Origin: Pseudomonadota bacterium | Lineage (GTDB): Bacteria > Bdellovibrionota > FAC87 > UBA2466 | NCBI GenBank assembly: GCA_043767805.1 | Contig: JAYUGC010000099.1 | Coordinates: forward strand, 1 to 63,786 | DNA length: 63,786 bases | Direction of reading: 5' to 3' | Shown here: positions 1-63,786 of the stretch, piece by piece | Position numbering within the stretch: the first letter of the stretch is position 1 | Layout of the letters: every line of letters starts with the position of its first letter | Notes under the pieces: model-generated | The model's input: the letters and a program-made list of their open reading frames with translations, nothing else | Databases searched by the model: none | Told to the model about the DNA's origin: nothing | Made by a program: the position numbers and the translations under genes

Positions 1-93
1 CGATCGAGAGGGCTTCTCTACGGGCGTGTCGGATTGGGTGGCAAGTCTTTCCGACTGATTTTCTCGTGGGTGGTTGAGCTTTGTGAATGCGGC

Positions 94-1836
94 TTAACCG
101 GTCAACGCCATCGACTGAGCGGTTTTCGAGTAGGCGTGGTTCTCGATGATTAAATGGTCCAGGTCCGAGTTGAGAAAGCACCGCATGGCATCTCGGGGTG
201 TGCAGACGATGGGCTCAGAGTCATTGAAGGACGTGTTGACGAGCATCGGAACGCCGGTGCGTTTTCGGAACGCTTCGATGAGTTTCCAGTAAAAAGGCTG
301 GGTGTGCCGAGTGACCGATTGGATGCGGCAGGTATTATCGGCGTGTACCACGGCATGAATTTTAGCCCGCGCCTCTCGCTTCACTTCGAAAACCGCTTCC
401 ATGGTCGGGCTGAAGAAAGACTTCTCGAACCACTGGTGCTGCTGCTCCCAAAGGACGGATGCGGCGAACGGACGGAAAATTTCCCGGTGCTTCACGCGCA
501 CATTCAAGCGGTCTCTCATTTCCAGAGGGCGGGGATCGGCGATAATGCTCCGGCTTCCCAAGGCGCGTGGGCCAAATTCCATCCGGCCGTGCAAGAGCCC
601 CAGGATTTTTCCCGCGCAAAGCTCGGTCACCATCCACTCGATGAGCTCCGCTTCGTCGGCGTACTCTCGTTTCGCGATGGTCGAAGCTTCTTCGGCGGAG
701 AGCTCCAATGGCTTTTCCATGCCGGGCCCGAGGAGCGCCCAGTGATCGCCCATGGGCTTAATCGGTCCGGGAACGGCGGCAATGGCAGCGCCGACTGCGA
801 TGCCTGAGTCATGGGCCGCGGGGGCTACATGCACGTGCTGAAAGGGAGAGCTTTGCGGAATTTTTCCGACCCAGACGCTGTTGTGCGCGCAACCACCCGC
901 GAGAGCCAAATGTTTCTCGGGGACTCTCTTATGCAGCAGCCCCAAGAGATGGTTCGCGACTTCCTCAAAGCGGATTTGAATCGATTTCGCCAGATCGCGG
1001 TGCTGCTCGGTGAGCGGCTCTTCCTTGCTGCGGGCCGGAATCCCGAGGAGCGGCGCGATGACCCGCTCATTGAAGAAGGACGCGACGTAGGGTTGTCCCT
1101 TTTCAATGGTGAACTGAATGGGCTTGGTCAAAATCGGGAACGCTTCGAGGTTAAGGCGAAAGCCTTCCGGCGTTTCGGTGATGAGCTCGCGCAAGACGTT
1201 CACGTAGCGAGCCGTTCCGTATGAGGAGAGGCCCATGACTTTGAACTCGTCGCCGAAGTACGGAAAGCCGAGATACTGCGTCATCGCCGTGTAGAAAAAT
1301 CCGACGGAGTGCGGAAAGAAAATCCGCGAGTGAATGGAAACCTTGGAGCCCTGCGCCGAGCCAAAAGCGGTGGAGACGAAATCCCCCAAGCCATCAAAGG
1401 AGAGCATAGCCGCGCTTTCCGTGGGGCAAACATGGCGGGCGCTCAGCATGTGAGCCAGATGGTGCTCGACCCGGAAACGTTTGGCGTGCCCGAGGCCCAG
1501 CTCCTTAAGATGTTCATTTAAGGTAGGTTCCCGGCTCGCGCGCCGCGAGCCGCGCTTCATGAGGGCAGGGTACCTGAGCGCCAGCGCCATCTTATGATGG
1601 ATGCCCATCCAAGGATCCCGGGCGATGGCGACCGTCTGGATCTGGTCTGGCCGGAGTCCGGCTGCCTTCAAGCAGTAGCGGATCGAGTGCTCGGGAAACA
1701 GCGCGTAATGCTTCAAACGCGTGAAGCGCTCTTCTTCCACCGCCGCCACTAGCTGGTTGCCCACGACGAGCGCCGCGGAGGAATCTCCGTGACCGACGCT
1801 GATACCTAGGGCGGTGCGTAATGTGGAGTGAGGCAT
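94..1836 (-). CDS. Carbamoyltransferase, NodU/CmcH family
   Basis: N-terminal HGDSSAA..EEERFTRLKH, HHLAH, DGLGD, KVMGLSSYG, GRMEFGPRALGSRS and NTSFN motifs. Confidence 0.93.
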   Translation of the reverse strand: MPHSTLRTALGISVGHGDSSAALVVGNQLVAAVEEERFTRLKHYALFPEHSIRYCLKAAGLRPDQIQTVAIARDPWMGIHHKMALALRYPALMKRGSRRASREPTLNEHLKELGLGHAKRFRVEHHLAHMLSARHVCPTESAAMLSFDGLGDFVSTAFGSAQGSKVSIHSRIFFPHSVGFFYTAMTQYLGFPYFGDEFKVMGLSSYGTARYVNVLRELITETPEGFRLNLEAFPILTKPIQFTIEKGQPYVASFFNERVIAPLLGIPARSKEEPLTEQHRDLAKSIQIRFEEVANHLLGLLHKRVPEKHLALAGGCAHNSVWVGKIPQSSPFQHVHVAPAAHDSGIAVGAAIAAVPGPIKPMGDHWALLGPGMEKPLELSAEEASTIAKREYADEAELIEWMVTELCAGKILGLLHGRMEFGPRALGSRSIIADPRPLEMRDRLNVRVKHREIFRPFAASVLWEQQHQWFEKSFFSPTMEAVFEVKREARAKIHAVVHADNTCRIQSVTRHTQPFYWKLIEAFRKRTGVPMLVNTSFNDSEPIVCTPRDAMRCFLNSDLDHLIIENHAYSKTAQSMALTG

Positions 1837-1845
1837 TCGGGACTC

Positions 1846-1872
1846 GTATCGGCGAATTTGTTGGGAAATATA
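1846..1872 (-). promoter_or_regulatory. Putative sigma28 (FliA) promoter for the carbamoyltransferase
   Basis: Minus strand TATA-N15-GCCGATAC, ending about 10 nt before the ATG at 1836. Confidence 0.45.
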
Positions 1873-1908
1873 AGCGTACTAGGCTCCGAGAAAAAGATCA
1901 TCTCCGGT

Positions 1909-1935
1909 TAAGGAAGGCGGTGTTGCGGCCGATAA
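1909..1935 (+). promoter_or_regulatory. Putative sigma28 (FliA) promoter for the WecA-like gene
   Basis: TAAG-N15-GCCGATAA, close to the TAAA-N15-GCCGATAA consensus. Confidence 0.65.
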
Positions 1936-1964
1936 GTTCTTGGAATCGTCAAAGAGACCGCACA

Positions 1965-3332
1965 ATGCCCTCCTTCGCCAACCTATTTCCCTCCACAATC
2001 TTTCTCTTGGTCGGCGCCATCGCCGCGATTCCGCTCATTCGGCTGAACATCCGTTGGGCTGCTCGTCTCGGCTTCATCGATTATCCCAAAGCCCGCGGGG
2101 TCGCCGAAGATCACATTCCGATCATCGGGCACGCGCTCGTCGGGCTCACGCTCATTGCCATGGCTTGGTTCTTCGGCGTGCAGACCCAGCGCTACTGGTT
2201 CCTCGGAACGGCCGCCCTCATGGCGGTGATGGGTTACCTGGACGATCGCAACGGGCTTTCCCCCGTCGATAAAATGCTTTTGCAGATGATCTGCGTGCTC
2301 GCCATGGTCCACTGGGATCCGCTCCTTCGCGAGTCCATGGTCACCCGCTACGGCTCTTGGGGCACGTTCTGGTCCGTTTTCTTCGTCCTGGGCCTTACGA
2401 ACGCCGTGAATTTCGTGGACGGCATCGATGGGCTCGCCGGCGTCGTCCTCTTCTTCGGCGGCGCGGGATTTCTTTTCATGGCCCCGGACAATCACAGCGA
2501 CTCCGCCTCCCTGAACGTCGTCTGCCTCATCATGGGAAGCATCATCCCGTTTCTCTTCTTCAACGTGTTGAAGCGCAAAGGTTTCCTCGGCAACGTCGGC
2601 AGCTACTTCTTCTCTTACGTGCTCGGCATCATGCACCTCTCGCTTTTCATTCCGGCCGAGATGCCGATTGCCCGCGTTTCTCTCTCGGGCCTTTGCTTTC
2701 TCGTGCCCATCGCCGACTCGCTGCTCGTCATCACGACGCGGCTCATGTCGCTTCGCTCTCCGTTTCAGCCGGACAAGGGCCATTTGCACCACCGCCTCAT
2801 TCAGAGCGCGCTGCCGTTACGCCACGTGCTGCTCAACTTTGCTTTCATCGAGGCCGCGGCCGTGGGTGTCGCCGTCGTAATGGCGCATCACCTTCCCAGC
2901 CTGCACACGCCGCTTCCGTTTCTGCTCTGCTTGAGCCACGCGGCGCTCGCGTCCGTTTTGATCTTCCTCGTGGAAAAGTCCTCTCGCCGGCGGCTGCAGT
3001 ATTTCTTCCAGCGCATGGATACGGGAGAGCCCATCCATTTCATGAAGTACGTCATCACCAGCACGACCGAAAAGCCGGTGAGCCCCGCTCAGCTGCGCCG
3101 TCTGGAAGCGCTGATCAGCGCGGAGATCCGGGTGACCGACCTTTGCTTCACCGACGGGCCCGATGCTCTCGTCATTTCGGTGAAGAGCCAGGCCGGCGCG
3201 GTGGAAGGCATCCACAACCGCGTGGGCATCCTCTTCACGCGCAATCGCCTCTCCTATACGCTGACCGTGGAACAGGGCGAGTTCGTTAAGGTAACTCGCA
3301 CCATCCCCACCCAGAAAACCATCGCTTCCTGA
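1965..3332 (+). CDS. WecA/MraY-family (GT4) undecaprenyl-phosphate sugar-1-phosphate transferase with a C-terminal degenerate GGDEF-like domain
   Basis: GYLDD, NAVNFVDGIDGLA, FLGNVGS and PFQPDKGHLHHRL motifs with many TM helices; soluble tail IRVTDLCFTDGPDALVI; start moved to ATG 1965. Confidence 0.88.
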   Translation: MPSFANLFPSTIFLLVGAIAAIPLIRLNIRWAARLGFIDYPKARGVAEDHIPIIGHALVGLTLIAMAWFFGVQTQRYWFLGTAALMAVMGYLDDRNGLSPVDKMLLQMICVLAMVHWDPLLRESMVTRYGSWGTFWSVFFVLGLTNAVNFVDGIDGLAGVVLFFGGAGFLFMAPDNHSDSASLNVVCLIMGSIIPFLFFNVLKRKGFLGNVGSYFFSYVLGIMHLSLFIPAEMPIARVSLSGLCFLVPIADSLLVITTRLMSLRSPFQPDKGHLHHRLIQSALPLRHVLLNFAFIEAAAVGVAVVMAHHLPSLHTPLPFLLCLSHAALASVLIFLVEKSSRRRLQYFFQRMDTGEPIHFMKYVITSTTEKPVSPAQLRRLEALISAEIRVTDLCFTDGPDALVISVKSQAGAVEGIHNRVGILFTRNRLSYTLTVEQGEFVKVTRTIPTQKTIAS

Positions 3333-3371
3333 CCCTAAAGAACCCTCTTTTTGTGCCCTCCACCATGAGAT

Positions 3372-5135
3372 ATGGTGGCTCCCATGTCCCTCAATCAGCG
3401 GATTTTGAACCGGCTCGGCTTGGGCGCGTTACGGCGGCTCTTCGCGGAGTTCCGTCCTTATAAGGGCCGGCTCTTTCTCGTGCTCGGCTTAGGGATCGTC
3501 ATCGCCGCCATTCAGCCGGCGAGCGTGAAGCTCACTCAAGACATCATCGACGGCTTGAAGCTCGGGCACGTCTCCGAAGCGCTCCGCTACATTCCGTTTT
3601 ACCTGGTGGCCCTTTTCGCCATCAACGGCCTCGCCAAGTACTTCTACAACACCGTCCGCCGCTACGTCTCCGAGCGCATCATCATCTCGCTCAGAGATCG
3701 GCTCTATCAGAAGTACCTGCAGCTTCCGATGCCGGAGCTCGAGCGTCGCCGTTCGGGCGAGATGATGGCCAATCTGCAAAACGATTTGACCCAGATTCAA
3801 AACGGCATGGACACGCTCTGCGACTTTTTAAGAGAGCCGTTCACTTTTTTCGGGCTTATCGCCACCGCGTTTTATTGCGATTGGCGCCTGACGCTCGTCA
3901 CGCTCTGCGCGGTGCCTCTGGTGCTCTTTCTCTTCGATAGATCGGGCGCCGCCGTAAAGCGCTACACGCACCGCAACCTTCAGGACTTCGGCGACTTGAT
4001 GTCGCTCAGCTCGGAGACGCTCTCCGGCGCGCGCATCATCAAGGTGTTTCGGCTGGAACCCTTGCTGCAGGGCAAGTTCCGCGCGCTCCACGAAAAATGT
4101 TTCGGCACTTTGTGGAAGAGCATCAAGGTGCAGGAAATCTCGACTCCCGCGGTGGAGTTCATCGGCGCGATTCTCATGGCGGGCGTGATTTATTACGGCA
4201 GCTACCGCGCCTCTCTCGGCCTTTTGACGTCGGGACAGCTCATTGCCTTCATCATCGCCATCGGGCTCTGTCAGATGCCCATCAAGCAGCTAAACAACGC
4301 GAACCTGAAGTTAAAAGCGGCGGAGGCCGCAGTCACGCGCGTTTACACGCTCCTCGAAGTGCCCGTGCCCGAGGCCGGCACGCATGCCGAGCGCGGCTTG
4401 GATTTTCAAAGAGAAATCCGCTTCGACAACGTGTCACTGCGCTACGGCGACAAGATGGCGCTGGAAGAAGTTTCCTTCGAGGTCAAAAAAGGCGAAGTCA
4501 TCGCGTTGGTGGGGCCGAGCGGCAGCGGCAAATCGAGTCTGGTCAATTTGCTACCTCGGCTCTATGAGGCCACGTCGGGCCGAGTGCTCATCGACGGCCG
4601 AGACACCAGAGAAGTTTCGCTCGCCTCTCTGCGTTCGCTCTTTTCCTTCGTCACCCAGGATATTTTTCTCTTTCACGATTCCATCTACGAGAACATCCGT
4701 TTCGGCCGGCCCGACGCCACGAGGGAAGAAATCATCGAGGCGGCCCGGCGCAGCCATTCCCTGGATTTCATCGAGCGAGGGCCTCAGGGCTTCGATACGA
4801 TTATCGGCGACCGTGGCCTTTGTCTGAGCGGGGGCGAGCGTCAGCGGCTGGCCATCGCGCGCGCCATCCTCGCCGATGCGCCGCTGCTCATTCTGGATGA
4901 GGCGACGTCGAGTCTCGATAGCCACTCGGAAGCGATGGTGCAAGCCGCGCTCGAGGAGCTCATGGCCGGCAAGACAACGTTTCTCGTCGCGCATCGGTTT
5001 TCCACGATTCAAAGGGCCAATCGAATTTTGGTCTTGGATCGAGGCCGCATCCGCGAGTCAGGCACCCATGGAGAACTGGTGCTGAAGGACGGGCTCTATC
5101 AGGGGCTCTACCGTCGGCAGGCGCTTCCGGTTTGA
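3372..5135 (+). CDS. MsbA-like ABC exporter/flippase (fused TMD-NBD)
   Basis: Six-TM N-half, Walker A GPSGSGKS, LSGGERQR, Walker B ILDEATS; start may be ATG 3384. Confidence 0.9.
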   Translation: MVAPMSLNQRILNRLGLGALRRLFAEFRPYKGRLFLVLGLGIVIAAIQPASVKLTQDIIDGLKLGHVSEALRYIPFYLVALFAINGLAKYFYNTVRRYVSERIIISLRDRLYQKYLQLPMPELERRRSGEMMANLQNDLTQIQNGMDTLCDFLREPFTFFGLIATAFYCDWRLTLVTLCAVPLVLFLFDRSGAAVKRYTHRNLQDFGDLMSLSSETLSGARIIKVFRLEPLLQGKFRALHEKCFGTLWKSIKVQEISTPAVEFIGAILMAGVIYYGSYRASLGLLTSGQLIAFIIAIGLCQMPIKQLNNANLKLKAAEAAVTRVYTLLEVPVPEAGTHAERGLDFQREIRFDNVSLRYGDKMALEEVSFEVKKGEVIALVGPSGSGKSSLVNLLPRLYEATSGRVLIDGRDTREVSLASLRSLFSFVTQDIFLFHDSIYENIRFGRPDATREEIIEAARRSHSLDFIERGPQGFDTIIGDRGLCLSGGERQRLAIARAILADAPLLILDEATSSLDSHSEAMVQAALEELMAGKTTFLVAHRFSTIQRANRILVLDRGRIRESGTHGELVLKDGLYQGLYRRQALPV

Positions 5136-5138
5136 GGG

Positions 5139-5495
5139 CTATTCTTTATCTTTGGCTTGATCGTCGGTGGCGGAGGTCTGGGTCAGGTCGACCGGCTGCA
5201 GGTTCGGGTTCTTCGAAGATTGCGACGCGAGCACTTTGCCGCGGTTTTGGTAATCGTTGGGGCTAATCACGCCGTACATCTTCTTCACTAGAAGCTCGTG
5301 GCACTCTAGCTCTAGGTCTTCGAGTACGCCGGGTCTCATGTGCACGGGCACGTGAGCTGGAGTCGAGTCCAGGTAAGCCAGGTAGTCGACGGCGAGTTGC
5401 TTCGTGAAGGCGGCAGCGTCGTCGTACGACTTACTGAGCAGGTGCTTCTCGAAGAGTTGGAAGAGGGGATCGATTTGTTTCTTTTTCGTCTTCAT
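5139..5495 (-). CDS. Hypothetical cytoplasmic protein
   Basis: 118-aa ORF filling the gap, protein-like composition. Confidence 0.7.
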   Translation of the reverse strand: MKTKKKQIDPLFQLFEKHLLSKSYDDAAAFTKQLAVDYLAYLDSTPAHVPVHMRPGVLEDLELECHELLVKKMYGVISPNDYQNRGKVLASQSSKNPNLQPVDLTQTSATDDQAKDKE

Positions 5496-5829
5496 GGGAA
5501 TTCGGGAAAAAGACAGTTATTCAGCGTTCAAGCTTCGCTTGAAGGATGAATGACCCCTGTCCCGAATCCCTGGACGGCCAGCCCGCATCCTGCGGTTGCC
5601 CCGGTGAGCGGGGGCGGAACCACTTCACTACCTACACCAACGTAACGGCCCCCTGAGGCTTCCGCTTTAGGAACGCTTTATGGAATGTGTCTCACAGTTT
5701 AACAACATAAGGCGTTGAATTTATTTCCCTATTGGCCCATCGCGCGATCCCTCTCAAACAAATGCGCGTTAAGTGCGCTGCGGCGGGTTCCAAGGTGCTT
5801 GAATTTACAGAAGAATGAGGCCGGCCACC

Positions 5830-5845
5830 TGGCAGACCCCTTGCA
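5830..5845 (+). promoter_or_regulatory. Putative sigma54 promoter
   Basis: TGGCAGACCCCTTGCA (GG-N10-GC) about 60 nt upstream of the lipoprotein gene. Confidence 0.6.
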
Positions 5846-5904
5846 ATTGTATTCCCTGAACTCGGACCTTTACGCACTAGGATGGCAACTTGGGTGCATA
5901 CCGC

Positions 5905-6411
5905 ATGAACACAGGCCGGACACAGCTGAAGTCCCTCCTTTGGAACCTGGGCCTTACCTTGGTCTTGGGACTTGCCTTGTCCGCGTGCGGGAAGAAGTGC
6001 CAGCCCCCCGCGACCCAGAAGTTTCGGACCCTGGCCGAGACCCAATGGCGCCTGGTCGAGACGAACGACACGTCGGTCAAGGGCCTCGATCGCTTCAACT
6101 TCCTCATCTACAATTTCGCCCGTAATTTCTCCGGTAATATCCAGCAGGTACGTTACAACGACCTGTTCGAGACGCCCTTTAAGACCTTCAACTGGAACAT
6201 CAATCCCGATTCGGGTCAGCTCGTGGTCCGCTACCAGGACATCGCGCCCCTGGCGGAAGGCACGGCCACCAACACCCGCAAAGGCCCGACCGATTCCCTT
6301 TACGCTTACTCCTTGGGCCGAGACCTCGAGATTCAAGACGCCAAAGGCAACTTCTACCGCTTCGTTCCCTTCACCGGGGTCGTGGATCCCGACAGCACCT
6401 GCACCTTTTGA
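5905..6411 (+). CDS. Hypothetical lipoprotein
   Basis: Hydrophobic signal ending in lipobox LSAC; beta-rich mature part; start set at ATG 5905. Confidence 0.75.
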   Translation: MNTGRTQLKSLLWNLGLTLVLGLALSACGKKCQPPATQKFRTLAETQWRLVETNDTSVKGLDRFNFLIYNFARNFSGNIQQVRYNDLFETPFKTFNWNINPDSGQLVVRYQDIAPLAEGTATNTRKGPTDSLYAYSLGRDLEIQDAKGNFYRFVPFTGVVDPDSTCTF

Positions 6412-6500
6412 AATCACGCGTTAACCCCTATCCACGGCTCACAAATTTCTGGTAGAACCATCTCTGGAACACGGTATTTAGGTGGGTAAAGGAGACGTTT

Positions 6501-6938
6501 GTGACCACGAACAAGTTGACCGAAGATCTCAAGAAACTGGCGAACGCGCAGGTGTTCATTCCGCTGACCAAACAGCTGAATGTCTATGAAAAGAAGGCTC
6601 GGGGCCTCATCAAGGAATTCGACCTTCGGAGCCGCGAAGCTCGCGACAAGAGCCGCGCCCGGTTGGATGATTTCCTGGTACAGCTCAAAAAAACCCGAAC
6701 CGAGGTAGAATCCAAAGTACGGTCTCTTTACGAAGAAGAGAGCAAGCGGATCAACGCCCGGGTGAACGACCTTCTGGAAACTATCCGGACGGTGGCTCAG
6801 CCGGACTCGGCGCCTACCAAGGCCGCGGCGCCTAAATCCAAGACGGCGACCCGCAGCAGCAGAAAGAAGACCGGAACCAAGAAGACGGCCAAGAAACGTG
6901 CCTCCACCAATGCTACCCAAACGACGACGGCTCACTAA
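6501..6938 (+). CDS. Coiled-coil protein with a Lys/Ala/Thr-rich basic tail (PhaF-like architecture)
   Basis: RBS AAGGAG before the GTG start; amphipathic helical N-part; tail KAAAPKSK..KKTAKK. Confidence 0.7.
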   Translation: MTTNKLTEDLKKLANAQVFIPLTKQLNVYEKKARGLIKEFDLRSREARDKSRARLDDFLVQLKKTRTEVESKVRSLYEEESKRINARVNDLLETIRTVAQPDSAPTKAAAPKSKTATRSSRKKTGTKKTAKKRASTNATQTTTAH

Positions 6939-7500
6939 TTTATTTTGTCTCCTTTGGTTAGGGCTCGGGGGCGCTACTGCCCTCGGGTCCGAGCCTCTCG
7001 CTGACGGCGCGCTCATCCCAACCGCGAAGCTCATCACGGGCGCCGGCAAGTCCTACGACCTTCAAAAATTCGCGGCCCAATCGGGGAAACGAAATCTGCT
7101 TCTCGTTTTCTTCCGTACCGGCACATGCAACGTCTGCGTCACGCAGCTGAGAGACATCGCCGGCCACTATGACGAGATCCTCGGCCTGAATGCCGCGGTC
7201 CTCGCCATGAGTCTCGACGATGCCATCGTTCAAAAGCGCACCTCCGAGATGATCGAGAACAAGTTTCCGATTCTGCTCGATCCGGAAGGCAAGACGGTCA
7301 AAGCGTTCGGGGTTTATAACCCCGACGAAAAGCTGTCTCGCCCCTCCCTCTATTTGATTGGCCCCGATCACAAAGTGCTCTACCACTATATGGGCAAGTC
7401 GCTCGCCGATCGGCCGCCGCTGACCGAAGTTCTGGACGTCATTCGCCACTATTCCGGCGGGCTTCCCTCGAAGAGCGCGAGCGCGAAGGCGCATCCTTAA
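6898..7500 (+). CDS. Exported AhpC/TSA peroxiredoxin-like redoxin
   Basis: Signal peptide, LLVFFRTGTCNVC (CxxC), FPILLDP, RPSLYLIG; start may be ATG 6910. Confidence 0.8.
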   Translation: MPPPMLPKRRRLTNLFCLLWLGLGGATALGSEPLADGALIPTAKLITGAGKSYDLQKFAAQSGKRNLLLVFFRTGTCNVCVTQLRDIAGHYDEILGLNAAVLAMSLDDAIVQKRTSEMIENKFPILLDPEGKTVKAFGVYNPDEKLSRPSLYLIGPDHKVLYHYMGKSLADRPPLTEVLDVIRHYSGGLPSKSASAKAHP

Positions 7501-7507
7501 AATATCC

Positions 7508-8461
7508 ATGCAGGTTTTTCACAGCCTATCGGAAGTGCCCGCCGCGCCGGGACCCCGCGCGCTGGCCATCGGCAATTTTGACGGTATCCATGAAGGGCAC
7601 CGTTCCTTGCTGACCGCGCTGACTTCCTATGCCCGCAAATCCGGCCGGATGCCCGCCGTGCTTACGTTTCATCCGCATCCCGTCGAAGTGTTGAATCCCG
7701 CGAAAAAAATAGAACGGCTTACCTCCACCGAGGAAAAGCTCGCTGAGCTCGAAGCTTTGGGTGTCGAGCTCGTGCTCGTAGAAAAGTTCGACGCCGCGCT
7801 CGCCGCTCTCGGTCCCGAAGCGTTCTTCAAAAAATACATCAAAGAGGGCTTGGGCGCGGACGCGGTCTTCGTGGGCTTCAACTTTCATTTCGGCAAAGCG
7901 CGCGCGGGCGACACCAGCCTTTTGGAAAAGCTTTGTGAGGCGAGCGGCCTCCATCTGCATGTTGAGCCGCCCTTCGGCATCGACGGCAAGCGCGTGAGCA
8001 GCTCCACTGTCCGCGAAGCGCTGCGCACGGGCGATCTCGCGGCCGCGAACCTCATGCTGGGGCGGCCCTATAATTTGCGGGGCACCGTCATTCGCGGGGC
8101 CGGGCGCGGCCGGCAAATCGGCTTTCCCACGGCCAATCTCAAATTTCCACACGGCAAGTGCCTGCCGAAAGACGGGGTCTACGTGACCGAGACGGTTTGG
8201 CAGCGGCAAGCGTTCGCTTCCGTCTGTAACATCGGCTCGCGCCCCACGGTGGACCGGGAAGGGGCGGCGCTTTCCGTCGAAGTGCACCTCATGGATTTTC
8301 AAACGTCGCTTTATGACGAGGCCCTCGAAGTCAGGTTTCTGGAAAGAGTGCGGGACGAGCGCAAGTTCGCTTCCGTAGACGAGCTCAAAGCGCAGATTGC
8401 GCGTGACGTTGCCTATGCGCGCACTGCCGCGAAGCGAATTAAAAGGGGAGGTCAACCATGA
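7508..8461 (+). CDS. ribF: Bifunctional riboflavin kinase/FAD synthetase
   Basis: IGNFDGIHEGH, VSSSTVR, GRQIGFPTAN, EVHL, RDERKF. Confidence 0.96.
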   Translation: MQVFHSLSEVPAAPGPRALAIGNFDGIHEGHRSLLTALTSYARKSGRMPAVLTFHPHPVEVLNPAKKIERLTSTEEKLAELEALGVELVLVEKFDAALAALGPEAFFKKYIKEGLGADAVFVGFNFHFGKARAGDTSLLEKLCEASGLHLHVEPPFGIDGKRVSSSTVREALRTGDLAAANLMLGRPYNLRGTVIRGAGRGRQIGFPTANLKFPHGKCLPKDGVYVTETVWQRQAFASVCNIGSRPTVDREGAALSVEVHLMDFQTSLYDEALEVRFLERVRDERKFASVDELKAQIARDVAYARTAAKRIKRGGQP

Positions 8462-9864
8462 GTGATACAGCCAAGCCTCACGTTCTCATTCTCGCCGCGG
8501 GACGCGGCAAGCGGATGCACTCCGATCTTCCCAAGGTGCTCCATCCGGTGCTGTACCGGCCGATGCTCCACTACGTGCTCGATCTCGCTCATGCCATCGC
8601 TCACGAAACGATTTCCGTGGTGGTGGGCTTCGGCGAGAAGGAAGTGCGGGAGCGCTGCAAAGAGTTCGAAGGCGTTCAGTTTCTCGTGCAGAAGACTCAA
8701 GCGGGGACCGGGGACGCGGTCAAGACCGCGCAGGAGTCTTTGGCCGGCAAGGAAGGCTCGCTCATCGTTCTCTCCGGAGACGTCATCCTGCTTACCGGGG
8801 CTACCCTCAATCAAGTGATGGAAAAGCACGCGCGGCGCAAGGCGGGGTGTACGCTCGTCACCGCGAAAGTGGAAGCGCCCAAGGGCTATGGCCGCATTTT
8901 GCGAGGGGACGACGGCAAGATGATCGGCATTCGCGAGGAGGGCGATTGCAGCGAAGAGGAGCGCGAGATCAATGAGGTCAACGCCGGGATCTACTGTTTC
9001 GATTTGAAAAAGCTCTTCTCCGCTCTCGACCGGATCAACAACAAGAACAAGCAAGGCGAGTACTATCTGACCGACGTCATCGAAATCATCGCGAAAGAAA
9101 AGGCGGGGCTTGCCACCGTTCGTCTCGACGATCCGCGGGACATGACCGGCATCAACGATCGGGCCGCTCTGTCCGACGTCGAAGGCATTTTGCAGGCACG
9201 GGTTAACCGCGCTTACATGATGAATGGGGTGCGCCTGCAAAACCCCGCCTCGATTTACATCGACCCTCGCTGCCGCATCGAAAAGGAAGTCGTCATCGAA
9301 CAAGGCTGCTATGTGGTGAGCTCAGTGCTCGAAAAAGGCGTCGTAGTGGAGAGCCATACCCGTATCGTGAACTCTCTCATTGGAGAGGGCACGCACGTGA
9401 AGCAAGGCTCCTACATTACGGACGCCCAAGTCGGCGCGGATTGCGCCGTCGGCCCTTACGCGCATTTTCGCCCGGGCACGCGGCTGGAGAACGGCGTGAA
9501 GGTGGGTAATTTCGTCGAAGTGAAAAAGAGCCTCTTACGCGAGGGCGCGAAGGCTTCTCACTTGAGCTACATCGGCGACGCCGACATTGGAAAGAACGTG
9601 AATCTCGGCTGCGGCTTTATCACTTGCAATTACGACGGTGGGCCGGTGAAGCATAAGACTGTCATCGAAGAGAACGTCTTCGTCGGCAGCGATTCGCAAA
9701 TCGTCGCGCCCGCGACGCTCGGAGCCGGGTCCTATATCGCTTCCGGAACCACGGTTACGGGCAATGTTCCCGCCGAATCCCTCGCCATTAGTCGCGGAAA
9801 AATGGTGATCAAAGAAGGTTTCGCGATCAAGTTCCGCAAAAAAACAAAGCCCCTCCCTGAATAA
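8458..9864 (+). CDS. glmU: Bifunctional UDP-GlcNAc pyrophosphorylase/glucosamine-1-P acetyltransferase
   Basis: LAAGRGKRM..PKVLH, GYGRI, EYYLTD, hexapeptide repeats, HLSYIGDA, CNYDG; ATGA overlap with ribF. Confidence 0.97.
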   Translation: MSDTAKPHVLILAAGRGKRMHSDLPKVLHPVLYRPMLHYVLDLAHAIAHETISVVVGFGEKEVRERCKEFEGVQFLVQKTQAGTGDAVKTAQESLAGKEGSLIVLSGDVILLTGATLNQVMEKHARRKAGCTLVTAKVEAPKGYGRILRGDDGKMIGIREEGDCSEEEREINEVNAGIYCFDLKKLFSALDRINNKNKQGEYYLTDVIEIIAKEKAGLATVRLDDPRDMTGINDRAALSDVEGILQARVNRAYMMNGVRLQNPASIYIDPRCRIEKEVVIEQGCYVVSSVLEKGVVVESHTRIVNSLIGEGTHVKQGSYITDAQVGADCAVGPYAHFRPGTRLENGVKVGNFVEVKKSLLREGAKASHLSYIGDADIGKNVNLGCGFITCNYDGGPVKHKTVIEENVFVGSDSQIVAPATLGAGSYIASGTTVTGNVPAESLAISRGKMVIKEGFAIKFRKKTKPLPE

Positions 9865-10113
9865 AAAGTCGACGAGGGTGTCAAATTCTTGACGGGCAAG
9901 AGCCATGCCGGGAGGCAGTTTCCTCAGTAGGCCAGGCTGTGCTCCGACGGAAAATTTTTTACTCGTCAAGTGCGCTAAAATTCGACTTGGTGCGATTTTA
10001 GACTTGCGGCTATAATTATTGTTACAGCTCGTTAGTTGCATTTCTTATTCTCACTTCTGCACACACACAAATTTTCGTTACTCGTATCCCACTCTGTGGG
10101 GAGGAAAATAACT

Positions 10114-10842
10114 ATGGTACGTATGACTCGGAGATCTAAGCAGTCCGGTTTTACTCTGGTGGAGTTACTTATCGTAGTAGCGATCATCGGAGTACTTTCC
10201 ACAGTGGGTATCCCCAGCTTCCGCCGTATGGTGCAAAAATCCAAAAAGTCGGAAGCGAAAGTGAACCTCGGCGGTCTTTATACCGCTGAGCAAGCGTTCT
10301 TCTCCGAGTACGGCGGTTACGGAAATCACATCGCTCGCCTCGGTTTCACCATTGACGGTAACCCGACCAATTTGACCTACGTGGTCGGGTTCACTCAGGC
10401 TTCTTGTAACGGCCTGGTGACCAACGCGGCCGCGGTTCGGCCCTCGAACGCTGGCGTGGCCGATCCTATCGGCCAAGCGATCATTCAGAGCTTCCCGCAG
10501 TACTACACCGGAGCCAATGCCGGTGCGTTTAGTCCGAGAACCGCTTTGGATCCGGCTACGGGTAACTTTATCCCGGGAGCCTCGAGCTTGGGCAACGGCG
10601 TCATGACCACCGGATGTACCGCGCCTAACTTGGTCCCGGTCTTCGGCAACGCCGCGCAGAACGATGTTTACGGATTCGTAAACAATGCGGCTGCCGCCAA
10701 CATTCACAACCGGTTCGTTGCCATGGCCTACGGCGTGATCGCCCCCGGCGTGAGCAAGACGGCCCCGGCTGCTGCTGCGCTCGACATGTGGGGAATCAAT
10801 CAGGATCGCGTCTTGAGCAACCTGCAAGACGGCGTTAGGTAA
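10114..10842 (+). CDS. pilA: Type IVa major pilin, Myxococcus/Bdellovibrio type
   Basis: Prepilin site QSG|FTLVELLIVVAIIG, SEAKVNL..YTAEQAFF; RBS GGGAGG before ATG 10114; strong terminator follows. Confidence 0.85.
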   Translation: MVRMTRRSKQSGFTLVELLIVVAIIGVLSTVGIPSFRRMVQKSKKSEAKVNLGGLYTAEQAFFSEYGGYGNHIARLGFTIDGNPTNLTYVVGFTQASCNGLVTNAAAVRPSNAGVADPIGQAIIQSFPQYYTGANAGAFSPRTALDPATGNFIPGASSLGNGVMTTGCTAPNLVPVFGNAAQNDVYGFVNNAAAANIHNRFVAMAYGVIAPGVSKTAPAAAALDMWGINQDRVLSNLQDGVR

Positions 10843-10866
10843 GAACTTACTAAGTTCAAAAATAAG

Positions 10867-10900
10867 AAAAGGGCCTGAGGTTTAACCCTCAGGCCCTTTT
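10867..10900. terminator. Bidirectional intrinsic terminator
   Basis: AAAAGGGCCTGAGG-TTTAAC-CCTCAGGCCCTTTT between convergent pilA and pilR-like genes. Confidence 0.9.
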
Positions 10901-10923
10901 CCATTTGGGGGGGGAAGCTTGTA

Positions 10924-12363
<1,440 letters not shown>

Positions 12364-12774
12364 CCACCTCAGCTACAAACGTCCACAAGCAACGAGCGAA
12401 TCGAGTTAAGGCGTATTCACTAAGTTTTTGGCAATGGATTGGGCGGAAACGGCAGGCTGCCGCTTCGATTCCAGAGAAGGAGATCCCACTGCTACAACGC
12501 TTATACGCACAACTTTCATCAGCTCCGACAATCAGTCCGATTTTCGTCACTAGCTAGAGCAAATTTCGGTCCAACGAAACGACGGGGTAAGTGCGCTTAA
12601 CCTGGAAGGCATCAACTCGTATTCTGTCTAACTTCGTGTCGAACGGCTCACGAGTGTGTGACAAAAAACGGCCTGGCTCGCGGCTCCGGCAAAAAAGAGC
12701 GAGGCTCCCGGGAAATTTTCGAGAAAGATTTCTCCCCGATACGCGCCGGTAAACGCCCAAGAAATTTACTTCGC

Positions 12775-12808
12775 CATCTTAAAAGGTAGGCCGCTACCTT
12801 TTAAGATG
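12775..12808. repeat. Perfect 15-bp inverted repeat (operator-like)
   Basis: CATCTTAAAAGGTAG-GCCG-CTACCTTTTAAGATG. Confidence 0.85.
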
Positions 12809-12833
12809 AGTGGGTGGTACTTTTGGGGCGTTG

Positions 12834-13820
12834 ATGAATCATATTTTTGAAACTTGCCAGCGTCGACACGGCGCCATCGAAGTTTTGACCGAGGCGAACC
12901 GCCGGCTACGCAGCCCCGATCTGGAGCGCAAGTTGGTGAGGCTGAGGTTTGCCGCCGCGCAAAGCCTGGAATGGAAAGCCTCCGAGCCGCAACGTGTCTC
13001 ATTTTCTGAAGTTCCCTTTGCCATGCCGCAGGGAATTCCGGAAGTCTCCGCGAGCCTGCTGACCGCGCGCCTCCTTAGATCGGCGATACGCCGGCATGGC
13101 TGTCTTCTGGTGCGAAAGCTCGTCGATCCCAGCCGTGCCGAGCCGCTCCTTGCGGACATCGATCGCGCGTTCACCGCCTATGACGCCTTCCGGGCTCCCG
13201 AGAGTCCCAAGCTCGACACCGATTATTTTGCACCCATCGAGAAGGTAGCCGAATGGGAGCTGCGCGATTGGATCCGGGGCTCCGGGGGCGTGCTCACCGT
13301 GGATTCGCCGCGCGCGCTCTTTAACGTGCTGGAAGCGTTCGAGGACGCCGGCATCCCTGAGCTCGTCACCGACTTCTTCGGACAGAGACCGCTCATCCTC
13401 GGCCATAAGTGGACCTTACGCCGCATTTCTCACAAAGCGCCTACGGGCGTTTGGCATCAGGATGGCGCCTTCTTGGGCCGGGACATCAGCGCTTTGAACC
13501 TTTGGGTGGCGCTCTCCCAGTGCGGAGAGAAATCTCCCACGGTGGACGTCGTACCCCGCCGCTTCGACGAGATCGTGCCGATTGGAACGGAAGGCGCGGT
13601 GACCGAATGGTGCGTCTCGGATCAGATGGCGGACCAAGTTTCGAAAGGGCACTTCGTGCGGGCGAAGCTTAATCCAGGCGACGCGCTACTGTTCGATCAC
13701 ATGCTGCTGCATCGCACGGGCGTGTCTCCCCAGATGCACGAGACACGCTATGCGCTCGAAAGCTGGTTCTACTGCCCCGCCGAGCTCTCTCAGGAGTCTG
13801 GCCGCTACTTCGCCTATTAG
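12834..13820 (+). CDS. PhyH-family Fe(II)/2-oxoglutarate dioxygenase
   Basis: WHQD, LNLWVAL, PGDALLFD..LHRT..R..ESWF; start set at ATG 12834. Confidence 0.85.
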   Translation: MNHIFETCQRRHGAIEVLTEANRRLRSPDLERKLVRLRFAAAQSLEWKASEPQRVSFSEVPFAMPQGIPEVSASLLTARLLRSAIRRHGCLLVRKLVDPSRAEPLLADIDRAFTAYDAFRAPESPKLDTDYFAPIEKVAEWELRDWIRGSGGVLTVDSPRALFNVLEAFEDAGIPELVTDFFGQRPLILGHKWTLRRISHKAPTGVWHQDGAFLGRDISALNLWVALSQCGEKSPTVDVVPRRFDEIVPIGTEGAVTEWCVSDQMADQVSKGHFVRAKLNPGDALLFDHMLLHRTGVSPQMHETRYALESWFYCPAELSQESGRYFAY

Positions 13821-14821
13821 GCTTTTAGCGTGGACTCGCCTTTTTCGGCGGCAAAGCAGCTGACGAGCCAGCGGTCATCCCCGTAGGCTTTCAGCTCAGG
13901 CCGCTCGCTCATACAGCGATCGAAGGCGAGCGGACAGCGCGGGTGAAACGTGCAGCCGCTCGGCGGATTCTTGGGAGAAGGCGGCTCACCTTTTAGGACG
14001 ACCCGCGTGCGCTTCATCTCTAGCCGCGGGTCCGGAATCGGAACGGCCGAAACCAAGGCTTGGCTGTAAGGGTGTTTCGCGGCCCGGTACAGATCCTCTT
14101 TACCGGCGAGCTCGGCAATTTTACCGAGATACATGACCGCGATGCGATCGGAGATGTACTTCACCACCGCGAGATTGTGCGAGATGAAAATCATCGAAAG
14201 GCCAAGGCGGCGCTGAATGTCTTTCAGGAGATTTAAGATCTGCGCCTGCACCGACACGTCGAGAGCGGAAGTAGGCTCATCGGCAATGATGACCTTCGGC
14301 TCCAAGATGAGGGCGCGGGCAATGGCGATACGCTGACGCTGGCCACCCGAAAATTCATGGGGATACTTTTTCGCGGCTGCAAACGGCATTCCACAAAGTT
14401 CGAGATATTTACGGATGCGGGCGTTTAGCTGCTCCGGCGTGAGCTTCCAATGCGCGAGCACGGGCTCGGCGAGAATGTCGTACACCGTCATGCGAGGATC
14501 CAAGGAGGCGTAAGGATCCTGAAAAATCATTTGAATCTTTGGGCGCGCTTTGATCAGATCGGGGCCGTTCAGCGCCAAGAAGTCCACGCCGTCGATTTCG
14601 ACGTGCCCGCTCGTGGGGGTGACGAGTCTGAGAATAGCGCGGCCAAGCGTGCTCTTTCCGCAGCCCGATTCTCCGACGAGCCCAAGAATTTCGCCTTCTC
14701 TCACGTCGAGGTTCACGCCGTCGACCGCTTTCACGGTGACCGCCGTGTTGCGGCGCAAGAAACCCGATCGGATGGGAAAGTGCACTTTGAGGTCGCGGAC
14801 TTTCAAAATCGTGCGGCTCAT
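13817..14821 (-). CDS. oppF: Oligopeptide ABC transporter ATPase
   Basis: [21 protein letters not shown]-terminal PPSGCTFHPRCP; ATGA overlap with oppD. Confidence 0.93.
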   Translation of the reverse strand: MSRTILKVRDLKVHFPIRSGFLRRNTAVTVKAVDGVNLDVREGEILGLVGESGCGKSTLGRAILRLVTPTSGHVEIDGVDFLALNGPDLIKARPKIQMIFQDPYASLDPRMTVYDILAEPVLAHWKLTPEQLNARIRKYLELCGMPFAAAKKYPHEFSGGQRQRIAIARALILEPKVIIADEPTSALDVSVQAQILNLLKDIQRRLGLSMIFISHNLAVVKYISDRIAVMYLGKIAELAGKEDLYRAAKHPYSQALVSAVPIPDPRLEMKRTRVVLKGEPPSPKNPPSGCTFHPRCPLAFDRCMSERPELKAYGDDRWLVSCFAAEKGESTLKA

Positions 14822-15795
14822 AGCTTCTCTCCCGCGAGATGGCAGAAGGACCTTTGTCCGTTCGCAAAGAGATGGGCGGCTGGGAAAGTCTCCGCGCAAA
14901 TCGAGACCCGGTGGTCGCAGCGGTCGGTGAACGGGCAGCCAGCTTTCAGCTTCGACAGATCAGGCGTCGAGCCCGCGATGACCGGAAGGGTCCCCTGATT
15001 GACGTCGAGCCGAGGCGTCGATTTCAAAAGCGCTTGCGTATAGGGATGGTGAGACCCGTAGAAAAGCTCGTCTACCGTGCCTTCTTCCATCACGGTGCCC
15101 GCGTACATGACGACGACTCGGTTCGCGAGCCCCGCCACGATGCCGAGATCGTGGGTGATTAGGATGATGGCCATGCCCCGTTCCTGCTGAATGCTTTTCA
15201 GGAGCTCTAAGATCTGCGCCTGCACCGTCACGTCGAGCGCGGTCGTCGGCTCGTCGGCAATGAGCACTTCGGGGTGCGTGGTGAGCGCCATCGCAATCAT
15301 CACGCGCTGGCGCATGCCGCCCGAAAATTCGTGGGGATAAGCGCCCATGGCGGTCGTCGCGTCCGGGATGCCCACGCGCTTTAAAGCCGCAATCGCTTCC
15401 TTGGCCGCGTCGTGCTTGTTCATGCCTTTGTGGAGCATGAGCGGCTCGCAGAGCTGGTTGCCGATCTTCATGTAAGGATTCAAAGACGTCATCGGCTCCT
15501 GGAAAATCATGGTGATCTGATTTCCCCGGACCTGGCGCAGGTGCCGGCTATCTTCGGCGAGAAGATTGCGGCCTTTGAAAAGCACTTCGCCGCCGACGAT
15601 TTTCAACGGAGGCGAGGGCAAAAGTCCCAAGTAGCTCAGCTGAGTGACGGACTTACCGCTACCCGATTCGCCCACGATGCCGAGCGTCTCGCCTTCATTG
15701 AGCGTGAAAGAGATGTCGTTGACCGCTTTGACGATCCCGCGGCGCGTGTGGAAGTGCGCTTTGTAGTTCTTCAGCTCTAGGATGGGCTTTCCCAT
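14818..15795 (-). CDS. oppD: Oligopeptide ABC transporter ATPase
   Basis: [39 protein letters not shown]. Confidence 0.94.
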
Positions 15796-16703
15796 TAATC
15801 TCTCGCTCCTTTCGGATCGAGGGCGTCCCGTAGGCCGTCTCCCAGGAAGTTGAGAGAGAAGAGGGTCAAAGCCAGGGCGACCGCCGGAAAGAGCAGGTTC
15901 CAGGGAGCGATTTCCATCACTTCGACACCGTTGGAAATGAGCGTTCCCCAGGACGCCATCGGCGCCTGCACTCCAAGACCCAGAAAGCTCAAGAAAGCCT
16001 CTTCGAGAATGACCGAAGGCACGGTGAGAGTCAGGTACACGATCACGGGGCCGAGGGAATTGGGAATGAGATGCTTACGGATGATGGACCAGTTGCCGAT
16101 GCCCATGGCGTGAGCGGCTTCGATGAATTCCTTCTGCTTCAATGAAATCACCTGGCCGCGGACGATGCGGGCCATGGTCAGCCACTGCGTGAGTCCCAAG
16201 GCGATGAAGAGCAGTAAAATATTGCGGCCGAAATAGACCATCAGGATGATGACGAGAAAGATGAAGGGAAGCGCGTAGAGCACGTCCACGATGCGCATCA
16301 TGATGTTGTCGGTGCGCCCACCGAGGAAGCCCGAGACTGCGCCGTAAATGATACCGACGATGACACTGACAAAAGAAGCGAGCACGCCCACCATGATTGA
16401 GATACGGCCGCCGTAAAGAACGCGGGCGAAGAGATCGCGACCCAGGGTGTCGGTGCCGAACCAATGGGCCAAAGTGGGCTTAGCGAGAGTCAGCTCGAGG
16501 TTCTGCGACTCATAGTCCGCGCCGATGACGAAGGGTAGAATGAAGCAGAGGACGATCTCCGCGATGAGAAACCACGAGCCGATGACGGCAAGCCGGTTCT
16601 TCTTCAGGCGGTGAAAGGCGTCCTGCCAGAGACTGACGCCCGCTTCTTCTTTTTCTTGGATGGTTTCGGCCACGATTAGGTTTTCCGTTACTTCTAATAT
16701 CAT
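15795..16703 (-). CDS. oppC: Oligopeptide ABC transporter permease
   Basis: SLWQDA..KNRLA, HWFGTDTLGRD, EFIEAA, EAFLSFLGLG. Confidence 0.94.
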   Translation of the reverse strand: MILEVTENLIVAETIQEKEEAGVSLWQDAFHRLKKNRLAVIGSWFLIAEIVLCFILPFVIGADYESQNLELTLAKPTLAHWFGTDTLGRDLFARVLYGGRISIMVGVLASFVSVIVGIIYGAVSGFLGGRTDNIMMRIVDVLYALPFIFLVIILMVYFGRNILLLFIALGLTQWLTMARIVRGQVISLKQKEFIEAAHAMGIGNWSIIRKHLIPNSLGPVIVYLTLTVPSVILEEAFLSFLGLGVQAPMASWGTLISNGVEVMEIAPWNLLFPAVALALTLFSLNFLGDGLRDALDPKGARD

Positions 16704-17623
16704 TACTCGTACCTCACCCTCGGGTCGAGAACTGCGTAGGCGATATCCACAAGAAAATTACAGAGAAAGATGAGCGCGAAGTAGAGGAGCGACGTTCCCA
16801 TGACGACCGTGTAATCGCGGTTCAGGGCGCTCTCGATGAAAAAGCGGCCGAGACCGGGGATATTGAAGATCATCTCGGTGACCAAAGACCCCGAAATGAT
16901 GCCCGCCAAGGCGGGGCCTAGAAACGAGACTACCGGCAAAAGCCCGCCCCGAAGGGCGTGTTTGACGACGATCATGGGCTCGGAAAGCCCCTTGGCGCGC
17001 GCCGTGCGGATGAAGTCTTGAGTGCGGATCTCCATCAGTCCGCCCCGCGTCAGCCGGGAAATGTAGGCCGCGTAAGCAAAGCCGAGCGTAAGCGACGGCA
17101 GAATCCGATCCTGCCAGGAGTTCCAGCCCGCGACCGGCAGCCAGCCGAGCCAAAGACCAAATACGAGGACCAGCACGGGTCCGATCACGAAAGTGGGCAG
17201 ACAAATCCCCAGGATCGAAATCGACATGGGAATGTAGTCGAGCAGCGAGTTGGGTTTGACCGCGGCGAGGCCTCCCGCCGTGACTCCAATGAGAAGTGCC
17301 CAGAAGAGCGCGGTTAGGCCGAGCTCCATGGAGACCGGGAAGGACTCACCGATGATCTCGTTCACGGTGCGGTTCGCGTGCTTGAACGACGGACCCAAAT
17401 CGAAATGGGCGAGGTCGTTCAAGTAGCGGCCGTACTGCATGTAGAGGGGCTCATCCATGTGGTACTTCGCCTGCAGATTCTTGAGGATCTGCGGGGGGAC
17501 CTTCTTCTCGGAATCGAAGGGTCCCCCCGGGGCGAACCGGATCATGAAGAAGACGACGGTCACGACGACCAAAAACACCGGCACCATGACCGCCAGTCTT
17601 CCTAATAGATACCGAAGTCCCAT
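16703..17623 (-). CDS. oppB: Oligopeptide ABC transporter permease
   Basis: APGGPFD, DLGPSF, FIRTARAKGL, NRDY. Confidence 0.94.
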   Translation of the reverse strand: MGLRYLLGRLAVMVPVFLVVVTVVFFMIRFAPGGPFDSEKKVPPQILKNLQAKYHMDEPLYMQYGRYLNDLAHFDLGPSFKHANRTVNEIIGESFPVSMELGLTALFWALLIGVTAGGLAAVKPNSLLDYIPMSISILGICLPTFVIGPVLVLVFGLWLGWLPVAGWNSWQDRILPSLTLGFAYAAYISRLTRGGLMEIRTQDFIRTARAKGLSEPMIVVKHALRGGLLPVVSFLGPALAGIISGSLVTEMIFNIPGLGRFFIESALNRDYTVVMGTSLLYFALIFLCNFLVDIAYAVLDPRVRYE

Positions 17624-17653
17624 CTGTTCGCCCTCTCCTCTAGATGCTTATAA

Positions 17654-19267
17654 TTAAGGCTTCAGCTTGAGGCTCACGTACTTGAGCGGATGAATGTCTT
17701 CGACGTTCGCATACCAGCCCTCGATGTTGGGGCTCTTCAAGTACACGCGGGTGTAGATGTAGATCGGGATGCACGGGAGCTCGTCGAGCAGGATGTCTTC
17801 CGCTTTACCGAAAAGCGCCATGCGCTTCTTCACATTGGTTTCCCGGCCGGCGTCGGCGATGAGCTTGTCGTAGGTCTTGTTGGACCAGCCGGAGTGGTTA
17901 TTGCCACCGTCGGTGAGGAACATGTCGAGGAACGTGTTCGGATCGTTGTAGTCCGCGATCCAACCCGCGCGCGACACGCCGAAAGCCTTTTGCTTTTGGC
18001 TATCGAGATAGACTTTCCATTCCTGGTTGAAGAGGCGGATCTCAACGCCCAGCGCTTGTTTCCACATCTGGGAAATCGCTTCCGCGATCTTCTTGTGGCT
18101 GTCGCTGGTGTTGTAGAGAAGCTCGATGGGCTCCATGCCTTTGCCGCCCGGATAGCCGGCGTCGGCGAGAAGCTTCTTGGCTTCGGCGAGACGTTCGGCG
18201 CTCTTCGGCAACCGAGGCGTCGGCACGTAGCCGCCCGTTCCAGGAGGCGTGAAGGTCGTGGCCGGAAGCTGTCCGCCTTTGGTCACGAGATCCACGATAC
18301 GCTGGCGATCGAGAGCGAGGGCGAGCGCCTTACGCACGCGCACGTCGTTCAAAGGCTTCTTCGTGGTGTTGATCCAGTAGTGGTAGATGCCGAGGTAAGG
18401 CGACTCTTGATAGACGCCGTCCTTCTTGGCTTTCCACGTGGTGATCTTTTCGAGGGGAACCTCGTTGGTCACGTGAAGCTCGCCGGAGCGGAACATCTTT
18501 TCTTCCGTGTCCTGTTTCTCGACGGGAAGGAAATTCACTTGAGTCAAAGTCACGCGAGCCGCGTCCCAGTACGTGGGGCTTTTCTTCAGCGTGATGACTT
18601 TGTTCAGCTGCCAGTTGTCCAGCATGAAGGCACCGTTCGTGACGATGTTCTCCTTGCGGGTCCAGGCGCCCTTGAATTTCTCGACGGTGGCTTTGTGAAC
18701 CGGGTAGAGCGCGTGGTGATAGAGCAATCCCAAGAAGAAGGGCGTGGGATTGTTCAGCGTCACCTGCAGCGTGTTTGCGTCGATCGCCTTGAGGCCGAGC
18801 TTCGAAGCGTCAGTGAGAGTCCCTTTATTGAACTCTTCGCCGCCGACGATATAGAAAGCTTGGTAAGCGTATTCCGCGGCCGTGTCGGGTTTCAGCAAAC
18901 GCGTCCACGAGTAGACGAAATCCTCGGCGGTGACCGGGTCACCGTTGGTCCACTTCGCGTTCTTGCGAAGCTTGAAAGTGTAAACCTTGCCGGACTTGTC
19001 GATGGTCCAGCTCTCGGCGATGCCGGGGACCGGAGCGAGCGTCTTGGGATCTTTGCCGACCAAGGGCTCGAAAAGATTTTGGAGAATGTGGGACTCGGGC
19101 ACGCCCGTTACGATGTGCGGATCGAGATCCTTGGGCTCGGCGCCGTTACCGAAGTTGAAAACCTGCGCCGCGGGAGCGGCGGCAGCTTGGGCCGAGTGAC
19201 TTGGAAGCACGCAGCTCAGCGCCGCGAGGGAAAGAAATCCCCATTTAGCCGTTCTCGAAAGGTTCAC
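17654..19267 (-). CDS. oppA: Oligopeptide ABC transporter substrate-binding protein
   Basis: Signal peptide, GNGAEPKDLDPH, NGDPVTAEDF, RAGWIADYNDP. Confidence 0.94.
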   Translation of the reverse strand: MNLSRTAKWGFLSLAALSCVLPSHSAQAAAAPAAQVFNFGNGAEPKDLDPHIVTGVPESHILQNLFEPLVGKDPKTLAPVPGIAESWTIDKSGKVYTFKLRKNAKWTNGDPVTAEDFVYSWTRLLKPDTAAEYAYQAFYIVGGEEFNKGTLTDASKLGLKAIDANTLQVTLNNPTPFFLGLLYHHALYPVHKATVEKFKGAWTRKENIVTNGAFMLDNWQLNKVITLKKSPTYWDAARVTLTQVNFLPVEKQDTEEKMFRSGELHVTNEVPLEKITTWKAKKDGVYQESPYLGIYHYWINTTKKPLNDVRVRKALALALDRQRIVDLVTKGGQLPATTFTPPGTGGYVPTPRLPKSAERLAEAKKLLADAGYPGGKGMEPIELLYNTSDSHKKIAEAISQMWKQALGVEIRLFNQEWKVYLDSQKQKAFGVSRAGWIADYNDPNTFLDMFLTDGGNNHSGWSNKTYDKLIADAGRETNVKKRMALFGKAEDILLDELPCIPIYIYTRVYLKSPNIEGWYANVEDIHPLKYVSLKLKP

Positions 19268-19318
19268 CGTGTTCTCCTTCAGTTAATGACCGCAAAAGCG
19301 TTCCCGATGGGTGCACTT

Positions 19319-19334
19319 TGCAAAGGGTCTGCCA
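19319..19334 (-). promoter_or_regulatory. Putative sigma54 promoter of the opp operon
   Basis: Minus strand TGGCAGACCCTTTGCA, 15/16 identical to the site at 5830. Confidence 0.65.
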
Positions 19335-19676
19335 GCTGTGTTTTTCGTGTGATGGGACGGATCTTTTCTAGCATTCCGCCGGAGGCTCTTGAAAACGAAA
19401 ACTCCGGCGGATAGACGTCGATCCTAAAATTATACCTAAACATTTGAATTTAATCACTATTACTTATGTCATGTCGGCTCGATTAAGGGGGGGCTTTAGA
19501 GGCCCTTCGGATCGACACACAACGCGCCGCAAAAAGAGACGTGTTTTGAGATTTTGTCCGGCCCTACCAAGGGGTAATTTTTTTCGCTCCGCAAGGTAAC
19601 AGGTGGTGCGTTTTGACTCCAACTGCTTGGGGGAAGGGCGGTGCTATAATTAGGCACCGACACCAATGAGGACTCG

Positions 19677-20618
19677 ATGACCAGCACGGAAGGCAACACC
19701 CCCAAAGTTCGGAAAGTGGTAGTCGCCGACGATAGCCCCGAGAACTTGGCGCTCCTAAGCGAAGCGCTGACTCTCGCCGGCATCGAAGTGCATTTGGCGG
19801 AAGACGGCGCGAAAGCCATTCCCCTCATCGAGCACGTCTCGCCCGATCTCGTGCTCCTCGACTACAACATGCCCAATTTGAACGGGCTCGAGACGCTGCA
19901 GAAGCTCAGGGCGAAAGAAAATTACGTGGCGGTGGTTTTCATCTCCGCCAACACCGACCCAAAGTTAATCGCCAATTGCCTTGCCGCTGGTGCCGACGAT
20001 TACATCCGCAAGCCCTTTCCTTTCGCGGAGCTCGTCGCGCGCGTGCAAGTACGCTTTCGCACCAAAGATCTCCACGACGCTTTGAGAGTCGCCAATCAGC
20101 AGCTGCAAGATTTGAGCGAGCATGACGACCTCACGGGTCTGTTCAACATGCGCTGCATTTACGACAAGATCGAGTTCGAGCTGCGCCGGGCCCGCCGTTA
20201 CGGCAGGCGCATGGCTTGCGTGATGATGGACATGGATAATTTCAAGACCATCAACGACGGCGCCGATCATCTTTTCGGAAGTTTCGTGCTTAAGCAGGTG
20301 GGCCGGCTCATCGCGCAGAATATCCGTGAAGTGGATTTAGCCGCCCGCTACGGCGGCGACGAGTTCCTGGTGGTGCTCACCGAGATCACCTCCGACGGCG
20401 CCGCGAAATTCTCCGAGCGCGTGAGAAGCGTTATCTCTAAGCACGAGTTTACCGACGGCAAGCACTCGGCCAAACGGACGGCGTCCTTGGGTTATGCCGT
20501 TTCCGAGGCGAGCGCCACCCTGTCCGCCGTGGAGCTCGTTCGCAAGGCGGATCACGCCCTCTACGAGGCGAAGCACGCGGGCCGAAATCGGGTCATCGGC
20601 CACCACTACGACAAATAA
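19677..20618 (+). CDS. REC-GGDEF dinucleotide cyclase with Hypr-type Ser (candidate cGAMP synthase)
   Basis: REC (ADD..LLD..KP), DDLTGLFN, DMDNFK, NDGADHLFGS, REVD I-site, RYGGDEF. Confidence 0.9.
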   Translation: MTSTEGNTPKVRKVVVADDSPENLALLSEALTLAGIEVHLAEDGAKAIPLIEHVSPDLVLLDYNMPNLNGLETLQKLRAKENYVAVVFISANTDPKLIANCLAAGADDYIRKPFPFAELVARVQVRFRTKDLHDALRVANQQLQDLSEHDDLTGLFNMRCIYDKIEFELRRARRYGRRMACVMMDMDNFKTINDGADHLFGSFVLKQVGRLIAQNIREVDLAARYGGDEFLVVLTEITSDGAAKFSERVRSVISKHEFTDGKHSAKRTASLGYAVSEASATLSAVELVRKADHALYEAKHAGRNRVIGHHYDK

Positions 20619-20698
20619 ACGCCTCGCGTTATTTTTGTTTACGGAGTCCCGTGCCCGGCGCTAGTTTGCCTCCTTTCCACGAGGGCTTGGGGGAGCAA

Positions 20699-21685
20699 AT
20701 GCAAAAGCTTGGCGTCACGGCGATCTTGGTTTTGGGACTTACTTTCGTTTCCGTGAAAGCCACGGCGTACGACCGAGTCAGCATCCTCAGAGAGATGGAG
20801 CCGCGGATAGCCTCTTGTTTGCGCCGGCGCGATACCGGCCACACCATCTTCCACGGTTGCGTCGATTGGCACTCGGCCGTTCACGCCCACTGGGCGCTCT
20901 TTAGAATCTCCCGGGTGCTCGGCGTGACGAGCGCTCTCACGCGCGAGGCGGAGCAGTCACTTGCTCCCGATAAGCTCCGGTTCGAAGAGCGCGCCGTCGT
21001 GGGTACCACCACCTTTGAAAATCCGTACGGGCGCGCCTGGTTTCTGCGGCTCGCCATTGATTTCGAGCGCTGGGCCGACGCTAATCACGAAAGTCAGCCC
21101 GCGCGACTTCGTCCTCTCGCCGAATCCGTGGCGGCAAGTATCCTCACGCATTTTTCGACGCATCCGGTGACTCCCGAAACGCCCGAGTACGACAATGCGA
21201 GCTGGGCGTTATATCAGGTCCACAGCTACTACGCCTTCATCCAAGACAACGCGTCTCTGCAGATCGTTCAGGGGATCATCGAGACGAAATTTCTTTTGCC
21301 CGCGCCCAATCTGACGTTTGCGGAAACGAGCCGCGGCTTCTTTTCGCTTTTCGGAAACTGGGCCTACCTCGTCGCCAAAACGCAGCCCTCCGCGATCTTG
21401 GAAGCCTTTCAACGTCAGCATCCGGTGGCGCCGATCCACACTCAGTGGCTTTACCCTTTCACGACCGCTCACAGTCTCGGATTGACCTGGAGCCGGGCGT
21501 GGGCGTTCTCGGCGCTCGGACGAACGGTCATGAGCCAGCGAGCGAGAGAGATTTACGCGTATGCGTTCAAGAGACACGTGGAGCACGGGATGAATAATCA
21601 CGCTCGCTTTAAGAACGACTACCAAGCGTATGGGCATTGGATTCCCCAGTTCGCCGTTTACGCGCTGACCGAAGCTTACGACTAG
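20699..21685 (+). CDS. DUF2891-like secreted protein
   Basis: FHGCVDWHSAVHAHW, FENPYGRAW, H..GL.WSRAW and Y..GHW motifs; signal peptide from ATG 20699. Confidence 0.8.
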   Translation: MQKLGVTAILVLGLTFVSVKATAYDRVSILREMEPRIASCLRRRDTGHTIFHGCVDWHSAVHAHWALFRISRVLGVTSALTREAEQSLAPDKLRFEERAVVGTTTFENPYGRAWFLRLAIDFERWADANHESQPARLRPLAESVAASILTHFSTHPVTPETPEYDNASWALYQVHSYYAFIQDNASLQIVQGIIETKFLLPAPNLTFAETSRGFFSLFGNWAYLVAKTQPSAILEAFQRQHPVAPIHTQWLYPFTTAHSLGLTWSRAWAFSALGRTVMSQRAREIYAYAFKRHVEHGMNNHARFKNDYQAYGHWIPQFAVYALTEAYD

Positions 21686-21801
21686 CCCGTTCCACAAAAC
21701 GTGGAACACATTGTTCCAAAAGTCATTGTGCCGTTCTCCTCAAATCTGTAGAACTTAAATCAGAGGCGGACCCAAATCGCCTCTGAACCAAGGAGACGGG
21801 A

Positions 21802-22374
21802 ATGAAACGGCTTACCCTCGCAGTACTTTTAGGACTCTCGCTTTCGAGCTTCGCTCGCTCGGGAATCGATATCGACGTAGACGGCGGACGGGATCGCGGG
21901 GACATCGCCCTCGGCGACGCCGTGTTCGGAGGCACGGCCTGCAACGGCCAAGATGCCGCGAAAGTTTTCATCGAAGAAGGAAAGCTCAAGGTAGCTTTCG
22001 AAGATTTCGGAGTGCAAGCCCGCTTCACTCGCTTGGAACGCGCCACCTGTCTCTTCTCGATTCAAGCCGAGTGGCCCGCGGGAAAGCAGATCGTCATCAA
22101 GAACGTAAAGTTGAAGGGCGCTTACGCGATTGGCTCCGGTAAAGCGGTGGCGACCGCCGAGCTCTTTACCACGGGTGGTGTCGGCCAGCCGGTGCAAGCC
22201 CAAGCCACCTCCGGCGCGGGAAGATTTCGCGAAGTCGAACCGGGCGAAGTGTACCGCTCGAGCTGCACGGGCTCAGGACTCCTACGCTTGAACTCTAGCA
22301 TTCGGCTCACCGGCTCCGGCTCGATGAAGCTCGACCGCCTCAGCGCCGAACTGAGTCTCGAAGATTGTCCCTAA
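21802..22374 (+). CDS. Secreted DUF4360-like protein
   Basis: RBS AAGGAG, signal peptide, GGTAC, RATC, SSC..LRLNSSI, C-terminal Cys. Confidence 0.7.
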   Translation: MKRLTLAVLLGLSLSSFARSGIDIDVDGGRDRGDIALGDAVFGGTACNGQDAAKVFIEEGKLKVAFEDFGVQARFTRLERATCLFSIQAEWPAGKQIVIKNVKLKGAYAIGSGKAVATAELFTTGGVGQPVQAQATSGAGRFREVEPGEVYRSSCTGSGLLRLNSSIRLTGSGSMKLDRLSAELSLEDCP

Positions 22375-22399
22375 TGGCTCGAACCATGGATAAACGAAG

Positions 22400-22444
22400 A
22401 GGGCTCTGGATCCGTTAAGGACCCAGAGCCCTTTCTCGTTTTTA
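22400..22444 (+). terminator. Intrinsic terminator
   Basis: AGGGCTCTGG...CCAGAGCCCT stem followed by a T-rich tract, between convergent genes. Confidence 0.8.
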
Positions 22445-22455
22445 AGCGAAGCGTG

Positions 22456-23430
22456 TTACCGAGCCTTCACGTGAAAAGGCGTAATCGAGACGCTCTGACG
22501 GCCGAGGCGCAAATCGCCGAAGCGTCGCTCCTCCTTGTAGCTCAAGAAGAAGTTGTAGCGGCCGTTCTCGAGCCGTTTCACTCCCGCCGCGTCGGTCTCG
22601 TTACCGATGTTCAACTGAGTGCGAGCGGGGGATCCTTCCCACATCGACCAGATTTCGATCCACTCGAACTTCGGCGGCTCGGCTTTCACCACCGCCGTCC
22701 AGAGCGAGCGATTCTCGTGCTTCTGAAACTGAGTCGACTTGAAGTCGTCGAACTTGAAAACGGGATTTCTCGTCGCAAACGACTCCCCGACGGAAGGCGT
22801 ATGCACGACGGGAGCCTCGGTGGACACCATATTGCTGACTAAGAACCAGCCTTCGGTGACGGCGCCGCCCGCGAGCTCGAGATGAAGCAGATAGAGGCCA
22901 TCCTCCACGGGCTTTGCTTTGCGCGGTCCATCCAGCTCGAAGTACGGGCCGTCACCCGGATCCACTTTGTCTTCCCATTCGCCGATATTGGCTTGTTTAT
23001 CGAGGAGAACGTGATCGGGGTAACGAGTGACTTTGAGCTGCTTGATGACGCCTTGGGTTTGCGTGTTACCGGAAACTTTCAAGGCGTAATCGTCTCCGTT
23101 TTCCCGCTTGTAGTAGCTGAGGGTCACTTTCATCTTGGTGATTTCAGCGGGCAGCTTCCAGTCGACCGGAATGCCGTTACCGCCTCTCAGCCGGTAGGCC
23201 TGCTCGAGAAGCGCGAGCCCGTTTTTCTGAGCGGTCTCGTCGCTCTTCGGATCTTTGAAGAGCTCTTTGAGCTCGGTGGCCATGCTGCGGATGTCTTTTC
23301 TCAAGTACGCTTCGTGAGCCCGGTAAAGGGGCTCGGTGGAAACATCGCTTGCGAACCAGGTGGCTTGGGCCGTTAAAGGAGCGAGGGTCAGGATGCCGAT
23401 TAGCGACAGCTTTGGAATGAGTCGTTTCAT
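22456..23430 (-). CDS. Secreted DUF2861-like protein (VxrC-like)
   Basis: Signal peptide then WF..PL..AH..YL, DWKLP, GLY; third gene of the kinase-regulator operon. Confidence 0.75.
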   Translation of the reverse strand: MKRLIPKLSLIGILTLAPLTAQATWFASDVSTEPLYRAHEAYLRKDIRSMATELKELFKDPKSDETAQKNGLALLEQAYRLRGGNGIPVDWKLPAEITKMKVTLSYYKRENGDDYALKVSGNTQTQGVIKQLKVTRYPDHVLLDKQANIGEWEDKVDPGDGPYFELDGPRKAKPVEDGLYLLHLELAGGAVTEGWFLVSNMVSTEAPVVHTPSVGESFATRNPVFKFDDFKSTQFQKHENRSLWTAVVKAEPPKFEWIEIWSMWEGSPARTQLNIGNETDAAGVKRLENGRYNFFLSYKEERRFGDLRLGRQSVSITPFHVKAR

Positions 23431-23433
23431 GAG

Positions 23434-24189
23434 TTATCTCCAGATTTGGGTTTCACTGTCCCCAGCTTGCCCCGGCTTTATTCGCGGGTTGTCATCGCTC
23501 AGCAAACAATCATCGCTAGTTCGGTCAATTTTCTTCGCGCGGAACCGGTAGCCTATCCCGCGGATCGTTTCGAAAGGCTCGTCCCCAAACTTCTGGCGAA
23601 GGGCCAGCACATGCGTATCGATGGTGCGCGAAGTCGGGTAATTGTCGTAACCCCAAACGGTATTCAAGAGCTCGTCCCGGGAAAAGACTTTGTCCGGATT
23701 TTCCAGAAAGACTTTCAGTAGCTCGAACTCCATTTTCTTCAAGGCAACCGATTGCCGGTTCCACCGCACTTCTCTCGTCTTTAAACAGAGCGAGATGCCC
23801 GCGCCTTCGAGGTTCACGTCCGCTTCCGGAGTTTGCTGTCTCAGCTGAACCCGGATGCGGGCCAGAAGCTCGCGCGGCTCGAAGGGTTTGGTCACATAAT
23901 CGTTCGCGCCTAGCTCGAGGCCCAGGACCTTGTCGATGAGCTCCGTGCGCGCCGTCAGCAGAATGACGGGGCAGAAGTTTCCCGCCTCTCGCCATTCTTT
24001 CAAAAGCTCGACGCCTTGCCCGTCCCCAAGTCTCCAGTCGAGAATGACGAGCCTGGGGCACTCCGCCATGCGAACCCTTCCTTCCGCGAGGGAGAGGGCT
24101 GGCACTACCTCGAAGCCTTCGAAGCGCAGAAAGCTGGCGAGGGATTCCATCAAGTTCGGATCGTCTTCGACGAGTAGCAACCGGGTCAT
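23434..24189 (-). CDS. OmpR-family response regulator (VxrB/WigR-like)
   Basis: LLVEDD, ILDWRL, GANDYVTKPF, winged helix RTIDTHVLALRQK..ETIRGIGY; ATGA overlap with the kinase. Confidence 0.92.
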   Translation of the reverse strand: MTRLLLVEDDPNLMESLASFLRFEGFEVVPALSLAEGRVRMAECPRLVILDWRLGDGQGVELLKEWREAGNFCPVILLTARTELIDKVLGLELGANDYVTKPFEPRELLARIRVQLRQQTPEADVNLEGAGISLCLKTREVRWNRQSVALKKMEFELLKVFLENPDKVFSRDELLNTVWGYDNYPTSRTIDTHVLALRQKFGDEPFETIRGIGYRFRAKKIDRTSDDCLLSDDNPRIKPGQAGDSETQIWR

Positions 24190-25721
24190 GCGGGACTCCG
24201 TATCCAAAGAGAAAAAGTCGTGGGCGAAGTTTGCAGCGTCAGCTTGCCCTTCATGAGAGTGGCGATGCGCGCGACGAGGGACAGCCCAATCCCCAGGCCC
24301 GAGGAGGATTCGCTTCGAGACAGCCCGCCTTTGAGGTCGTGCAAATCGTATTTGGTGACGCTACCCGCGTCGGAGACTTCCACCAGGAGGCCTTTCTTGG
24401 GGCGAGACAAGCGAACGCTGACCGGCGGCATTCCGTGAGTGAGGGCGTTATCGACGAGGTTTTTCACGCAGAGTCCCACCCAGTACCGATCGATTTGGAT
24501 GGCGGCGTCTTCGTTCAGCGCCACGAAGGTCAGCGTGCCCTGGTAGGGCTCGAGAATGCGCTCAAAAAAGCCATTTGCCGACTCGACTTCCACCAAATCG
24601 AAACGGACGCGGCGAGGATCGCTGTGGCTCTGCAAGTAACGGGTGCTCGCTTGGAGCACGCGGTTCAGCCGCTGAATCTCGTCGCTCATGCGAAGTACGT
24701 TGCTTTGCGCGGGAGGGGGCAGGGCATCGAAATGTCTCTTGAGGCTCTCCACGCCGAGCCCGAGCGTGGTCGCGGGCGTTCTCAGCTCGTGAGTCAGCAT
24801 TTGCAAGGCGAATAGCCTCGCTTCCCGCTCCTTGGCCCGCAGCCGGAGCTTCTGAACGATGAGGCCGAGCAAAGTCGCGGCAAGCAGGGCGAGAGAAGTC
24901 AGCAGGAAGAGAAGCGATAAGCGCCGAGAGGCAAACGGCAAGGCCTCGCGCTTTTTCCAGCAGATGTTGCCTTCCTTCACCAAACACCATTCGTCCGTCT
25001 TCCAGGGGACGGTACGAAGAGGCGTCTTCTCCAGGTGATGACTCCAGAGCGCTAGCGGATAGGCGAGGTATTTGGCTCCGGCATCGAACTTCGTTTCTCC
25101 GATGCGGCGAAAGAACACGTAGCCTTTCTGGAGGAAAAACGGGCTGTCTTCCAAAATGTTCTGAAGCATCTCGCGGGAGAGATTGCTCTCGATCTCCGTG
25201 ACGTGGAGGTAGGCGGAGTGGGCATCTCGCCAGGGTCCGTCGCGAAACTCCGGTCTGCCCGTCAGCTCGGCAAGCCTTACGAAGCTCGAGCCCGAGGGGT
25301 GTAAAAAGGGAGCCGTTTCGAAAAATTTCTTGGGGAGTAATTTGAGATCGCGGCAAACGAACCGATGCCAGGTCCAAGTCTTCTTGAGCTCAGCCGGAAT
25401 CGTTTCCTTTCGCGGGACGTCTCCGCAATCCTCCGCGTAACGATAGAGCGAGGCCACGGCCGAAACCGAATGAAGATGCGACTGGGGCAGGGAGGCCTTC
25501 GGCTGAATGAGCTCCGGGTAGCGGTTCTGCGGAAGCGCCGCGATATCGATGACGATTGGCGGGCGGTTCTTCAGAAAGCTCGCCTTTGCCTGCGCGATGG
25601 CGAGAAGGGGTTTTTCGGGGGGCGCCGAGGCGCGGCCCTCCCAATAAAACGAAATGGCCGCGCAAACGGCCAGACCCAGCGCGAGCCCAGGTAAACCATA
25701 AAACCTTCCCATGGTTCTCAC
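24186..25721 (-). CDS. Sensor histidine kinase with DUF3404-like periplasmic domain (VxrA/WigK-like)
   Basis: LYRYAEDC, HPSGSSF and C..KEGNICW in the sensor; QMLTHELRTP H-box; NLVDNA; GLGIGL. Confidence 0.88.
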   Translation of the reverse strand: MRTMGRFYGLPGLALGLAVCAAISFYWEGRASAPPEKPLLAIAQAKASFLKNRPPIVIDIAALPQNRYPELIQPKASLPQSHLHSVSAVASLYRYAEDCGDVPRKETIPAELKKTWTWHRFVCRDLKLLPKKFFETAPFLHPSGSSFVRLAELTGRPEFRDGPWRDAHSAYLHVTEIESNLSREMLQNILEDSPFFLQKGYVFFRRIGETKFDAGAKYLAYPLALWSHHLEKTPLRTVPWKTDEWCLVKEGNICWKKREALPFASRRLSLLFLLTSLALLAATLLGLIVQKLRLRAKEREARLFALQMLTHELRTPATTLGLGVESLKRHFDALPPPAQSNVLRMSDEIQRLNRVLQASTRYLQSHSDPRRVRFDLVEVESANGFFERILEPYQGTLTFVALNEDAAIQIDRYWVGLCVKNLVDNALTHGMPPVSVRLSRPKKGLLVEVSDAGSVTKYDLHDLKGGLSRSESSSGLGIGLSLVARIATLMKGKLTLQTSPTTFSLWIRSPA

Positions 25722-25746
25722 CTTATAGGGAGATCGGTGGCGGGAT

Positions 25747-25773
25747 GTCAGCTCTTTGTCAAAGGACGGTCAA
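25747..25773 (-). promoter_or_regulatory. Triple direct repeat, OmpR/PhoB-type box
   Basis: Minus strand TTGAC-N6-TTGAC-N6-CTGAC with an 11-bp period, just upstream of the kinase gene. Confidence 0.65.
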
Positions 25774-25858
25774 CGGCTGTGCGCAAAAGATTAACGCGAC
25801 GTGGTACCTATCGAAGCAAACCCTCATTTCCTCGTGAGTTTTCTCCGATAAGTCTCTG

Positions 25859-26974
25859 ATGAAGAGCGCCCAAAAAGAAACCAACTGGCCGAAGCAAAGC
25901 GGCTCGGCCACCGCCTTCACCGCCGGCGTTTCCGCGAACGAAACTCCCCGACCCAAGTTGGCTTTGAGCCGGCTTGCTTTCGGCCTCGCTTTTGCGTTCT
26001 CGCTTGCCGTCGTCAGTCACTGGACTTCGGGAAATATTTATCACCGTCATTTTCATCGCGCCGAATCCATTCATTTCCTCGAGACCATGACGACGGGGCA
26101 GTTCCTTAGTGCCGACGGAAAGAACCACCTTCCGATGTTTCAAAACCGCGTGGTCATGCCCTTTGCCTTTCGCGCGCTTCGTGCCGCGGGCCTTCGCTCG
26201 GACCCGGCCTACTACCTCCTGATGCTCGGAGGCGCGTTTCTCGATTACCTTTTGCTTTGGTATCTGTTCAACATCCGCCTCGGGGCCTCCGACAAGGCGA
26301 CGACGGCGGCGCTGCTCGTGATTTGCGTGAGCCGTATCTTGACCTATGCCCACGGGTGGGAGCACGCCTGCGATGTGCTCGACGTTTCGTTTCTCGTCGG
26401 TTACGCCGTGCTGGCGCTCGAGAAACGCTGGCTGCCGCTATTTGCCGTCGCGCTCCTGGGTAGTGCCAACCGGGAAAGCTCGGTCTTCGCGGGAGTGATC
26501 TGGATTGCGCTTTACGGGCTCGACGTAAAAGGGAAAGTGGTGCTGAGGGCGGTGGCTTTGGGCGGGGCCCTCATGGTGTCCTGTTACGCCTTTGTTCAGA
26601 TGCTCCGGATTTTCACCATGGGCTACGGTCCTTGGAAACAAAACGGCTACCAGGATTACGTTTTGCTTTTGAATGTGAAGTCGTTCTTCACCAAGTTCAC
26701 TTCGCTGGCCGGGCTCATCGAGCTTTCGATGCTGTGCGCTCTCTGTGTTCCCATCGCGGGCTGGCTTTGGCTGAACCGCGAGCATTTCGGCCATAGGGAA
26801 AAGCGGCTACTACTCGCCGGAGCCTTGGTCCTTGGAGCCACGCTGAATTTTGGCTTACTCTTCGAGACGCGAACGTTACTCGCGCCCATGGCGGTTTTCC
26901 TCGTCGCCGCTTTGTGCGCCGAGATGAAGTCCGCCCCTCCGCCGGCCATCGGCCGCGGCTATCCCCAATCCTAG
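25859..26974 (+). CDS. Polytopic membrane protein, probably GT-C-like glycosyltransferase
   Basis: About 9-10 TM helices, PMFQNRV loop, NRESS and ETR motifs. Confidence 0.6.
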   Translation: MKSAQKETNWPKQSGSATAFTAGVSANETPRPKLALSRLAFGLAFAFSLAVVSHWTSGNIYHRHFHRAESIHFLETMTTGQFLSADGKNHLPMFQNRVVMPFAFRALRAAGLRSDPAYYLLMLGGAFLDYLLLWYLFNIRLGASDKATTAALLVICVSRILTYAHGWEHACDVLDVSFLVGYAVLALEKRWLPLFAVALLGSANRESSVFAGVIWIALYGLDVKGKVVLRAVALGGALMVSCYAFVQMLRIFTMGYGPWKQNGYQDYVLLLNVKSFFTKFTSLAGLIELSMLCALCVPIAGWLWLNREHFGHREKRLLLAGALVLGATLNFGLLFETRTLLAPMAVFLVAALCAEMKSAPPPAIGRGYPQS

Positions 26975-28005
26975 TGACCGTAGAGCTGCAGGCGGCAATC
27001 GCTGGCGGCCGGCTTCTCGCTCAAGAGATAGCGGCATGCCTCGCCCAGGATGACGTTATTGCGCTCTCCAATCCTAGGATGGCTCGCGCCTCCAAACGAA
27101 CCTTTGGCCATGGCCGAAAGATTCACGACGACTTTATCGATCTTCTCGTCGGTGGTGAGCTTGGGATCTTCCTTTAGCGCTGCGACTAAGGAAACGGCTC
27201 CCCAATGATCGGCGAGGATCTCGTTGTCGTGAGCCGGAAGAAACGGTCCGTAATGGGAATTTAGACAGGAAAATAGAGGATCGTGCAGCCGCCGGAACGG
27301 GCTCGCGCGGGTGGCGCCGAGCAAATGGCCGAGCTCGTGAAACGCGGTAAACATGAGTGTGTCCGTATTCACCTCGCCGGTCCAAGCGAGCGTCCCTTTT
27401 TGTTTCGCAATGCTCGCCCGGAGCAGAGAGCCAGGACAGAAGGTAAAAACCTGGCGGCCGTTCAAATCAAAGGCGATGCCGCCGGCTATCAAGCCGTCGT
27501 GGCCACAGGCCTCGGGTACGAAATCCTGATAAAACGCCCGGCTCTTCTCCGACATGTGGTCGAAAGTCGTCAGATAGGTAGAGAAAGAAACGATGGAATT
27601 TTCATCGACCAGGGCACGCAGCGCCGCCTTCGTTTCCGCATCTCCCTCTTGAGCCTCTATCACTGAATGAATGGTGCGAATCAGGGAGGTTTTCTTTGTT
27701 TTCCAGTCGATCTTCGTTTCCAGCTCGGCGACGTAGTTTTTGAAGAAGGTCAGATAAGCGTCGTAAGGAAGACGAGTCGCTTCCTTCAGGACTTCGTCGG
27801 CTTTCCATTCGGCCGGTGCTTTTAGCTTCGAAAGGGTCTGATTCCGAAACGCTTCTATGAGCGGTTTCTTCGCGTCTTCTTCCCGGTCCGCATGGAAGAT
27901 TTTCGTGAGCTGGGAAATCTCCGACGTGCAGAAAGAATCCGCATCCGAGGCGGCGAAGGCTAATCCGGACAGAGCAAAGGCAAAGGTCAAAAGAGCGAGC
28001 CGCAA
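26971..28005 (-). CDS. Secreted zinc metallopeptidase (HExxH)
   Basis: RBS AAGGAG plus TTG 28005, signal peptide, HELGH..NEILADHWG..SHP..R. Confidence 0.75.
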   Translation of the reverse strand: MRLALLTFAFALSGLAFAASDADSFCTSEISQLTKIFHADREEDAKKPLIEAFRNQTLSKLKAPAEWKADEVLKEATRLPYDAYLTFFKNYVAELETKIDWKTKKTSLIRTIHSVIEAQEGDAETKAALRALVDENSIVSFSTYLTTFDHMSEKSRAFYQDFVPEACGHDGLIAGGIAFDLNGRQVFTFCPGSLLRASIAKQKGTLAWTGEVNTDTLMFTAFHELGHLLGATRASPFRRLHDPLFSCLNSHYGPFLPAHDNEILADHWGAVSLVAALKEDPKLTTDEKIDKVVVNLSAMAKGSFGGASHPRIGERNNVILGEACRYLLSEKPAASDCRLQLYGH

Positions 28006-28121
28006 TCGAAACTCCTTTAAGAGGGGAAGGGGCGCATTATAGGGATTCGGCCGCCCCAATTGAAGAGACAGGTTTTAAGTTGCCGAAATTGTGGTTATAT
28101 TTCCAGGTACTGGGGGACTCC

Positions 28122-29504
28122 ATGAAGCGCTATTTCGGTCTTTGGCTGATGACCTGTTTGCTCTCGGCGGGCCACGCCGCGCCTGACTGCGACACCCAAG
28201 GCGACATCGAGATAGCTCTGGGTTGCCTGACCGGCACGGCCTTCAGAGAAGTCCTTCCGGCCGATGACCCCAAGATCCCCGTCGGCTATCGGCGCTTCGA
28301 ATTGTCCTTCGAGCAACCCATCGATCATTTCAACCCCACGAAAGGCACCTTCCGGCAAAGACTCGCGCTTTTGCATAAGAGCTCGGCGGAACCGATAGTT
28401 CTGCAGACGAGCGGATACAGCATCTTTGGCGTCGCGCTCACCGAGCTCGCGAAAGTTTTCGACGCCAATCAGATTCAGGTGGAGCACCGCTTCTTCGATC
28501 AATCCGTTCCGGATGTGCAGGACTGGGCGAAGCTCGACATCGTGCAAACGGCGATGGATTTCCACCGCATTTCGCTCGAGCTGAAGCGCATCTACCGGGG
28601 GCGCTGGGTCAACACCGGCGCGAGCAAGGGTGGAATGACTTCCGTCTTTCATCATTGGCTCTATCCGGGCGACATGGCGGGAACGGTCGCCGACGTGGCA
28701 CCGCTTTCCTTTTCCACCGACGACCAGAGATACCCCAGGTTCGTGGAGGAAGCCGGCGGCGAACGCTACCGAGACTGTCGCGCGAAGCTGAAAGCCCTGC
28801 AGATAGGAATGCTGAAGCGCCGGAAAGAGCTGATGGCCTGGGTGCCGGGCTCTTTCGTCTATCTAGGCGGGAAAAGCGTTTCGTTCGAGCACGCCGTCAT
28901 CGAATTGCCGTTCGCGTTTTGGCAGTACGCCGATCCGGAGAATGCCGATCACGGCTGCGCGAATGTGCCCGATCCTGAAGCCAAGCCCGAAGCGATCATG
29001 GTGTTTCTCGAGGTCGTGAACTCGATGAGCTCTTACTCCGACACCGGCATTTTTCCGATGATGCCCTACTATTTTCAAGCCGGCGCTCAGCTAGGAAGCC
29101 CAGGCGTAGCTCTTTCGCACTTAACGCGGCTACATCCTTACAACATCGATCAGTATATGCCGCGCACGGCGAAATATCTCTACTCGAACCAAGCCATGAA
29201 AAACGTGGATCGCTGGGCGCGCACCAGGGCCGACCATATTCTCTTCGTTTATGGAGAATTCGATCCCTGGACGGCGGGCGCCTTTCCCAAGGTGAGCACG
29301 GCCGCCGACTTTCACTGGTTTCAGGTTCCGGGAGGCAATCACTCTTCTAAAATCTTCAAGCTTCCCCGAATTGATAAAGCAAAAGCCCTGGCCGTGGTGT
29401 CCGCCTGGATGGGAAAGCGCAATGTGCTGACCGAAGCTCCTCCGGGGGAACGGACGCTCGATGTCGTCGAGCTGGAGCACCGCCGCGCGGCTCGCGTGCC
29501 CTAG
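28122..29504 (+). CDS. Secreted S37/S28-type (tripeptidyl) aminopeptidase
   Basis: QPIDH..F.QR, VEHRFF, GASKGG nucleophile elbow, YGEFDPW, GGNH. Confidence 0.88.
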   Translation: MKRYFGLWLMTCLLSAGHAAPDCDTQGDIEIALGCLTGTAFREVLPADDPKIPVGYRRFELSFEQPIDHFNPTKGTFRQRLALLHKSSAEPIVLQTSGYSIFGVALTELAKVFDANQIQVEHRFFDQSVPDVQDWAKLDIVQTAMDFHRISLELKRIYRGRWVNTGASKGGMTSVFHHWLYPGDMAGTVADVAPLSFSTDDQRYPRFVEEAGGERYRDCRAKLKALQIGMLKRRKELMAWVPGSFVYLGGKSVSFEHAVIELPFAFWQYADPENADHGCANVPDPEAKPEAIMVFLEVVNSMSSYSDTGIFPMMPYYFQAGAQLGSPGVALSHLTRLHPYNIDQYMPRTAKYLYSNQAMKNVDRWARTRADHILFVYGEFDPWTAGAFPKVSTAADFHWFQVPGGNHSSKIFKLPRIDKAKALAVVSAWMGKRNVLTEAPPGERTLDVVELEHRRAARVP

Positions 29505-29587
29505 GGTTTCGTGAGATGTAGCTCGAGCACCTTTTGCCCTTCGGCCGTGTGATAGGGCAATAGGTAGCGAAGAAGTAACCTAAATGT

Positions 29588-31189
29588 CTAATTCGTGAAG
29601 ACGTCATACCGCGGCTTACTCAACACGAGCCGTCGGGATTTTTTCACTTCATTTAAGAAGGGATCGTCGGGCGAGTACTCGATAGGTGAGAGATACCCGT
29701 GATCGATGAGGCGGATCGCGAAAATCAAATCCTCCGGCGAGGCATGCTCTCTGAAATACTTCACATAGAAACGCTTACCCGTGGACTCGGTACGGAGCCA
29801 GGCCGAGTTCACTCCGGCCCGCATCTCGGTCAGCAGGTAGCCCGCGGGAAACTCGTAGAAGACGATTTTACCTTTGAGATTTTCGAGCTTGCGGATGTCG
29901 CTCGTAATCTCCGTCAGGTACTCGTACTTTTCAGCCGTCGTGTAGAGACCCTTAAAAGGGCCCGCTTCAATTTTCTGAGTGAGGCGGGGGAGCACTCCAT
30001 CGCAGTAAAAGACCTGACCCACGAAAAGAAAGAGGGTGAACCCGCCCAGCAGGATCGAGGGAGCGAGGACGGTAAGCGCGCTTCTCTCTTTGGGACGGGA
30101 GGTATGAGAAATGGCCTCGAAGAAGAAATACGCGCTGAGTATACCGCCTCCCCAGAGCCCGATGATGAGATTGACGGGGCTACCGGAGCTCACCCAGGCG
30201 GTAGTGAGTCCCGCGAGGGCACTCGGCAACCACCCCTGCCGAAAGAGCTGGCGAGCGGTTTTGGTGCGTGGGCCCAGAAGAAAGAAAACGGGGGCCGCGA
30301 GCGCGAAGTAACCAAAGACCCATTCAGAAGGGTAGATCCAGTTGCGAAAGGTGAGAAAGAGAAGGGCGGGATAAACGACGAGAAACGAGGCGCTTTTCAG
30401 TCGATAGGCGAGGGCGAGACAAACGAGGGAGAGAAAGCCGCCTAAAGAGAAAAGCGTCATGGCCTGAAACTGAAAGACATAGACTAACTTCGAAAGGCCG
30501 CCGCCATGGTGATGGGCGCTCCAGGAATAAACCAGCGAATAAGAAAGGTCGGCGCCGACCCTTTGGAAAAAGGGTAAATAGGTGAGAGCCACAATCGCAA
30601 TGCCCAGGCAAGCTGAGCCCAAGAGCTTCGGATCTTTTCTGTCTTTTAGGTTTAGGTAACCGAAGACCAGGGCCGCTCCCGCTAAGGGGGGATAGGCAAA
30701 GACGGAAAGGGCGAGGCAAAGTGAAGCCAAGGCCCAGCGAGTCCTGCCCCCATTTATCCCAAAGAAAATCGCCAGCGCGAATGCGCCTCCTCCAATCGTG
30801 TTGTAGCTGGGCGCCGAAATGTTGAGAGGCACGAAAACGACCGCCAGCAGAGCCGCGCCGAGAGCCGCCCTTCGTTTTCCTAGCGAGACGAAAGCGCAAA
30901 TCCCGAGCACAAGCGCGAAAGCGAAGTAGAGTAGTCTCAGGAAATAGACAATGCCTTCCGTCCCGTGGCGGGCGTAATAGCCGCGGACGAGGGGAAGCGT
31001 TTCCAGAACCGCCGTTTGATTGATGAAGAGCTCATCGCGGAACGGGACGTCCCCGCGCAAAAAGCGAACCGCCATCGTGGCGTAGTAGGCCTCGTCCGTA
31101 AAATCGATGCCGAAGCGCAGGCGATAGAACGCGGCGCCGGCGAGGGCGGCGGTCCCAAGAAGCGCCAGGATCCAGGATTTTCGGGCCAT
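29588..31189 (-). CDS. GT-C (ArnT-like) membrane glycosyltransferase
   Basis: GIDFTDEAYY after TM1, PF.DE, SYN, many TM helices, soluble C-domain; start ATG 31189. Confidence 0.7.
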   Translation of the reverse strand: MARKSWILALLGTAALAGAAFYRLRFGIDFTDEAYYATMAVRFLRGDVPFRDELFINQTAVLETLPLVRGYYARHGTEGIVYFLRLLYFAFALVLGICAFVSLGKRRAALGAALLAVVFVPLNISAPSYNTIGGGAFALAIFFGINGGRTRWALASLCLALSVFAYPPLAGAALVFGYLNLKDRKDPKLLGSACLGIAIVALTYLPFFQRVGADLSYSLVYSWSAHHHGGGLSKLVYVFQFQAMTLFSLGGFLSLVCLALAYRLKSASFLVVYPALLFLTFRNWIYPSEWVFGYFALAAPVFFLLGPRTKTARQLFRQGWLPSALAGLTTAWVSSGSPVNLIIGLWGGGILSAYFFFEAISHTSRPKERSALTVLAPSILLGGFTLFLFVGQVFYCDGVLPRLTQKIEAGPFKGLYTTAEKYEYLTEITSDIRKLENLKGKIVFYEFPAGYLLTEMRAGVNSAWLRTESTGKRFYVKYFREHASPEDLIFAIRLIDHGYLSPIEYSPDDPFLNEVKKSRRLVLSKPRYDVFTN

Positions 31190-31251
31190 GGGCGGCATTA
31201 TTCCACAGGTGTATCCTTTCGCCATTAGGGCAAATATAATTCCTCCCGCCC

Positions 31252-33648
31252 GTGCCACGCTTCCTTTTGAAACATCAAAGCCCATTCACCTGCGCGTTAT
31301 TGGTCGTGCTGGTGCTACTCACCTTCGACGATATCGTCTTTCACAATCTCAATCAGTCCTTCGCCGGGCTCGACACGGGAATTCCCAATAACGATGCGCA
31401 GAGCCTGCTCTATCCCTTCTTCGATCACTTTCTGGATTCCCTGCGGGAGACGGGACGGCTCGACCCTTGGAATCCCTTCGTTTGGGGCGGCACGCCCGCG
31501 ATTGGAAACCCCAACGTGCCTTTCAATATTCTGCTCTTCGGGCTCTTTCATTTAAGTAAGCCGGACTTTCTGGTCGCCATGCACTGGCACCTCGTAGCCG
31601 AGTTTTGTCTTGCGGCGACCGGCCTGTTTTTACTTTGCCGCCGGCTTCGCCTCTCCTGGGCTTACAGTCTGCTCGCCTCGCTCCTCTATATTTATTCCTC
31701 CTCCGCCGCGTGGCTCACCAACACCTACTGCATCTTCTTTCATTGGGCGGTCATCCCGTGGGTCCTATTGGCGCTACTCACCAGCGCCAAGCGGAAGACT
31801 AAAAGGACCGTCGCCTTTTTAGGTTTCGTTTTCTATTTTCAGATTACTTACGGGCAGGCGCAGATGACGCTCTACTCGGCTTTCTTTTTCCTGATCTCGG
31901 TGCTTTGGATTTTTCGGGAATTCTTCGAGCGGCGCAGGGCGATGCGGTTACTCGCGGGGGGATACTTCGTCGGCGTGTGTCTTTCCGCGCACTATCTTCT
32001 CCCTCAGGTGGAATTTCTACGGCAGGCGGGCGACCGGCTTGTCGTCGATTGGGGTGCTACGGCGGCGAGGTTCCAGGTGCCTTACGAGTATCTCGCTCAC
32101 CTCTTCGTACCCCGGCTCTTTTGGGTGCCGATGCCTTGGTGGCCGGAGTGGACGGACGGGTGGTCGCTTTGGGAATCATTCAACGTCTATATCGGTCTCA
32201 CTTTTCTTGGTCTTTCTCTCTACGGCGTCGTCCGCCGGGAAAACAGGCCGCCTTTTCTGCGGCGGCTCAAGCTGCTCTGTCTCGCTTTGGTTGGGCTCAA
32301 CGTAACTCGCCTAGGAGGCGAGTGGCTCATCGCGCTCAATTTCGGGCGAGCCGTTCCTTATTCCCGCATCACTCAGTTTCTCCTGATTCCGCTGCTGTTT
32401 ACCGCGCTATGGGAAATGGAGGCGGTCTTTGCGAGCCGCAAGGAGCTAAAAAAATATCTATTCTTTCAAGGCGCTTTGCTCGGAGGGCTGGTCCTCTTCT
32501 CCCGGCATTTCACAGGCTTTGTCGTCGGGCTCTTTTCCAAATCGTCCCTAACTCAGGCCAGTGAGAGGGCGCACGCCTTTCTAAAAAATTATCATCAGTT
32601 ACTTTCCGACGCTCTCGTTTACGCCGGCTTTCTGATAGTCGCGGGTATTCTGTTGACCGCTCTCACCGTTCTTTTCTACGACCGTCCCTGGTTTCGGCGA
32701 ACCTGCCTCTCGCTCTTGGTGGTTGTGGGTTTAGTGGATGTCGTCGATTTCTTTCGTTCCCAAAGACAAACGGGGCGCGAGCCGTATCCGTTTCAGGCCT
32801 CGCTCGAGCCGAGGGGCGCGTTGGTGAACGCGCTGAAAGCGAGGGCTCCCGAGCTCGATCGCTACTACTTTAGCACCTACACGGGTCGCATGGAGATGAC
32901 CACGAGGCTAGCCCCTAATCTTAGCGCCGTCGCGAAGGTTCCCTCGGTGAACGGTTATACGAGCTTCGTGCCCAGATCTAACGAGCTACAGCCGCCGCTT
33001 TATCGCGGAAACTGGGGTTTCGCGTTTCCCGAATTATCGGTGAAGTTACTCTCGATTCGCTACGTACTCCTAGGGCCGGAGACTCCCGCGCTTCCTTACG
33101 CCGCCAGGCTCGCGCCCATTGCCCGGCAGGGCGAGTACGTTTTGATGGAGTACGCGAGGCCGCTCCCTCGTTACTATTTTCCGCGAAACATCACGGGCGG
33201 AGCGTCTCTCGAAGCGCAGAGGCTTCGGTTAACCGATCCGGAGCAAGCTTCCTACTCGCAGGACGCCCTCGATTTCGAAACGCCCGAAGGATGCCGGCCA
33301 ACGTATCGGCTCTCCTTGAACGGAAACGAAAGCGTTCTTTCTCTCGTTAATCCGTGCGGCAAGGCGGTGTACTTCGCTTTTCACGAGATGAAATACGTGT
33401 GGTGGCATCTGGAGCTCGACGGTCAAAAAATTACTCCCGTGCCGATAAACTTAGTGCATCAGGCGGTCGCAGTGCCGCCGGGCAAGCACGAGCTAATCTT
33501 CAAATGCGTGCCGATGTCCTGGTACGTGGGCTTGGCCCTTAGCGCGTTTACTGCGACTTTGCTCGGGGCCTATCTTCTGGCCGGGTTTCCGCTCGCTACT
33601 TCTTTTTTCGGGTTTGGTCTTCGCCCAAGGCGGCCATTGTATCAATGA
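31252..33648 (+). CDS. YfhO-family membrane protein (GT-C)
   Basis: WNPF..GG.P, many TM helices, NGYTSF, PRYYF, C-terminal W..DG..VPPGKHEL. Confidence 0.8.
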   Translation: MPRFLLKHQSPFTCALLVVLVLLTFDDIVFHNLNQSFAGLDTGIPNNDAQSLLYPFFDHFLDSLRETGRLDPWNPFVWGGTPAIGNPNVPFNILLFGLFHLSKPDFLVAMHWHLVAEFCLAATGLFLLCRRLRLSWAYSLLASLLYIYSSSAAWLTNTYCIFFHWAVIPWVLLALLTSAKRKTKRTVAFLGFVFYFQITYGQAQMTLYSAFFFLISVLWIFREFFERRRAMRLLAGGYFVGVCLSAHYLLPQVEFLRQAGDRLVVDWGATAARFQVPYEYLAHLFVPRLFWVPMPWWPEWTDGWSLWESFNVYIGLTFLGLSLYGVVRRENRPPFLRRLKLLCLALVGLNVTRLGGEWLIALNFGRAVPYSRITQFLLIPLLFTALWEMEAVFASRKELKKYLFFQGALLGGLVLFSRHFTGFVVGLFSKSSLTQASERAHAFLKNYHQLLSDALVYAGFLIVAGILLTALTVLFYDRPWFRRTCLSLLVVVGLVDVVDFFRSQRQTGREPYPFQASLEPRGALVNALKARAPELDRYYFSTYTGRMEMTTRLAPNLSAVAKVPSVNGYTSFVPRSNELQPPLYRGNWGFAFPELSVKLLSIRYVLLGPETPALPYAARLAPIARQGEYVLMEYARPLPRYYFPRNITGGASLEAQRLRLTDPEQASYSQDALDFETPEGCRPTYRLSLNGNESVLSLVNPCGKAVYFAFHEMKYVWWHLELDGQKITPVPINLVHQAVAVPPGKHELIFKCVPMSWYVGLALSAFTATLLGAYLLAGFPLATSFFGFGLRPRRPLYQ

Positions 33649-34870
33649 TGCCCTGAGAGACCGATAAGTATTGCAGCTCTCTCGTCACGCGGGACGCTTT
33701 GATGAGGCGCTCGCGCAAACCGACTAGCGCCTTGGCGCCCTCCTTGGAAACCACGAGTCCGGCGACGCCCGCGACAAACGAGGCCGCGCCGTCGTAAGCG
33801 TAACGGTAGCTAGCATTCGGAAAGGTCGAGAGAATCTCGGTACCGGGAGCCGCGAGGTGCACGGTGCGGCGGCCGCGGTTCGACTGCGGCGAGGGCCGTC
33901 CATTTCTCTGAACCGAGGCGACGGAAATGACATTGGCGCCGAGATAACTCGCCGGGTACATGGGCGCGAGATCGTTGTCCGAGTTGCCGCTTCCGGCTGC
34001 CGCCACGAAAGCGATGCTCCGGCTCCCCGCGATGAGAATGGCTTCGTGCAAGGACTTGGAATAATCGCCGCCGCCCCAGGCGTTCGACATAATGTGAGCG
34101 TGCATGCGAGTCGCGTAGCCGACCGCTTCGAGCGCGCCCGCGAGCGTCCCCACTCCGTCGGCTCCCAGGAACTTGATGGGCAGAAGCCGCACGTCTTCCA
34201 TCACGCCGCGAGTGCCGACGTTGTTGTGCCTGGCGCCGACGATGCCGGCCGAGTGAGTGCCATGGCCGTTATCGTCCATGGGATCGTTGTCGTGGTTGAA
34301 GAAGTCGTAGCCGTAATAATCGTCGACTAGCCCGTTGCCGTCGTCATCGATGCCATTTCCGGGAGTTTCGTTGTCGTTCGTCCAGATGTTCTCGTAGAGG
34401 TCGGGGTGATTGTAGTCGATGCCCGTATCGAGGACGGCGACGATCACTTCCCCGCGGCCGGTGGTGACTTCCCACGCCTTCGTAACGTTGATGTCGAAAC
34501 CGGGAATGCCGCCGCGGCCGCCGGCATTAAGCAGGCCCCACTGTAAACCGAACATGGGATCGATGGGCCGGGCCGAGTTGTAGTATCGGCCTTCGTTTGA
34601 GAGCGAATAAATGTAGTTGGGCTCGATGTAGGCGACTCTTTCGTCGCGCGCCAAAGCACGAAGCGTCTTGCTTTGGGTGGGCCGGAAGAGCGCTACGGGA
34701 AGGGCGGCTTCCTTGAGCACGCGGAACTCACCGAGGCTGCGGCTCGCGGAGTTGGTCAGGTAAGCCTTCGCCGCATAGGAATCCTTGAAGCGGACCACGT
34801 ATTCATTGGACACCGAAGCGGCCATCGAGACGGCGGAAACTAAAACGAATGAGAACGTAAACTTCCACAT
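33596..34870 (-). CDS. S8 subtilase homolog lacking the catalytic Ser (probable pseudo-protease)
   Basis: Signal peptide, I9 prodomain, DTG and HGTH present; AAAGS instead of AAGN; YDGAASFV instead of SGTSMA.P.V. Confidence 0.85.
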   Translation of the reverse strand: MWKFTFSFVLVSAVSMAASVSNEYVVRFKDSYAAKAYLTNSASRSLGEFRVLKEAALPVALFRPTQSKTLRALARDERVAYIEPNYIYSLSNEGRYYNSARPIDPMFGLQWGLLNAGGRGGIPGFDINVTKAWEVTTGRGEVIVAVLDTGIDYNHPDLYENIWTNDNETPGNGIDDDGNGLVDDYYGYDFFNHDNDPMDDNGHGTHSAGIVGARHNNVGTRGVMEDVRLLPIKFLGADGVGTLAGALEAVGYATRMHAHIMSNAWGGGDYSKSLHEAILIAGSRSIAFVAAAGSGNSDNDLAPMYPASYLGANVISVASVQRNGRPSPQSNRGRRTVHLAAPGTEILSTFPNASYRYAYDGAASFVAGVAGLVVSKEGAKALVGLRERLIKASRVTRELQYLSVSQGIIDTMAALGEDQTRKKK

Positions 34871-35004
34871 GAGCAAAAAACCTCCAAGCACGGGACGCGA
34901 ACCAAGTTCGGCAATCTAGCGTTTCTTCACTGAGAGAACGAGCGCGCGTCTCTCGGGTTATTAACCCGCGTCTTCGCGTTCGTAATGCAATGCATTAGCC
35001 GGGG

Positions 35005-35370
35005 CTACTTGCAGTGGAGCTCTATATCGCCCCGTACCCATTGAAGCTGAAGGGTCGCGAGCTTCGGCGCGCTCAAATTGAGAAGGAAATACAGGCGGTG
35101 TTTCACTACTGCATCAATATGGAGGATACCGTTCTCGATTTTGATAGGGGTCACGAAAGTAGGGATCATCGGCCGAAAGGGCTGCCGGCCTTCCCGCGGA
35201 TCGCGCTTAAACAGAGATACCTTCGCCGTTTGCTGGCTGGTCACCACGGCTACCGCGTATTGCAGCCGGTCTCCCCGGAAGGCGTCGGAGGCGTTTTCCG
35301 TGCATTCATAGGTGGCGGCGCTCGCCGAGGTGGCCGCGACAAAAAAGAACGAGATTACGAGTGCTTTCAT
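35005..35370 (-). CDS. Small secreted protein (YxC...C)
   Basis: Signal peptide ASA|ATYEC, C-terminal LHCK. Confidence 0.7.
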   Translation of the reverse strand: MKALVISFFFVAATSASAATYECTENASDAFRGDRLQYAVAVVTSQQTAKVSLFKRDPREGRQPFRPMIPTFVTPIKIENGILHIDAVVKHRLYFLLNLSAPKLATLQLQWVRGDIELHCK

Positions 35371-35507
35371 CTTACCCCCAAAAAATTACCCACCCTCTCG
35401 TGTACCCACGTTCCGCCGGAACGTAAATGAAAAGGAACAACCGAGCTCAGCGAGGCGCGCTAGATACCTATCCCTTTTGGGGGGATCTAGGCTAAACCAA
35501 AGGAGCC

Positions 35508-36974
35508 ATGAACGAGCGGGAAATAGCGGAACTTCGAGCTGAGAACCTTCGCCTGGGCGCCGCCCTGGCCGAGGCCCGGGATCTGCTCGAAATCGCGCCC
35601 GCTTTTTTTGGGTTTCTCTCTCTCGACGGGGTCGTTCTCAGCGTCAATAAGCTCTCGGCCAAGGTCATCGAGACCGAGCCCAGCGCCCTCATCGGGCAGT
35701 TTTTTTGGGAATGCCCTTGGTGGAAGCCACTGCCTGAATCGGCCGCGCAAATTCGCGACGCTGTCAGCGCCTGCACTTCGGGGCACAATGCGAGTTTCGA
35801 CATCGACTATTGGGCGGTCTTAGATGGCGTCGGCCAAAAGCGGTGCGTGGCTTTCAACATCGCCAAGTTTCCCGACCAGCGTCTGGCCGTAAGCGGCGTC
35901 GACATCACGGAGCGAAAGGCCGCGGAAGCTCAGGTCGTCGATGTTTTGGAAAGCATGGGAGACTCCTATTTCTCCCTCGATAAAAACTGGAAGATCGTGC
36001 GCATCAACCCTCATTTTGAGGAGATGAGCCGCATCAAGCGCGTCGATCAAATCGGCCGTCATTTTTTAAAGCTCTATTTCTCCATGCCCGGCGCCGAAGA
36101 CACGCACCTGTGGAAATATTTTAACCAAGCGATGCACGAGCGTGAGCCGGTTAAGGGCGTGGATTTTTACGAGCCATTCGGCGTCTGGGTGGAAGTGAGC
36201 ATCTATCCTCAAGCGGACGGCGGTCTTGCCACGTTCGTGCGTGACGTGAGTGCTCAGAAAAAAAACGACGAAGCACTCCGTAAAGCTGTGGAGTCGAGGG
36301 ACACCTTTCTGGGCATCGCTTCCCACGAGCTGAAAACGCCGCTGACTTCCCTGAAGTTACAAAGCCAAATGAGCCGGCGCTTGCTCGATAGACAGGGCGT
36401 CGGGGCTTTTTCCTCAGAGCGAATCACGAAGCTCATCGAGCATTCCAATACTCAAGCGGAGCGCCTGAGCCGGCTCGTCGATGACATGCTGGACGTTTCG
36501 CGCATCTCCTCGGGAAAGCTTTCCATGAACTTCGAGAAAGTGGACATCTCGAAGCTAGTCACCGAGACGCTCTATCAATTCGAGCCGCAGCTGGAAGCCG
36601 CCGGTTGCGTGCTGACGACGCAAATCGACCCCGGCGTCGAGGCCAAGGCGGATGCCTACCGATTCGAGCAAGTCGTGACGAATCTCATCGGGAACGCCAT
36701 CAAGTACGCGCCGAACGCGCCTTTACTGGTCTCCCTGAAGAAGACGTGGGGCTCGGTCGTCTTGAGAGTGCGCGATCATGGGCCGGGGATCCCGAAGGAC
36801 AAGCACGACCGCGTTTTCGAGCGTTTCGAGCGAGTCATCTCCGCGAGCAAAGTCAGTGGCCTCGGCCTCGGGCTCCATATCTCGAAGGAAATCATGGAAG
36901 CTCACCGCGGTAGCATCACCGTAGAGAGCGAGACCGGCCGCGGCGCCGAGTTCGTCGTTACTTTACCGAGCTAG
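35508..36974 (+). CDS. Cytoplasmic PAS-PAS histidine kinase (orphan)
   Basis: RBS AAGGAG, PAS motifs (FWECPWW, DITERK), ASHELKTPL, NLIGNAIKY, GLGLGL. Confidence 0.92.
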   Translation: MNEREIAELRAENLRLGAALAEARDLLEIAPAFFGFLSLDGVVLSVNKLSAKVIETEPSALIGQFFWECPWWKPLPESAAQIRDAVSACTSGHNASFDIDYWAVLDGVGQKRCVAFNIAKFPDQRLAVSGVDITERKAAEAQVVDVLESMGDSYFSLDKNWKIVRINPHFEEMSRIKRVDQIGRHFLKLYFSMPGAEDTHLWKYFNQAMHEREPVKGVDFYEPFGVWVEVSIYPQADGGLATFVRDVSAQKKNDEALRKAVESRDTFLGIASHELKTPLTSLKLQSQMSRRLLDRQGVGAFSSERITKLIEHSNTQAERLSRLVDDMLDVSRISSGKLSMNFEKVDISKLVTETLYQFEPQLEAAGCVLTTQIDPGVEAKADAYRFEQVVTNLIGNAIKYAPNAPLLVSLKKTWGSVVLRVRDHGPGIPKDKHDRVFERFERVISASKVSGLGLGLHISKEIMEAHRGSITVESETGRGAEFVVTLPS

Positions 36975-37011
36975 TTGCGGGGCTTCAAAAGAACCGCGAG
37001 CCGTCACTCCG

Positions 37012-37584
37012 CTAAGGCAGTGTAATTTTCGTGGTATCCCCTGAAAATCCTTTCACGGAGTAGGTAACCGTCTCGGGATTTCCCGAAGTGCCGAGGTACT
37101 GGATGCTTCGAACCGTCCTGCCCGAGGCATCCGGGGCTTGAGGGGCCAGCCTGAAGCTTGGCGCTAAATGTACGTAGGTGCCGTCCTCGAGAGCAATGGC
37201 TAGCGTGGTATCCAGCTGAACCGCGCCGCCCTCGTTTAACTTGGTTTGAATGAGCTCCCAGATTTGTTGCTGCAGCTTCCAACGAACGCTCTCCGCCTTT
37301 GCGAGAGGGACATTCCGGGTGATCAAAACGTCTTTCACCGTTCGGCCAAAGGCCTCGAGGCCTAGTGCCTCCACGTCATACTCTTTGGGAACCTGCCAAA
37401 GAGGAGCGGTCCCGCTTTGTGGCTCGGGGTCTTTGACCAGGGCGATTTCCATCACCGTTAGCGCGGAGAGAGCCACGCCGCACGTGATTAGAAACTGCCT
37501 CCGGCTTGCCGAGATTTCGGCGAGTGCGGCCTGCTGGAAAAGGGAATAAAGGAAAATGAGAGAGAGTAGGGAACGAGGTAACAT
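37012..37584 (-). CDS. Hypothetical exported/membrane protein downstream of the cobalamin riboswitch
   Basis: RBS GGAGG, hydrophobic N-terminus, SRRQFL followed by a TM segment. Confidence 0.7.
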   Translation of the reverse strand: MLPRSLLSLIFLYSLFQQAALAEISASRRQFLITCGVALSALTVMEIALVKDPEPQSGTAPLWQVPKEYDVEALGLEAFGRTVKDVLITRNVPLAKAESVRWKLQQQIWELIQTKLNEGGAVQLDTTLAIALEDGTYVHLAPSFRLAPQAPDASGRTVRSIQYLGTSGNPETVTYSVKGFSGDTTKITLP

Positions 37585-37589
37585 TTTGA

Positions 37590-37697
37590 GCCTCCTGCTC
37601 GGGAGTTGAAGTTACCTAGCTGGCGATCGGGCTCGCGATTTCTCGCATACCGTTGCGGCACAGCGCCGGACTCTCACCGGACTTCCCACAGCTAGGT
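37590..37697 (-). promoter_or_regulatory. Cobalamin riboswitch (compact, class II-like)
   Basis: Minus strand ACCTAGCTG-TGGGAAGTCCGGTGAGAGTCCGGCGCTGTGCCGCAACGGTA..GAGCCCGA..CAGCTAGGT with a 9-bp closing stem, then a CTCC/GGAG hairpin over the RBS. Confidence 0.85.
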
Positions 37698-37809
37698 GCT
37701 CTATTTATACCACGGATTGGAAGGGTTTCGGCAGGGCGACGCTGTTGTCGCCGCAATCCGGATAGCGCGCGGGCTTTCCATCGCGTGACCCGCCGAGAAC
37801 CGCTTCGAA

Positions 37810-38631
37810 TTATCGAGCCTCAAGCGGATAGACCCGTAAGTAATCAAAGAGCCCCGTTGATATGGGCTCGTTGTAAGGCTTGAAATCGTCTACTTGAAAT
37901 CCAAGTCCAGAGCGTTTGATTGGAATGGCAAAGGTGTGAGACAGGACCACTCTATTGTAGGTCCTTAGAATGACTTGCGCCCCGCGCACCTCTATCGCCA
38001 CGGGAATGGCGATTCTGTGTGTAGCGGAAACCGGGCCGCAGACCGACCGTTTGATTAGCGTTCGGCCCGCGGTGAAATTATTCATTTGGTAAAGGCTACA
38101 GACGGGCTGATAGGCGCCGGCTTTTCCAGCGAGAGCAAAGGTCACCATCTTGTAGGTATTGGCGTTGTACTCATAATCAAAGACCACTCCCACGCTGTTA
38201 CTGGGAACGTACTCAGCGTTCGATCGGCAGTTTTCGCAAAGATTCGAATGTTTTGATCTCAAGACGTCATTGAAAAGGACTTGAGTGGCTATCCCGAATG
38301 GGGCGAAATCCATGGCGCCCATGACCTTATCCCAGCGAAGCGGGAAAGGGAGCGATGGGATCGTCAGTAGAGCGGCAGCACCGTCGATAGCAGTTCCGGC
38401 GAGAGCCCCAGTTCCGCCGAGCGAACTACTGACTTGTTTCCAATTTTTCCTTGAAAATAGGTACTCCTGCTTCCAATCCTCATTTGGCTTAAACCAATCA
38501 TTAGGGATTTGAAGAGTGGTTTCATAATTAATTCCTCTAAAATTACTGAACTCGTCTCGATAATAAAATCCTTCCGCGAAACTTTGCCCGCAGACCAGAA
38601 AGAACAGGATAACGGTCACCGTGTATTTCAT
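37810..38631 (-). CDS. Secreted protein, possible ConA/LamG-like beta-sandwich
   Basis: Signal peptide; GVVFDY..Y, GLGF and FDYLRV patterns; visibly lower GC than flanks. Confidence 0.6.
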   Translation of the reverse strand: MKYTVTVILFFLVCGQSFAEGFYYRDEFSNFRGINYETTLQIPNDWFKPNEDWKQEYLFSRKNWKQVSSSLGGTGALAGTAIDGAAALLTIPSLPFPLRWDKVMGAMDFAPFGIATQVLFNDVLRSKHSNLCENCRSNAEYVPSNSVGVVFDYEYNANTYKMVTFALAGKAGAYQPVCSLYQMNNFTAGRTLIKRSVCGPVSATHRIAIPVAIEVRGAQVILRTYNRVVLSHTFAIPIKRSGLGFQVDDFKPYNEPISTGLFDYLRVYPLEAR

Positions 38632-38680
38632 AAATGACTCCCTATAAATCCAGTTTAGAAGTTCGACCCAACAGACAACA

Positions 38681-38701
38681 CTTACAATAAGGGCCAGAAT
38701 A
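38681..38701 (-). promoter_or_regulatory. Conserved upstream motif, copy 1
   Basis: + strand CTTACAATAAGGGCCAGAATA, 50 nt from start codon 38631. Confidence 0.7.
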
Positions 38702-38704
38702 GCT

Positions 38705-39910
38705 TCATCGGAGGATAGACTCGAGTAGGGCCGAGCTGCTCGGCTGGAGCGCTCCGCAATTCATGATGTCCCCCGTCAGGACACAATGGCGCCGGCCGAC
38801 GTTGCCGATGAAACTGCTGCCCGGGTTCGTGTCCCAGAAAATGTCCCCATTTCCCGGCGAGCTCGCCTCCACATTGAGACTATTGCCCATGATGACGTTA
38901 CGAGGAGACTTCTGCAGGTAGATGGCGAATCCTGGCTGACCTCCGATGGTGTTGCCCGTGACTGTGTTGCCGTACGATCTCACGATTCGCAACGAGGTGC
39001 TCCCGCCGTTGGTGAAATTGTTCTCAGCGAAAGTATTGCTATTAGAGTCCACCACCTGAACGTGATCGTAGGGCGCGGATTGCGGCAGTATTCCGTGAAA
39101 CTTGCTCGCCAGCACGTGGACCTTTCGGGTTCCTTCCGTCATGCGAAGGTCGACGTAGCGATTGGCTTCCCAGCGGCAGTTAGTGAACTGAATGTTGTTG
39201 GTCGAACCGTCCTTTTGGTCGTTGTCTCTCGACGAGAGAATGACGGCAGGGGTCCGATTAACTTCGCTGCCTGAGCGAATGAAGTGAACGTCGGTCAAGA
39301 CCGAGTCCCACCAGCCGTAACCGTGAATGGCGGCGCCATCGAAGTGCGCGATGATCACCGACTCGAACTTCGCGAGCACCACGTCCGATAACCGAAAGCA
39401 ATCGGCCGAATGCCCTGGAGCAGAGAACTCACCTGAGCGAGCATCGAAAGTAATGTCGCTCACCTCGACCTGGGCGTGGTGTCTTTTATCCGCTTGACCA
39501 GGCACTGCCGCGCCCACCGCCTCGACCAAGCCGCGATTTCCGAGGGGAGCAATGAGCTTTATCGTGGTGAGCGAGCGGCTCTCGCCTTTCAAAACTAGAA
39601 GCTGACGAGGCCCTACCGTAGCGATGGTTCTGGAAACCTGATAGGTGCCTTTTGGAAAGTACACCGTCTTGCCCTGGGCTACACCGTCTGCGATGGCCTG
39701 AACGATCTTATCCGTCTGATCGGCGTCACAATCGGCGCAGATATTGTAGGGGCCCTTAGTTACGTCGATAGTCGTCGATTGAGATCCACCTGCGTGCAAG
39801 CCACGTAGAGCTTCTCGCTCTCCCTCGCCCTCGGGTGCGGCCTTGAGACCTAATTTGTTACAGCCAGAGACCAGGGCAAGAAGAGTCATCAGACCGATAA
39901 ATGGTTTCAT
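38705..39910 (-). CDS. Lipoprotein with a pectate-lyase-3-like right-handed beta-helix
   Basis: Lipobox VSGC, IDVT..D.T..I..AI..VYFPKGTY, Asn-ladder repeats. Confidence 0.8.
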   Translation of the reverse strand: MKPFIGLMTLLALVSGCNKLGLKAAPEGEGEREALRGLHAGGSQSTTIDVTKGPYNICADCDADQTDKIVQAIADGVAQGKTVYFPKGTYQVSRTIATVGPRQLLVLKGESRSLTTIKLIAPLGNRGLVEAVGAAVPGQADKRHHAQVEVSDITFDARSGEFSAPGHSADCFRLSDVVLAKFESVIIAHFDGAAIHGYGWWDSVLTDVHFIRSGSEVNRTPAVILSSRDNDQKDGSTNNIQFTNCRWEANRYVDLRMTEGTRKVHVLASKFHGILPQSAPYDHVQVVDSNSNTFAENNFTNGGSTSLRIVRSYGNTVTGNTIGGQPGFAIYLQKSPRNVIMGNSLNVEASSPGNGDIFWDTNPGSSFIGNVGRRHCVLTGDIMNCGALQPSSSALLESILR

Positions 39911-39959
39911 GGGGACCTCCAGATAAATTCAGGATAGACGATTGATCTCACAATTAAGA

Positions 39960-39980
39960 CTTACAAAAATGGCCAGAATA
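39960..39980 (-). promoter_or_regulatory. Conserved upstream motif, copy 2
   Basis: + strand CTTACAAAAATGGCCAGAATA, 50 nt from start codon 39910. Confidence 0.7.
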
Positions 39981-40100
39981 CACCTTGGCACCCCTCCTCT
40001 TTCACGCCTGGTTTCGAGGCCTTAGGTGTGCCTAACTCTTGGGTATTCCCCGGATTCGCGCCAACATTTTTGGGGCGAACGCCCCTTCTATAATGAGGAC

Positions 40101-41531
40101 ATGCCTTGGAAACGTGTCTTCGCCTGCCTAGGAAAGGCGGCTTTCGCCGCTACATTCCTTCTTACGTCCGGCTGCCTCGAACGCGGCCCGGCGGGACGAC
40201 ACGAAGCCAATGGGGAAGCCTACGGCGAAATCTCCTACCATTTGGAGCCCGACTATTCGTGCGTGAAGGACACGGGTGAACGGGTTCCTAGTTACAAGAG
40301 CGCGATTCGCACCGAAGCCAATGGCTCGGTCTATCTTTTAGGCGACGTTTGCTCAAAGGATTCGCCCCAGCTCTTGGCGACCCCCATGGTGGAGACTTCG
40401 AGCTACTATCCTGAGCTCACCGGCTTTGGAACGGACATTTACGAAAAGAACGCAACTGCTCCCTCGCCCTTGGATGAGCAGCTCTATTTCGTGGAAGCTT
40501 GGTGCCGCGTCGAAGGGGCGACCGCGCAGAACGGATTCGACATTTCGGTTCATTACAGTCTCTACGATCGCGTGCCCAGGGTTAGGTTCCGCAAGTCCGC
40601 GTCGTTCACTCCTGATATTCCCAGCAATGCTTTTAACTGGGAGCGCGGGGCGAATCGTATCGAGACCGACGAGCGAGTGCTTTACGAAATGGAAGTCGCC
40701 GGCACCACGAAGCTCGCTCTTACCGTGGAATGGAATCGTCCTATCGAGCAGCAAACTAAGTTCGAGGGAACCCTGAAAAATCTTACGACCGGAAGCTCCC
40801 ACCCCATGCGTTGCCGGGCAGTCTCCACGCTGAAAAACTTCGTTCAGCGGATGGCGAAAATCGGCGAGCTCAAAGGAATTCCCCCCGTGCCCGCGACCGG
40901 CGGAACTTTTTTCGAGTACAACCAGGCGCGGACCTGCCGAAAGGCCGATGGTAGCACTATCCGCGGTTACAGTTCGGCCATCGTGCGAGGCGAGGAAGGT
41001 CCGAAAGAAGTTCTGCCAAGCTACTGCCGTTCGACCGGCGCCGCTTCGGCCGTAGACACTTCGCAGATTGAGACCTCCTCTTACAACCCACGCTACCTCG
41101 GATATGGGCCGAAAATTTACGAGTACCGCCCGCCCTCGGCCGGAGCGGATTTTGGGTACGGCGACGTCGCTCTGATCTGGTGCCGCACTAATGGGGCTAC
41201 TGCGACCCGGGGCATGGATTTGGTGCTTCTCTTTAGACTGCGCTCTGAGGATCGAGTGTTTCGCTTTTCGTCGGACGGATACACCAAAGCCGAGCTCAGC
41301 GATCAATGGTATGTGGGGCACAGGGTGGAGAGCGGACCGATCACTCGCTCTGAAGGGCTCGTCACCATCCGAAATCTTCTCCCTTGGCGAGACATTAAGC
41401 TCGATATCTCGACCACCTCTCTCAGCGCCACGGACCGCCGCTATCCGGCCGTTCTGGAAGCGATGACCCAAAATAAGCGAAGCCGTCAGGAAATGACGTG
41501 CCGGGTTTCCACGGATATCATTGCAGAATAG
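40101..41531 (+). CDS. Lipoprotein made of two tandem Cys-containing domains
   Basis: Lipobox TSGC; repeats ETSSY.P...G.G..IYE, WCR..GATA..G.D and M.CR; start ATG 40101. Confidence 0.78.
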   Translation: MPWKRVFACLGKAAFAATFLLTSGCLERGPAGRHEANGEAYGEISYHLEPDYSCVKDTGERVPSYKSAIRTEANGSVYLLGDVCSKDSPQLLATPMVETSSYYPELTGFGTDIYEKNATAPSPLDEQLYFVEAWCRVEGATAQNGFDISVHYSLYDRVPRVRFRKSASFTPDIPSNAFNWERGANRIETDERVLYEMEVAGTTKLALTVEWNRPIEQQTKFEGTLKNLTTGSSHPMRCRAVSTLKNFVQRMAKIGELKGIPPVPATGGTFFEYNQARTCRKADGSTIRGYSSAIVRGEEGPKEVLPSYCRSTGAASAVDTSQIETSSYNPRYLGYGPKIYEYRPPSAGADFGYGDVALIWCRTNGATATRGMDLVLLFRLRSEDRVFRFSSDGYTKAELSDQWYVGHRVESGPITRSEGLVTIRNLLPWRDIKLDISTTSLSATDRRYPAVLEAMTQNKRSRQEMTCRVSTDIIAE

Positions 41532-41554
41532 AGGGCCCGTGGCTCTCTGGTCTT

Positions 41555-43021
41555 ATGACTAAGAACGCCGCCCCATTTCTTTCGGTCATTCAGCAGCTGA
41601 TCGTGGCGGGCAAGTTGCCGGCTGCCCGCGAGAAGCTGAGAGCCTGCCGTCGACTGAAGATTCCCCGCAAGCTCGCTCTCGGCTTTGCGACCGCGGCCCG
41701 GCAGGCCGGCGTTCCCGAGGTGGGGCTTCGTTTTTTGAGCGATATCGTCCATCCTCCAAAGCCCCGAAAAAGTGACGCGACCGATCAAGAAACCGCGGAG
41801 TTTGCCATGGGCCTCGTGCGCATTGGCGCCGTGGAAGAGGCGGCGGACCTCATGGCGGCGAAAAAGCGCGAGGCCACTTCCGATGTCTTGCTGGCCCGCA
41901 TATTCGTGCTGGCTCCTCAGTGGAATTATTCGGAGATAGCCTCGGTCGCCCAAGCCTATCTGAGCAAGGAGCTAACCCCCACCGCGCGAGTCATCGGGCA
42001 GTTGAACTTTGTTGCGGCACTCATTCAGGAGCGCCGGCTCGATGAGGCCGAGCCCGTACTAAAAGAGGTGCTTCGTGGGGCGGAGCAAAACCAGCTCGCC
42101 CGATTTCTTGGAAATGCTTTAGAGCTGAGCGCGCAGTGGGCGATTTTAGAGAGGCGGTGGGACGCCGCGAACGGGTTTTTAAACCGCGCTGAGGCGAGGC
42201 TTGGGGGAACCGGATCTATCGACGAGCTTTTCCTCAGGAAATGGCGGGCCGTGCTCGAGCTAAAGCGCAACCCGAGTCAGGCCGCTCGCGCTAAGGTGCT
42301 CGAAGTCAGGCGTCAAGCCGCCGCGAAACCTCACTGGGAGACCGTGAGAGACTGCGATTTTTGGCTCGGCACGATCTTAAAGGAAGAAAAATTAATCGAA
42401 CAGGTTTACTGCGGAACCCCTCTAGCAAGCTTTCGCAAATACCTGCTACGCGAAAATCCGGGCTTCGCTCCACCTGAGCGCTACTCCCGGACTTTGGGCG
42501 GTTCGAAGCCTTCGGTGGTTTTAGATTTAAATGAGGCGACCGTGGATGGCCGCGACGCGAACATGAAGCCGGGCGGCACGCTCCACAGACTTTGCTTCGC
42601 CCTGGCCATCGATTCCTACCGTCCGCGCCGGTTGCCGTCCCTCCACTACCACGTTTACCCCGGTGAGTTTTTTAATTCCGAGTCGTCTGCGCTGCGCATT
42701 CACCAGCTTTTATGGAGGCTTCGCGCTTGGGCGAAGGCGCAGCGGATCCCTCTCGATGTGCAAGAGATCGCCAACGCTTACTGGCTAACCTCTAAATCAG
42801 GACTGAAGCTCGAATATGGGTTGGATAGAGGCTGCCATGGGGAGTCCGATCGCCTCGTGCTGAAGCTTTCTCGGGAAAGCGAGCCTATGTCGGCGGTAGA
42901 AATCGGGAAGCTCCTTCACACTACACCTCGCACTACGCGGCGTTTGTTGCATGAGCTCCTCGGTAAAGGCCGGCTTACGAAAGTGGGCCGCGGGAAGAAT
43001 TCACGCTACGGGGTGGCTTAG
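41555..43021 (+). CDS. TPR-like plus winged-helix transcriptional regulator
   Basis: Helical repeats, HWETVRDCDF, OmpR-like RIHQLLWRLR segment, C-terminal wHTH with GRGKNSRY wing. Confidence 0.75.
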   Translation: MTKNAAPFLSVIQQLIVAGKLPAAREKLRACRRLKIPRKLALGFATAARQAGVPEVGLRFLSDIVHPPKPRKSDATDQETAEFAMGLVRIGAVEEAADLMAAKKREATSDVLLARIFVLAPQWNYSEIASVAQAYLSKELTPTARVIGQLNFVAALIQERRLDEAEPVLKEVLRGAEQNQLARFLGNALELSAQWAILERRWDAANGFLNRAEARLGGTGSIDELFLRKWRAVLELKRNPSQAARAKVLEVRRQAAAKPHWETVRDCDFWLGTILKEEKLIEQVYCGTPLASFRKYLLRENPGFAPPERYSRTLGGSKPSVVLDLNEATVDGRDANMKPGGTLHRLCFALAIDSYRPRRLPSLHYHVYPGEFFNSESSALRIHQLLWRLRAWAKAQRIPLDVQEIANAYWLTSKSGLKLEYGLDRGCHGESDRLVLKLSRESEPMSAVEIGKLLHTTPRTTRRLLHELLGKGRLTKVGRGKNSRYGVA

Positions 43022-43064
43022 GGTGGAAGTCGCCAACGTTCGCCTGCTGGTGAGGGCATTACAA

Positions 43065-44237
43065 TCAGACGAAGTCCGCGGTCTGAAACCCGGTGGGCGT
43101 GGCGTTGAAAAACGTATTCCCCTTGATAGAAGACTGGTGAAAGCTCGCCTTCGTCAATCCGTCACGGAACATGACCGGAGTGGCAACTTGAACGCCATTC
43201 TGAGCCCGGAACATATTCCCACTGGCTAGAATCCCGCGAAGATTAACGGGAGCGGCATTCCCGTTGCGATGAAATAATAGGAAAGGAGCGCCGCTCACCA
43301 CGCCCGGCTGAGGCGTTGTATCGTCGAGCACCGCACCGTCACTGGCATAAAAGAGATTGTTTTGAATGTGGATCGACGTCGAATCCGAGCGCACAAGGAT
43401 GGATGCTTTTGACGGGTTATCAAGATAATTGCCGATGATCATCACCATCTCGGCGAATACGCTGGGATGAGAATCGAGGCCCCCCAGAACGATGGAGTAA
43501 TTATAAAAGGGGCTGGGGTGGCGGTAAATATGATTCCCCGTGAGGTACTGGCCTCCAGCCGCAACAAAGATACCGGTCGAGCAGCCACGAATCAGGTTGT
43601 TAGCGACCAGGTTGTCGGGACGACACAAGCTGATCCCGATGGAGCCCTCTCGGGTGGACTGAATGTGGTTGTGCAGGGCGAATAATTCATGATTATTGCC
43701 CGCGGTGCTTACCACGATTGCCTGGGAAAAATTGTCGAAGGTGCAGCTCTCCACCCGAACGAAAATCCCTCCGTTGATTTGAATAGCCTCCTGATAGCCG
43801 CTCTTGGATGCGCAAACGAAGTGCAAGTTAGTGAAGTCAATCCGTTCCGAGACGACGGATTGACCGCTCGCATCCATCCGCATGCCCACCAGAACGGCGG
43901 TGGCAGCGGTCGAGAGGATTGTTCCGGAGCCGATCATGCGAAAATTCTTTTTGCCTGAAATGCGAAGCGGGCTCGTAACGAGGTATTTCCCTGGGCGGAA
44001 ATAAACACAGCCGTCGTTAAAACCGGCGGCGTTGATAGCGGCCTGGAGGCTCGGCCCGTCATCGTGAACGCCGTCACCGATCGCTCCCAGACTAGTGACG
44101 TCGATAGCGTCGGGAGTGGGAGGCGCGGCGGCGAGTGGGACGGACACCGGGCCGGCAGCGACCGCGCCCGTAGCTCCCAGCGACAAAATCCCGGTCCCAA
44201 AAAGACGGAGAAAATCAGAGCGGCTGTAATCAGCCAT
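43065..44237 (-). CDS. Exported pectate-lyase-3-like beta-helix protein
   Basis: Tat-like SRSDFL leader, IDVTSLGAIGDGVHDD..QAAINAA..VYFRPGKY, Asn-ladder repeats; start ATG 44237 or GTG 44243. Confidence 0.8.
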   Translation of the reverse strand: MADYSRSDFLRLFGTGILSLGATGAVAAGPVSVPLAAAPPTPDAIDVTSLGAIGDGVHDDGPSLQAAINAAGFNDGCVYFRPGKYLVTSPLRISGKKNFRMIGSGTILSTAATAVLVGMRMDASGQSVVSERIDFTNLHFVCASKSGYQEAIQINGGIFVRVESCTFDNFSQAIVVSTAGNNHELFALHNHIQSTREGSIGISLCRPDNLVANNLIRGCSTGIFVAAGGQYLTGNHIYRHPSPFYNYSIVLGGLDSHPSVFAEMVMIIGNYLDNPSKASILVRSDSTSIHIQNNLFYASDGAVLDDTTPQPGVVSGAPFLLFHRNGNAAPVNLRGILASGNMFRAQNGVQVATPVMFRDGLTKASFHQSSIKGNTFFNATPTGFQTADFV

Positions 44238-44380
44238 AGCCACCTCGGGACCTTTTTACCATTTTGGGCTACAGGATGGCTAGGACCAGTAGAAGCCGAC
44301 CCCAAACAAAGTCCAAGGCCCAAGAGCGCAAGAGTTTGGCGTTTCATCGATATCAAAGGGGTTACTCTCCTCAAGGAGAG

Positions 44381-47341
44381 TTAACGGGCGGGTCCCGTCT
44401 CGGGAATGTCGTAGAGCTTGCCGATGTTTTGGCGCATCGATTGGGGATACTTCTCGGGTCGTTTCAGGATGTCCTTGCGAAGCTCGTCGAGGGACGTCTT
44501 CAAAGTAGCGGTGCAGCCGTACTCTTCGAACTTGCGAAGCAGCTCGAGCGTTCTTTCACAAGTCTGGAGAGACGCTTCGATTTGCTGGGGGCTGCCGTAG
44601 TCTTTTATCTCGTCGACCTGGATCAAATTGCTCGCCGCGAGCTTAAGGAAAGTCTCCAGAGATTTCGAACCGGTAAAAATGGCTTCCCCTTCCTCGGGAG
44701 CGAGCAGCGGGTTCGCTTTGATGGTGGCGACTATATTATCGATCTCGAGCTTCGCGCCAGGAAGGGTGAGATCGGCCCGGCCGAGTTTTTCGATGCCGCG
44801 ATCCAAATTGAGCTGAATGAACTTTCCGAAGAACCCATCTTCCGCGAGGGCGCGGTGCTTGTCTTCCACCAGCGCCGGATGGGGAGCAATGGCAAAAAAG
44901 GGCATTCCGGCTCTCGGGTTTTCGAGAAGCACTTTTTTGACCGCCGTTCGCATGACGTCGGCATCCCCTTCCTCACTGAGCGCATCGAGGGCGTGGTAGA
45001 GCAGATAGAAGTAGGCATCCTCCTTCATCTTTGGGTCTTGAGCCATCGCCGATAATAGGGGCATTTTTTGATCCCCGAGAGCTGTTTTAGAACCGACCGC
45101 GAAGGAATAGAGCTGAAGTTTGCTCTCCCGGAGCGGCTCCTTGAACAGAGCGGCCATCTTTTCCGGCCCATTCTTGAGGTAGGTCATTAAAGTATCTTGA
45201 ATCGGCGTTAGGAAGTTCAGGCTGAACGTATATTTATTTTGTAGATTTCCGCTGAACCAAAGCGAGGCGATCTGGGCCATTTTCGACTCGAAAGCGGCTT
45301 TCGTTTTGAGCGCGAGCCTATCTTTGTGAAGATCCAGGTAATAGAGGAAATCGTAAGGCTTAGCGTCGTTCGCCAGATACTCATCGGGAATTTCCTCGAG
45401 AATGCGAATTTGCTCCGGGACGTCGAGAGAGGTCAGGATACCAAACAGTTTTTCGGCGTTCTGAGTCTCGGCGCTCTGGGTCGCCGTTTGGTTCAAGGGA
45501 AACTGGAAACGAACCAGCGAGGCTATGTTTGAGCTCTGCAAAATAGTTCTCAGCTTCGCGGGCACGTCGAAATTAGCCGACAGCGCCGAGCGTTTTGCGG
45601 TGTGGAGAAGATTGACAGCACGGGGAGCTTTGCCCAGATCGAACACGAATTTATACTCAGGATGCATCAGGCTGCCCCATTGCCGATTGAGCTCGCCCGC
45701 GGCCTCTTGTGCGAGCGGGCTTTTTCCTGGAAGCCGGTCGATGAGCTGGAGCATGAGCTCGCCCTCGTCGAGCTGGTGATACACGTCGAACAGCTTGCGC
45801 TGAAGATCGCCCAACGCTTTATCGGCGAGGGGCGGGCTGCAGGCCTGAAAGTGAAAGCGAAGGTGGCTTACGCATCTTTTCTTTAGTTCGCAATCGGTGA
45901 TGGCAACGCAATCCTCGGTCGGGCTTTCGCAGGTTTTGCGAACGCTCTCGTCTTTTCTCGTAAGGGCAATGAGCTCGTCCACGCTGGGCACGGGACCCGC
46001 CGCCACGGCTTTCGCCATCAGAGCCGCCGTCAGCGCGTTGACGACGGGCTGGCGAGACCCGCTTTCTTTCGACCATTGCGCGGAGGCGCTCAAGATACTC
46101 TTCACGAGCTTTAACTTTGCTTTGGGATCTTTCGGAAGGACATCGCGAGAACGAAGAATCGTGATGACTTGGCCGGCCACACCCGCGACCAGAGGCGCCG
46201 CGAAAGAGGTGCCGTTGATGGGACCGACTTGGTTCTTTCCGACGACGCAGGAATTTTTCCGAGTTTCCTGGTCATAGAAGTGCTGCGCGGACAGGAGCGA
46301 GAACACTCCCGAACCGGGCCCGTAGATGCCGCCTTCACTGGAAAAAGGAGCGTCGTCGGAGAACTCGTCGGACGCCGCCACTTTGAGAAAGGGAGCGTCG
46401 AGGGGAACCGGGGCTCGCGTGCCATTTGCTTTAATTCCGGAATTTCCGGCCGCTTTGACGACGAGGCATCCCTTTTCCGCGGCGGCCTTGTACCAAAGCT
46501 CCTTTTCCAGGACGCGGGCGCCCACTTCTTCCGACAGGTCGCCCCACGAGACATTGACGACGTCACTCGTCTGGCAGGCCTTCTCAATGGCGGCGGCCAG
46601 CAAGGCGGAAGACACCTGTCCATTCGCGTTCTGTTCCGTCACACGATACACGTCGAGAGTGACGTGATGGGTGACGCCAATTTCCTTGCCGGCAATCATC
46701 CCGGTCACCGCGGTGCCGTGGCCATCGATGTCGATGTCCTTGTCGCCCGAGGAGTCGTGGCCTTTGAACGTCTCCAGCCCCTTGCTCTCGATACCCGAGC
46801 TTTGCGTCTTGGTATCGAAGCCTGAGTCGACGACCGCCAAGCGGGCGAAGAATTTCTTGTCGCCCGTAGTGCTTTTTACGACGACCTCCGCGAGATCGGC
46901 TCCGACCTGAAGACTCGCCCACGCGGGGTTACGATCGCCGCAGCGAGGGTAAAGGCGGCACATGGGTTTGTCTTTTGCGACGGGCGCCTCGCTGCGAGGG
47001 GCCTTCTGCTTCGTCGTCGTGGAATCATCATGATCGTCGTCTTTGGCGTAAACGAGCGTATCGGGAACGACGCTCTCGACTTCGGGCTCTTTGGCCAGAG
47101 AAGCGAGTAGAGCGTCGTAGGCGGAACGGCTGGTAGTGGCACTGGGCTTGATGACGAGAAAGGTTTTTCCGCCGCCCAGCACTTTGGCGATCTTCAGCGG
47201 CACTTTCGCGAGGATGCGATTTCTTCCCGCTGGCGAGCGCAGTATGATCACTCGTTGCAGCGCGAACCCGGGCGGTACTTTATCCGCTAATGCCGGGAGG
47301 CAGGTGAACGATAGGAGAATGGCGCTGAGCAGCAGTCTCAT
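44381..47341 (-). CDS. Secreted S8 subtilase with a long alpha-helical C-terminal extension
   Basis: Signal peptide, VVDSG, HGTAV, AAGN and GTSFAAP all intact. Confidence 0.87.
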   Translation of the reverse strand: MRLLLSAILLSFTCLPALADKVPPGFALQRVIILRSPAGRNRILAKVPLKIAKVLGGGKTFLVIKPSATTSRSAYDALLASLAKEPEVESVVPDTLVYAKDDDHDDSTTTKQKAPRSEAPVAKDKPMCRLYPRCGDRNPAWASLQVGADLAEVVVKSTTGDKKFFARLAVVDSGFDTKTQSSGIESKGLETFKGHDSSGDKDIDIDGHGTAVTGMIAGKEIGVTHHVTLDVYRVTEQNANGQVSSALLAAAIEKACQTSDVVNVSWGDLSEEVGARVLEKELWYKAAAEKGCLVVKAAGNSGIKANGTRAPVPLDAPFLKVAASDEFSDDAPFSSEGGIYGPGSGVFSLLSAQHFYDQETRKNSCVVGKNQVGPINGTSFAAPLVAGVAGQVITILRSRDVLPKDPKAKLKLVKSILSASAQWSKESGSRQPVVNALTAALMAKAVAAGPVPSVDELIALTRKDESVRKTCESPTEDCVAITDCELKKRCVSHLRFHFQACSPPLADKALGDLQRKLFDVYHQLDEGELMLQLIDRLPGKSPLAQEAAGELNRQWGSLMHPEYKFVFDLGKAPRAVNLLHTAKRSALSANFDVPAKLRTILQSSNIASLVRFQFPLNQTATQSAETQNAEKLFGILTSLDVPEQIRILEEIPDEYLANDAKPYDFLYYLDLHKDRLALKTKAAFESKMAQIASLWFSGNLQNKYTFSLNFLTPIQDTLMTYLKNGPEKMAALFKEPLRESKLQLYSFAVGSKTALGDQKMPLLSAMAQDPKMKEDAYFYLLYHALDALSEEGDADVMRTAVKKVLLENPRAGMPFFAIAPHPALVEDKHRALAEDGFFGKFIQLNLDRGIEKLGRADLTLPGAKLEIDNIVATIKANPLLAPEEGEAIFTGSKSLETFLKLAASNLIQVDEIKDYGSPQQIEASLQTCERTLELLRKFEEYGCTATLKTSLDELRKDILKRPEKYPQSMRQNIGKLYDIPETGPAR

Positions 47342-47396
47342 TTAGGCGGCCCTTTCGATGGGGTTTGGCTCGCCTATTATAGACGCGATCGAGAGG

Positions 47397-48209
47397 TTAT
47401 TCCGCGATATCGGGCCGCTCGAAGGGACCCGCTATCTGCGCCAAGTCACCCGTTTCGAACCCACGCTTGAACCAGAAGGAACGTTGTTTCGACGTCCCAT
47501 GCGTGAAGGAGTCAGGGACGACGTAGCCTTGGGTTTTCTTTTGAAGCGTATCGTCTCCGACCTGATAGGCCGCGGTAAGCGCCTCTTCGAGATCGCCATC
47601 CTCGAGATAGTGAAACTTTTTCTCCGCGTGGTGGGCCCAGACGCCGGCGAGGAAATCCGCTTGTAGCTCCATGGCGACGGAGTCCGAGGCGCCGCGCCTT
47701 TTGTATCCCATCAGGCGCTGTACGTGGTGCCCCACTTCATGGGCGATGACGTAGGCGCGGGCGAAATCTCCTTTCGCGTTTAGCTTGCGATCCATGTCCT
47801 GGTAGAAGGCCAGGTCGATGAAGACGCGCGAGTCGTTCGGACAGTAGAAAGGTCCGACGGCGCTACTCGCCGTGCCGCAGGCGGATCGCACGGCGCCCGA
47901 AAAGAGCACGAGCGTCGGTTCCGGGTACTCTTTGCCCTCTCGCCTCAAAAGATCGGTCCAGACGATTTCGGTATCCCGAAAAACAACTTTAGTGAAGGCC
48001 GCAACGCTACCCTCGGCGGGATTAACCGCACGGCTTTGCGCCGGGGGATTCGGATCGGATGGGCTCGTTATCTGAGTGAGATCGACCCCGGTGAAAAGGG
48101 AGATTAGAGCAATGATGAGACCGGCGGCTCCTCCTAGAGCCAGCCGTCCTCCCCCCATGCCTCTTCGATCTTCGACGTTGCTACTCTCTGCGCGCCCAAA
48201 CCATTTCAT
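47397..48209 (-). CDS. YpfJ-like neutral zinc metallopeptidase
   Basis: SSNVEDRRG, GPFYCP, AHEVGHHVQ, ELQADFLAG, PDSFTHGTS. Confidence 0.92.
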   Translation of the reverse strand: MKWFGRAESSNVEDRRGMGGGRLALGGAAGLIIALISLFTGVDLTQITSPSDPNPPAQSRAVNPAEGSVAAFTKVVFRDTEIVWTDLLRREGKEYPEPTLVLFSGAVRSACGTASSAVGPFYCPNDSRVFIDLAFYQDMDRKLNAKGDFARAYVIAHEVGHHVQRLMGYKRRGASDSVAMELQADFLAGVWAHHAEKKFHYLEDGDLEEALTAAYQVGDDTLQKKTQGYVVPDSFTHGTSKQRSFWFKRGFETGDLAQIAGPFERPDIAE

Positions 48210-48238
48210 AGGTGCCTCCAGTTGTAGGAAAAGGGGAA

Positions 48239-48254
48239 TGCAAAACGCGGGCCC
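48239..48254 (-). promoter_or_regulatory. Putative sigma54 promoter
   Basis: Minus strand GGGCCCGCGTTTTGCA (GG-N10-GC) 30 nt upstream of the ypfJ-like gene. Confidence 0.4.
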
Positions 48255-48749
48255 TTTCTCTTCGTTATTTTCCGCTGCTTAACTCCCCCGTGTACGCATC
48301 TGTGTACGCTAACTCCGGTAACTACCTAGTTTTATTTTGAAAAATATCAGCCCGATCCAATATGACGCATCACATGCCGGGGATAGAGCCGTCGGCGATT
48401 CCCGAAGCGATGGAGAAAATAAAAGCCGCTTTGAGAAAACGGCAGCTGCGGACGAAGCTCTCCAGCGGAGGATCGATTTATCGTTTCGGTGAATGGCCGC
48501 TCGTCTTCGCTTCCTTGGGCGATCCTCGGCAAGGCGCGACTCTCCCTGAGATTAGACAGCCCGCAAGTGCGGGCCGGTGTCGGTAGCGGCGGCTCGGCGG
48601 TGATTGTGCTTCTGCCTCCGAAGGCGCAGGACTGCAACAAGCAAGCGGTGAACGCGATTCTCGCGACCTGCAAGCTCGAGAGCTAGTGGCGAGAGCCTTC
48701 TTGAGTAAGGCTCGAGGCTGAGATTAGATCACACTAACGGCCGGCTTGT

Positions 48750-49037
48750 TTATTCCTGGTCCGGCATACTCTGTAGGACGGTAGGCGCGGCGTCGGCTTC
48801 CTCGGTGGCGTCGTGATCTCTTTTATCGCGATAGGCTTCGTTCTGATCTTTGTAGCGTTCGCGAAGCACTTCTCGCTGTTCGTCGGAAAGACCGGCGGCC
48901 ATTCCTTTGCTCGTGGGCTTCTCCGTGACGTCGACTTCTTCGCCGGTGACCTTCGCCATCAAATGCTTGAGGAGCGAGTTGTTCTGGCAACCCGTGAGCA
49001 TCAGCGAGAATAGGAGTAAGCACGCGAGTTTCATCAA
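48750..49037 (-). CDS. Small lipoprotein
   Basis: Lipobox LTGC. Confidence 0.7.
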   Translation of the reverse strand: MMKLACLLLFSLMLTGCQNNSLLKHLMAKVTGEEVDVTEKPTSKGMAAGLSDEQREVLRERYKDQNEAYRDKRDHDATEEADAAPTVLQSMPDQE

Positions 49038-49072
49038 GGAACTTATCGGTTGAGCTGAGCCGCGTTACTGAA

Positions 49073-49099
49073 TAAGAAATCTGAACCTTCCCCCGATAA
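49073..49099 (+). promoter_or_regulatory. Putative sigma28 promoter, back to back with ACCGATAA on the minus strand (49043-49050)
   Basis: TAAG-N15-CCCGATAA. Confidence 0.5.
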
Positions 49100-49262
49100 A
49101 GGTCGGCGGGGACAGGGCCGCTCCCCGTGTCACACCCCGAGCTCACTTAAGCAGCTGAGATTTCAGAGAATGGTTCCATGCGTCGAATTCGCGGGCCGTA
49201 TTCTCCCAGAACACTTCGATGCTCATCTTGGAAGGTAACCAAGGAGAGATGGAATGTTCGTA

Positions 49263-49652
49263 ATGCGGTTTCAGTTGATGTTGGTGGTGGTTGGTTTGTG
49301 TCTAGGGTCCGCGCCGGCTCGCGCGGATCACGAGCCGAGTTCCGAGGCAAAGCGCCCCATGCTCGAGCAGCGCTCGGTCACCTGCGGCGATCATTGGTAC
49401 AAGGTAAAACTTTATTGGGCGTCGGGAAGTACCAAAGGAAAAGCCACGTTCTCGGGCGATAGCCGGCCGGAGCGTGACTCCGTGAACGTAAAAGTCACCC
49501 AGAAGGCAGGAATTTTGGTGGCTAGTTTCGAGGACGCCGCGGGCGGCGAAATTTCCCTCTCGGGTCTCGGCACCAATTCCATTTCGGGCACGATTCGCGA
49601 GAGCGAGAAGTCGTCCGCCGTGTCGATTGGGCCTTGCTACCGCACGAAGTGA
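49263..49652 (+). CDS. Small secreted protein
   Basis: RBS AAGGAG (start ATG 49254 or 49263), signal peptide ARA|D, two Cys near the termini. Confidence 0.7.
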   Translation: MRFQLMLVVVGLCLGSAPARADHEPSSEAKRPMLEQRSVTCGDHWYKVKLYWASGSTKGKATFSGDSRPERDSVNVKVTQKAGILVASFEDAAGGEISLSGLGTNSISGTIRESEKSSAVSIGPCYRTK

Positions 49653-49659
49653 GCCGCGC

Positions 49660-50529
49660 TTAGGCGTGAGCGATAAAATCAACGGGCAGCAAAGAAGCGC
49701 GTGTCAGCATTTCGCGGATGGGCGTGAAGCGCGCGGCCGCCCAGAGCGTGAAGTTCCAAGCCGCATGGACGAGAATTCTCGGCATCAGGCGAAGGGCTTT
49801 CTTTGCTTTGTCTCGTTTCAGGTCGCCGATCACGCTCGTCGTATCAAACAGCCACGGTTTGGTTTGAATCCGGGAGAACCCGGCGTCGTGCAGAAATTTG
49901 CGATATTCCCACACGTAGTACACGTGCTCGTTGCCGCCGTAGTGGCCCATGCGCTCGGGCTGTTCTTCGAGCATGCGCTGATACCAGGCCTTCGTGCGAA
50001 ACGGTTTTAAGATAGGCTCGTGCAGAAAGATCTGGCCGCCGGATTTCAGACGCTTCCGGCATTGGTTGAGGACCGCTTGTGGATCGTCGCAGTGGTGTAA
50101 GGACGCATTGAAGACGATGAGATCGAAGTTCGCTTCAGGAAGCTGGTCCAGGATTTCTCCCGTGCCGCAGTACACGTTTACGTGGAAGCCGTAGCGGATA
50201 GCCAGTCCGTCCAAAAGACTGCAGGCCCGGAGCGACGGCTCTAGTCCCGTTACGTTGTGGCCTAAGCTCGCAAGGTAAACCGTGGACTCGCCTGGCCCGA
50301 AACCGACATCCAGAACTTTTAGTCCTCGCGGGGAGTGCTTCAGGAACGCCGCGAGATCCCGCAATGGGCCTTTTAAACTCGGACCGAAGAAGGTCTCGGG
50401 TGTCGGAAAGCGCTTCTGGCTTTTCTTGAGCTTCGCTTTCAGCGTGGCCGCATCGATTTTTTCATCGTGCACTGCCAGCTCGGCGGCAAGACCCTGGGAC
50501 GGCTCGAATGTGAGGAAGTGAACGGGCAC
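49660..50529 (-). CDS. Class I SAM-dependent methyltransferase
   Basis: VLDVGFGPG, FDLIV..LHH, LKSGG; start uncertain. Confidence 0.85.
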   Translation of the reverse strand: MPVHFLTFEPSQGLAAELAVHDEKIDAATLKAKLKKSQKRFPTPETFFGPSLKGPLRDLAAFLKHSPRGLKVLDVGFGPGESTVYLASLGHNVTGLEPSLRACSLLDGLAIRYGFHVNVYCGTGEILDQLPEANFDLIVFNASLHHCDDPQAVLNQCRKRLKSGGQIFLHEPILKPFRTKAWYQRMLEEQPERMGHYGGNEHVYYVWEYRKFLHDAGFSRIQTKPWLFDTTSVIGDLKRDKAKKALRLMPRILVHAAWNFTLWAAARFTPIREMLTRASLLPVDFIAHA

Positions 50530-50590
50530 CGGGGGAATATAAGAAACTCCCCCGAAAATGGCCAGCCTTCCCTGAGGAGAGCCGTCCCGC

Positions 50591-50986
50591 CTACCATTTC
50601 GGAATCGGAGGAAGCGCCATTTTCGGGCCCGTGGGGTCCCAGGTGTAGTTAATCGACACGAGGGCACCTTCGGAAAGACAAACCTCCTGGCCGAAAATGA
50701 GGGTGCCGTTCCTCACTTCGAGACTGGTTGAGGAAACCGGCTGTTTGACTCGCCCCTTTTCTTCCGCGGTGACCCGCAAGTTCTCTACTTCATGGTCAGG
50801 GCGGGCAACCCCAAACGAGTTCCCGCATCCGCCGGACCAACGGCAAGTGACAGAGATTTTCGGGATGGCTGTGGCCATGACGACGTGATCCCCACAGGCG
50901 CCGGGCTGAATTTCATCCAGTGATTTAAGGGCGAATACCGAAGAGGAAACAAGTAAGGCGAGCAGAAAAGATAAGGTTTTTCCCAT
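50591..50986 (-). CDS. Small secreted Cys-containing protein
   Basis: RBS GGAGAGG, signal peptide VFA|L, four Cys. Confidence 0.68.
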   Translation of the reverse strand: MGKTLSFLLALLVSSSVFALKSLDEIQPGACGDHVVMATAIPKISVTCRWSGGCGNSFGVARPDHEVENLRVTAEEKGRVKQPVSSTSLEVRNGTLIFGQEVCLSEGALVSINYTWDPTGPKMALPPIPKW

Positions 50987-51016
50987 GATGCCTCTCCAAG
51001 TTGTATCCTCTAAAAT

Positions 51017-51032
51017 TGCACGTTCTGGGCCA
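51017..51032 (-). promoter_or_regulatory. Putative sigma54 promoter
   Basis: Minus strand TGGCCCAGAACGTGCA. Confidence 0.5.
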
Positions 51033-51572
51033 GTCAGGTTCTCAGCGGTTTCGCCGACTTGAGCTTTTTGGGGTGGCGAACTTGTCTACATTCGTCGAAG
51101 AAATCCTCGCGGCCGGACTGTAACTATCCTCAAGGATAGTCGGTTTCGGATTTTCAGAAGGGGGCTCCTACTTTCGGAGACTACGATTGGGAGCGAAGAT
51201 TTTGACGTCCCTATTTTTTGCCCCCCCCCGGACAAAAAAGTCTTACTGTGTCCTGATGGCGCGGGTTTACTCAAAGTACATCGAAACTCGTTTCGATCCG
51301 GTGGAAAAATCAGACATAGGGTGGACTTGCGAGTTTATGCCCTGAGAAGAGGAAATCTGTCGATATTTCTTCCTACAAAAGAAAGTGCGAAGAATTTTCT
51401 CCGACATTTTAGCCTTTTAGGCTGTCTATTCTGTAGAGGATAATGACCCCCCCACCGGGACGGACTGATTGGGGAATGGATCTGTAGTACTACGTGTTTC
51501 CTAGCGCGGGAACCTGAATAGAACTTGGCGGCTATCCTTAGAATACAGGCTCAGATTCACGCCCGTGTTCCG

Positions 51573-51588
51573 AGGCACCTCAATTGCA
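51573..51588 (+). promoter_or_regulatory. Putative sigma54 promoter
   Basis: AGGCACCTCAATTGCA, 33 nt before ATG 51621. Confidence 0.5.
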
Positions 51589-51620
51589 GTTCAATTAGAT
51601 ACTTTGAAAGGACTCTAGCC

Positions 51621-51845
51621 ATGAAATTCAACATTGCGGTACTTCTCGGATTGATAATGTTCTCAACTTTCGGTTTCGTGGCTCTGGCGGATGGATGTAC
51701 CTGTGTCATCCAGCCGGATGGAGCGAGGGAGTGTCTGATTTGTCCAGATGGCCAAACGCCTTCATCGGAAGACCTCGCCAAGGCCCAGCCCGTGGGGGCA
51801 TCACAGGAACCAAGTTATGAACTCCCTGGGGCCCCTGAAGAATGA
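51621..51845 (+). CDS. Small secreted Cys-rich peptide
   Basis: RBS AAGGA, signal peptide ALA|D, then CTC..CLIC and an acidic tail. Confidence 0.65.
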   Translation: MKFNIAVLLGLIMFSTFGFVALADGCTCVIQPDGARECLICPDGQTPSSEDLAKAQPVGASQEPSYELPGAPEE

Positions 51846-52024
51846 CGAGTAAATAGCTCCCAGAGGTATCAACCTTTTCCGTAGATTGAAGTCCGCGCCC
51901 ATCCGCGGCCCGGTCCGCCCGATTCTCTTCCTCTTCGCTAGTCGCGTTCACAGAATAATGCGGCTACGCGGCCAATTCGTAAGGGAGATAGGCGCCACTT
52001 TATCTGGATGTTAAGGCCCGTCGA

Positions 52025-52500
52025 TTATCGATTTCCAAGACGCTGCTCGATTCGATCGAAAATCTCCTCAAGGGGAATGCCTGCTTCAGCTCGAAACTTG
52101 TTGAAGCAATAAATGCCTGAATAATCCCCGTCGGGGTCGGCGATGGCTCCCGTCCTTTCGCCTTCAATTTGAGAAATAATCCTCAAATCTTCGTGTACCA
52201 AAGGTTCCAGAGGCGCGATTCCACCGAAAGCCTCCTGAGCTCTCGGACAAGAAAGAGCCGGCACCACGGTCGTGCAAGAAAAATCAGGTCCGAGCGGTTG
52301 CGTTAATGAATCATCGCCCCCATGGCGGATTCAATTTGGTTAATGCGCTGGATGGAAACGAGGTTCTCCAGTCGCTTTAAATCTACCGGTGTGGTCTGCC
52401 ACCCATACTCTAAACGAATGGCGGTGAATGCCACCAGCGTCTCGACGATAGGAAGGCGCTGTTAAAGGCAATGCTTGGCGAGGTCAAAGTAGGCAGCAAC
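52025..52500 (-). pseudogene. Possible decayed gene downstream of tRNA-Ala
   Basis: Protein-like frame (VAAYFDLAKHCL*QRLPIVETLVAF..AMIH*RNRSDLIF) broken by two TAA codons and a frameshift into ORF 52025..52267. Confidence 0.35.
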
Positions 52501-52611
52501 GAGGAAATTCCCGGTTGAGCCGTAGCGTGAAGGACTTTTGCCAAATCCGGGAGTTTCCTAAAGCGAACGGCGCAACGTTCTTTAGCCTGAAGGAGAACCC
52601 TGTATTCAAAT

Positions 52612-52687
52612 TGGTGGACCCGACGCGGATCGAACGCGCGACCTCCACAATGCCATTGTGGCGCTCTCCCAGCTGAGCTACGGGCCC
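52612..52687 (-). tRNA. tRNA-Ala(GGC)
   Basis: 76 nt GGGCCCGTAGCTCAGCTGGGAGAGCG-CCACA-ATGGCAT-TGTGG..GTTCGATCC..CGGGTCCACCA; G3:U70 pair; encoded CCA. Confidence 0.97.
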
Positions 52688-52779
52688 CCATCAATCGACT
52701 GATGAGTTGAAAATCACTGGGTTTTCAACCAACCGGAGAGACTTACCAGAGGTGCCGCGGGCTGGCAATAAGAAGAGTG

Positions 52780-54123
52780 TTATCTCAGATCGGGCGGCTC
52801 GGCGGGCGCGATCGGCTCCGGAAACGCCATGTGAACCGCGTTTCTGGACTCCCGCTTCACCGTGTACATGGCGCTGTCCGCGAGTCGTAACAACGTATCG
52901 CGCTCCATAGTGTGGTCGGGATAAACCGCGACGCCCACACTCACGGTCGTTTGAATCCGCTGCTCCTGCACCACGAAAACACGGCGCTCGATCTGGCGGC
53001 GGATGCGCTCGGCAATTTCCCGCGCGCCTTCCTTGTTCGTGTCGTGGAGAATCACCACGAACTCGTCCCCGCCGTAACGAAACACCGGATCGATGTTACG
53101 AACGCAGTTACGCACCGCTTTCGCAATCGCGACGAGAAACGCACTACCCAACAAATGCCCGTGCTTGTCGTTGATGCTCTTGAAATGATCCACGTCGATA
53201 AAGAGCACGGCAAAGTGCTTCGCCTTTTGGCTCGTGCGCACGATGGCGTTGGTGAGCGCGTACTTCAGATATCGGGAGTTATAGAGCCCCGTGAGATCGT
53301 CGATGAAAGTACGCTGCTTCACTTCTTCGAACTTCTCGAGGTTCAGCAAACAGACTTGAGTGTGCTCCCAGAGAAGCTTCGTCTCGGAAAGCCGTTTCGC
53401 TCCCGCCGCCCCGGGAATACCCCAAAGCAAAACGCCGCCGAGCTTATGATCTTGGCACGCGAGATACACTTTGCGGGTTCCGTCTTTGGCGACGAATTGC
53501 CGAAGCTTCGGCCCGTGGTCCCAGCCCTGCCGCCGAGGTAAAAGGTCCTGCACGCCAATGGTTTGTACTTTGCGCGGCACTCCGCAGATGAGCTTCTGCT
53601 CGCCGTCGAGCCAGGCCCCGCCTTCCGCTCCCAAAGTCTGCTGCAAAAATTCCAAAGCGCAGAGCCGGAGTAACCAAATCGAAGTGCTCGAAGAAATCTG
53701 CGTGAACGCCCGCACCAAACGCGCGCGTGGTCCTTCTAACCTTCGCATCATCACTTGGCGCTGTAGTGCACGGCGCAGAGTCCACGCCATTTCTTCCGGA
53801 CTCACGGGCTTTAAAAGATAATCGGTAAATCCGCAGCGGATGCAGCGCAGAGCGCTCGCGGCCGAGTCCGTTTCGGAAAGCCCAATCAAATCACTATCGG
53901 GAAAAGCCGCGCGCAACGCTTCGAGCTGCGGTTCCCAGGGAGTCGGGATGGCGTCCAAGTCGAGGAAGACGGCCAACGGAGGGCTCGGGCTCTTGTCCGC
54001 GAGAAGCCCTTCCAAAGTCGGAAACCAATGAATCGTACCGCCCAAACCGGCTACAGCCGTGTCATAGGGGTGCCGCATTTCGTCTGAACCAAAGAAAGCG
54101 AAGATGGTCTTGGTGACTGACAT
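52780..54123 (-). CDS. REC-(GAF-like)-GGDEF dinucleotide cyclase with Hypr-type Ser
   Basis: Atypical REC (FLDLD, DYLLKP), DDLTGLYN, DVDHFK, NDKHGHLLGS, RNID, RYGGDEF. Confidence 0.88.
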   Translation of the reverse strand: MSVTKTIFAFFGSDEMRHPYDTAVAGLGGTIHWFPTLEGLLADKSPSPPLAVFLDLDAIPTPWEPQLEALRAAFPDSDLIGLSETDSAASALRCIRCGFTDYLLKPVSPEEMAWTLRRALQRQVMMRRLEGPRARLVRAFTQISSSTSIWLLRLCALEFLQQTLGAEGGAWLDGEQKLICGVPRKVQTIGVQDLLPRRQGWDHGPKLRQFVAKDGTRKVYLACQDHKLGGVLLWGIPGAAGAKRLSETKLLWEHTQVCLLNLEKFEEVKQRTFIDDLTGLYNSRYLKYALTNAIVRTSQKAKHFAVLFIDVDHFKSINDKHGHLLGSAFLVAIAKAVRNCVRNIDPVFRYGGDEFVVILHDTNKEGAREIAERIRRQIERRVFVVQEQRIQTTVSVGVAVYPDHTMERDTLLRLADSAMYTVKRESRNAVHMAFPEPIAPAEPPDLR

Positions 54124-54265
54124 AGGGTGGCTAAGTAGGGGGATTAGCTACCAATGTAGCATAAGGATCGCCGTTTTGCCGGGCCGGGCGCCCCGTAAGA
54201 AAATTGGTCCGTCGTTTGCTCTTTAAGCGAATGGCTCGGTAGGCGTAGACCATGAGGATACGATT

Positions 54266-54703
54266 ATGGTGAAGGTCAATTTAACCGTCCCTCGTTACGA
54301 CTTGAGAAAGCGCCTTGCGGTCGCTTTTCTGAGTATCAGCATTTTGGGTTTGATCGGACTCGCGGTCCCTATACTCACCAATCACTGGGACGAGCCCCGC
54401 CCGTTACAGGTCGAAGAGACCGAAACGGTACTTGCCGTCGCCGAGCGCCTCGAAGGCCGGGTTCCGAAGCTCGCTGAATGGCTCCAGGATTTCCGTTACA
54501 GTGTCGTGCAAAATGATTTCGAGATCGTCGTGCGCCATCAATGGCGCTCGCAAGATCTGGTCTCTCAATCCGGCCGCACGCTAGTGTTCTCCGACAAGTT
54601 CTTCGACGCGGACACCGTGAACCAGGAGCAAGCGCTCCTTGGCATTCTCGTGAACGTGCATTCGCAGATCGAGCCGGAGTCGGACGTCGCCTACGGCGAG
54701 TAG
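54266..54703 (+). CDS. Hypothetical membrane-anchored protein
   Basis: RBS GAGG, single N-terminal TM helix. Confidence 0.7.
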   Translation: MVKVNLTVPRYDLRKRLAVAFLSISILGLIGLAVPILTNHWDEPRPLQVEETETVLAVAERLEGRVPKLAEWLQDFRYSVVQNDFEIVVRHQWRSQDLVSQSGRTLVFSDKFFDADTVNQEQALLGILVNVHSQIEPESDVAYGE

Positions 54704-54704
54704 T

Positions 54705-57683
54705 CTAAGGGCAGAACGATTTTTTCTGCACTAGTCTACCCACCGCCGATAGCTTTACCGACACGCAGTTCTCATAGCCCGGCGCGACTTCCTTCACCTT
54801 CCCCATATTCACGGCGAAGACCATTTGCTGCCCGACTTCGAGGAGCTGCAGCGCGACCGAGCCTACCGGCAACGCCGATTTCAGCACGCGCTCTTCGGTG
54901 AGGCTGAAGAACCAGTCGTTCACCTTAGCCTCCGTGAAAGCGCCCGCGATTCTCAAATTGGAATCGCCTTCGGGCTGCTTATCCACGTCATTCAACGCGA
55001 TCTTGCTGTCGAGCTCGAGCCCGCCTGAGGAGAGTAAGTTCTTCTCCGGATCGAGGAGCAGGTACGGATAGTCCGTCATCAAATCGTAATACGATTTGGC
55101 GGTCTGCACTCTGAACTGGATGGAGCTGAACTTATCGCCGTCATCGGGCGAGATAGTGAAGGGCAGGTCGATGGACGAGCCCTTTACCGCGACGACGGAA
55201 GTTTTCGCCACCGAGCCCACCTCCATCTTCGGCTGGACCTTGATGGCATCGAAGTTATTGTCGACGCTCACTTCGAAGTAGTTATTGCCGACCGGCGCGC
55301 CCTTACTGATGCGCAAAGAGTACGCCTTGAGCCGCACTTTCACGCCCACCGCGTGGTGGAGAAAAGGCGGTGCGACGACGTCGATCTCATAGACGCCCGC
55401 GCGCAAGGTTTCCGTCTGACCGAGGAGCGGCGCCTGCGGGTTGTTGCGATCGGCGTCTTGAAGCTTGGAGAGCAAACGCCCTTCGCTGTCTAAGAGCTGC
55501 GCCCAAACCGATTGACCGTCGGAGGTGAGGTCGAACTGCACCGCCGTCGTTCCCGCCGGAACGTCGACAAACACTCTCTGTACCGTGCCCACTTCCACTT
55601 TCAAGTCGGCGTTGTGCTCGTGCTGGTTGGAATCATCCAAAGCGACGGGCACGACGACGGTCACGGGAATGACGAAAGCCATCCGGCCCGTGCCTCCCTC
55701 GAAGGCCGTGATTTTTTCGGAATGAAGGCCGGGCTTCGAGAGAATCGACGCATCGATCTCGGCCCGGAAGCTTCTATTCGCTCCGAGCAAATGAAAATCG
55801 GGAGGGGTCAGGATCCACGAAGCAGAGGCTTTGAGCTGGTACGTCTTCAAGGCGTTCTTATCGGCTTGAGTCGCGCCCGCTTTGAAGTTCGGCGTAATGC
55901 CGACCGTGAACTCGTTCACGGGAAGCTTACGCGCCCGAATGTAGATGCCTTTGCCTCTTCCGCCGGGAGCGGTCGGGCTGGTGACGCTAATCGAATAATC
56001 GATGGTGGAAGCGCCTTTGAGATCTTTCAAGCTCTCCAGCGAGGCCACGACATTCATGAGCCCATGTCCCTGCTCGATGAGGGCGAGATCCGGAATGTGG
56101 GTCGCGCCGGCATACACCGCGCGGGTTACCGTCGCGCGATCGGCCGGCAACGCGGCTTGCTGAGCGGCGCTAAGGAGCAGCGCCAAGCCACCCGTCACTT
56201 GCGGTGACGCCATGGACGTTCCGCTGAAGGTCGCGAGATCGTCGTGCCATCCGGGGACGCTCGACAAAGCCGTGCCGGGAGCAAGCAGCGTCGGTTTGAA
56301 GCCGCCGTCAAAGAGCGGTCCCACCGACGAGAAATACCAGAGCGAGTCCTTCTTGATGCCGACGTAACCGTAGTTGCTCTCGGCGGACTCTTTAGTGAGA
56401 TAAGCGGCGTTACTGATCGCAAGCTCCGCGCCCGCGGGGGTGCCGATGGTGAGCAGGCCCGGGCCTTCGTTGCCGGCGCTGATGCTGAACAAGATGCCCT
56501 TCTCGCGAGCGACTTTATCGATGTACTGATCTATGGCGCTTTTGCCCACGTTTGAGCCCGCGCGAATGCCGTAGCTCAAGTTCACGACTTGAGCGCCGCG
56601 CGCCGCCGCGAAATCGATCGCAAGCAGCATGGAGGCGGTCGTCGTCGAGCCACCGGCCAAACGGTTGTCGCCGATTTTGGCGCCGATGACTTTCGCGCCG
56701 GGAGCGACGCCCGTAAGGCCGTTCGGATCGAAGCCCGTCGAGATGCCGGCAACGTGGGTGCCGTGGCCGCCGTCGTCAAACACCAGGGACGCGACCGAGC
56801 CATCGTTTTCTAAGTTTAGAGAGGCCGTAAGGCTCTTCTTCTTGCCGAGCTTCGTGAACGCTCTCGATTTGCCGAAATCATAGAGCTCGGCTTCGTCGGT
56901 AAAATCCTTGTCGGCGTTCGTATCGATTTTGCCGTGCCAGCTGCCGTCGGCGGCTTTGAAGGCAAGGACCGCGACGTCCTTGAACTCGTCCACGGCCGCG
57001 ATGTCTTCGGAGTAAACCATCGTGGAGCCGAGGAAAGTGCCGAGTTTGAGCTCGGTCGCGCCCAAGACGCCCACTTTGTAAGACACGCCCGCCGCATCGG
57101 CGACGGTCTCACCGGCTAGTACGGCGTCTTTCATTTCGACCCGGCCCTGGCCCGAGAAATCGTAGAAGGCGACGATCTTGTCCTCTCCGTTCGAGGTCTT
57201 TTTGAGCATCGGATGATCGAGCTCGACGCCCGTATCGAGAATCGCGACGGTAACGCCGCGTCCATCGTAAGAGGGGTTGTTCTTGATGAAAGTGCGCGCG
57301 CCGATTTTCTCGGCGGGAATGAGTCTCAACAGAGTCGCGATGTCAGTCTGGGCGCCGGCGCCGAGGCCTCGCGATTTAATCGAGCTATCCAGTAGGAGCT
57401 GAGAGTTCGGGCTCACCGACGCCTGGCAGGCCGAAAGTCCCAGCGTCTCGGCTTTGCGGTTAGTGAGAAGTAGGCCCGTTTCGCCTTGGTACAAGACGGT
57501 CGCGCCTCTGGCGCGAAGCTCGCTCGCGCAAAGCTCGGAGTCGCGGGCGTCTTTGGCGATGAGGATGGCCTCGACCGCGCCTGGGTTCACGGCTTCCGCC
57601 GCCTGAACCGGCGCCGCAAGCTTACGGGCGCAACCCATCAAAGCGGAGATGCCCACCAGCGAGACCAAAAATAGATTTTTCAT
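54705..57683 (-). CDS. Lipoprotein S8 peptidase, tripeptidyl peptidase II-like
   Basis: Lipobox LMGC; P.YDGRGV.VAILDTGV, long D-H insert, HGTHVAGI, KIGDNRL, SAGNEGP, GTSMASP. Confidence 0.9.
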   Translation of the reverse strand: MKNLFLVSLVGISALMGCARKLAAPVQAAEAVNPGAVEAILIAKDARDSELCASELRARGATVLYQGETGLLLTNRKAETLGLSACQASVSPNSQLLLDSSIKSRGLGAGAQTDIATLLRLIPAEKIGARTFIKNNPSYDGRGVTVAILDTGVELDHPMLKKTSNGEDKIVAFYDFSGQGRVEMKDAVLAGETVADAAGVSYKVGVLGATELKLGTFLGSTMVYSEDIAAVDEFKDVAVLAFKAADGSWHGKIDTNADKDFTDEAELYDFGKSRAFTKLGKKKSLTASLNLENDGSVASLVFDDGGHGTHVAGISTGFDPNGLTGVAPGAKVIGAKIGDNRLAGGSTTTASMLLAIDFAAARGAQVVNLSYGIRAGSNVGKSAIDQYIDKVAREKGILFSISAGNEGPGLLTIGTPAGAELAISNAAYLTKESAESNYGYVGIKKDSLWYFSSVGPLFDGGFKPTLLAPGTALSSVPGWHDDLATFSGTSMASPQVTGGLALLLSAAQQAALPADRATVTRAVYAGATHIPDLALIEQGHGLMNVVASLESLKDLKGASTIDYSISVTSPTAPGGRGKGIYIRARKLPVNEFTVGITPNFKAGATQADKNALKTYQLKASASWILTPPDFHLLGANRSFRAEIDASILSKPGLHSEKITAFEGGTGRMAFVIPVTVVVPVALDDSNQHEHNADLKVEVGTVQRVFVDVPAGTTAVQFDLTSDGQSVWAQLLDSEGRLLSKLQDADRNNPQAPLLGQTETLRAGVYEIDVVAPPFLHHAVGVKVRLKAYSLRISKGAPVGNNYFEVSVDNNFDAIKVQPKMEVGSVAKTSVVAVKGSSIDLPFTISPDDGDKFSSIQFRVQTAKSYYDLMTDYPYLLLDPEKNLLSSGGLELDSKIALNDVDKQPEGDSNLRIAGAFTEAKVNDWFFSLTEERVLKSALPVGSVALQLLEVGQQMVFAVNMGKVKEVAPGYENCVSVKLSAVGRLVQKKSFCP

Positions 57684-57765
57684 TACGACCCCTCTTAAAA
57701 CTGTTCTGCCGTGGGTTGCGAGGGGACGCAATGCCTTCCTCCTCTCAGCCACATTCCCCGTACAA

Positions 57766-57781
57766 AGCACGTCTCATGCCA
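57766..57781 (-). promoter_or_regulatory. Putative sigma54 promoter
   Basis: Minus strand TGGCATGAGACGTGCT. Confidence 0.5.
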
Positions 57782-57963
57782 GGGTTTTCGTGCCCCCCAA
57801 CGTGAAGACAAGTGATCCAAAAACTCGGTCGGGCAGGGGAGCTTTACTTGCTGCACCGTGCTCTCCCTCTTAGAAGCGAGCTTTCCGAATTAAATGGGGC
57901 GGGTTGGCCCCGAGCCGGGGAGTGCCAAAACGCACTCTTGGTCACTTTGAGATAGGAATATTT

Positions 57964-58332
57964 ATGCGTATTTTATCGTTAGCCCTGATGGGCGTCCTCT
58001 TCGCCGGCACCACGGCATTCGCCTCTAACCGCTACCAGTGCTACCCCAAAGATCAGAGCGGAGACCTGGCAACCCTGTGGCTTGTCATCAACGGCAACCG
58101 CGCCACCCTCGAAGGTCACAAGGTCTCCCTCGATGCCACGTACAAGCCTCGCCTGAACAAGGATTACGTCCGCTTTGAAGGCGATACGGGCTGGTTGAAC
58201 CCGGATGGTTACCAGATCGATTTGCTCGTTCACAAAATTCTGCTGAAGGGCGCCACGAAGGGGTCCATGAAAGTCATGGCCCGCGGAGAAGGCTTCTTCA
58301 ACGATTTCTATAACTGCTACCTCAAGCCCTAG
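57964..58332 (+). CDS. Small secreted protein (YxC...C)
   Basis: Signal peptide AFA|SNRYQC, C-terminal YNC. Confidence 0.72.
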   Translation: MRILSLALMGVLFAGTTAFASNRYQCYPKDQSGDLATLWLVINGNRATLEGHKVSLDATYKPRLNKDYVRFEGDTGWLNPDGYQIDLLVHKILLKGATKGSMKVMARGEGFFNDFYNCYLKP

Positions 58333-58354
58333 GTTTAACCCAGTACACGGGTCG

Positions 58355-58379
58355 GGTAACGCCGTTGAACGGCGTTACC
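58355..58379. terminator. Hairpin between convergent genes
   Basis: GGTAACGCCGT-TGA-ACGGCGTTACC, no clear U-tract. Confidence 0.5.
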
Positions 58380-60768
58380 TGGCCTGGTGAATCGGCGCGA
58401 GCAAGAGGAACGGATTCTCTTTCAGGCTCGCCATCCATGGCAGGCTTTCTTTCCAGCCCGACGGCAAAAGCTCGAGCCAAGGCGATTCCGCCACTTTCGC
58501 GCCGCCCAGTAAGCCTCCCGGCTCGAAGAAATCAAAAAGCCCGCGCTCGTTGCCGTACTCGCGCACACTCGGGTGATCTCCCAAGTTTTCCTGACGCGCG
58601 AGATAGTTCACAGCCTCGTTCATTCCGCCCACTTCGTCGACGAGTCCCATGCCTTTGCCTTGGGTGCCACTCCAGACCCGGCCTTGCGCTGCCGCTTCGA
58701 CCTTCTCCGGCGCGAGCTTGCGGTGCTTCGAAACGAAGCCCGTGAACTCTTCGTAATAGTGATTGAGCTGACGGGTGAGAATGAGCTTACCCTCGGCGTT
58801 CAGCGGCCGGTCCCAGCCCATCATTCCCGCGTGAGGCGCCGTGGAGAGCGTCTCCGTCCGCAGATCGATTTTCTTCAAGAGCTCGGAGAAGTTCGCTTTA
58901 CCGAGAAAGACGCCGATGGAGCCCGTGATGGTGGAAGCGTCCGCGAAGACCCGGCTCGCCGGGGCGGCAATCAGATAACCGCCGCTTGCCGCGACCGATC
59001 CCATGGAGACGACGACCGGTTTCTTGAGCTTTGCCTGCTCGATGAGCTCCGCGATGGCGTAACTCGCGCCGACTTCCCCGCCCCCTGAGGAAATGCGGAT
59101 GACGATGCCCGCGGTGCGCGGATCGGAAACGGCGGCGCGAATCCGCCGCTTCATCCCTTCGGGAGTCATCGCTTGCCCGCCCAAGCTCAGAAGCTTGTTC
59201 GAGCCTTTCAAGATATTGCCATCGGCGTGAACGAGGGCGACCTGCCTCGGCAGAGTAAGAACGTCTTCGCGCGCTTCGAGTTCTTCTCGCACGAGATAGG
59301 AAGAGCGCAACGTCTCGATTTCCGACTGCGCTTCGCCTAGGCCGTCGACGAGGCCGAGCTTTACGGCTTCCGACGTGGAGACAAGGGCCATCTTGAGAAG
59401 CTCTTTCCATTTTGCTTCGTTCACGCGCCCGCTTTTCGCGAGCAGCGAGATGACTTGGGTCTCGAGCTCTTTGAGAATGGAGAGCGTGACTTCGCGGGCC
59501 TCGGGGCTGCTTTCCTTGCGATTGAGCATCTCGGGCGCGGACTTGTACTTACCGCGCGCGAAGACTTCCGCCTCGATGCCGATTTTATCGAGCGTGCCTT
59601 TTAGAAAAAGGTGAGTGGCGGCAAGCCCCGTGAAAGTCATCTGACTGCCGGGAGCCAGATAAATCTTGTCGGCGGCCGAAGCGATGACGTATTCCGATAT
59701 GCCGCAATTTCCCAAGTAAGCAACCACCCGCTTTCCCGATTTGCGGAGCGCGTAGACTTTATCGAAAACTTCCGTGGCGGGCCCTAATCCCAAGTGAAAC
59801 TCGTCGAGCTTCAAGACGACGACGGACACGTCGTCCCGCCGGGAGGCCTTGTCCAAAGCTTCGAGCTTTTGCCAAAGGGAAGGACGCGCCGCAAGAAAGA
59901 GGCTTTTCTCCACGGGCTCTTCCTGAAGGTTATCCTCCAAGCTGACGACGAGGGCATGCTCTGGCGCGAGCACCGAAGGCCGCGGCTTCAAGCTCGAGTG
60001 GATGCCGACCAGAAAGGTCCGCTCGCGGTTCCCCGGTTGCACGAGGGTGCTCATGGAGCCTTGGCCAAAATCGATCTGAAAGCCCACCTGGGCTTTGTAA
60101 ATATCGTGGTAGCCGACGCGGAATTGAAACCCGTCGAAGGGCGTGTAAGCGGCCGTCGCCTGATACCCAAAATGCTTGCCGAAAGTTCCCGAGAGCGTAT
60201 CGACGTCCGCCGTCAGCTCGAGGCGCGCAAGAGGACGCACGATGGCGCTCGCCACCCATTGCGTGCGAAGCGGCGTCGCTCCCACCATCGGCTCGTTCAC
60301 TCGATTGACCTGAAAGCCCAAGGCGAATAGCGAGCTCGGTCGGTACTGCATGCCGAAGTCGAGAGAGTCGGGAGATCCCACCGTGCCCAGGGCGGAGCGA
60401 GTCAGGGTGACCCGGCTTCCGACGTAGAGCCGGGGACTCACCGGCGCACCCAAGGCCAGCGAGTAGCGATTAAAATTTCCGGCGATCGCCGTGAGCCGCT
60501 CGTAACCAAAACCGAAATAGCCGAGGGCGATGCCCAAACCAAAAGCGCTGTCCGTCGAGCGGTTGAAGCTTCCCAGTAAAGACGTCGAGAGGGACGATCC
60601 GTTCAACTCCGTTTGATAAGCAAGGGCCGCCGGATTGCCAAAAACACTCGCCGCATCTTGAAAATGAGAAGTCGACGAGCCGGTGATGAGAGCATCGTTC
60701 AAGGGGTCCGCTCCCGCGGCCAGCGTGAGAAGCGCCGCGAGTCCGAGAGCGATTCGTTTCATTTGCAT
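58375..60768 (-). CDS. sppA: Signal peptide peptidase SppA (S49) with an N-terminal beta-barrel-like domain
   Basis: GKYKSAPE, SGGG, AASGGY, TITGSIGV, QGRVWSG; N-terminal NPAALA and amphipathic beta strands. Confidence 0.88.
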   Translation of the reverse strand: MQMKRIALGLAALLTLAAGADPLNDALITGSSTSHFQDAASVFGNPAALAYQTELNGSSLSTSLLGSFNRSTDSAFGLGIALGYFGFGYERLTAIAGNFNRYSLALGAPVSPRLYVGSRVTLTRSALGTVGSPDSLDFGMQYRPSSLFALGFQVNRVNEPMVGATPLRTQWVASAIVRPLARLELTADVDTLSGTFGKHFGYQATAAYTPFDGFQFRVGYHDIYKAQVGFQIDFGQGSMSTLVQPGNRERTFLVGIHSSLKPRPSVLAPEHALVVSLEDNLQEEPVEKSLFLAARPSLWQKLEALDKASRRDDVSVVVLKLDEFHLGLGPATEVFDKVYALRKSGKRVVAYLGNCGISEYVIASAADKIYLAPGSQMTFTGLAATHLFLKGTLDKIGIEAEVFARGKYKSAPEMLNRKESSPEAREVTLSILKELETQVISLLAKSGRVNEAKWKELLKMALVSTSEAVKLGLVDGLGEAQSEIETLRSSYLVREELEAREDVLTLPRQVALVHADGNILKGSNKLLSLGGQAMTPEGMKRRIRAAVSDPRTAGIVIRISSGGGEVGASYAIAELIEQAKLKKPVVVSMGSVAASGGYLIAAPASRVFADASTITGSIGVFLGKANFSELLKKIDLRTETLSTAPHAGMMGWDRPLNAEGKLILTRQLNHYYEEFTGFVSKHRKLAPEKVEAAAQGRVWSGTQGKGMGLVDEVGGMNEAVNYLARQENLGDHPSVREYGNERGLFDFFEPGGLLGGAKVAESPWLELLPSGWKESLPWMASLKENPFLLLAPIHQAR

Positions 60769-61613
60769 ACTTCTTTTCTCCAGCTCTCAATGGCGTCCAT
60801 GGGGGCTTTGTCGTCTCGGCGCGCGGTCCAGTGGGCGTAAAAGGCAAACTCGACGCGGGAGTGACATAGGGTTTTGGCGGCCGACGTCTCCAGCCGCTTC
60901 AAGCCGAGCTCCACCTGGGCGAGATTTTCCGAACGTACGAAATGGCGCGGGGTTCTTTCGTGATACGCGGGAAAGCCCAGGACGAATTTCTTGGCGCTCG
61001 GCGCTTGCGCGACATAGGCTACGGTATCGGCGATGACCTTGCCGTAAGATTCCGTTTCCTTGTGCCCGGTATCGTAAATCATGAGATCGAATCCATCGAC
61101 CGCTTCGAGAACGGCGTTGGCTTCAAGCGTGGTCCACGGCCACTTGGTTTGCGGAACGGTGGTGATGGTCGGCACGGCGAGGTGCAGGGATAACTCCTTT
61201 GGCAGTTTCACCCGAACCTTAGAGAGAAAGGGCACGAGCCACGGCGGCGGTGTGCGCAAAGGTTCGATATCGAGCTCCACCGAAGTGAAACAGCTCTTCT
61301 TCAAAAGAGTGGCGATGTTTTCTCCCAAGCGGGCTCCCGCTTCCGGGGAGATCACTTCCTCATAGCCCACGCGGTGAGTGATCCAGGCTCGTAACTCGAC
61401 GCCAGCCTTGCACGCGTTCGCGATGTCTTTCTCGGTGACCGCCGGCTCCAGATTTCCCTGTTTACCGAAGACGGCCGTTTTAAGGAGCGCGAAGGACAGG
61501 GTCTTGTTCAGGCTGGCGGGATCTTTCGCCCACGTTCCCCAGGCCGCCAGAAGCGCGTCAGAAAAAAATAACCCGATTAAGATCGTCCATTGAGCATAGC
61601 TGCGTTGGGTCAT
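60759..61613 (-). CDS. Secreted GH18-like TIM-barrel protein
   Basis: Signal peptide, VELDIEP, DLMIYD, LGFPAY; overlaps the sppA start. Confidence 0.6.
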   Translation of the reverse strand: MTQRSYAQWTILIGLFFSDALLAAWGTWAKDPASLNKTLSFALLKTAVFGKQGNLEPAVTEKDIANACKAGVELRAWITHRVGYEEVISPEAGARLGENIATLLKKSCFTSVELDIEPLRTPPPWLVPFLSKVRVKLPKELSLHLAVPTITTVPQTKWPWTTLEANAVLEAVDGFDLMIYDTGHKETESYGKVIADTVAYVAQAPSAKKFVLGFPAYHERTPRHFVRSENLAQVELGLKRLETSAAKTLCHSRVEFAFYAHWTARRDDKAPMDAIESWRKEVCK

Positions 61614-61656
61614 GCGGTTGCCTCGCTGTGACTGGTCTGCTAAGAAGACCATTATT

Positions 61657-62061
61657 ATGTCTCTCGATCCCCTTGAAAAGGAACGCTTGCGGCGAAAGAT
61701 GGCTCAGAAAATGGCCATCTTTCAGGAATCGGCTCCCTCCGTGGAGTGCGTCAGCGCTCATTATGATGCCGAGCCGACTTATTGCGAGCTTTGTCTTACG
61801 ACTCACGCGACCGACCTGATCGTGGTGAAGAACCGCAAGAACAAGAAATTGCGGGTTGCGCTTCCTTGTCTCAAGGAGATGATCCGTTTCAAGGTTACGG
61901 ATGTGCTCGATCTTTCGAAATGGATCGAAAAGCTCAGGGAGCTTCGCTTGGACTACGACAAGCGCAAAACGAATCAAGAGACCGAGCGCACCGAGCAGAG
62001 AAAGCTCCTCGAGAAAAAAGTCATCATTCGCAAGCGGACTGACACGCCCAGCGTGCGGTAA
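61657..62061 (+). CDS. Hypothetical protein with a possible Zn site and coiled coil
   Basis: CELC..H...C and a charged helical tail; start ATG 61657. Confidence 0.7.
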   Translation: MSLDPLEKERLRRKMAQKMAIFQESAPSVECVSAHYDAEPTYCELCLTTHATDLIVVKNRKNKKLRVALPCLKEMIRFKVTDVLDLSKWIEKLRELRLDYDKRKTNQETERTEQRKLLEKKVIIRKRTDTPSVR

Positions 62062-62070
62062 GCTCTTTTC

Positions 62071-63315
62071 ATGATTCGTCTCGAAACCATCGCCATCGGA
62101 GACGAGCTTTTGACGGGTAAGACGTCGGACACGAACACTACGTTCGTAGGCCAGGCGCTTTTCGATCGGGGGCTCAGGCTCGAGCGCACCACCGTCATTT
62201 TGGACGACATGGAAACGATCCGTGAGGTCGTGCGGGATAGGTCTGGCCATGCCGATTACGTGCTTTGCTTCGGAGGGCTCGGCCCTACGACGGACGACGT
62301 GACCGCGGAAGCCGTCGCCGGGATCTTGGGATGCGGTGTCGTCGATTACGCACCGGCCTTAAAGAATCTTTACGCGCTCTACGAAAGATTGAAGCGCACG
62401 GTGACGCCCGCTTTACTGAAGCAGGCGCTCTATCCGGAAACCGCCGAGCCCATTCCCAATCAGGTCGGGCTCGCTCCGGGCTTTAGCTGTGTCGTCGGTA
62501 AATGCCGCTTTTATTTTTTGCCCGGCGTCCCAAGGGAAATGAAGGGTATGGTCACCGACTGGGTGCTTCCCGATTTGGCTCGTCGTCTAGGGAGCGCGAC
62601 CGGAGATTTGCTGTCTCACAGCTGGCGCCTGCTGGGTATTGCTGAGTCCGATTTGCAGACGCGCCTCGGCGAAGTGCAGGCGTCGCTTCCTAAGGAAGCC
62701 TGGCTCGGCTACCGGACTCATAATCCGGAAAATCATCTGACGCTCTATTACCGTTCTCTCGACGGTAAGCCGACTAAGGCGTTCGATGCCTTACGGGACA
62801 GGATCCGCGGCATCGTAGAGCCTTGGTGCTATACCGAAGACGGAAAGACGTTAGAGGAGGTCGTCCTCGCCGAGCTTATCGCCCGAAAGGCCCGGCTCGC
62901 CACGGCGGAGTCTTGTACGGGCGGCCTGATGGCGCAGCGGTTGACGCGCGTGCCCGGCGCCTCCGAGGGAGTGTGGGGTGGCGCGACCGTCTATCAAATC
63001 GACGCGAAAGCGGCGTTGCTCGACGTCAAACTGACTCACCCCGGCGAAGCGGTCTCGGCGGCTTGTTCCCGGCGTCTCGCCGAGTCCATTCTAGAAAAAA
63101 GCGGCGCTACGGTGGCGGTCGGTATCACGGGTTCTTTGGGGCCGACCCCGGCAAACGACACCGATTCGATCGGAACGATCTACGTTTGCGTGGCCGAAAA
63201 CGGAAAAAAAGCGGCCGAACAAAAATATATTTTGCCCGTCCGAACTCGCGAAGAAATGCAATGGAGCGCCTCGGCATATGGCCTCGGCGCCGTTTTGCGA
63301 TCGCTCCGAAATTGA
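62071..63315 (+). CDS. cinA: CinA-family protein (MocF-like plus NMN deamidase domain)
   Basis: IGDELLTG..DTN, GGLGPTTDD, LPGVPREM, AESCTGG. Confidence 0.93.
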   Translation: MIRLETIAIGDELLTGKTSDTNTTFVGQALFDRGLRLERTTVILDDMETIREVVRDRSGHADYVLCFGGLGPTTDDVTAEAVAGILGCGVVDYAPALKNLYALYERLKRTVTPALLKQALYPETAEPIPNQVGLAPGFSCVVGKCRFYFLPGVPREMKGMVTDWVLPDLARRLGSATGDLLSHSWRLLGIAESDLQTRLGEVQASLPKEAWLGYRTHNPENHLTLYYRSLDGKPTKAFDALRDRIRGIVEPWCYTEDGKTLEEVVLAELIARKARLATAESCTGGLMAQRLTRVPGASEGVWGGATVYQIDAKAALLDVKLTHPGEAVSAACSRRLAESILEKSGATVAVGITGSLGPTPANDTDSIGTIYVCVAENGKKAAEQKYILPVRTREEMQWSASAYGLGAVLRSLRN

Positions 63316-63324
63316 CCAAAAGGT

Positions 63325-63357
63325 AAAAAAAAACCCGCCCGGAAATTCCGAGCGGGT
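63325..63357 (-). terminator. Intrinsic terminator of the histone-like gene
   Basis: ACCCGC..GCGGGT stem with a 9-A run (U-tract on the minus strand). Confidence 0.8.
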
Positions 63358-63380
63358 CTTTAAAGTCAGGAACGAAGGGT

Positions 63381-63653
63381 CTACTCTTCGTCGCCACCTT
63401 TTTTCATTTCGCGCGCAGCGGCAAAGGTCGTCAGACCAGAAGCAACGGCGGCGAGGCCCGGGTTCATGGAGGAATCGTTATCCCCTTCAGGAGCCGCTTT
63501 GGGCGCGGCTTTGCGAGGGGCGGCTTTTTTCGGCGCCGCTTTTTTCGCCGGCTTTTTCGCGGCCGTTTTCTTCGAAGCTTTCTTCGCTACTTTTTTCGAT
63601 TTCTTCGCCGCTTTTTTCGGAGCGGATTTCTTTTTAGCTTTTTTCTTCGCCAT
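63381..63653 (-). CDS. Histone H1-like Lys/Ala-rich protein
   Basis: RBS AGGAG; KKAAK/PKKAA repeats; acidic C-terminus. Confidence 0.8.
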   Translation of the reverse strand: MAKKKAKKKSAPKKAAKKSKKVAKKASKKTAAKKPAKKAAPKKAAPRKAAPKAAPEGDNDSSMNPGLAAVASGLTTFAAAREMKKGGDEE

Positions 63654-63786
63654 GGGAGTCTCCTAATTTTGGTCAAAAAACGAATTCAAAAAATCTGAAA
63701 TTTACCTGTCCGGTCGAATAACACAGGAACTAATACGCCGACAAACAAAATGAAATTTCCTGAATATCGACTCGCCGTTACACGAC

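Follow-up and report, generated by a model that had tools for sequence, protein, structure and literature searches.

A candidate I-site on the GGDEF-like C-terminal tail of a polytopic priming transferase in Bdellovibrionota

Introduction

Direct control of polysaccharide output by c-di-GMP is well established in synthase-dependent systems, and BcsA-PilZ and Alg44 are familiar examples of glycan synthases gated by this messenger. NfrB-MshEN is a further c-di-GMP-gated glycan synthase (PMC8669469). In these systems a messenger receptor domain lies within, or is bound to, a membrane enzyme that makes glycan; all belong to processive, synthase-dependent pathways with PilZ or MshEN domains as receptors, and no polyprenyl-phosphate priming enzyme or I-site receptor is known among them. 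The output of the Pel polysaccharide system of Pseudomonas aeruginosa is controlled post-translationally by PelD, whose membrane-anchored and catalytically dead GGDEF-type domain (PF16963) is missed by ordinary GGDEF profiles. Binding of c-di-GMP by PelD requires R367, D370 and R402 (PMC2170427), that is, an R-x-x-D motif and a later arginine, and PelD itself is a separate, non-enzymatic subunit that bears a GAF domain. The published I-site triad of the diguanylate cyclase PleD consists of R359, D362 and R390 (PMC7288161). An RxxD motif has been described as necessary but insufficient by itself, and another domain must supply an additional arginine (PMC3838380).

How undecaprenyl-phosphate-dependent (Wzx/Wzy and ABC) pathways are controlled after translation is incompletely understood, and it was not until 2025 that a regulator was reported to act on a priming transferase (PMC12802240). 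In that system, from Myxococcus xanthus, the response regulator EpsW activates the monotopic priming transferase EpsZ, so that control is exerted directly on the initiating phosphoglycosyl transferase, by proposal through its dimeric state (PMC12802240).

Here, we describe a gene in a contig of 63,786 nucleotides (JAYUGC010000099.1, hereafter the window) from a member of the Bdellovibrionota that joins a polytopic priming transferase to a tail of probable GGDEF ancestry. A preliminary description of this DNA knew of no such fusion, and the literature that we searched, outside which most subscription journals lie, likewise yielded no description of a GGDEF-type domain joined to a phosphoglycosyl transferase, whether of the WecA/MraY family or any other.

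Results

A polytopic phosphoglycosyl transferase carries a C-terminal extension

The fusion gene (Table 1) encodes a protein of 455 aa with no internal stop, as read from the translation of window positions 1965-3332, in which a polytopic phosphoglycosyl transferase domain (PF00953) is followed by a C-terminal tail of about 115 aa. The start at 1965 was taken rather than an upstream ATG at 1821 because the N-termini of the homologues agree. The protein matches PF00953 with an E-value of 2.2e-24 and 86.7 bits against a cut-off of 27 (90.3 bits in the genome scan), and the only other PF00953 gene of the genome is MraY-like. Residues D93, D94, N146, N149, D152, G153, H273, H275, H276 and R277 do not vary across 29 sequences and correspond to the DD, NxxNxxDGxDG and HxHH motifs of the MraY/WecA/GPT superfamily.

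The full-length model (pLDDT 80) has about 11 transmembrane helices, and its best Foldseek match is MraY 8tlu (E 4.3e-8, TM by target 0.68), followed by DPAGT1. Of 38 matches at E<=1e-3, all 22 listed are MraY or DPAGT1, and the first matches outside MraY/GPT are GGDEF and class III cyclases. The protein thus resembles WecA, MraY and DPAGT1 in family HMM, fold, invariant catalytic aspartates and histidine motif, and differs from them by the extra 115-aa C-terminal domain, which among the genomes sampled was found only in one order. The label "WecA-like initiating transferase" given in the preliminary description holds for the WecA/MraY superfamily but not for the WecA equivalog TIGR02380, against which the protein scores 103.8 bits, below the cut-off of 326.05.

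E. coli WecA has eleven helices and a cytoplasmic C-terminus. Since the fusion protein also has 11 modelled helices, with a basic stretch after the last one, its tail is probably cytoplasmic, on the side of the active site. The stalk helix spans residues 317-351 in the full-length model and residues 2-14 in the model of the tail alone. R343 within it is invariant among 29 homologues, and the linker at residues 341-352 has a pLDDT below 50, so that the model gives no confident position for the tail with respect to the enzyme.

Table 1. Features of the fusion gene and its neighbours (window coordinates)
Feature	Position	Strand	Remarks
Carbamoyltransferase, NodU/CmcH type	94..1836	-	PF02543 + PF16861; divergent from fusion gene
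Fusion gene	1965..3332	+	ORF and translation; PF00953 plus C-terminal GGDEF-like tail
Catalytic membrane domain	1965..2981	+	residues 1-339; helices from model; invariant columns in 29 homologues
Stalk helix, basic (SRRRLQYFFQRMD...)	2982..3032	+	runs on unbroken from last transmembrane helix
Beta-alpha-beta-beta-alpha-beta core (GGDEF-like palm core)	3033..3278	+	residues 357-438; tail model, VIA-align, hhalign
Motif E387-I388-R389-x-x-D392-x-C394	3123..3146	+	RxxD at I-site position
GPDAL, decayed GG[DE]EF hairpin equivalent	3156..3170	+	aligned on GGEEF by hhalign
R419, candidate third I-site residue (PleD R390 / PelD R402 equivalent)	3219..3221	+	in helix after hairpin
ABC exporter	3372..5135	+	39 nt downstream of fusion gene; TIGR02203 496.6 bits vs cut-off 602

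The modelled tail resembles a shortened GGDEF domain

In the AlphaFold model of the tail (pLDDT 82) a helix precedes a beta-alpha-beta-beta-alpha-beta fold. The best VIA-align match of this model is the GGDEF domain of Thermotoga maritima 4urq (Z 9.1, rmsd 3.7 A, 101 of 116 residues aligned), and GGDEF entries occupy 31 of the 50 listed rows. Residues 300-424 of PleD (2wb4/9g86) match residues 1-104 of the tail model with Z 8.1-8.3, the stalk helix and palm core being aligned over about 100 residues. Foldseek places PelD 4eu0 first (E 3.2e-3), with no match of the tail model reaching E 1e-3. The fold check proposed in the preliminary description gave a GGDEF domain as the best solved match of the predicted structure and PelD as the first match in Foldseek.

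The tail is shorter than a GGDEF domain. Strands 1 and 2 are linked by a single helix rather than two, and nothing corresponds to the C-terminal part beyond approximately PleD residue 424, about a third of the domain. The fold scores are of middling strength. SecDF (Z 9.4, 2.1 A), amidohydrolase dimerisation domains, HMA domains and de novo ferredoxins tie with GGDEF at lower rmsd (Z about 8 for HMA and the de novo folds); these generic folds align over about 78 residues, whereas the GGDEF alignments span about 100 residues and include the stalk helix. ESM Atlas neighbours of the tail of one homologue (P0006) include GGDEF and PelD_GGDEF clusters (scores 0.86-0.88, TM 0.65-0.69), which we treat as leads only because all scores are below 0.9. 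Co-folding of two tails with two c-di-GMP molecules, in a run made without controls, gave an ipSAE of 0.01 against a mark of 0.42, a value that weighs neither for nor against dimerisation or binding.

Profile comparisons relate the tail to GGDEF domains

The window also encodes a REC-GGDEF cyclase (19677-20618), with which the tail had been said to align without gaps. The alignment of LRRLEALISAEIRVTDLCFTDGPDALVISV in the tail with LKQVGRLIAQNIREVDLAARYGGDEFLVVL in the cyclase is indeed gapless, with 9 identities in 30 positions, and it is the top-scoring gapless 30-mer pair of the two proteins (BLOSUM62 score 36; of 2000 shuffled tails, only 15 scored as high). A pairwise BLASTP between tail and cyclase returns E 5.3, which is not significant and is uninformative alone.

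Comparison by hhalign of a profile of 32 tails with one of 36 GGDEF domains from the same order gave a score of 32.4 over 62 columns (P 7.9e-5) at a probability of 61%, the range against GGDEF profiles being only 56-61% and the value against the single local cyclase 2%. The score of the tail profile against the genome's own 9 GGDEF domains was 31.8. These scores lie far above those of the reversed tail (17.4), of 200 column shuffles (maximum 20.3) and of 200 block shuffles (maximum 20.6), as well as those of the tail against the ferredoxin-like families ACT (11.0) and HMA (13.9); ACT and HMA themselves score 14.8 and 10.6 against GGDEF.

None of the Pfam, NCBIfam and PDB-sequence profile searches recognises the tail. 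Pfam hmmscan of 23 fusion members at E<=10 returned 0 GGDEF matches, and at the same threshold the genome scans with PF00990, which found 9 other genes, and with PF16963 (PelD_GGDEF) both missed the tail. A tail HMM run against PDB sequences matched only a designed binder (E 0.015), and a phmmer search of 1.84 billion representatives with the tail returned no GGDEF protein among its matches. Because sequence-to-profile methods do not recognise the tail and its fold scores are tied with those of generic ferredoxin-like folds, we regard its homology to GGDEF as probable. The "degenerate GGDEF domain" of the preliminary description thus finds partial support, in fold likeness and motif register but not in recognition by sequence-to-profile methods.

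Three invariant residues coincide with the I-site register beside a decayed active site

The letters and positions given earlier for RVTD (residues 389-392, nt 3129-3140) and GPDAL (residues 398-402, nt 3156-3170) were exact, and the translation directly shows RxxD five residues ahead of the decayed GGDEF-equivalent position. The DxD motif for metal binding had been called lost, and none is present in the first strand of the tail. Because both GG[DE]EF and DxD are gone, the tail is predicted to be unable to make c-di-GMP.

Conservation of RxxD, which had been put forward as a check, is complete, so that neither of the two computational refutations proposed in the preliminary description, by fold or by loss of RxxD, came about: R389, D392 and C394 each occur in 41 of 41 unique tails, E387 and I388 each in 40 of 41. 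R419 is likewise present in 41/41, a count that includes one fragment with an unreliable end (P0023). The positions equivalent to GGDEF have drifted, with G in 13, P in 30 and D in 26 of the 41 unique tails.

R389 and D392 align on the RxxD of GGDEF profiles, one register recurring in three alignments, and R419 aligns on the first R of the "ERlR" helix in two profile alignments. The spacing is that of PleD, in which RxxD lies five residues before the hairpin and the third residue is an arginine of the next helix (PMC7288161). From this register and the conservation of the three positions, we read R389, D392 and R419 as a candidate I-site triad and as the only invariant surface of the tail. A further arginine supplied by another domain, of the kind described in the available part of PMC3838380, was not identified for the fusion.

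Among sampled genomes the fusion is confined to one order, and its neighbours are conserved

Of 37 other genomes sampled from two families of a single order, 35 carry the fusion, each in one copy (31/33 and 4/4). It was detected in none of the 363 genomes sampled from the rest of the phylum Bdellovibrionota. Of the 15 phmmer matches of the tail, 11 are the same fusion or its fragments. In the four others (P0021, P0024, P0026 and P0027), which are long repeat proteins, the match is scattered over 5-16 short segments, and they were rejected as relatives of the tail; P0021 is made of HYR-like repeats. Short matches of 79-167 aa, considered as possible stand-alone tail proteins, begin within the last membrane helix or the tail and were read as probable gene fragments. 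The genome has 9 GGDEF and 13 PilZ matches, and its three monotopic transferases carry no GGDEF-like domain in their open frames.

The divergent carbamoyltransferase to which the preliminary description drew attention is conserved in 16 of 17 related loci, the 17th ending at a contig edge; against the NodU model it scores 134.8 bits, far under the cut-off. In 15 of these 17 loci the ABC exporter is the next gene downstream, in the same orientation. It is the genome's top MsbA match of 66 (runner-up 381.6 bits), so that the earlier "MsbA/PglK-like flippase" stands as the best match to the lipid A flippase MsbA and is at most a putative glycan flippase. Conserved synteny covers the whole 10-kb neighbourhood, ribF included, and because it extends to such unrelated genes, adjacency says little about pathway or partner. 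In one related locus (L185) the genes upstream of the carbamoyltransferase encode RadC, a HAD hydrolase, a SnoaL protein and GCS2. With ribF in the synteny and these genes in L185, gene context was rejected as a sign of a dedicated glycan cluster.

Discussion

Our best reading of these data is that c-di-GMP gates the priming step of a glycan pathway, a prediction that we would place somewhat short of an even chance. The protein is predicted to be an active enzyme of the WecA/MraY/GPT superfamily that would transfer a sugar-1-phosphate, probably HexNAc-1-phosphate, from a UDP-sugar to undecaprenyl phosphate on the cytoplasmic side of the membrane. From its eleventh transmembrane helix the chain would continue as the basic stalk helix, leading into a beta-alpha-beta-beta-alpha-beta domain of about 90 residues, which may be a shortened, catalytically dead descendant of a diguanylate cyclase (GGDEF) domain that has lost its substrate and metal site and kept its I-site. 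Binding of c-di-GMP, probably as an intercalated dimer, at R389-x-x-D392 and R419 would shift the tail relative to its counterpart in an enzyme dimer or to the catalytic loops in the cytoplasm, and this movement would act as a switch on the committed first step of lipid-linked glycan synthesis. The data establish the enzyme family, the likeness of fold, the motif register, the conservation and the distribution, whereas the GGDEF descent, the ligand and the direction of the effect are our inference.

A tail of this kind would differ from each of the described systems. Compared with PelD, which serves a synthase-dependent pathway, the tail is shorter, has no GAF domain and forms part of the priming enzyme itself, in a pathway that depends on undecaprenyl phosphate. 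The EpsW-EpsZ pair places control on the initiating enzyme, but its regulator is a separate phosphorylated receiver protein, its enzyme belongs to the unrelated monotopic superfamily, and the available part of the report (PMC12802240) places no nucleotide messenger on the enzyme.

The tail could instead be a ferredoxin-like domain peculiar to this lineage that binds no nucleotide, its likeness to GGDEF reflecting convergence on a very common fold. The invariant E-I-R-x-x-D-x-C and R419 would then form a protein-protein surface, by which the tail docks on its own cytoplasmic loops, pairs subunits, or recruits the carbamoyltransferase, MsbA or the next glycosyltransferase. We consider this unlikely, though a serious contender. 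That plain folds such as SecDF equal GGDEF at lower rmsd, and that no HMM detects GGDEF in the tail, speaks for it; yet the GGDEF alignments are longer and take in the stalk helix, and in profile comparison the tail scores 32 against GGDEF, roughly double what it reaches against two genuine ferredoxin-like families and more than any shuffle gave. The I-site consensus has nothing equivalent to the invariant C394 and E387, but the three invariant charged residues fall exactly, in gapless register, on the published triad (PMC7288161). The retention of the neighbours in 15-16 of 17 loci would suit a recruited partner, but the synteny takes in ribF and singles out no specific one.

A GGDEF-derived tail that binds another ligand, such as 3'3'-cGAMP, (p)ppGpp, GTP, a UDP-sugar or the undecaprenyl-phosphate head group, shares the evidence of fold and register with the c-di-GMP reading and strikes us as improbable. 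An arginine-aspartate-arginine pocket suits many phosphorylated ligands, the structural matches include a PleD structure (9g86) with both c-di-GMP and pppGpp, and E387 and C394 are lineage-specific invariants within the motif. Against this, the cases of an I-site with RxxD and arginine described in the available parts of PMC2170427, PMC7288161 and PMC3838380 all bind c-di-GMP, and nothing in the present data favours another ligand. That the tail is a functionless remnant or linker, resembling GGDEF by chance as the BLASTP value against the local cyclase would allow, is very hard to credit, given its retention in 35 of 37 genomes, the persistence of six invariant or near-invariant residues down to 25-30% identity, and its well-predicted fold.

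On the c-di-GMP reading, the distribution of the fusion carries a wider implication, which we put forward with rather more doubt: in a whole order of the Bdellovibrionota, the only WecA-type priming enzyme may be wired directly to c-di-GMP, or to a related cyclic dinucleotide, through a minimal, I-site-only remnant of a GGDEF domain. The priming step competes for scarce undecaprenyl phosphate, and a built-in sensor at this point would therefore be an economical switch, by which the signal is predicted to act straight on the first step of the pathway. Should c-di-GMP bind, the tail would be the first receptor for a messenger on a transferase of the polytopic (MraY/WecA) type and, at about 90 residues, the smallest I-site module known, and it would offer a handle on further cryptic receptors that Pfam has missed.

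The fusion protein contains a transferase of the PF00953 family

The fusion gene and its neighbours are listed in the table below. An alternative longer start, the ATG at 1821, overlaps the divergent neighbour gene, and all close homologues start at the position equivalent to 1965. The frame runs 48 codons 5' of this likely start, into the beginning of the carbamoyltransferase gene, and this overlap leaves a true intergenic promoter region of only ~128 bp.

Coordinates of the fusion gene, its tail motifs and other features of the window
Feature	Position	Strand	Remark
Carbamoyltransferase gene	94-1836	-	divergent
Upstream frame extension	1821-1964	+	48 codons
Fusion gene	1965-3332	+	455-codon open frame
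RVTD	3129-3140	+	residues 389-392
GPDAL	3156-3170	+	residues 398-402
ABC exporter gene (msbA)	3372-5135	+	39 nt 3' of fusion gene; genome's top TIGR02203 match
Small ORF	5139-5495	-	118 aa
Small ORF	5890-6411	+	173 aa
Small ORF	6501-6938	+	145 aa
REC-GGDEF gene (local cyclase)	19677-20618	+
GGDEF gene	~52840-53307	-

The preliminary description called the protein a WecA-like initiating transferase. Residues 79-226 match Pfam Glycos_transf_4 (PF00953) with E 2.2e-24, and their 86.7 bits clear the cut-off of 27, but the top NCBIfam model, wecA (TIGR02380), reached 103.8 bits, far under its equivalog cut-off of 326. By profile score, then, the protein belongs to PF00953 and not to the WecA equivalog. 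A whole-protein AlphaFold2 model built on 29 homologues (full-length alignment A3; mean pLDDT 80) has ~11 long helices ahead of residue 351. Foldseek matched it first to MraY (8tlu, E 4.3e-8, TM by target 0.68) and next to human DPAGT1; of 38 matches with E<=1e-3, the 22 displayed belong without exception to MraY or DPAGT1. Ten columns, D93, D94, N146, N149, D152, G153, H273, H275, H276 and R277, which we take to be the cytoplasmic catalytic motifs of the transferase superfamily, are invariant in the 29 sequences, and for this reason the transferase is very probably active. A profile scan of the genome found one other PF00953 gene, MraY-like and of 369 codons, and the fusion gene is therefore the organism's only WecA-type enzyme; the genome also encodes three monotopic priming transferases (PF02397).

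Residues aligned with the I-site are invariant in the tail

The I-site of GGDEF domains consists of RxxD (PleD R359 and D362), R390 and an arginine of a neighbouring domain, according to a review (PMC7288161). In PelD, each of the substitutions R367A, D370A and R402A abolishes c-di-GMP binding and pellicle formation (PMC2170427). In general, RxxD is required but does not suffice alone, since another arginine must be supplied from outside the motif (PMC3838380). Three profile alignments placed the tail in an identical register, in which RVTD meets the RxxD of the GGDEF profile, GPDAL meets its GGEEF, and R419 pairs with the leading arginine of the 'ERlR' helix that comes next. The invariant stalk residue R343 is, we infer, a candidate second arginine.

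We compared 41 unique tails, down to ~25% identity and including one fragment, P0023, whose end is unreliable. The three residues aligned with the I-site triad, R389, D392 and R419, are invariant, as is C394 (41/41 each), and E387 and I388 are each present in 40/41. The RxxD site reported in the preliminary description is thus conserved across homologues, and the positions given there for both motifs proved exact. The GGDEF-equivalent positions, on the other hand, drift (G 13/41, P 30/41, D 26/41). Purifying selection has thus preserved the allosteric face while the catalytic face decayed, a sequence pattern that would be expected of an I-site receptor.

Relationship of the tail to GGDEF domains

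Sequence searches placed the tail in no recognised family. Residues 340-455 matched nothing in Pfam or NCBIfam, 23 fusion members scanned singly at E<=10 gave no GGDEF match, and genome scans with PF00990 and PelD_GGDEF (PF16963) at E<=10 left the tail untouched. An HMM built from 21 tails had a sole match among all PDB sequences, a designed binder (E 0.015). A phmmer search with the tail as query in 1.84 billion representative proteins returned 15 matches, 11 of them the same fusion or its fragments; we rejected the other four as relatives, since they are long repeat proteins (one made up of HYR-like repeats) aligned via 5-16 short stretches. Sequence-to-profile methods thus leave the tail an orphan that is seen solely behind this enzyme. 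Judged by HMM, it is a member of neither PF16963 nor PF00990, and the defining catalytic motifs of both families are absent.

Comparison of profile with profile gave a suggestive result. When 32 tails were aligned by hhalign with 36 GGDEF domains (9 encoded by the organism itself and 27 by eight further genomes of its order), the score was 32.4 (P 7.9e-5, probability 61%, 62 columns); the genome's own 9 domains gave 31.8 (P 1.1e-4). The reversed tail scored 17.4, 200 column shuffles averaged 12.8 with a maximum of 20.3, and 200 shuffles of 8-column blocks reached at most 20.6. ACT and HMA, two genuine ferredoxin-like families taken from these genomes, scored 11.0 and 13.9 against the tail, and among themselves and GGDEF these families scored 14.8 (ACT-GGDEF), 10.6 (HMA-GGDEF) and 18.2 (ACT-HMA). 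At the profile level, the likeness to GGDEF is thus specific and above controls. Against the single local cyclase the hhalign probability was only 2%, with the register unchanged. The gapless alignment of these two proteins reported earlier is real, although alone it stands only modestly above chance: its 30-residue stretch (9/30 identities) is their top gapless 30-mer, 15 of 2000 shuffled tails reached its score, and BLASTP alone gave E 5.3.

Modelled alone from 23 sequences (pLDDT 82), the C-terminal tail is well folded, a stalk helix carrying a beta-alpha-beta-beta-alpha-beta domain; numbered from the start of the tail model, its elements are helix 2-14, strand 19-27, helix 35-48, strands 54-57 and 62-67, helix 71-87 and strand 90-95. 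It is shorter than a GGDEF domain. A Foldseek search of this model gave no match at E 1e-3 or better; PelD came first (4eu0, E 3.2e-3, TM by query 0.50), followed by many GGDEF domains intermixed with aIF2-beta and designed ferredoxins. Among 48,161 representative chains, VIA-align placed SecDF at the top (Z 9.4, 78 aligned, 2.1 A) and GGDEF domains below it at Z 7.6-8.7 (~100 aligned, ~4 A); the tool cautions that any model will commonly reach Z values of 7-8. When the Foldseek top 1000 were re-aligned, a T. maritima GGDEF domain came first (4urq, Z 9.1, 101 aligned, 3.7 A), GGDEF entries made up 31 of the 50 listed rows by title, and PleD residues 300-424 covered model residues 1-104. PelD and GGDEF domains thus lead some lists, but plain ferredoxin-like folds tie with them and Z values of 7-8 are common, so that the modelled fold is suggestive of GGDEF likeness rather than decisive.

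With the full-length model, the first Foldseek matches beyond the MraY/GPT block were a GGDEF protein, ImcA and class III adenylyl cyclases. In the ESM Atlas, feature neighbours of the tail of the homologue P0006 (residues 337-452) included GGDEF clusters and one PelD_GGDEF cluster (0.86-0.88), and structure neighbours included GGDEF-bearing clusters (TM 0.65-0.69), both graded as leads by the tool. Taken together, we consider it fairly likely that the tail is GGDEF-derived.

Two further observations concern related architectures. Row 8 of the ESM Atlas results (P0006 residues 337-444, TM 0.68 by query), a structural neighbour of the tail, is a cluster of Planctomycetota proteins 252 aa long, of which 84% carry PF02397 Bac_transf. 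Most of the aligned region falls beyond the annotated family, and the cluster may represent a fusion that arose in parallel on the other, monotopic, transferase superfamily. In two related genomes of this order, 445- and 483-aa proteins carry weak PF00990 matches (G139:C209:12118-12435, E 4.7e-9; G163:C33:25281-25595, E 1.2e-7) that span profile positions 1-115 of 161 only; these shortened domains could be intermediates towards the tail.

Distribution and genomic neighbourhood

We sampled 401 genomes of the phylum (400 and the window's own). The tail is retained throughout one lineage, with a single copy in 31/33 other genomes of one family and 4/4 of a second family in the same order, and the query found it in 0/363 of the remaining genomes. 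The two tail-negative genomes within the order are 93% and 73% complete. The sole named public relative that carries the complete fusion is an uncultured Pseudobdellovibrionaceae MAG.

At 17 related loci the gene order is carbamoyltransferase (divergent), fusion gene, msbA, three small ORFs and ribF. The divergent carbamoyltransferase noted earlier is present at 16/17 loci, the 17th stopping at a contig edge, but the context carries little weight because the synteny takes in unrelated housekeeping genes; at one locus, L185, RadC, a HAD hydrolase, a SnoaL protein and GCS2 lie beyond the carbamoyltransferase. The msbA gene lies directly 3' on the same strand at 15/17 loci; in the only exceptions it is 4 kb off and inverted (L189, genome G167) or adjacent but convergent (L195, genome G004). 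An MsbA-like exporter is thus indeed the neighbour, but a dedicated role as glycan flippase is less likely than one as lipid A flippase, given its rank in the genome (496.6 bits against an equivalog cut-off of 602; next match 382 bits). The genome has seven further MsbA-like exporters, full-length or nearly so. The three small ORFs matched no Pfam family at E<=0.001, the 118-aa ORF having just one chance match at 0.28, yet they are found at the same site, between msbA and ribF, at 14-17 of the 17 related loci across two families.

The genome has 9 GGDEF and 13 PilZ matches, and c-di-GMP signalling is therefore present. Two of the nine GGDEF genes lie within the 64-kb window, and two related genomes likewise have a GGDEF gene on the contig of the fusion gene, ~22-23 kb away; this proximity may be merely general synteny.

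Discussion

The priming transferase is apparently active and polytopic. Its eleven helices, the last of them followed by basic residues, would put the tail in the cytoplasm, on the side of the DD/HxHH loops. The tail, probably descended from a GGDEF domain, is predicted to bind c-di-GMP at R389, D392 and R419, and binding would alter transferase activity, either activating or inhibiting it. MraY-type enzymes are dimers, which makes it conceivable that c-di-GMP cross-links both tails in an enzyme dimer; alternatively, the tail may be repositioned against the catalytic loops. The glycan switch gated by a cyclic dinucleotide that the preliminary description proposed gains partial support from the register and invariance of the I-site residues and from the above-control GGDEF likeness, but GGDEF HMMs miss the tail and plain ferredoxin-like folds match it as well as GGDEF domains do. 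That the tail is a c-di-GMP receptor gating the enzyme is therefore a tentative reading, to which we give slightly less than an even chance.

In its working, the tail would most resemble PelD. The preliminary description knew of no account of this fusion, and our literature searches, together with the text of a monotopic-transferase survey (PMC11257628), likewise turned up no report of a GGDEF-type domain joined to a priming transferase. I-site receptors are known; what would be new here is their attachment to a different output, a priming transferase.
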